From: Ionaspis alba
Taxonomy: Eukaryota
Assembly: GCA_964255285.1 (NCBI GenBank)
Contig: CAXUUL010000096.1
Location: 1-32,989, forward strand
Reading direction: 5' to 3'
DNA length: 32,989 nucleotides
Positions 1 through 32,989 of this stretch are shown one piece after another. Numbering within the stretch: position 1 is the first letter of the stretch; each line of letters opens with the position of its first letter. The notes beneath the pieces were generated by a model. That model was not told the origin of the DNA. It saw nothing but the letters and a program-made list of their open reading frames with translations, and searched no databases. A program made the translations under genes and the position numbers.

Positions 1-189
1 TATTCCGATTGTCAGAGAACGTATGGTGGACTTTTTTTTACAAGGCACCAACTATTGGCTTACAAATCCAACGAGACCCCTAACTACAATGTTTTTCTAG
101 CCTGAGAAGCCCAATATTCATTCGCTCGATCGCTTCGTCTCGTGGAAGAAATTGTTCAAAGTAGGGTTCCTCGACACCAGTATCACCTG

Positions 190-229
190 CATCATCATCA
201 CCGTCGTTATCATTATCATCACCGTCGTC
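190..229. repeat. Imperfect 21-bp tandem duplication in a (TCA)n-rich stretch
   Basis: atcatcaccgtcgt occurs at 194-207 and 215-228 (period 21), just upstream of the amidohydrolase ATG. Confidence 0.6.
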
Positions 230-253
230 AATGCCGCTGCATGACAATTGTGC

Positions 254-1522
254 ATGATGACTCATACCTCTCTCAAAGATCTCATTGACCGTGCACGACC
301 TCCTCAGAAGCCTTACGAAGAGCTTCGCGCCTATCTCCATTCTCATCCCGAGCTCTCAGAGCAAGAGTCAAACACCGCTGCTACAATCGCATCCCGCTTG
401 CGTGACCTCCACGCTTATGAAATTCATGAGCATATCGGGGGGCATGGCCTCGCTGCTGTTCTCAAAAACGGCCAAGGAAAGACTGTTTTGTTGCGTGCAG
501 ACTTCGATGCCCTTCCCGTCCTCGAGCAGACCGGATTGCCTTACGCAAGTAAAGCTACAATGAAGGACTACGATGGGATCATCAAGCCAGTGATGCACGC
601 CTGCGGTCACGATATCCATGTCACCTGTCTTCTTGCGGCTGCGGAGATGTTGGTCAAAATGCGAGATGCCTGGAAGGGAACGCTGCTCCTCGTTTTTCAA
701 CCCGCCGAGGAGCGAGGAAGCGGTGCAAAGAGCATGGTCGACGAAGGGCTCTACGAAAAAGTCCCCGTTCCGGATATCGTATTTGGTCAGCATGTCATGG
801 CCAATCGTGCTGGGGTTATAGGATGCCGGGTCGGCACTATGATGGCCGCATCCGACAGCAGGAAGATCACCATGTACGGTCGGGGTGGGCATGCCTCGAT
901 GCCAAATCGGACCATCGACCCGGTCGTGATGGCCGCTTCTACCGTCATGCGGCTGCAGACCGTCGTAAGTCGCGAAACGGATCCGAGCGACATGGCCGTG
1001 GTCACCGTGGGGAGCATGCAGGCTGGACAGACGGAGAACGTGATTGCTTCCAACGCGGAGTTGTTGGTCAACGTGCGGACGATAGACCTCGAGACCCGGA
1101 GAAAGGTACTCGCGTCCATTGAGCGTATCGTGAAAGCGGAAAGCGATGCCAGTGGTGCTGAATCACCACCTTCAATCGTTACAACCTCTTCCTTCCCAGC
1201 GACTGTCAACGACGATGCCATCACAGCCAAGCTGCAGCATTCCTTCGGCCTTTTCTTTGGATCTGATTTCGACTCCGATATGCCTCGAACCAATGGGAGC
1301 GAAGACTTCTCCTACTTGGGAACTTCAATCGGCAAGCCGTGCTGCTTTTGGCTCATCGGTGGCACAGATCCAGAAAAGTGGGACGATGCAGAGAAAAAGG
1401 GGCGGTTGACAGAGGACATACCCGTCAATCACTCGCCCTTTTTTGCACCAGTCATGCAGCCTACACTCCGAGTTGGAATGGATGCCATGGCTCTTGCTGC
1501 CATGACTTTCCTTACAGGATAA
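254..1522 (+). CDS. M20 family (Acy1/HipO-like) metal-dependent amidohydrolase, intronless
   Basis: Motifs LHSHPELSEQE, LRADFDALP, MHACGHD, FQPAEE, GRGGHAS, GSEDF, NHSPFF. First ATG at 254 (or 257); in-frame TGA at 242-244 upstream; TAA at 1520-1522. Confidence 0.92.
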   Translation: MMTHTSLKDLIDRARPPQKPYEELRAYLHSHPELSEQESNTAATIASRLRDLHAYEIHEHIGGHGLAAVLKNGQGKTVLLRADFDALPVLEQTGLPYASKATMKDYDGIIKPVMHACGHDIHVTCLLAAAEMLVKMRDAWKGTLLLVFQPAEERGSGAKSMVDEGLYEKVPVPDIVFGQHVMANRAGVIGCRVGTMMAASDSRKITMYGRGGHASMPNRTIDPVVMAASTVMRLQTVVSRETDPSDMAVVTVGSMQAGQTENVIASNAELLVNVRTIDLETRRKVLASIERIVKAESDASGAESPPSIVTTSSFPATVNDDAITAKLQHSFGLFFGSDFDSDMPRTNGSEDFSYLGTSIGKPCCFWLIGGTDPEKWDDAEKKGRLTEDIPVNHSPFFAPVMQPTLRVGMDAMALAAMTFLTG

Positions 1523-2191
1523 GAAGTAACGTGATGTATGCTTCGATGGCGAGATGACTTGTAGATTCTGATTCTGGTGTTGTGGAGCCCAAAATCAATG
1601 TATACCTACTATTACATCGAATATCTAAATTTTGTCACTTCAGCTTTCCAGCAACCCTTTTTGTTAATAGGCACCACAAGTTGAATACTGCAAAGTGCCT
1701 TCATGCTGACGATTTACCGAACATCTTCACAAAGGATATGCTGCGAATTAACGCTCGAGCGAGAGACTGGGAATATTAGGTTCAGTAGAGATCTGTGCGA
1801 CTGGATTCACGGGAAGAACTTCTTCTATAGGCAATTCCGAGATCACCTGCAATTTTACAGAATTGATTGAGCCGCTCTACCTAGATAGCTGATGGAGACT
1901 CGTTAACAAGCCCAATTGATGGAGACCGACGGGCCGCTGACCTTCTCCCAAGCATGGGACGCAGGCGGGCAGCGATAAATCTAGTCAGCATATTAGAGTC
2001 CAGTGTTCAACAACCCGAACAATCAAACTCGAAACACGATTAGAGGGTAGATCGGATGGAACAATGATACCAGAAAGCCGTAACATGACATGCGACAGCC
2101 ATAACGCTACCTTGTCCACGGCTTGAATCTGCTTTTAGCCACGGCGCCTTTGTCTCTGCTTCCGACGAGCGAACAAATGAAGCCCAGATCC

Positions 2192-4487
2192 TCATCCAGT
2201 CCTGTTCAATTGCTCATGAGTGTCGGGGCATGACCCAGTTATTCCGATTGTCCTGTCTCTTGTGGCAGTCCCTCCGGATCCTTTGACAGTCCGAACAACA
2301 TTCTTTGTAACAATAGATACCGTCCTGGCCTTGTTCTGCTTGACCAAGGTCTCCTTGGAACCGCGACGCTGTTCCAGCGTCAGGGCAATAGGCTTTCCGA
2401 ACCCGCTATTGGCTTCTGGAACGGGCCGTACTGTGTCATTGCCTTGTAGAGATCTTCTAGAGGATTTTTTAACGATTCTTGTGGTTTTTGCAGTGAAGGA
2501 GATGGAAGCTCTTGGCTTTATGACTTGGCCGGAAGCCAAAGATCTTACACTTCTCACCGCTGATCTGACCGAAGAAGGCATTCCGAACTTGCGGCGCTCG
2601 CTTGCAACCTTCTCCGGAGTGTTCCCGACAGCTTCTTGAAGCTTTCTCTTGGAGCTATTATGGACCAATGGCTGGAGTACATCCTTGATCTCCTTGCCTT
2701 TGGGTTTGGGACCCAACACACCACGGCAGGACGCTGTCCCACATCGACATTCCTGAATGTTCTTGCTCGAGAAGGGACTATGTGGCTCATCAGCCTTATA
2801 CTTCGGGAAAATACTTGGTCGGTAGCCATACTCGAAATTGTAATCGTACGTCAACTCTTCGCCCGTCATGATACCTCGTTCTCCGGCGAACAGTGCCATC
2901 CGTGGTTTACCCTCGACAGTCCACTTGATCATCTTGCAATTTGGCTCACAAGAATGATTGACGAACCGGGCTATGGAGCCTCGCGTGGCATCGCAGATCA
3001 TGTTCTGATCAAACACCATAAGGTAAAAGCACTAAGTGCGGTCAGAGGAAGGATCAAGATGCTCGGGACAGACAAACCTCGTTGTCTTTGTACGTATTCC
3101 TCATTCGGTAATCACACTCATCTTGAGTGATGATCTCTCCGGTATACTCGACAATGATCTGATTCGGCTCGAAAGTTCGATTGCTGCGGACACCATAACC
3201 GCGATCAATTGTCTTGATCACTTCCACACCGATATTGTATTTCCCCCCAGCTTTGCAGCGCTGTCGCAGAGCGGCAAAGCTTCGATTTGTACAAAACTCT
3301 GGTCCAATACCGCAATTTTCATCATCGCATTCATAGAACATGAAACGATTGAAGCAACCGTCATCGCAGCCAGATTCCGGTGTGCAGATGCAGACGGAGA
3401 GCTCAGAACGTTTAGAACTCCTCCAACAATCCGCGGCGTCACCAACGAAGACATCTGCGATTGACACGTCAGCTCAGCTTGATATCCTGAAACCCAGTAA
3501 CCTACTTTTACGTGTCTTTTTCCATTCCTCGGGCTTTGGCTGCCCGGGAGGCAAAGGTGAAAATACATCAAACGGTAAGTGGAAGTCTCTCCCAATTTCA
3601 AGTGTACGTTGACCAGCAAACATTGGCAGAGGTAGAATCGAACGCTGGCGTTCTGCAGCCTTGCCGCCATGCTTCAACTTGTTCTTGGTTTCCGTGAGCC
3701 TCGCGTCAAAGTCCCGCTGCTGACCAACGTAAAGACCTTGGGAGAGCCAAATCTTAGCCCTCGGTTTGTTGTTGAGCCTGGACTTGGGTAAGGACGGTGA
3801 GCTCTCAATGACTGTTGAGGTCCGTCTCCTTTTAGCCGCTAGATTTCCAAAATCGTCCCGGTTGGACTCTGTCAAGTCCGTCTTTCGTGGTCTTAAGCTC
3901 GTCTTTTCACTCAAGCCCTGAAGCTCCTCCTTCCCCATCTCTATAGTCTCTCTTCCTCGCTTGCTAAGCACAGTCTTTGTCTTCTCGAGGAGGATCGATG
4001 CACGCTCGAGCATATCTAGACGCGTAGACTTTCGGCGTATCAGTGGTTCTGAAGTACAGGGTGAGTCCTGCGGGTTATTCTGCACCGAGAGTGCGTCGAC
4101 CTTCCAATCCAGGTTCGATGCCTCTATGCTATTGAACCCGAGTTCCGTTTGTAGAATTTCGCTATCGGGAACCAATGTCTCCCCTGAAACGTTCCTGCTG
4201 CCTCTCTTGGAGCTTGGTCGGCGAGGCGTACGACGGGCGCTTCCTGAAAGGATGGCCTCGTTATAGGTGCCAGCTTTGGGGCGAACGCGTCTCACGCGTA
4301 CGTTCATCTCTAGCACCTCCTTAATCTTATTGACATCTATGCATGGCTCGCTGGCCCTGCCAATCATATTTATCGGGGGAGTGGTCGACGGAGCAGCTGA
4401 GCCATTCGATCTCCCTTGTTTTGTCACCTCGAAGCAGGACAGTGCGGACGCGGAGGAGCCAGAGCGCGATATGCTTTGTCGGACCAT
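2192..4487 (-). CDS. ASH1: ASH1-like histone H3K36 methyltransferase (AWS-SET-post-SET); exons 4487-3506, 3454-3078, 3031-2832, 2777-2192 (~714 aa)
   Basis: Motifs WLSQGLYVGQ, RDFHLPFDVFSPLP, AWS cysteines (CICTPESGCDDGCFNR), SET (RGYGVRSNR, EYTGEII, DATRGSIARFVNHSCEPNC, EELTYDYNF) and post-SET CRCGTASCRGVL. Three GT-AG introns join these in frame (2145 nt total). Confidence 0.9.
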
Positions 4488-5011
4488 ATCAAAGGTGGTC
4501 GGACAGGTCGTAAAAAAAATTGGGACAAGAATACGTACTGCTTTGTGATTGTGCAGTATGTGAAATGTCGTATTGAACGAAGCACAATGTAAAGCTTGGA
4601 TTCCCCAGCATAGAGTACATATGTAGCCTTGCACCAGTAGTGATAGTGTGAGAGAGGGCCGCTGAGTTGTGATAGGAAGAGCCTAAAGGCGCGTCCTGTT
4701 GGTTTATATTGCTACCTCGCTTGATGCTCCCCTGCGTCGTCAACAAGACCTCGTGCAACCAATCAGATCGGATTGATCCGTTCAACATTCCACAATCATC
4801 CGGTTGCCGTCCATAACAACAAGTTCTTCAAAGCTTGACATCTACAGAGCAGCGGTGACAGGATTTGTTTATTGGTTGAACTCTGTCATAATCTATAAAT
4901 ATGGTGTAGATATGAATATACGAGTGACTAATAATACTGAAACGCGGCAAAGGTGAGGAGCCAGGAGAACGGCGAGAATTGGGCCAGGCTTAATTCAAGA
5001 AGCGGAACGCA

Positions 5012-7085
5012 CTATGGCGGGAGGCCTTGGAATGAAGGGCTCCCTGTGCCGACTCGCTGCATTTCCATCTCACCACCACATTGGTTAGTGAAAGCATTCT
5101 GTCGGCCCTTCCCCCTTCGAGATCCAAATCTCTGGTCGCCTTCGACAAACACGTCCTTGAAGCCTAGGTAAGTGAGAGGGCGAGGTCTCATGAGCACAGT
5201 CATCCAATTCTTGAAGAGGCTACCCTGATCAAATGGCCGAGCTCGCTCACTTCTGAGAAGTTTATGGGAGTTGAGGTATTCTCGGGTTGTCTCCCCACGT
5301 CCCATAAGAAACAGATGATAGCCGGTGAGGCAAGCTGGATATCCTGACACTAGAATTCCATATATAAACATGGCGAACGTAACACGCCAGGACTCGATAG
5401 CCTCTTTGAAGGTCAAGTCTTCCGCAAATTGGTAGTGGAGGCAGTGTCCGAGACTTGCGAACGTTAACATTAGTCCTAGCAAGGTCCCGGAACTCACAAA
5501 GGTAAAGAAATATCGGTAGTTCCGTCGGCCAACGCAGTTGTTCAGCCATACACAATGATGATCTTGGGTCTCAACACAGTTGTCACAGATCCGACAATGA
5601 TGCCCCCTTGGCGGCCGCCAGGTGTTGCAGGACTTGCAGAACTTGGTGGAAATCTCAACGGGGTCCTTGCTTAAGCCAGTGGGTTTGATCAGTGCCCAGT
5701 CGTGCATTATCGGGCCAAGAGTCAGTGGGTCGTCGTGATCGTCTGGCAGAGGTTGAACGTGAAGGTTGCGAGGAAGAATCTTCTTATAAATTAGCGCTTG
5801 AGAATCTCAAAGACAGAGCACGAGTAGGCGTACTCCTGGGTCTGAAAGGGATGCGTGGATGAATGAGGAAATGCAAATGAAGAAGATATATGCAAAGAAG
5901 ATCGGCAGCGCTGGCGAGATATTCTTCCAGTAGTAGGGGGCCCTATCGAGTGTAAGTATTGATTAACGTGGATGAGCAATCAAATAAAGACGGGCATTCT
6001 TACGAGTAAACTAGAAATAGTGTGGCTGGTAGTATGACCAAGATCCCAGTGGCAATATTTACAGGTCTGTCACGTGTATTTTGTAGTCGTCCACCCCAGC
6101 AGAACACTGTATTTCCCAGGAAGTATTCGTGATTTCTAGCTGAGGATGAATTCCCTTTACCCTTGGTCTTCTCTTGTATGAGCTGAGATGATGCTGCACC
6201 TGAAGATATCCTTTGATGATGCTGAGTGTTGATGCGGGGACGAGCTGGCGAAGTCCTCCTAGAGGACGGTAATAGAAAGCTTGACCGGAAAGAACCTGTC
6301 GATTTCGGCCCATGTGCACCAACACCAAGGTGGCGCTGGTCGGGCTGGTCGAGATGAACGTATGGGGGCTTAGGATAGATCGAATTCGAGTGCCGCAGCG
6401 CTCTCGTGCTTTCGCCAGCCCTCCGGACTGTAGCATGACCGGTGGGGCTAACATCAATAGAAGCTCGATCCCTTCGATCATGCTCTGTAAACTCTGTACC
6501 TCGAGATGGGGGTGGAAGACTATCATCTTGTCGCTCGGGTATCGTCATTCGATTCGAGCCTATACTGTGTCTATTACCCTCGCTGGCAGAGTACTGGTTA
6601 GTTGCCTCTATGTGTCCCGAAGTACGGGGCTTTGCACCTCGCTGTGCCTGCAATTTCTGCGAACTCATCGGACGAAAAAATGCGTAGGAAGCGATTGATG
6701 GGACGTGCGTTCTGCTCGTCCGGCTGGTTGCAGTCTGCGGTCTACTCGTGTTCAACATTGATAGCCCCGGACCGCCGAACGTGTTCACGGCTTTGCGAGA
6801 CTCCGACACTCCAGAGCCAAGAGTCCCGCGACGAGCAGGCGACGATCGATTTGCCGCCTCCTGCTGAGAGGGGACTGACGCAAGAGTTCCTCGTGAGCCG
6901 ATGCGTCCTTTCGATTGAGCTGAGGCTGCACCCTCGGGGTAATAGTCGCCATCATCGGAAGCGATATCGGTCATGCGTGAGGATATAATGCTGGGAGCGC
7001 GACGCGAATCTGGTGTCTTCTGCGCTGCTGAGGAGGAAGCATTTGCCGGCGTTCGAGGAGGACCTTCTGATCCAGTGCCACTCAT
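5012..7085 (-). CDS. ERF2: DHHC palmitoyltransferase Erf2; exons 7085-6004, 5942-5834, 5779-5012 (~652 aa)
   Basis: Cys-rich domain KFCKSCNTWRPPRGHHCRICDNCVETQDHHCVWLNNCVGRRNYRYF; DPG|ILPRNLH across intron 2; TTREYLN; NHEYFLGNTVFCWGGRLQN; long S/R-rich N-terminus. Confidence 0.93.
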
Positions 7086-7741
7086 GGTCCTCTATCCACG
7101 AAGCGCTGGGCAGGAAGGTTGTTGAAGTTCAAGACATGAGGAAAGAGGTCCTATTGCTGTCTATACGAATAGTGAGTAGACAAGACAAACTGTCTTGTAA
7201 TGGGTAGTAGTGGTAAAAGGAGAGTGACCGGCTCCTCGAATTATACGAGGAAGAAAGTAGTAAGAAGTCAAGCGGTCGATGAATAGAGAATGACTGACAT
7301 GTCCTCTTGGCCAGCACTACGGTAGCACTCTAGAGTGTACAGACTGACAATGCATGGGTGGAGAGTTTTCAGCGAACATGTCGGTATGTGTTGCTTTGAA
7401 TTGACGGACTCCCAGGGGTTTATTTTCTGGCGATGGAGTTTGGTACGTGCTTGAAGCCACTTTCGGTCGTCTTAGTGCCTTTCCAGGATCCAGACACTAC
7501 TACCCGCGATAGAATACAGTATAGTATTACCATACTCGTATGTTACACGTCCAAGGAGTAGAGTTCTCCCAATCCAGACTCCACCGTTGATGTCAGGTGA
7601 CCATCTTCCCATAGCCACTGCAGTACAAAGACCACCACTATTACTACACTCAGATTCATCTCATACCGGGTCACTAAACGTGACACCATTGCAACCAAAT
7701 AACCCTCTTTCTTAGCGTACGTGTTGGACACTGCTCTCAAC

Positions 7742-8385
7742 ATGTCAGCAGTTGCTGGTCGCGCAGCCAGCAAAGTCGGTCAAGCTGCAACCAAAGCTGC
7801 TGGGAAAGCTGCTGAGTCCGGATCGCCAGGCAAGAAGCAAAGCGTTCTACAGAAAGGAGCACGGAAGGACCCCGAGCTCTACGTATATGACTCGAGACTC
7901 ATTACCCATTCGTCTGCAGTGGCGGTAGGCTGATAATGTTGCCCATCAGATTCTCCTTGCAATCATGTCTGGCGCCTTTGGTTTGGTGGGATTCCACTTT
8001 GGTAAATAGCCCTTACCAGCTCAGTGTGACACCTCAGGCTGCGAGATTACGACACTGACGATCCTTCTAACAGGCCGCAAACCCACATCGGCTTCATCGG
8101 AAGTAAAGGTCAGTATGGCGGAAGGGACTATGCCCTGGCAAGTGGAAAGTTCCAAAGGCAACAATCCCGACGAGCATTTCAAGTATCAATACCATCCTGG
8201 AGGGGATAGGTCCAAAGCTCCTAAAGATGCACCCAGTGCTCTGAACAGCGTCATCGTACCGAATGTGAACCTGCCTAAAGTATGTCCGTCACTGATCTTC
8301 CACATTTCGGACAGCCGCATTACTAATAGTAGCCGTCTAGTCACTGCACGAGAAATACAACAAGTGGGGAAAGGATGGATACTGA
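7742..8385 (+). CDS. Small conserved fungal single-TM protein, probably mitochondrial; exons 7742-7882, 7950-8001, 8074-8279, 8341-8385 (147 aa)
   Basis: Three canonical GT-AG introns give MSAVAGRAASK...ARKDPELY|ILLAIMSGAFGLVGFHF|GRKPTS...MPWQ...HFKYQYHPGGD...NVNLPK|SLHEKYNKWGKDGY*. N-terminus is A/K/S-rich with few acidic residues; one hydrophobic segment. Confidence 0.85.
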
Positions 8386-8680
8386 GAGTTATAGATATGG
8401 ATATGGTCTCTAAGCGGCCGCAGTTTGTGCAAGGTTGCATGTACATATGCTCGCTCCTTCGAATGTTAGAGCTTTTCAAATTAGGCTGCCAGGGTCGGTG
8501 AATTCTGGAGACATGGGTCATTAAATCTACATTTCACCTTGAGTCTCGATGTCTCCCGTTCCACGACTCGGCGCTGACGATGCACGCTGCTAATGGCGAT
8601 CTCATGCAATCCGTATAATCAGTCAACAACATATCTCGCTAGTACCAACGGTTACAGATATGTTCTACTTACCCTCTTTG

Positions 8681-11600
8681 CTACTTGGTTGCCTCCCGCG
8701 CTTCACTTGCCGGACGCGGCTGACCACGTTTTGCAGTATCATTGACTGACCTTTCTTTTTCGAGATCCTTACCAGGCGAAACCGTGGCAGGCGCGTCTTT
8801 GCCATCGCTATCTGATGCATTTGATACCGTTTCAGGCTCTCTTTCCACGTCCGGATGGGGTGGGGCGAATCCTTCGGCTCCAGGTGTTCCATCGGCAATT
8901 TCATTCCCAGCAGCGTCAAGCACTCTCGTTCTTGTCTCATATCTGGTCGAGAACGACACCTTTCCCTCCAAAGACTTCACTTGCTCCTCATTGAGAAGAT
9001 TGCCGTCCTGATCGCGATACTCAACCTTCTCCTCTCGGCTGAGTACGGATCCTGGGGCTTGAGCCTGCGGGGTGACTACGGCCTCACTAACGGGAATTTG
9101 GCTCTCAATCACAACGTCAGCTGGTGGAGGGACTGCAGCCGAAGGGGCTGCAGTCTGTTCTCCACTTGGTATCACAGCCACGTTCGCCGAATATTGATTC
9201 AACTGGATCATTTAGTGAGTACTGGATTGAGCGATAGAATGGACGTTACGGCGCAATACTTACGTCTGTATGAAAGGTGTTGCAATCCCAATCCCACTTG
9301 TCAAAGAGCTTGACTTTCCTGCAGGCATCTTGCGTCCACGGATTGCCATAAGACAATGGTGCATACATAGTGAAAGCAACAATACTGACCGCAAGGAACG
9401 CAGCAATACCCCCTTTCCCTATCATGGGCCTCTCCCTTAGACCGATGCCGGTGATACGAGTGGTGAGATGATCATAAATCTGACATAACGTCATGATAGC
9501 GAAGTAAAGGGCAGGGAAGTAGTGATGGAGAAAGAGCTGGCGTTGCATGAGAAAGAAAGGGAAGTAATGGAAGAACCATCCTAGTACGGAGGTACCAATT
9601 TCGTAATCAAACCGCTTGAAAGTGGTATTGTCGTAGTCCTGATATCCACGCTGCCATCGAAGTACTGATAGTGCCTTGAAGATGAGATAGATGGCTATAG
9701 CCGCTGTGGACGACCACCAGATGATCGGGTTGCCAATGAGATATATTTGCCGATGGTCTTTGCCCCAGAAATTGATTCCACGACGCAGAAAAGGCCACGA
9801 GGGTGGCCGAGAGTCCCAGGCGTGGGATTCCACCAAGCCGGCATTGGTCGTCCACATGACTTTTTGTAGCTCCCAAAATTTGCCCAGAAAGCCTGGATTG
9901 CGGTAATTGACTCGCTCTGCGTCCGCACCGAGCATTGGGTGCTCGTTCTGCTCTACATACCAGATGCTGTTTGGCAGTGTGCCTTGCTTTGCGCAGGTGA
10001 CTTCCTGTTGTTCGAAAGCCCAATCCGGGAGCTTGACCTTGTGAGAGAAAAGACTGCATCCGGTCATGACATGGACGAGCTTGAACTTCGTCTGAATGGT
10101 ACGTAGACGGGTCTTTGCTTGGACACCATCGCACAGCGATTTTACTATCTCCACTCTAAATAGATCGTTTGCATCTCCCTCAAAGCCTTCATAGCCATAA
10201 GCGGAGACTTCGTTCTGCCAATCTGCTTCCGTGATCGGAGGTCGAACGTCATGAGAGTGGAGGCGGCGATCGGTCGTGACGTGGTACAAGCGCAGAATGG
10301 CACCATCTAGGATCAATGTGGGATCCAAGGTGTCCCAGGCTTTTGGTCCCGCGATCGGTCCTGTCAAGCCTTCGGGTTGTGTCTGATTTTCGAGCAACCA
10401 GACGTTATTCTCGTCCTTGTGTGGATAGAGAGTGATCTGCTGCTGCTTGCTTCCGGTTGGATACATGTGATTATGGGAGTGTAAGTATCCTCCTTGGGTG
10501 TTGTGGTGTCTGAAACTGACCCTGCTGCCTAGTACAACATCGACGGGAACGTCATGCATAGACTTGGTATTGAGTGTGGCCTGGAACTCGGAAGACATGA
10601 AACCATCGCCATCACCAGGATTTACAAGGCAGACGAAATGTATAGCAAACAGAGCCATGTAGAAGGCGATCGGAATGAGTACCAGACAAAATACGCGTGC
10701 AAGGAAATGCTTGAACCACAGACGCTGGACCACGAATTAGCAGCTAATCTAGGACTTTTCGACTCGTTTTGGGGCACTCACAGGAGTCACAGTATTGGTG
10801 TCTCCCAACAGAACCCATAGTTGTGTTATTGTCAAACTTCCCACCCAAGCTATGGTAAAGAGTCCGACCCATTTAACGCTGACAGTGGCGCCCAGACCGA
10901 GCCCGGTAGCAGCCAGCCAAAACCACCAACTGGGATCGAAGGCCTTGGCAGGACCTTGCTCGTGCTGGTTGGTAAAGCAGGTCCACGCCAATGCGGTGAA
11001 GGCGGTGAAGATGATCAAGGGGGAGTCGAGGAGGATGAGACGAGACTGCGTGAGCAACCCATTCTCTATGACGAGACATCAGCTTGAGATATCTTGCGGT
11101 CACTCAAGATATCTTACCAAAAATGAGCAGCCCAGCACCCATGGCTGCAGTCGTTGTGCGACAACCAGCAGCCTTAAGAGTCAAGAATATTGTTGGCACA
11201 GTCATCACACCCATCAATGCAGGCAAGAGACGCATAGCGACATATGGGACCCCAGGCTCGATGTAATCCTTGCCGATGTCCTTAAAATCAAAGTCGCCAT
11301 TGAAGCCAGCGAGCCAACCAGCCAATGTGATGAGTAGTTTAGCCAATGGAGGATGGACATCCATGAAGAATCTGCCCTTGATATATTTAGAGGCAAATCC
11401 GCCAAAACTTCGATACACAATCAGTAAATGTTGCCAGACTTGAAGTTCTGGCATCCATGGACACTCACTGGACTTCATCAAACACAACGCTGCTTGGCTG
11501 ATAGATCCTGAATAGCCGTACAACGGCGGCTAGAATGGTGAGAGTCAACAGCAGTTGCAAGTCAGACCCTGGGAGCAGAAATATGTCATTGTCCGTGACC

Positions 11601-11713
11601 CCTTGAGAAGTGTAATCGGTATGTTTCTGTTGGGCATCCTTCTCAGGGACCTTGGGCACTCTTGTCTCGCTGCCCGTTCGTAAATTTTCCCTCGCGTATG
11701 ATTTTGAAGCCAT
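8681..11713 (-). CDS. PMT1: Dolichyl-phosphate-mannose:protein O-mannosyltransferase, PMT1 subfamily; exons 11713-11469, 11407-11118, 11065-10782, 10724-9264, 9202-8681 (~933 aa)
   Basis: VVFDEVH|FGGFA (catalytic DE motif), FFMDVHPPLAKL, MIR-domain YLHSH/RLHSH, PTGSKQQQITLYPHKDENN, RQLFLHHYFPALYF. Four GT-AG introns, 2802 nt in frame. Confidence 0.94.
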
Positions 11714-12569
11714 AGTAACGCAACGAAAGGGAGTTGTGGGTATTCGGGTCTAACAGTCTTCAAGAGGCGCGATGTAGTTCGGGGAAAAGAACTCTGCAAG
11801 GAAAGTAATGGCGTCTGCCTCTCTGTGCAAGGACAGGGGAAATGGTGGGTATGAGAAATTAGGAGTATAAAGGAGAGTCGCGAAAAGAGAGCGAGAGCTA
11901 TCACGGGCTCAGATAGCTAAACTGGAGCCATGTAATACCGTAAGGAGAAGTCAACCTGCTCTGAGAGTCAGCAAAGGCGCTGCAGGAAACGCTCACGGGA
12001 TGTTATGGTTGCTGGTCGAATGTGATTAATTGTCCTTTGGGATACTGCGTCTTCTCTGCGCCGCTTTGCTGGGTGAGGAAGAGCTAGCTTCAAGGGGGCG
12101 GCGGTAAGGGTGAGTTAATTCGGAAAATCCCTGCATTGGCATATGCTACCAGTCCTGAGCCTCGGCCCAGGCACGCTAGTGAGAAATAATTCGTTACGTG
12201 GTATTCATACATCTTTCGAACAAGCACTCCCATATGTGCCACCACTCCAATGTCTGCATCCACCACCTCCTCCTCCTAGGAATACCTTGATACTTGTAGC
12301 GACTATTGCGAGGGGATCACCTAGCACTCTGCAAAACTCATACGTCGTCCTCGCCGCGCAACCAAAACCACATCGCAAGACTTCGCGGCTAACACTCCTG
12401 ACCATTTCTGCCAATGCTCAAATTGACTTCCCAGAGTGTTTATTGAAAGCATACGATCACGTTTGGTCCTTTCTCCGTAGCCGTCCAGTCCGTCTGGAGC
12501 ATATTGATATAACTGGATCACTTCATCATTTGCGCTCGCTGTCTTTCGTCAGCTGTCTCATCCGCCTTC

Positions 12570-14298
12570 ATGGTACCGGCTACAAGCAATGGCGATGTCT
12601 CAGCAGCATCTACTATACTGGATGAAGCCCCCAAGCCCCCTGCGGGAGTCGTGCTCCCTCCTAAAGATATTCGAGCGATCGTCGAGAAGACCGCAGGCTA
12701 CGTGGCACGTAATGGCTCTGTCTTTGAAGATCGGATACGCGAGAAAGAGAAACACAATCCCAAGTTCTCATTCCTTAGTGCCAATGACGCTTACAGTCCT
12801 TTCTACGCCTGGAGACTGAACGAGATTAGGGAGGGAAGGGGGACAGCGATCTCAGCCGGTCGAGTAGGCGAGACCACCTTCCAGGCAGAACCGGAGAAGC
12901 ACAAATGTCCAACGCCACCTCGAGATTTTCACTTCTCCGCCCGGATGCCCAATATAAACGCGCAGGATCTCGAGGTCGTTAAACTGACAGCTCTTTTCGT
13001 GGCGAAGAACGGGAGGTCATTCATGACTAGTCTATCCCAGAGGGAATCTCGGAACTATCAATTTGATTTCCTGCGCCCACAACACAGCCTTTACCAGTTC
13101 TTCAGTCGGCTGGTAGATCAATACACAGAGCTCCTTCAAGCTGCCACGGTTGACGGTGGTAAGGCTCAAGCAGCCCGTCTCGCTGAGCTCGACCGCAACA
13201 TAGGGGATCGGCTACACGTGCTCGCCCGCGCCAAGCAGCGCGCTGGATGGGTCAAATTTCAGGAACACCAAAAGGCTAAGAAAGAGGAGGATGAGGTAAA
13301 GGAACAGCTCGAATACGCTCAAATCGACTGGCACGATTTTGTTGTCGTCGAAACTGTCCTCTTCAGCGAAGCGGACGACCAAGCAGATCTGCCCCCTCCC
13401 ACCTCTCTTAATGACCTCCAATCCGCGTCACTTGAGCAGAAGGCAGCCATGTCCCTTCAGCCGCATGACATGCGCATCGAAGAAGCCATGCCTACGGACG
13501 ATGGAGATTACTACGACCCCTATTCTCGACCGCAACAATACGCAATGCAACCTCCTCCAGTGTCCTCCAACCCCTACAATCCTCATTACTCGCACGAGGT
13601 TCAGCAACCGCAGACAATACATACCTCCCTCCCTCAAGACGATGATGAAACTCGTGCGATTACCGAAAGGGCCGGAGGGAGAGAACGGACACAGGCCGCA
13701 CTGGCAGCTGCGAAAGGCCAGAGCAGCCAACCAATGCGCATCCGGAACGACTACGTACCTCGCGCACAGGCCAAACGCCAAAGCGTAGCGACCGGTCTGT
13801 GTCCGAACTGCAGGCAAGAGATTCCACTTAACGAAATGCAAGACCATATGCGAAGTAAGTGACCTTTTATGTACGCCATCAAGTCCCATCTCTTTCTCTT
13901 AGCGATGCCCTTGGTTCAATCCGTCATCCCTATGTTCGCTCGTCCTTTGGATTTTACTAATTGGCTTCGTAGTTGAGATGCTTGATCCTCAATGGAAAGA
14001 ACAGCGCCAAAAATCCGATGCCCGCCAAGCCACCACCACTCTATCTACTTTGGATATCGCGGCGAATCTGAAGCGCCTTGCTTCACAGCGAAGTGACGTC
14101 TCTGGGGCGGTCGCAGGTCAGCCCGTCCTTAACGAAGATGACACGGCACGGAGGAAGAGAGTAGCAGTGGGAGCTCAAGATGGACAAGGTGGAGGATCGG
14201 AGCCAGGAAGGGGCAGGGAAAATGTTGTCGCTGGTGGACGAGAGGGACTGAACATTGAAGAGCAGATCAGACATATACACCAGAAATTTCGAGGGTAG
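12570..14298 (+). CDS. PRP21: Splicing factor SF3a subunit 1 (Prp21/SAP114); exons 12570-13854, 13973-14298 (~536 aa)
   Basis: Two SURP domains (IVEKTAGYVARNG...NPKFSFL; VVKLTALFVAKNG...NYQFDFL), YAQIDWHDFVVVETV, and CPNC...HMR|IEMLDPQWKEQR across a GTAAGT...TAG intron. Confidence 0.94.
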
Positions 14299-14732
14299 GA
14301 TTTCTGGATCAGCGATCTCACATAGGGTTAGGAAACCCAGATGCCCTAGCGACTGATGGCTCTCTGTTCTATCGGATGTCCGAGACATCCTTTTTCCAAC
14401 AATTACGATCGAGCAGAACGTGTCTATTTCGAAGCCGGAAACTCTAGCCGCGGATGGCCTAGTTAGAGGAAATCGTGCAGAAAATGGACGTTGATGCTAA
14501 ATATGCTCTTCGCGCAGATGAGTAATGTGCTAGATCGCCTCTCCTACACATAACTACTCGGGCCGTCGTTATTTCTCTATACATGACTCAATATCTTACA
14601 CTCAAATATTGATGCAGATTGCAAAAGTAACCAAAGAGCGGTCGTGAACTTTCTGTTTAAGTCAGATCGCCTGGTCTCTGCTCTGCACAAGAAGCTCAAC
14701 GAAAGGTCCACAATGCTCCTTGCGTTTATCCT

Positions 14733-17079
14733 TCAAAATTTAAATGCGCCCGGAATGGTTATTTGAAGACCTTGCTCAGTGGTCGATCGAGGAGTGGTAC
14801 TCCTAGAAGGGGTTGAGGCACGTTGAGATGCACTGTCCCGAGAACGCGTAACTGCGCGTTCTCTCTCGTAGGAGGCAGCCCGAGACCTTGGTCTCGGTTG
14901 GAGCGACTCTCGGAGGCTGGTGTGAAGTTGCCTCGAGGGCGGATCGTTTTCGTGCCTCGGTGATGGAGCGTTGTCATGCCTCGCTATTTCCCAGTCATCC
15001 TTGCTCTCGTCGTTGTCTTCCTGGGGAGACTGCACGACTCGCTCCCTGGAAGCAAGCGTCACTTCTTGGTCGAGAGGTCCTTTGTTTTCTTTCAAACGGG
15101 CCATCTTTTCGACAGTAGAGCTCCCACGCAAAATTGGTGGAGCACTGAAAGGCGTCCGGGGCTTTGTCTCTTCTATCGAGACTCGAGGCGACTCCCGAGC
15201 AATGATTGCAGGAACGACTCCGCCACCAATACGCGACCAGAACATTCTCTCTCGGAGACGGACACTCTCCTCCCATGCTGACTTCTCGGCTTCAGCACCA
15301 TCTGTCCTCCAGTGACCGTCCTTGATCATCCTAAGGAAGCCTAAATAATCACAAGTCGACCGCACCCTGTTCAAACAGTAACTACAAAGGGGGTATCTTT
15401 GCGAATTTTCATTCTCACTTGTGCGGAATCGGTGCGTCCTCGCAAACTCTTCGCCCTTGCGGTTTTCTCCACATAGGGCGCATGGAAAAATGTTCGTCTT
15501 GTTTGAAGCCGGCATCGGTTCCACGACCAAGCTGCCTTCACACATAGTAGGGATGATGTTCCTGCGAACAAGCCATGACAATCCAGGGGCGGTGTCAAGG
15601 CGCAAAGTTGGCTCGATATCCTCCGTCAAGGCGCGCTTATAAAATCGAGTCTCTTTCAGTGGTATGCCTGGTAACGCAACGTTTGACATAGTAGAAGCCG
15701 GTACATTTGCCGTAGTGCTAAGAGATGGGTTGAACGAAGCCGGGGTGGAGAGGGACGTTGTAGACCCGTTCGAGGGTAAGTGGGTGGGATGGGAAACCCC
15801 ATCGCGATGTGGCAAGTTATTCAGGGTAGAAGCCGTGGCTCCGTTGTAAGAACCACTATTCACGCGACTTCCGGGTGCAGATTTCCGTGGAATTTGAAGT
15901 AGTGATCGAAAGTCCTCGTAGGACTGTAGATCCGTTCGCAGGACGGGAGAAAACAAGTGTGCAAAACTGCTGGGAGGAGCGGGTGAGATCCCATCCATTC
16001 CAAAGTTCGAGGAAGAGATGTGTAGAGATTCTAGTGCTCTTCCCAGATCGCCATGTGTGGGCAAGGCTGGAGTGGACGGGCCAGTCGAGCCATTCGTGAC
16101 AGCCTCGAGATCTTCCCGGTCAGAATTCATCCTTTCCATGACCGCCTTGAGTTCAGCGAGCTGTTCTTGATGTGACGCGAGCAGGAGTTCTGTATCATTG
16201 AGTTGCGCGCGAAGTTGGTCGGTGCGGCGTTCTGCGGCTTCCCGCTCCTTTCTCGCGGCTGCCACCATCTTTTAGGGTATAAGCAATGGCTCAGTTGATT
16301 CTGGTGGTGTCAAAACTCACCCGATTGGCCTCCTCGAAAAGTGCTGTCGTCAAGTTCTCCAACTCTTGTTCAATGCCTTTCTTGTCCTTTTCTACCACTG
16401 TTCTACGTTTTCGTTCCTCCACCAGCTTTGCCACAAGCCTACTAGCCTGTTCTTCTGCCTCGGCCTTCTTCACGAGTGCACCAGAAGCCACCAGGTCCAC
16501 ATGTCGCTGATTTTCAATCTCGAGTTGGCGGGCCTTTTTTTGCGAGATCTCTAACTCCTGTCTCGTGGCAGCCAAACTATCGTCAAGATTTGTTTGGTGG
16601 TTGATGGCTGATATGAGCTTGTTGCTAAGTGTTGCAACTTCGCTACTCAGATCTGGGTGTGGGGATGAGTTATTGCTCCTTTGGGGGCTCGGAAATTCGT
16701 CGGGACTATGCGGTTCAGGCATTGTGGTGAGTGAGTCGGCATCCAAATGCAACCTCGATGAGGGCAGCCCAGGGGCGTTTGAGACTGCTGTCATGTCGAT
16801 AACGGCGGAGGAGGAGCCCGGGCGTGAGACACTTGTCAAGTGAGAAAATGACGAGCGAGGCGCAACCGAGGAGGAGGGATGTTGTGGCAAAAAAGTGTGA
16901 GAGCTCGAGAATGTTCGAGCTCCAACCTGGTGGTGGTAGTGGGACAAGCTGTAGCGCAAGCATCAGTCACTGTCGTATCAGTCGACGTCCGAATGAGAGT
17001 GGGTGGTCTGAAGCAGCCTGGACAGGCGTTGAGGAAAGAAGAAGTCCAGATAGAAGCTATGGCAAACTCACTCAGCCAG
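14733..17079 (-). CDS. SEC2: Rab guanine-nucleotide exchange factor Sec2; exons 17079-17072 (tentative, CTG start), 16948-16321, 16268-14733. First in-frame ATG is at 16794
   Basis: Sec2 coiled coil IEQELENLTTALFEEANR|MVAAARKERE across intron 16320-16269; C-terminal EDIEPTLRLDTAPGLSWL, CALCGE, YPLCSYCLNRVRSTCDYLGFLRMIKDGHW, RLRERMFWSRIGGG. The 5' end is uncertain (see findings). Confidence 0.88.
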
Positions 17080-18385
17080 CCCGGATCATTGGGGAAAGGC
17101 AATTGCTGCGCTTCTGAGGCTTCCGCAAAAGTGTCCTAGGATATATTGACTGCGAGATCACGCGGCTTGAATAACACCGGTTTGATCGTCAATCGACCCA
17201 CCCAAAATGTAATTCGAGGTCAAGATCGGAGTTTCCTGTAGAAGATGGGCCAACCAGGACGCAAGGTATAGTACTAGGGCAAAGTGTGCGAGGCAGGAAT
17301 TGTACGTGCTTGCGTTGGAATGGCGCAGAAGTTGATCGCAAAGATGATGTGGGGTTAGTACCGTTGCTGGAGTCGCTGGGCCTGCCTGTAACGCTGTTGC
17401 TGGATCGCGTGGCTTGTCTGCTGTGCCCAGTACTAGGAGAGAACTTTTCTCGCAGGCCTGGTAAAGGCAGTGGTCACTGTCCACGAATCACGAGGCGCTT
17501 GGGGATGCCATTCTGTTGGGTACGAAAAGCCTCGCTTTTCCTGTTGTTCGTCAGGCACCTGGACTGAATCATGACATTATGGATGAAACGTCAGATAGGC
17601 AAATATGGTAAAGTGCACGACGGCTCAAAGTCGGGTTCGTCTCTGGTTCGTGTATCCGTAGTCTCCTGTTGTCGATGACGTCCAATTGGTAGAAGGCTCC
17701 GGCACGAGAAACTAAGGACGACACTAATCAAGGTGAGGAGTACAAACTAACATCATGCAAGACGTCTCACGACACAACCTATTCCGTATTCATATGCTTC
17801 TTGTATACAGGAAACCCGTCTCGATGACTACCTGCTCGATACTATGCAGTCAATGTAATGACCTAGAAGTCGATATGTCTAGCATACTAGATCATCCTCT
17901 GCTATGGTTGTTACAAGGTGCTTGGTCTAGCCAGGCGCAATTCACTAAACTTGGACGTAACGAGAGAGCCAGTTGAGGTTGATGAAAGTACGATCTCTGG
18001 CAAGCACAATGGACATCGTAGAAAGTAGCACGTGTGATCAATCATGTTCCCTCCTTACTACGTTCGCCAGTGAATACAATGATGTGCGTCGGCCGATTTT
18101 ACCGTTGATGAGTACTCTACAGCAGCTTCGACTCGCTGGTAACGGTCAACGCCTTGCCAGAAAATTCCACCGGACTCTTCTTACCACGAAAGAATTTCTT
18201 GTTTTAATTCGCCTTCTCCACGGGGCAATAATCTCAAGTCGCACCAAGACCAGCACACCTCTGACCTTCGGTAGAGAACGCTCCGCTTTGCTGGAACCGA
18301 GAACGTCTAAAGCACACCGAGCGCCGTCTCGAGGCCGTTACCTTGAATCCAAATTTCTGGTGCCCATGGCATCACCTGAAATACC

Positions 18386-18907
18386 ATGTCAGACGCAGAC
18401 CTAGAGGAGGCAAGTCTTCCATCTACACCGAGTTCCTGTACTGGATACTGATACTGAACTATCCTCAGATACGAAAAGCGCGTCTCGCACAACTCCAGCA
18501 GCAAGGCGTGGCAGGTGGAGGCGCGTCTTCCGCCGGCCAGGACGAGCAGAGAAAGTCCGTCTTTCCTTGCATTTCAAGTTCCTACCCAGAATAACTTACC
18601 AAGTAGCCTCAGGCAACAGGAAGCCGAAGCTAGAGCATCTATTCTAGCACAGATCCTCACTCCCGAAGCTGCAGATCGTCTTGGACGAATTCGCCTTGTC
18701 AAGGTCTCGCGAGCGGAAATGGTCGAGAGCCGGTTGATTGTGCTGGCCAAAGGGGGACAGTTGAGAAATAAGGTCACCGAAGAGCAGTTAAAGGAGTTAC
18801 TTGGTGCGTTGGCTGACAATACGAGGGAGCAGGAGCAAAGGGAGATTGTGGTGAGCAGGAGGAAAGGTGGCTGGGACGAGGACGATGACGATCTTGAGGG
18901 ACTCTGA
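18386..18907 (+). CDS. PDCD5: PDCD5/Sdd2-like double-stranded DNA-binding domain protein; exons 18386-18409, 18469-18554, 18613-18907 (~134 aa)
   Basis: MSDADLEE|IRKARLAQLQ...QQEAEARASILAQILTPEAADRLGRIRLVK...KVTEEQLKELL...SRRKGGWDEDDDD. The first intron has a GC donor. An alternative acceptor before 18607 is also in frame. Confidence 0.88.
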
Positions 18908-19123
18908 GTGGAAGTGCGAGCATTGGAAAACCCGCCCTATTCACGCAACCCTGGGATGCTTCCAACGTGTCATATGGAGCATTTTCTGACGCTCTCGGAA
19001 TCTAATGATCAATATTCGTCCCCGCATTTCACTTGAGACGATAAGTCGCTTGGGGCAGCCTCAGTAGAGGATGAGTAGATACTGAACCGTGTAAGAATGG
19101 CCGAAAGCTATCTAAATGGCCGG

Positions 19124-20007
19124 CTACTTCAGCTTCTGCCTCGAAGCTTTCCTCGCTTCCCTGAGGTCTGGCGGCTGCGTGATGCCCATTGCCCTCCTTA
19201 GGCTCTCCACATTCCTCCCTAGCTCCTCTTCCCAGTAGACGTTAAGAATATCCTGGCACCGCACCCCATTGTGGATGGCCCACGATAAATATGTACGGAA
19301 GAATCGGTCTCGCTGCGTTGGCCGTAACTTCGTCACGGCAAAAAGGCTCAAGCCGGCCATGGGAAGAAGAGTGTTGGCAAACTCGAAGGCCTTAAGTGCT
19401 ACTTCCCCTTCGACCATCACAGGCAATCCGGTCACAGCATGGTAGAAGTCGTGGCATTCCCGATATCGCTGCATCACATATGCACATTCTTCATCCTCAA
19501 TATATCTCACCGAATTACGTGTATCTGGGCTCACGCCTTCACGGTCCAGCCATGAAACATACACGCGGCCAACGCTGTCCTCCGGCAAGCTGCGGAGGTG
19601 TTCCATAGACATTGTTTGCGATGTGATCCGTGGCCGATCCCGAAGAATACGGCGCCCGGTAGGGTTCGACAACATCGTGTCGCGCAATTGATAGATGAAG
19701 TAGGGTGTTGCAGTTGTTTCCCCCAACGTGGCAATAAGATCTAGAACCCAAGTCGTGATTAGTACAAATGGGCAAACAGAAACCTTGGAGGCCTGGTACC
19801 TCCGCGTCGTGGATCAATCAACGATGTGATCGACGAGCCTACTGCTAAAGCAACCTTCTCCACCGCTGTGAGGGGAATATGACCTTCGTAGTTTGGGGCC
19901 GGTCGACACAGGACCGAAAATGTGCGTATAGACATTGTAGCCACGAGTCTGAGTGCCGGCGGAAGAGACAACAGTGACCGTATTTGTGGTAGGGTAGGTC
20001 CAATCAT
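19124..20007 (-). CDS. COQ4: Ubiquinone biosynthesis protein Coq4; exons 20007-19800, 19740-19124 (start ATG could alternatively be 20025 or 19935)
   Basis: [36 protein letters not shown], Zn-ligand motif [14 protein letters not shown]...[16 protein letters not shown]. Confidence 0.93.
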
Positions 20008-20212
20008 GACGAGACCCAAGAACATTGAGTATCGATGAGACCTTGCACTGGGTATAGTTCTACGTCCTTGGCAGACACATATGCATTGTCTTCCAATCGT
20101 TCTTCTGCCGCGTAGTGAGCTCACAGATAGTCCATTGACCCTCTAAGCCCTACCGAATTCCTGCCAAGGCAGATGGACAGAAATGGCAGCCTGTAGGATT
20201 TCAGGGGTTTGA

Positions 20213-20220
20213 ATCACGTG
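20213..20220. promoter_or_regulatory. Candidate bHLH (Cbf1/SREBP-type) E-box ATCACGTG in the divergent COQ4 / SET-protein promoter
   Basis: Exact RTCACGTG match followed by TATA-like tataat/tatatataa at ~20227-20245. Sequence match only. Confidence 0.3.
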
Positions 20221-20552
20221 GAACGCTATAATACGTGTATATATAACCTAACCTTTCTCTGAATACAACCTTTAGTCCTTTTTTCCTATAAGCCGAGCAT
20301 TATTGGCACAATGATAATAATATTAATGCATTGAGTGGTACATCAAAGGGACGCCCTGGGTGATCCGCTCTCCCCGTTTCACTTGGCTGTTGCCCGGTGA
20401 AGATTGGTCCAGCTACGAATTATATTAACTATGCTCGGCAACAATTTCGACCTTTCAAACTCTTCACAGCTCTCAGGCGGAAGCAAGGAAGTCGCACTCC
20501 TAGCTGTTGAAAACTCATGCTCCTCCAAGAAGTTGCACCTCGGCATTGTACA

Positions 20553-22056
20553 ATGGATACACTTACGCAGACAGACAAGTCGCACCTCGCCTTCATGTAC
20601 TTAGCCAAGGAGCAAGGGTTAGCCATCAATGGCGTGAGACCTGCCTTGATCTCCCAACGAGGAGTAGGCATTGTGGCCGAGAGGCCAATTCGGACCGGCG
20701 AAGAAATTGTCAGAGTGCCCACAGCCGCGTTGCTAACGACTGATTGTATTCTCCAGTCTTTCAAGGATAAATACGAGGGTTTGACCGTTCATGGCCTGCT
20801 GGCCGCATTCCTCGCTTCTTGGGACGGCAGCGAGAGCCTTTTCTATGCAGCCTGGAAGATGACCTGGCCAGCTACCATTGATTTCGAGCGATCGATGCCT
20901 ATACTCTGGAAAAAGGATCTACTGAAGAGTGCTTGCACGGGTGCAAAGCTCAATGGCTTCCATGTTTTGCCGCCTGCTGTAGGAGGCTGGAGAGGAGATC
21001 TTCCAGCCATGTTCCGAGGCTCTAGTCTGTTGGAAAGCCAAAAACAGAAGCTGAAAGCGGATTGGAGTATCGTATCAAAGGTATCGCCGGTCACCGGTTA
21101 CGATGATTATGTCTATGCCTGGCTCATAGTCAATACGAGATCTTTTTACTATGATCTGCCATTGCGGCTGAAGCCTCAATGCAGAGAGGACCGCATGGTG
21201 CTCTGCCCATTCGCCGATTTCTTCAACCATTCGAGTTATGGAGTAGGTGGCCTGCCTCCCACGTGACGCACATTCTACCAGCATAAGCTGACCAGGGAAT
21301 AGTGCAAGGTATCATTCGATTCGGAGGTATACTCCGTGACCGCAGACAGGCAATACGGTACACAATCAACCCGACCTTCAATTCTCTGCCAAAGCATTCT
21401 CATTGTTTAGCAGATACTGGGGAAGAAATCTTTGTATCGTATGGGACGCACACGAACGATTTTCTGCTGGTTGAATGTATGACTTGTGCTCCCACGTCGC
21501 CGTCTGGTACTGACGGCACTTCTTAGACGGTTTTATTCTTGAAGAGAATGAATGGGATGCATTGCCGCTCGACGACCTGATACTGTCATCGATAGATTCT
21601 GCCGCATGCAATCTCCTTAGACAGACCGGCTATCTCGGGTGATCACCTCCACATGGCATCGCTCCGTCTCGAATCCAGGTGCTAATGCTTTTCAGGAGCT
21701 ACAACATGAGCAGTGATGGGGTTTGTCACCGGACGCACGTTGCCGTTCGAACTCAAACTCTTTCATATTGGGATTGGAAGCGTTTCGTTGACGGCGATGA
21801 ATCGGTCGCTGATGATCTGGTCAAAGAGGCTAAGGCAGCGTCGTTCATTTCAGAGAGACTTCTTGTGCCATATCACCAGACAGCGATGTGTGCCAAGAGA
21901 ATCCTTGACACAGAGGAGATGCAGAATTGTGGTCTCTCTCCATCAACGTTATCAACGATCAGACGGAGATGGTCCCAGATCGAATCGTTGGTTGGTGTTC
22001 TACTGGGAAATGCATTAAAAGAGACAGTGTGTAAAGAAGGGGAAACAAACCCCTAA
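20553..22056 (+). CDS. Non-histone SET-domain lysine methyltransferase (Rkm2/Set11-like); exons 20553-21242, 21303-21357, 21414-21476, 21527-21638, 21696-22056 (~426 aa; alternative ATG 20517)
   Basis: RGVGIVAERPI, AWLIVNTRSFYY, LCPFADFFNH, GEEIFVSYGTHTNDFLLVE|YGF. Four GT-AG introns in frame (1281 nt). Confidence 0.87.
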
Positions 22057-22171
22057 CAGAACCTAAGGGAACGAAACGCATCTTCTTGATTTGCCCCATT
22101 AGATGTACATAGATTGTAGTTCTGCAAATCGTTCGAATACTAGAAACAGATATACAGCTGCCGGAGCATCA

Positions 22172-23461
22172 CTATCTTATGGGCAGTAAACTATGAACCT
22201 TCTTGTCCGTCATCTGCGACTTTCCCTTCACCATCTGCAAGAGCATGTAATTCATAACGCACCTGATCCCAAGCGCCTCTCCACGGCGGACGATATAGCC
22301 ATTAATGTAGTCAATCTCGGTATTCTTACCCAACCGGACATCCTGCAGCATGGAGCTGTCATTCAGCGCTGTCTTCTCTGCTATACCGATGACCAACTGC
22401 TCGAGCCGTTCCGGGGAGAACCTTACACGCAAATTCGGCACGTCTTGAAGTTCTGGAAGGGATCTAATGACAAAGGAGATTTCTGAGAGCAACAGGCGCA
22501 TGACCCGTGTAATCGCAAAGTTATATCGCAAGTCTCCATTCTTGCAATCGAACATGACGGTCAATGGGTTGATGATTGCGTTAACGGCGAGTTTTTCGAT
22601 CTGCAGCTGTAGGAGGTCGGTAGGATGGAAGCCTACCGCAGCCAGGGCAGGCGTCCTGGTGAGTGTGCGTAAGAGATAGCGAGATGATGCGGGCAAGCCG
22701 GGATGAGATCTACGTGGGTTTCCGGTTGTATGATGGTCGTGTGAATCATATCTTGGAACGAGGCCGAGAGCCGTGGTGCCTATCCCAGCGTGTATGCTTT
22801 TGAAGGTAGAGACTTCGTGGAGCCCGTGAGATATTATCCCAAGCATATAGTTCGGCCTCGATTCGAGAGATGGGAAGATCTTGTCGTTGATCTCGTCCAA
22901 TATGCCCATCCCATTCTGAAGAAAGACGATCGTCGACTCCCGATCAAGTCGATGAGCAATCGTCGACAGCGCTGCTACCGTTCGTGGGCCCTTGACGGCG
23001 ACAACAAGATTTTGAATGGCGCTGCTCTGTTCTCGTGTGACAGAGCCTACGTGATCCAGTGGAATGGCTAGCTCGGTCTGGAACCCTTTTCGTTTGAGAG
23101 AGATTCCTTGTGTAACCAAGTCGAGTTCCTCGCCTTGAGCTTTCCAGTCCTGGAGAAGACCAGATCGATGAAAGAGCAGGGTAATTGGCGGCGGATTTGG
23201 GATTCCCGCTAGTGAGTGAGCCACCAGCTTTCCGATATTACCAATGCCAAGGATGTAGACCCGTCTGTCCAGGACTCGGTGAATTTGAGGCTCCCCTCGA
23301 ACGACGGCATGGGCGCTTTCAGCTGTGCTAGCGCCATTGTTGATCTCGGAATACTCGAAGTCGTCCTGACTGTCTGGCCACCACAGCGCGGAATGGGAGG
23401 TTGAGAACGAAAGGCTTTTGACCCCCCGGCCCACAGACTTATTACCGATCAACCATTTCAT
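22172..23461 (-). CDS. PAN5: 2-dehydropantoate 2-reductase (ketopantoate reductase, ApbA/PanE family) with probable N-terminal mitochondrial presequence; intronless
   Basis: Rossmann motif ILGIGNIG, FLQNGMG, catalytic-type EKLAVNAIINPLT, SSMLQDV, TEIDYINGYIV. First ATG at 23461. Confidence 0.87.
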   Translation of the reverse strand: MKWLIGNKSVGRGVKSLSFSTSHSALWWPDSQDDFEYSEINNGASTAESAHAVVRGEPQIHRVLDRRVYILGIGNIGKLVAHSLAGIPNPPPITLLFHRSGLLQDWKAQGEELDLVTQGISLKRKGFQTELAIPLDHVGSVTREQSSAIQNLVVAVKGPRTVAALSTIAHRLDRESTIVFLQNGMGILDEINDKIFPSLESRPNYMLGIISHGLHEVSTFKSIHAGIGTTALGLVPRYDSHDHHTTGNPRRSHPGLPASSRYLLRTLTRTPALAAVGFHPTDLLQLQIEKLAVNAIINPLTVMFDCKNGDLRYNFAITRVMRLLLSEISFVIRSLPELQDVPNLRVRFSPERLEQLVIGIAEKTALNDSSMLQDVRLGKNTEIDYINGYIVRRGEALGIRCVMNYMLLQMVKGKSQMTDKKVHSLLPIR

Positions 23462-24039
23462 AGGCCAGTGTCGTGGACTGGCCGAGGCCCGCAAACGCGG
23501 AATTCTGGGACGAGAGAAAGACAGGATGAGGCACACAAGGATATGCTACCCAGGTGAACGTCAAAGTCGTGAGGGCATAGCGATAGAGAAGCGAAGACAA
23601 TGGGACGACAGAGGAAACGAGCGTCGGCGGGAAATGGCAGAAAGCTCGATCTTGCAAGAAGAGTTTCAGATAGCTTGGAACAGAGCTATGCCAAACCAGT
23701 AGCAACGATCCAGAGCATTCTAGAGCCACGAGGAAATTGATATTCTTCCTAGTACAGCACAACGGTGACGGGTATGTAGAATTAGAAGCAACTGTTTGTA
23801 CATGCCGGAGTTTCGAGCCTAGTGTACTCAAAATACTCATGCACGGTGCTAAATTAATCCATGACCTCACAAGGCACGTACCAATGACACGTGCAAACGA
23901 CACTCCTTCAGCCCTACCCGAGCACTTCGAAGGGTCTTTCCGTTTTTCATAATCAACTCCTACCTAGGCACTTGGCTCTAATTGCCAGGACGGTATTACA
24001 ACCTTTTGAACTGGGAGCACTTCAACCGTCATTAGCCTT

Positions 24040-24506
24040 ATGGACACTGTGGACACGCTACCACTGATCGTGCAGCTGAATGACAACATCGACGATCTCG
24101 AAGAAGCTCTTCAGCCGTTACTGGATACAGTCCTATTTGACGCGGTAACAAAGTTGCCACTGTTAGATCGAGCCAAAACCTATACTCTTATTACGTATGC
24201 CATCGAATCCATCCTCTTCTGTGAGTGATTCGACCTTCCTTCAGAGGGAGCTCTCAGGCTTATAAGTCTAGCTTATATTCGCCTGAACGGGACGAATGCC
24301 AAGGAGCATCCAGTCTTCCGCGAGTTGACGAGGGTAAAGCAGTATTTCGATAAGATCAAAGACGCCGAACTCAAAGGTCAGGTTAGGGAGAATATGAGTC
24401 TAGATAAAGTTGCAGCCACGCGTATTGTCAGACATGCTCTGGTAAGACTCTTCATCCTTTCTTTACTCTCGAGAGCTGAAACGGCTGTGAGACGGGCAAC
24501 AAGTAA
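24040..24506 (+). CDS. LRP1: Exosome cofactor C1D/Rrp47 (Sas10/Utp3/C1D domain); exons 24040-24220, 24272-24441, 24492-24506 (last exon tentative, short C-terminus)
   Basis: QLNDNIDDLEEALQPLL, LPLLDRAK...YAIESILF|SYIRLNGTNAKEHPVFRELTRVKQYFDKIK...LDKVAATRIVRHAL|TGNK*. Confidence 0.82.
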
Positions 24507-25689
24507 TTTGGTCCCTCTCCGCATGTCGTCAAGAGCATGAAGGAGCGATATATATTTGCGTTACGGATAAGCCTGGTCAGTCCTTATATGAAAAAATCGG
24601 TACAGCAAAATGTCTAATTAAGGCTAAACAAAGCGAGGTGTCAACACGTCAAAAACATCAGGGTCATTCCGTTGAAGGATGCCAACCAGAGAATTTTTGA
24701 AGGACGGCTGTTGCGCCATGTCGACAGATAAACGCACCCGCAGGGCAATGTGATTCAAGCTTGGAAAAAGTTTAACAAGAAGAGGCCATTCCTAGTCAGC
24801 ATAGACGTCAACGGTTATCTTCTTTCAAAGAAAGACCAAGAAATTTGCTTCTTTCTTTGGGGATGGCCTTTTTACTCCAGTGTTATGAGTGCCTTCTTGG
24901 GCAGGCTTTTGACCTGTCACGGTATTCCGGTGACAATTGATCCACTTTCGAGCTCAACCATATACATAAAATCAGCATTCAGCTTGGGAATGACGCTGCG
25001 GTTTTCCTAATAATTTGACAGTACATCGTCGCTCGGCACTCCTCTTCCGATATCGTCTCCCACAGGTATCAAAAGCTAGACCGCTCGACCTGTGCGCATC
25101 AGGAGTAGAACTACACTGTATTGATCTGTGCATTAGCCACTCCTCCCTCCATAAACTCTTAGTCTCGTATAAGAGGCCCGCGAGGGTTCGTAATACTAGC
25201 AGTAATAGCCCACACGAAAACTATTTATCGAAGGGCATAGTTAACGAAGGGTGAGATCGTAGAAAACCTATATGATTCAGAGTCACCCACAATGCGACCT
25301 AGACTATAGCATTGTTCATACTTCAGATAGATGTCGTAGATGCCTGTGGCACTATTGGTATCAGAAAATTACCTTTGCAAAACAATTAAACGATACATGC
25401 ACAAAAAGCCGCTGAGCCCGAAAAGCAAATCAACCAAAATACCTCGGGAGGATCACAGTCACAGTTATGAGCTAAGACGAAAAGGGTAATGCTACGGTCC
25501 TTTTGGAACATAGTTGATGTAGATGAAAGATGGTCCATTCTTTCTATAAACTACTGCTAGGTATTTAACGTACCGATCCGTGGATAACTCACGGAAGGTA
25601 CCTGATTTGTGGCAAGCACGGCCACGTATTGTGACAGGTAACTTACTAAAATTTATATACAAGCTTAAAGAGATCACAGAGATAACCCT

Positions 25690-26069
25690 CAAAAACAATT
25701 ATTTTATTAATTCAACCGCCTCTGTTTTCGTTTTCGTTTTCGTTTTCGTCAAAAATTTCAAGATTTGTTTTAATCGAATTTTTTTTATATTGTTGTTGTT
25801 GTTTTTTTTTTTTTTGTCGTTTATGATCCAATTAACCGAACAAATTAATCTTTTTTAAAACTAGCGAAAAAAAGACAATTTTTTTTGAAAAATATTGCAG
25901 TTTCAATTGAAGGCTTTCCATATAAACTAAATAAATAATAAATATAGTTTTTTGGGGGGGGGGATTTATTTTTGTGATTTTGCGACAAAACTTCAAAAAC
26001 GTCGAAAACACCATAAAATATTGAAAAATCGTGAAAATATTGATATATTTTATTTTATTGTGGACTAGT
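25690..26069. mobile_element. AT-rich low-complexity island, possible degenerate (RIP-like mutated) repeat remnant
   Basis: Hand count about 24% GC over 25741-26040, versus visibly GC-balanced flanking genes. No credible ORF; sharp right edge at GACTAGTTC. Confidence 0.45.
25724..25815. repeat. Microsatellite cluster: (GTTTTC)4, (TTG)4, poly-T
   Basis: gttttc x4 at 25724-25747; ttgttgttgttg at ~25790-25801; T14 at 25802-25815; also G10 at 25954-25963. Confidence 0.85.
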
Positions 26070-26279
26070 TCATGACTGCGACTGTAATCCTCCCGAGGCA
26101 TTTTGCAAGTCAACATCTGACAGAGTAGATTATGGCACGCTAGTCCCGGAGGAAAAAAGGTGCTCGACGATATCAGATGGATGTCTACTTGATCATCCTT
26201 TGAAGATCACAATAATTCACTGTTAGACTTAGCATCTGACCAATTCTCTTATTCCTCTCTTCTCCCCAGCATACCAAAG

Positions 26280-26845
26280 ATGCCTCGCCAACGTCGTGGT
26301 GCAGTGGCACCGGCTCGCAGTGCCCCTTCTCGACCAACAGCTGCCCCGGCACGTCCACATGTGACACCACCACAGCAGTCCACTCGGCCAAACACCACGG
26401 CGGCTTATCCAGCTGCTCCAGCTACAGCTACTCAGCAACCAACAGGCAAGAATCCAAGCATTTTTGGGCAAATGGCGTCAACTGCAGCGTAAGTTTGTTG
26501 CGAAACCCGCATCATCTTCATCCCGTTGTTCTACCGTGTTATTCTCCCATTCATGCTAATCTATCTCTACATAGCGGCGTTGCAGTTGGTTCCTCGATTG
26601 GTCACGCGGTGGGTGGATGGTTTTCCAGCCAGCCCACAGACGTCCCAGCTTCCGACAGCGCTGTAGCATCGCAGGCTCAAAATGGACTGGACCAGAGCAG
26701 TACCGTCGGTCGGAACTGCGAGGTCGATGCTAAGGCGTTCACGAGATGTCTAGATGAGAACAAGGGCAGCGAGTACCAGATGAGCGTGTGTGGATGGTAT
26801 TTGGAGCAATTGAAGGCTTGCCAGCAAGCTGCCACTCAGTATTGA
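26280..26845 (+). CDS. MIX17: Mitochondrial intermembrane-space twin-CX9C protein Mix17/CHCHD2-like; exons 26280-26488, 26575-26845 (159 aa)
   Basis: MPRQRRG start, PSIFGQMASTAA|GVAVGSSIGHAVGG, and twin CX9C (CEVDAKAFTRC...CGWYLEQLKAC). Confidence 0.93.
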
Positions 26846-27293
26846 TCATTCAGAAGCCGAAATGGGAGGATCGTGGAGTGACGACTACGAGATGGACAGG
26901 CAAAACGCCGTGGTGGACTTTGAAGCATAGCAAAGCGACCTCGCATGGCCTTGGTCTTTGTCCGTAAACTGGCATGGTATATCGTCGAACTTTCAGCTAG
27001 CAGCTATGTTGTACTTGGATCGATATGCTTCTCCTCCTTTGACCCTGTTGACTACTTAGACTACGACGGTGTCTTCTGCCACTACACCATTGTAGCTACT
27101 CGGCAAAAGATCGTTCGTAGGAGTCGTACAAACTCTGCTAACAACCCCAAACAAAACGAAATTCAGATGCTTCTATCCTAGCTTGTGAATCTCTTAAATA
27201 TATACACGTACTCCCTGCTAGTTGTCGTAGTTTTTGAAACTCAACGATGCGGCGAATTGTCATCTAGGCATTGCCTTTACTAACTGAAAAGCA

Positions 27294-28932
27294 CTAGATT
27301 TCTTCTTCCTTCTCTCTGTCCTGAGCCTTGCGTGGCTCGAAATTCAACTACAGATATCAGCTGACGAGGTTCTCCTGCGAATTGCTCTAACGCACCTGGT
27401 TGCCGTTATAGAATTGCTGCTCATCTGTTTGACGACTTTCATCCGTCAGTGTTCGAACCTCGAGGCCGGAACGTGAGTCCTTGACTTGTGCTTGCGGGCT
27501 GGCTGGCAAGTCGTGACCGGATCCTAACAGAGACTTCAGACCACCAGAAGCGATAGCATAGCTTGCAGTCAGAAGGCTATAACCGCTCGAGAGAGCTTTT
27601 GAAAAGAGCCCACTATCCGAATCATATGCGGCAGTGAAGTTCTGGACTGGAACCATAACCAGTGTGGCGCTGGGTGTTAAGGCTAGTGACTCTAAGGATT
27701 CTTCTTCTTCAGTCATAGCAATTGGTCGATTTGGCCTTGGAGCAAGTATTTGTTTGAAACTATAAGGATGATCGCCGTCCGACCGTTGTTGAGAAATCCA
27801 ATCTCGGACATGAGTACGCAACGTTTGATCTGAGGGAAACTTAGAACGTAGAGTGCTTCCATTCAAAAGCCGTATTTGAATTGCGCATTCCTTTGCCGAA
27901 CTTGGTCTCAAATGATTAGCTTCTGCTGACAACTCCTGATCCACCAAACCATCGGCGCCATCGCCGGCTCCAGATTCTGCTTTGATAAGTTCTCTGTGCA
28001 GTTCTTCTTTGTATTTTCGCTCTAGCTTGTCGTTTTCTATAACCTTTAGTATTCTTTCACGCTCTTGACGAGCCTCCTGCTGCCGCCTCCGCTGCTGTTG
28101 GGCATAGCTCAGCTGTTTCACTCGTGCAGAGTCTAGAGTAGCATTCTCCGCTTGTAAGAGATTAGCTTCCGTTTTGGAGCGACGTTTGGCCCTTTCGGTC
28201 TCTGCTTTCCTCTTCCGTTCTACTTCGATACGTTTGCGACGTTCTTCGAAGACACTTTGGACTTCTGGATCATGAGTTGGTGTGGTAGTATGCGCTAGAA
28301 GAGGCTCGGCATTCGCTGGCCTGGAGTCGATATTGGCAACGTCAGGTAATGAGGTGGGACTTGGGACAGTAACAAACGGATCGTTCTGCTTGGACCCCAG
28401 AGCACTCAATAGACTATCTAGGAACTGAGCCTTAGAGACACCCGCACTCAGTTCCAGACATAATTGACCATTGCTAGGTGGAGTGTTGAATTAGCAACGT
28501 GTGAAGCACTACCTCTTGCGGTGAAGGCTGGACATTGGGACAGGTCAACGTAGTGGATAGCTTACTGAAAGACCACGATGCATGGCAGAGTGGGAATAGA
28601 GTAGAAGACTGCCAAGTGCTCATATTCTTGGGAGTCAGTGTGAATGCAGAAAACGAGGGCCTTAGCTTTCAGCTCCATGCGGATCTGACAAGAAGGGCGA
28701 TTAGAATAGATACAGTCTCATACGCAAGACACCACTTACCGATTCATCCTGTAAGAATTCATCCTTCCAGGCAATGCTCTCATCATTGGTTCCTTGACCC
28801 AATCCAATCAATGCGTGATCGATTGACCATACGAGCTTTGGGACGCTGCAAACCTTTGACGAAACATACAACAAATTTCGACTCTTGTATTGCCAGGGCT
28901 ATGCCACTCTGTAAATCACCACTGTGAAACAT
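27294..28932 (-). CDS. UBX-domain Cdc48 cofactor (Ubx7/UBXN4-like); exons 28932-28854, 28792-28740, 28684-28566, 28473-27396, 27347-27294 (~460 aa)
   Basis: MFHSGDLQSGIALA N-terminus, coiled coil ERERILKVIENDKLERK, UBX domain AIQIRLLNGSTLRSKFPSDQTLRTHVRDWI...LALTPSATLVMVP, C-terminal QFYNGNQ|LNFEP. 1383 nt in frame. Confidence 0.88.
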
Positions 28933-29261
28933 ATCGTTGGACATCACGGTGGAACGGGCCACATGCAAAGGGTGCCCAGTAGGGTATTTTCACGAATGTA
29001 AGCTCGTGAAAATCAACGGGCATGTGCAAGATTGAGAACAACTCTGACGAATAAATAGATGAGCGAGGCAAAAAATGTGGTTCGCCCGTTTCCAGCTAAT
29101 TATGCCCGAGTTTGTGGAGTCACAATTGCATACCGTCCGCGCCCGTCCCTAAGGGTAAGTGTGACAGCGCTACTGCGGCATTTTAGTGACCTCGAAAAGA
29201 TAAAGCCCTATTCAATAGCTTCAGCTATCGTTCTCTGTATCGACTCTGTCCGTGCTCGTCA

Positions 29262-30403
29262 ATGCATCGGAATTTTGCAAAAAGCCTGGCTCTTCCTTTG
29301 ATTTCAAAAGCAGTGCACATCTCCATGGCTCGCAGCAGCCTGATTGCCAACCGTTGCGTCGGCCAATGCCGCCTCGCCCACAATCCAGCGGATAGTCCAA
29401 ATTTCACGTCCATTGTCGACAACCCTCCCCAGCTGGTGAAGAGCGGAAAAAAACATGGCCCGGGTCTGATTGTTCTAGGTCTGGCACCTGGTGAGATTCG
29501 ACCACTGCGTGGCTAACGTGATTGCAGCCATAATCCCGATCACCGCATTTGCTCTGGGAACCTGGCAGGTGTTTCGACTTGGCTGGAAGACAGAATTGAT
29601 AGCTCGGTTCGAAGATCGTCTGATTCGCGAACCTCTTCCCCTACCACCGCAGATTGACCCTTTGGCAATTAAGGAGTTTGATTATAGGCGGGTGCACGCT
29701 ACCGGACGGTTCCGGCATGATCAAGAGATGCTTATTGGTCCTCGAATGCATGACGGAAATAATGGATATCTCGTCGTCACACCACTCGAGCGAGAAGGTG
29801 AGGGCACCACAATTCTTGTGAATCGTGGCTGGATTCCCAGGAAACTCTACCGACAGGCAGACAGGACGGAGGGGTTACCCACTGGTCAAACAACGGTCCA
29901 GGGCCTACTGAGGGAACCGTGGAAGAAGAACATCTTCACCCCGGACAACAAGCCAGAAAAGGGTCAATTTTACTTCCCAGACGTGGCACAAATGGCTCAA
30001 GTCTCTGGTAGCCAAGCCGTTTGGATCGAGGAGACAATGGGTGTGTCTCACGGATTTAACACTTGATCCAATCAAGATTTGAGACTGACAAGCTATACAG
30101 TTCCAAATCTGCTGGAAGCCTATGACCGAGAAGCTAAAGGGATTCCGATCGGCCGTGCGGCGGAGGTGAACCTGCGAAACAATCATACACAATATATCTT
30201 TACATGGTCAGCTATTCCAGAATCAATTGCTACCGAAGTCTTTCCAACGATAATTGTTGTACCTTCGTTTGCCCAAGAAGCTAAAATTAATTGGACAACG
30301 TAGGTATGCTCTATCTGCTGCGACTACAATTATGCTATGGATGGTAGTACGCAAACCTCCGTCGGATATCGCTCGGAGAGTCAGGCAAAATAAGGAATGG
30401 TAA
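29262..30403 (+). CDS. SHY1: Cytochrome c oxidase assembly factor Shy1/SURF1; exons 29262-29478, 29528-30040, 30101-30206, 30304-30403 (311 aa)
   Basis: IPITAFALGTWQVFRLGWK, EFDYRRV, GYLVVTPL, ILVNRGWIP, LRNNHTQYIFTW|YALSAAT. Three GT-AG introns in frame. Confidence 0.94.
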
Positions 30404-30459
30404 ACGACGAGAGGGGCAGCCAAATCTTATCTGCCATTTTCCTTCGATCGAAACAAAAA

Positions 30460-32211
30460 TCACATTAATGGCACCGCCTCGGAATGTACAGGCCTACCCT
30501 GTTCCATTCGAATGTCCTGCACTAATTCCCTTGAGAGGTATCTCTGTGCCAAGGAGAATGGCGTATTGGTAGTATTCGGCAGTCTCTGCCGGTATGAGGT
30601 GTAAGCACGATTGCTCCGAACGAACGAATCCACGTTAGAGACTGGACAACGCACCTTCGCATCAAAGCATTCATATCTGTTTCATCCACCATCATCTTGC
30701 CGGCATGTTCTGCATACGCACCAAGGTCATCGCCCATCTGCTCGAAGAACCGTTCGCTTGCTTGCGCGACAGCTTTTAGAGTTGTCTTCTCTACTCTTGC
30801 CTTCCTGTTGCTGTTCGGCCCTATTGCCGAGCTTACAAGCCTCTCGACTTTCCCTCTTGGAATCCATGAATATACAATTCCCATGACGTGACGATCTTCG
30901 TTCCCTCGGATTGAGCTTCTGGAGCTGGGTGGCGTCGCTCGGGATGCCTGACGGCAGCAATGCGGCCCGTCGCAAACCCGCATCAATGTCCACGGTCTGC
31001 TCAGGACACGGATCCAGACCTGCAGGAAGTGGTTCTCTGTCTGAACTGATTGGTAAATCAAAAGCGAAAGTCGTATCGCCGTCATAGAGCAGTTTGCGAC
31101 CACTGCGATTATCATAATGGATCGAAGAGTCTCTCAAATCTAGATTCATGAGCCACCTTAGATCGGCAGTATCTTCACTATACCTGGTCAGCCCACGGTC
31201 GTGGGAAATGATACGTGACGATATACTGACCCAAGGTCTGTGGTTTGGGTATCTCTCTCATGGTCCTCTGGACCATGAGAGAGCGCCTCTGGTCTAAGAG
31301 TGTCGTCCGTAGGAAATTGGGTGGAATCATCTGGTGTTCCGAAGGAGCCACTTGATCGCGAATTTACCAGACTCCCTCTTGACAACCTACCGTGCCACTT
31401 CGATCGAGCTGTGAAATCGAGTCTCGTCTTATAAATGAACAGAAAGCCGTGGTGGAGCGTCAAAGTCGTCGTCGCCGTCGTTTTCATTTTCCTCAACCAA
31501 AAGTGACGATCTTGGCCTTGGAATGTCATGATCGTCCTCCAATTCCTTGTTATCGGGTTTAGAATGACGCTTTGCACTTTATGCCGCAGAAGGAGCCGGC
31601 TTGATTGATACAGAGTCTTTTGACAAGACTATTGAACAGATAGGTTAGCTGGGACTTCAGCTTTCTCAGAGCAATCCGCTCAATCACGTAAGTATATCAT
31701 TACTAAGACTCCGTAGAACATCCCTGGGAGTCTCGCGCTGCGAAGGCCCTCTTCTGCCCCTGTCTCGACCTGGAGTTAGTGCAAATACTACTCGTCTTTG
31801 TTCCAGTGCTCGAAGCCCATGCGAAGTTGTGTGTTTGGCGCTTAGTCCGGAGTGATTCAGCCGAACGACTCCGCCTGGTGCAGGACCATCGAACCGAGAA
31901 GTGGTGCTAGAAACGTGGTTGGATCGCCGAATCCTATCAATAGGTACAGGAGGCTTTCTTATCATACCAGTGAGTTGTCGGAGCTAAACGACGAGCTGTC
32001 AGACACTGCACGGAAGAGCTATGGCACAGGGCCATACACTGCTATACGGGGTTCCCGTAGTATGAGATGATTCTAGGCTCCCAGAGCCAGTATTGTGAGG
32101 TGTCCGGCGTGACTGTACAGTATCCAGAACTGCAAACTCATCCTCGAAGCCATTCTCAGGACGGAATGTAGATTGGGGCAGCTTCGATGAACGATGCGTC
32201 GGGCCCAACAT
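30460..32211 (-). pseudogene. cnp20: Disrupted CENP-T (Cnp20/Cnn1) inner-kinetochore histone-fold gene
   Basis: Recognisable segments TPYSS|LRQL, ALTPGRDR...QRETPRDVLRSLS, PRPRSSL, APPRLS, GRLSRGS, DTTFAFDLP, SRHG, and histone fold AQASERFFEQMGDDLGAYAEHAG...MRR|QR...TPFSLAQRYLSRELVQDIR. These are interrupted by in-frame TAA at 31581-31579 and 31431-31429, frame changes near 31392 and 30879, and a non-AG acceptor at 30592-30590. Confidence 0.8.
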
Positions 32212-32628
32212 GGCGATATCTAACACAAGATGGCCCGAGCAGCGCCTCAGTACACTCAAATGCACGATTACGATATGCCGAGTACTCGGATATGTACATC
32301 GACTAATTGGGAGGCCAGCAGATAGTAATTGTCGATCTCTGATGTAGTTGCTAGCGTGGCACGCGCCTGACAAACCAGATGATACACCGAACGAGATATT
32401 GAGCAGGCTCACTTTCTAAGTCCCTTAAAAACAATGGATTGTAGGCGGATAGTTTAGTGAGCGTGTAAGTCATAAACATTGACCCGGCTGGGCAACAATT
32501 GTAGGAGCACCACTTTTTTGTGTAGATATCATTTATTTTGTCAAGCATGTGCGCGGGTGTATAGGACAAGACGCAAACTTCGGTCTTCGTACGAGGAAGG
32601 CTAAAGATCCTAACGGAATTAATGTGGA

Positions 32629-32985
32629 ACTAGTCTCGCCCACCACCAAAATAATTAAACCACCAATATAATCACTAAAAGTCTTGGTATTTTTTTTTTC
32701 TTTTTTTTTATTTCCACGTTTCTCTACGCCTTTTATATATATTATATTAATAAATTAACGCGTATTTATTGTTTATATATTAATTTTTATAAAATATTTT
32801 TATAAAAACGCGAAATTCGATTTTTAAAAACTCTCGACGTTTATAAAATAAATTATTTTTATAATATTTACGAATTTGTTTGTATTTTTAATATTTTTTA
32901 TACAATTTTACGTCGTCGAATAATTAAAAATAAATTAATTAAAAAAAATTCAATAAACGTTTTGATAAGGTCAAGCCTTACTAGT
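32629..32985. mobile_element. AT-rich island bounded by ACTAGT hexamers, probable RIP-like mutated repeat remnant
   Basis: Hand count 38/240 (about 16%) GC over 32701-32940; 13 of 16 G residues are in CpG; ACTAGT at 32629-32634 and 32980-32985. Confidence 0.5.
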
Positions 32986-32989
32986 GGAC

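Follow-up and report, generated by a model that had tools for sequence, protein, structure and literature searches.

A probable CENP-T pseudogene beside SHY1 in a Pezizomycotina fungus

The kinetochore protein CENP-T forms one of the two principal bridges by which the outer kinetochore, which binds microtubules, is joined to centromeric chromatin. Here, we analyze a fungal CENP-T gene near one end of a 32,989-nucleotide stretch of DNA, which as a whole we call the window. The gene is collinear over its entire length with 12 full-length orthologues, and also with four orthologous loci, of which three are near full length and one (L071) is partial. Its histone-fold reading frame matches the Pfam family CENP-T_C (PF15511) with an E value of 3.3e-20 (bit score 72.6 where the cut-off is 28.1, over profile positions 3-77), and the next exon matches profile positions 76-106 (E 6.1e-6), so that a CENP-T-type C-terminal histone fold is present and the identity proposed in a first-pass annotation of this DNA holds. 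The locus and its immediate surroundings comprise the following features:

32358..32989, no strand: upstream repeat, AT-rich and RIP-like between about 32640 and the contig end, at the place of the divergent CMS1 in relatives
32038..32211, minus: CENP-T exon 1, open, ATG at 32211, N-terminal TP-rich region; alignable with orthologous N-termini from intact genes
31984..32037, minus: intron 1, 54 nt, GTATGG...CTGAC...TTTAG, consensus signals
31704..31983, minus: exon 2, conserved N-terminal block (T[PS]H..LRAL..RR, TPGRDR..QRETPRDVLRSL)
31692..31703, minus: intron-2 donor region; the ancestral donor is now ATATAC (31697-31692), with a possible in-frame substitute GTAATG at 31703-31698
31629..31703, minus: intron 2 as it would run from the substitute donor, GTAATG...GCTAAC...AATAG, length a multiple of three
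31579..31581, minus: TAA no. 1, in the frame of the flanking conserved blocks (APSAA-stop-SAKRH); aligns with Q in related locus L046
31429..31431, minus: TAA no. 2, in frame (PPRLSVHL-stop-DETRF), between the conserved PPRLS and SIE blocks
31387..31392, minus: frameshift 1 (+1), extra base in the SIE[LV]xRR motif (GCA CGG TAG G...)
31178..31230, minus: intron 3, 53 nt, GTCAGT...GCTGAC...ATAG, consensus signals
30879, minus: frameshift 2 (+1), extra base between S[KR]HG and I.YP.LP (CAT GGG A ATT), at the entrance of the histone fold
30655..30878, minus: histone fold (CENP-T_C), open; 10 of 30 columns of at least 80% conservation changed
30584..30654, minus: last intron; native donor AG/GTGCGT retained, ancestral acceptor lost (CCG at 30592-30590)
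30460..30585, minus: C-terminal exon, CENP-T-specific extension TPFSLAQRYLSRELVQDIRM, stop TGA at 30462-30460, CENP-T_C profile match
29479..30403, plus: SURF1/SHY1, main exon 29479-30066, last exon ending in TAA 30401-30403, Pfam SURF1 E 1.2e-48

The window shares with ascomycete CENP-T/Cnn1/Cnp20 proteins (PF15511) both domain order and conserved blocks from end to end. Still readable from N- to C-terminus are a TP-rich region, a RETPRD.LR.LS block, an acidic linker, the PPRLS, SIE..RR and TTF motifs, the histone fold and a C-terminal extension. The long disordered N-terminal arm with its TPGRDRRRS..QRETPRD.LR.LS block, which we take to be the part that would bind the outer kinetochore, is present and alignable, and the CENP-T-specific extension past the fold (TPFSLAQ..LPRELLQ..RM; RLPNTTNTPFSLAQRYLSRELVQDIRM) is 55-75% identical to relatives. 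The window has intron 1, intron 2 and its last intron at places where the ascomycete relatives examined also have introns, that of intron 1 being seen in L058. The nearest named proteins come from a Candelaria pacifica MAG (KAI9716087.1), Mollisiaceae sp. (KAE8443433.1), Pseudogymnoascus destructans (ELR03210.1) and a Sarea resinae MAG (KAI9835403.1), and the identity of the window's histone fold to any other fold is only 39-50%. What sets the window apart from ascomycete CENP-T is a frame broken four times, the disappearance of two ancestral splice signals and a missing CMS1 neighbor.

Directly downstream of CENP-T lies SURF1/SHY1, convergent and with 57 bp between the two stop codons, an arrangement found in 70 of 80 related metagenome loci and in keeping with the SHY1-adjacent positional orthologue that the first-pass annotation had foreseen. 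Beyond SURF1, relatives carry UBX (40 loci), CHCH (24), PanE (17) and Coq4 (7), counts that reach only as far as the flanks do and for which gene order was judged by eye rather than systematically. While the 3' side of the locus thus agrees with the orthologous position, the 5' side differs: CMS1, the divergent 5' neighbor in 27 of 43 relatives, is absent from the window and a repeat lies in its place. The genes around CENP-T had been called intact, and as far as they were examined their long exons are open, match Pfam families and align with relatives over nearly their full length. The best named relatives of the window's PMT protein (Coniosporium 87%, Hypocenomyce 86%, Candelaria 84%, Watsoniomyces 82%) are scattered across classes and so point to none in particular; the 90% cluster of this protein holds four other ENA proteins, one of them from a 782-kb contig.

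All six features of CENP-T that the first-pass annotation had singled out lie on the minus strand where it had placed them. The gene begins normally: as had been claimed, a 54-nt intron with consensus signals separates exon 1 from exon 2, whose first base is 31983, and this intron has a counterpart at its position in L058. Further on, the two TAA codons previously reported share the frame of the conserved blocks that flank them. At frameshift 1 (~31392) the SIEVA segment ends at 31393 and the LSRGS of (G)RLSRGS starts at 31385, so that the reported switch of frame is indeed a +1 shift, past which the old frame is closed by TAG at 31389-31387. The extra base described at 30879 is equally clear: SRHG ends at 30880 and IVYSWIP starts at 30878. 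With two TAAs and two +1 shifts, there is no uninterrupted reading frame through canonical introns, while in three related loci (L046, L053 and L058) the same motifs run on without a break and stops are confined to intron-like insertions. The alignment of TAA no. 1 with a glutamine in L046 would fit a change from CAA to TAA, as judged from the residue in this single case. We also considered whether TAA might be decoded as a residue in this organism and ruled this out: 20 neighboring ORFs (163-512 aa) are open, 13 of them matching Pfam families, so that TAA need not stand for a residue, and conserved neighbor ORFs do without it, SURF1 itself stopping at TAA.

Two splice sites have suffered as well. 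Where L046, L053 and L058 have A/GTGAGT or A/GTAAGT at the homologous intron-2 donor, the window has G/ATATAC, and comparison with these three relatives bears out both the suspected damage and the nearby GTAATG substitute. At the last intron, seven related loci read YAG followed by [G/A] CAR CGN CAR, that is, a phase-2 intron and then R-Q-R-Q; the window has CCG in place of YAG, as first noticed, and has GCTTAC at the place of GCTGAC in L058. The next AG (CAG 30588-30586) would shift the frame, while GAG at 30586-30584 or a GAG ending at 30614 would keep it. Because both splice-site lesions have in-frame canonical substitutes, we count four lesions as hard and two as soft. Of the five or six lesions first proposed, the four that break the frame stand; the donor and acceptor changes are real, and with substitutes at hand they are not necessarily inactivating. 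Given the two in-frame TAAs, the two +1 frameshifts, the lost intron-2 donor and the lost last acceptor, no full-length protein can be made.

The histone fold has also diverged far more than its surroundings. Of 30 fold columns that are at least 80% conserved, 10 are changed in the window, with replacements that include W to R in [DE]WFFEQ and RKT to KMM; the other 158 proteins differ at a mean of 2.56 columns, and 4 of the 158 reach 10. At 75-82% SURF1 identity, histone-fold identity is 74% for other pairs and 44% for pairs with the window. The relative-rate residual of the window's fold against SURF1 is -0.208 (SD of the others 0.049; rank 1 of 40) and that of the exon 2 N-terminal block is -0.071 (rank 1 of 17), while the residuals for UBX (+0.012) and PanE (+0.092) are normal. 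Conserved histone-fold motifs supplied the search patterns by which the comparison loci were retrieved, so that the others are biased towards conserved folds and the contrast is inflated; within this ascertainment, purifying selection on the window's fold is not comparable to that in other lineages. Since conserved fold positions have been replaced much faster than neighboring genes, constraint on the protein appears to have been relaxed. Had the whole 20-30% excess fold divergence arisen after inactivation, a neutral-drift simulation would expect 5.0-7.4 stops, where two are observed (P of at most two stops 0.145 and 0.045). That much of the protein can still be recognized, with no more than two stops, speaks against the pseudogene reading. 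Part of the acceleration therefore probably predates the breaks, and it could reflect a changed function that was then still under selection. Constraint was probably relaxed either well before the frame broke or for long after, and the first-pass suggestion that the gene was lost "recently" is doubtful, since the fold lies about 21 identity points beyond the divergence predicted by SURF1.

Upstream of the ATG, the repeat has a composition resembling that left by repeat-induced point mutation (RIP), with GC 0.20, TpA/ApT 1.08 and (CpA+TpG)/(ApC+GpT) 0.53. Contigs assembled from two sequencing runs, X1 and X2, have loose ends at 32358, and no further copies of the repeat were found in the window or in the 80 related loci. 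Because the contig ends inside the repeat, CMS1 may sit just past it. RIP leaking from the repeat into the gene was considered as the main source of the stops and ruled out, CENP-T having GC 0.507, TpA/ApT 0.65 and a composite RIP index of 1.17. By half, this index is 1.32 in the 3' half, which contains the most diverged fold, and a borderline 1.05 in the 5' half.

Taken with the broken frame, the preserved collinearity and the shared SURF1 neighbor, we consider it very probable that the locus is the positional orthologue of fungal CENP-T/Cnn1, now a pseudogene, in a Pezizomycotina fungus. Sequencing or assembly error is a scarcely credible source of the lesions, as the first-pass annotation, which also called for a check against reads, had maintained. 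What speaks for error is that each frameshift is a single extra G beside other Gs. Against this, read-built X1 contigs (word depth 116-133) are identical to the window over 30300-32400, with no other letters and no gaps apart from the variant bubble described below, which argues that these are not assembly errors, and neither indel nor base variants appear at the lesions. X1 may be the window's own source sample, and therefore confirms the reads rather than adding a second individual. Low-depth pieces from X2 (2.5-5.9x), a run of the same study to which carry-over is possible, agree with the window at both TAAs and at frameshift 2, in the donor region of intron 2 and across the last intron. 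Moreover, both TAAs and both splice-site lesions are substitutions and not homopolymer slips. A third run of this study, X3, gave no match on 30300-32400, which is not proof of absence. X1 contains one small variant bubble at 31237-31299, in a 2:1 ratio (word depths 61 and 31), so the sample holds more than one genotype or nucleus type. X2 also contains a contig from another organism, B (28x), that matches the window at 30300-30400 only, where it differs at 17 places within the last SURF1 exon, and is unlike the window thereafter.

Could the gene still work in spite of its lesions? Unconventional splicing, stop-codon readthrough or frameshifting might yield a full-length or nearly full-length CENP-T, and taken one by one, exon 1, the N-terminal block, the histone fold and the C-terminal extension all remain open. 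When we enumerated all GT/GC-AG introns of 30-600 nt able to restore the frame, every lesion had single-intron solutions: 18 for TAA no. 1, 13 for TAA no. 2, three for frameshift 1 and seven for frameshift 2. However, four such introns would have to be added, with weak donors (GTATCA, GTCAAA, GTCACG, GTCATG or GC-type) and often a length of 34-50 nt, at places where none of the relatives compared has an intron. None of the bypasses of the four hard lesions has a CTRAY branch motif, in contrast to the real introns 1 and 3 with their consensus donor, branch and acceptor, and all of them remove aligned residues: each of the 13 around TAA no. 2 deletes conserved residues, and each of the seven around frameshift 2 deletes conserved residues of the histone fold. 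The best bypass of frameshift 1, 40 nt long, has a strong donor (GTAGGT) and would recreate an R-GSFG junction resembling relatives, a point against the pseudogene reading; it lacks a branch motif and deletes 14 codons. With conserved histone-fold residues replaced in addition, a working full-length product is very improbable. We give equally little credence to partial function in truncated products, namely an N-terminal fragment of ~170 aa up to TAA no. 1 or a fold-only protein from the ATG at 30884. Both pieces are open, and this ATG (HVMGIVYSW...) directly precedes the fold in the fold's present frame, but the N-terminal piece would lack the centromere-targeting fold, and the fold-only protein, in which conserved positions have been replaced, would need the damaged last intron to be spliced. 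Neither form occurs among the relatives retrieved, a sample in which an N-terminal-only form could not have shown up because relatives were selected through the histone fold.

A more serious contender, which we nevertheless hold to be unlikely on balance, accepts that this locus is dead and supposes that the pathway is kept, a functional CENP-T paralogue or homeologous second copy elsewhere having made the ancestral copy redundant. CENP-T is essential in several organisms, and the 2:1 bubble in X1, with its sign of more than one genotype or nucleus type, would suit a second copy. An intact, conserved paralogue would be ~45-50% identical to the diverged fold and could therefore hide among unnamed matches. 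On the other side, an exhaustive search of 1.84 billion representatives returned more than 52% identity only for the window's own 71-aa fragment; no relatives were found at 111-356 aa, and at 357 aa or more there were three, all distant. A recent duplicate would align with the lineage-specific middle region (31177-30900), so the lack of a good alignment to it in any of the 158 proteins retrieved counts against one. Within the window there is no second copy, and none of 71 HSPs falls outside the gene. RIP acts on DNA duplicates, as established for Neurospora; repeats in this genome show RIP-like degradation, which suggests that duplicates would be targeted here too, and the gene itself is free of a RIP signature (TpA/ApT 0.65, composite index 1.17).

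We propose, tentatively and rating it somewhat short of an even chance, that this Pezizomycotina lineage has abandoned the CENP-T linker wholly, and that its sole copy is decaying at the CMS1-CENP-T-SHY1 locus after a transposon, since degraded by RIP, hit the shared promoter. In this scenario, a repeat would have entered the short bidirectional promoter between CMS1 and CENP-T, ~150 bp upstream of the ATG, and would later have been degraded by RIP; the insertion would have silenced or weakened CENP-T, and the gene would then have decayed. The scenario requires that CENP-T be dispensable in the lineage, as Cnn1 is in budding yeast; barring a second copy elsewhere, CENP-C-Mis12 would then recruit the outer kinetochore. 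In Saccharomyces cerevisiae, where Cnn1 is dispensable, CENP-C/Mif2 and Ame1-Okp1 provide the routes by which the outer kinetochore is recruited. The two cases would be alike in being ascomycetes viable without CENP-T, whereas the budding yeast gene is intact and conserved.

We found no report of natural CENP-T loss in Pezizomycotina in the literature searched. In Basidiomycota, the portions of a genome survey drawn on here describe recurrent loss of CENP-T together with most CCAN subunits, leaving CENP-C as the sole conserved linker in 23 of 31 orders (Sridhar et al. 2021, Nat Commun 12:146, PMC7794384). Provided that the pathway is truly lost, our locus is a new case of an already known kind of loss, a further fungal lineage without the CENP-T linker. 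It differs in form: going by those portions of the survey, the basidiomycete losses are complete absences from genomes, whereas here a decaying remnant persists at the ancestral locus in Pezizomycotina. Its practical weight is limited, as the organism is known from metagenome contigs only and a second copy is possible.

Complete losses in Basidiomycota and elsewhere are visible only as absences, to judge from the same parts of the survey (PMC7794384), while a remnant still in its ancestral place gives a dated and mechanistic picture of how the gene decayed, probably the fold before the frame. It also supplies a candidate trigger, the repeat in a bidirectional promoter, and singles out one lineage in which decay of CENP-W, CENP-S/X and the remaining CCAN together with CENP-T could be looked for. 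How easily a lineage drops CENP-T is a measure of how redundant the bridges to the outer kinetochore are. If our proposal of wholesale loss is true, the CENP-C-Mis12 route alone would suffice for a filamentous fungus with regional centromeres.

We regard the minus-strand gene at 32211-30460 as very probably a genuine CENP-T pseudogene at its ancestral position. It is a CENP-T/Cnn1 gene: Pfam CENP-T_C matches both of its C-terminal ORFs (E = 3.3e-20 and 6.1e-6), tblastn with full-length orthologues as queries shows that the whole protein is collinear along the locus, and in MAFFT alignments all conserved blocks keep their order, both against 12 named or full-length orthologues and against four orthologous metagenome loci (L046, L053 and L058 near full length, L071 partial) aligned with five of those 12 proteins. 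All six features listed by the first-pass annotation are present where it placed them, the undamaged first intron among them.

Lesions and introns of the CENP-T gene
First intron, minus strand: clean
31581-31579, minus strand: TAA no. 1
31431-31429, minus strand: TAA no. 2
~31392, minus strand: frameshift 1 (+1), inside SIE[LV]xRR; a TAG follows at 31389-31387
30879, minus strand: frameshift 2, an extra base between S[KR]HG and I.YP.LP
30592-30590, minus strand: last-intron acceptor, CCG; YAG in seven related loci
31697-31692, minus strand: intron-2 donor, ATATAC; GTGAGT or GTAAGT in three relatives

We enumerated, lesion by lesion, all GT/GC-AG introns between 30 and 600 nt long whose removal would restore a stop-free frame. 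TAA no. 1 has 18 such introns and TAA no. 2 has 13, in both cases deleting aligned residues; frameshift 1 has three, one of which (40 nt) has a consensus donor, GTAGGT, and costs 14 codons; and frameshift 2 has seven, which delete conserved histone-fold residues. None of these candidates carries a CTRAY branch motif, unlike introns 1 and 3, in which donor, branch and acceptor are all consensus. The annotation's count of five or six lesions thus holds for four hard ones, the two TAAs and the two frameshifts, whereas the two splice-site lesions are softer because in-frame substitutes are available. For the destroyed intron-2 donor, a GTAATG lying six bases 5' of it, at 31703, could stand in, preserving the frame at the cost of two residues. 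The last intron's native donor can be joined in frame to either of two GAG acceptors, one giving a 71-nt intron that ends at 30584 and the other a 41-nt intron that ends at 30614 and has a CTCTAAC branch; of the acceptors close to the ancestral site, however, the first good one, CAG at 30588-30586, shifts the frame.

The lesions are also those of the reads. Contigs built from the sequencing run X1 span 30300-32400 in two long pieces with word depths of 133 and 116. They show no other letters and no gaps relative to the window, and every lesion site is free of indel and base variants, although X1 may be the window's own source sample and so confirms the reads rather than a second individual. 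X1 varies in this interval only at 31237-31299, a short way upstream of the intron-3 donor, where a small bubble holds two forms with three differences and depths of ~61 and ~31; the sample therefore contains at least two genotypes or nucleus types. Identical pieces occur at 2.5-5.9x in X2, from another sample of the same study, where carry-over is possible, and include both TAAs, frameshift 2, the intron-2 donor region and the last intron.

The protein itself has diverged unusually, a sign of relaxed constraint. Of the 30 histone-fold columns conserved at 80% or more, the window differs at 10; in [DE]WFFEQ, for example, W has become R, and RKT following HAG has become KMM. Among 158 other CENP-T folds the mean is 2.56, and only four reach 10. 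With SURF1 identity serving as the clock for a set of non-redundant loci, which were retrieved through conserved fold motifs and are therefore biased towards conserved folds, we find that at 75-82% SURF1 identity fold identity is 74% between other loci and 44% in pairs with the window. The window's mean fold residual is -0.208 (SD of the others 0.049; rank 1 of 40), and its N-terminal (-0.071, rank 1 of 17) and C-terminal blocks (-0.11, rank 2 of 10) point in the same direction, leaving out loci with an incomplete or stop-containing segment or at least 97% identical to one kept. The neighbouring genes do not follow this pattern: UBX has +0.012 (rank 13 of 18), PanE +0.092 (14 of 14) and CHCH -0.059 (2 of 18). 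Low residuals against the SURF1 clock also occur at L080 (-0.157), L050 (-0.102) and L053 (-0.081); at L053, the one of these three inspected, the CENP-T gene is intact despite its fast fold. A crude neutral-drift simulation starting from the L046 coding sequence gave the following expectations, against two in-frame stops observed.

In-frame stops expected at a given excess fold divergence
10%: 2.5 stops, P (two or fewer) 0.53
20%: 5.0 stops, P (two or fewer) 0.145
30%: 7.4 stops, P (two or fewer) 0.045

On this simulation the fold had probably been evolving fast for some time before the frame broke, so that the recent loss proposed by the annotation suits the frame breaks, but not the entire history.

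On its SURF1 side the gene occupies the ancestral CENP-T position, since SURF1 and further neighbours are shared with related loci. Among 80 loci with a CENP-T fold from a scan of public metagenome contigs, 70 have SURF1 directly downstream on the opposite strand, as in the window, which bears out the annotation's view of the gene as the SHY1-adjacent orthologue. Beyond SURF1, within reach of the flanks, lie UBX (40 loci), CHCH (24), PanE (17) and Coq4 (7), in an order judged by eye rather than systematically. Only 57 bp separate the TAA of SURF1 (30401-30403) from the TGA of CENP-T (30462-30460), which means that these convergent genes must have overlapping 3' untranslated regions; relatives show equally tight convergence. 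The window's PMT protein has its best named relatives scattered over several Pezizomycotina classes (82-87% identity), so the fungus is placed in Pezizomycotina and in no particular class. This protein (gene at 9246-10736, minus strand) clusters at 90% identity with four others from ENA, one of them encoded on a 782-kb contig, which shows that assemblies of close relatives of this fungus already exist.

The other side of the gene differs from that of its relatives. Of the 43 loci whose flank is long enough, 27 have a divergent CMS1 gene (PF14617, 90S pre-ribosome subunit) lying 1509-1937 bp upstream of the fold (for example L002:8038-8418, L030:7963-8346 and L037:7811-8476, all minus strand), where it shares a short promoter with CENP-T; the window has no CMS1 match. 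Instead, a repeated element has its edge at 32358, ~147 bp upstream of the CENP-T ATG: other X1 and X2 contigs match from there to 32400 and diverge below 32358. From ~32640 to the contig end, which lies inside the element, GC is 0.20, TpA/ApT 1.08 and (CpA+TpG)/(ApC+GpT) 0.53, a composition resembling that left by repeat-induced point mutation (RIP). No comparable AT-rich block was found within 4 kb upstream in the nine relatives examined. A second AT-rich patch (24800-26100; GC 0.38, TpA/ApT 0.90) lies between the ketopantoate-reductase and CHCH genes, with a 40-nt inverted repeat (25435-25474 / 26066-26105, 87.5% identity).

RIP leakage was considered as the main cause of the stops and rejected, the gene itself being without a RIP signature. 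An altered genetic code is unnecessary, as neighbouring exons are open and SURF1 terminates with TAA; elsewhere the window carries long open exons of ordinary fungal housekeeping genes (M20 peptidase, SET, DHHC, PMT, PRP21, Sec2, Coq4, ketopantoate reductase, CHCH, UBX and SURF1). A second, functional CENP-T copy may exist elsewhere in the genome: no close one turned up in our searches, in which a conserved paralogue would have looked like any foreign orthologue. That the organism is without CENP-T function altogether is a tentative reading, to which we give nearly an even chance.

A full-text literature search found no report of CENP-T loss in Pezizomycotina, which is not proof that none exists. 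In Basidiomycota, CENP-T and most of the inner-kinetochore network (CCAN) have been lost repeatedly, and in 23 of 31 orders CENP-C is the one linker still conserved (PMC7794384). The CENP-T remnant is a new case of an already known kind of event, and the locus is of moderate interest because remnant, ancestral context and candidate trigger are all visible together.
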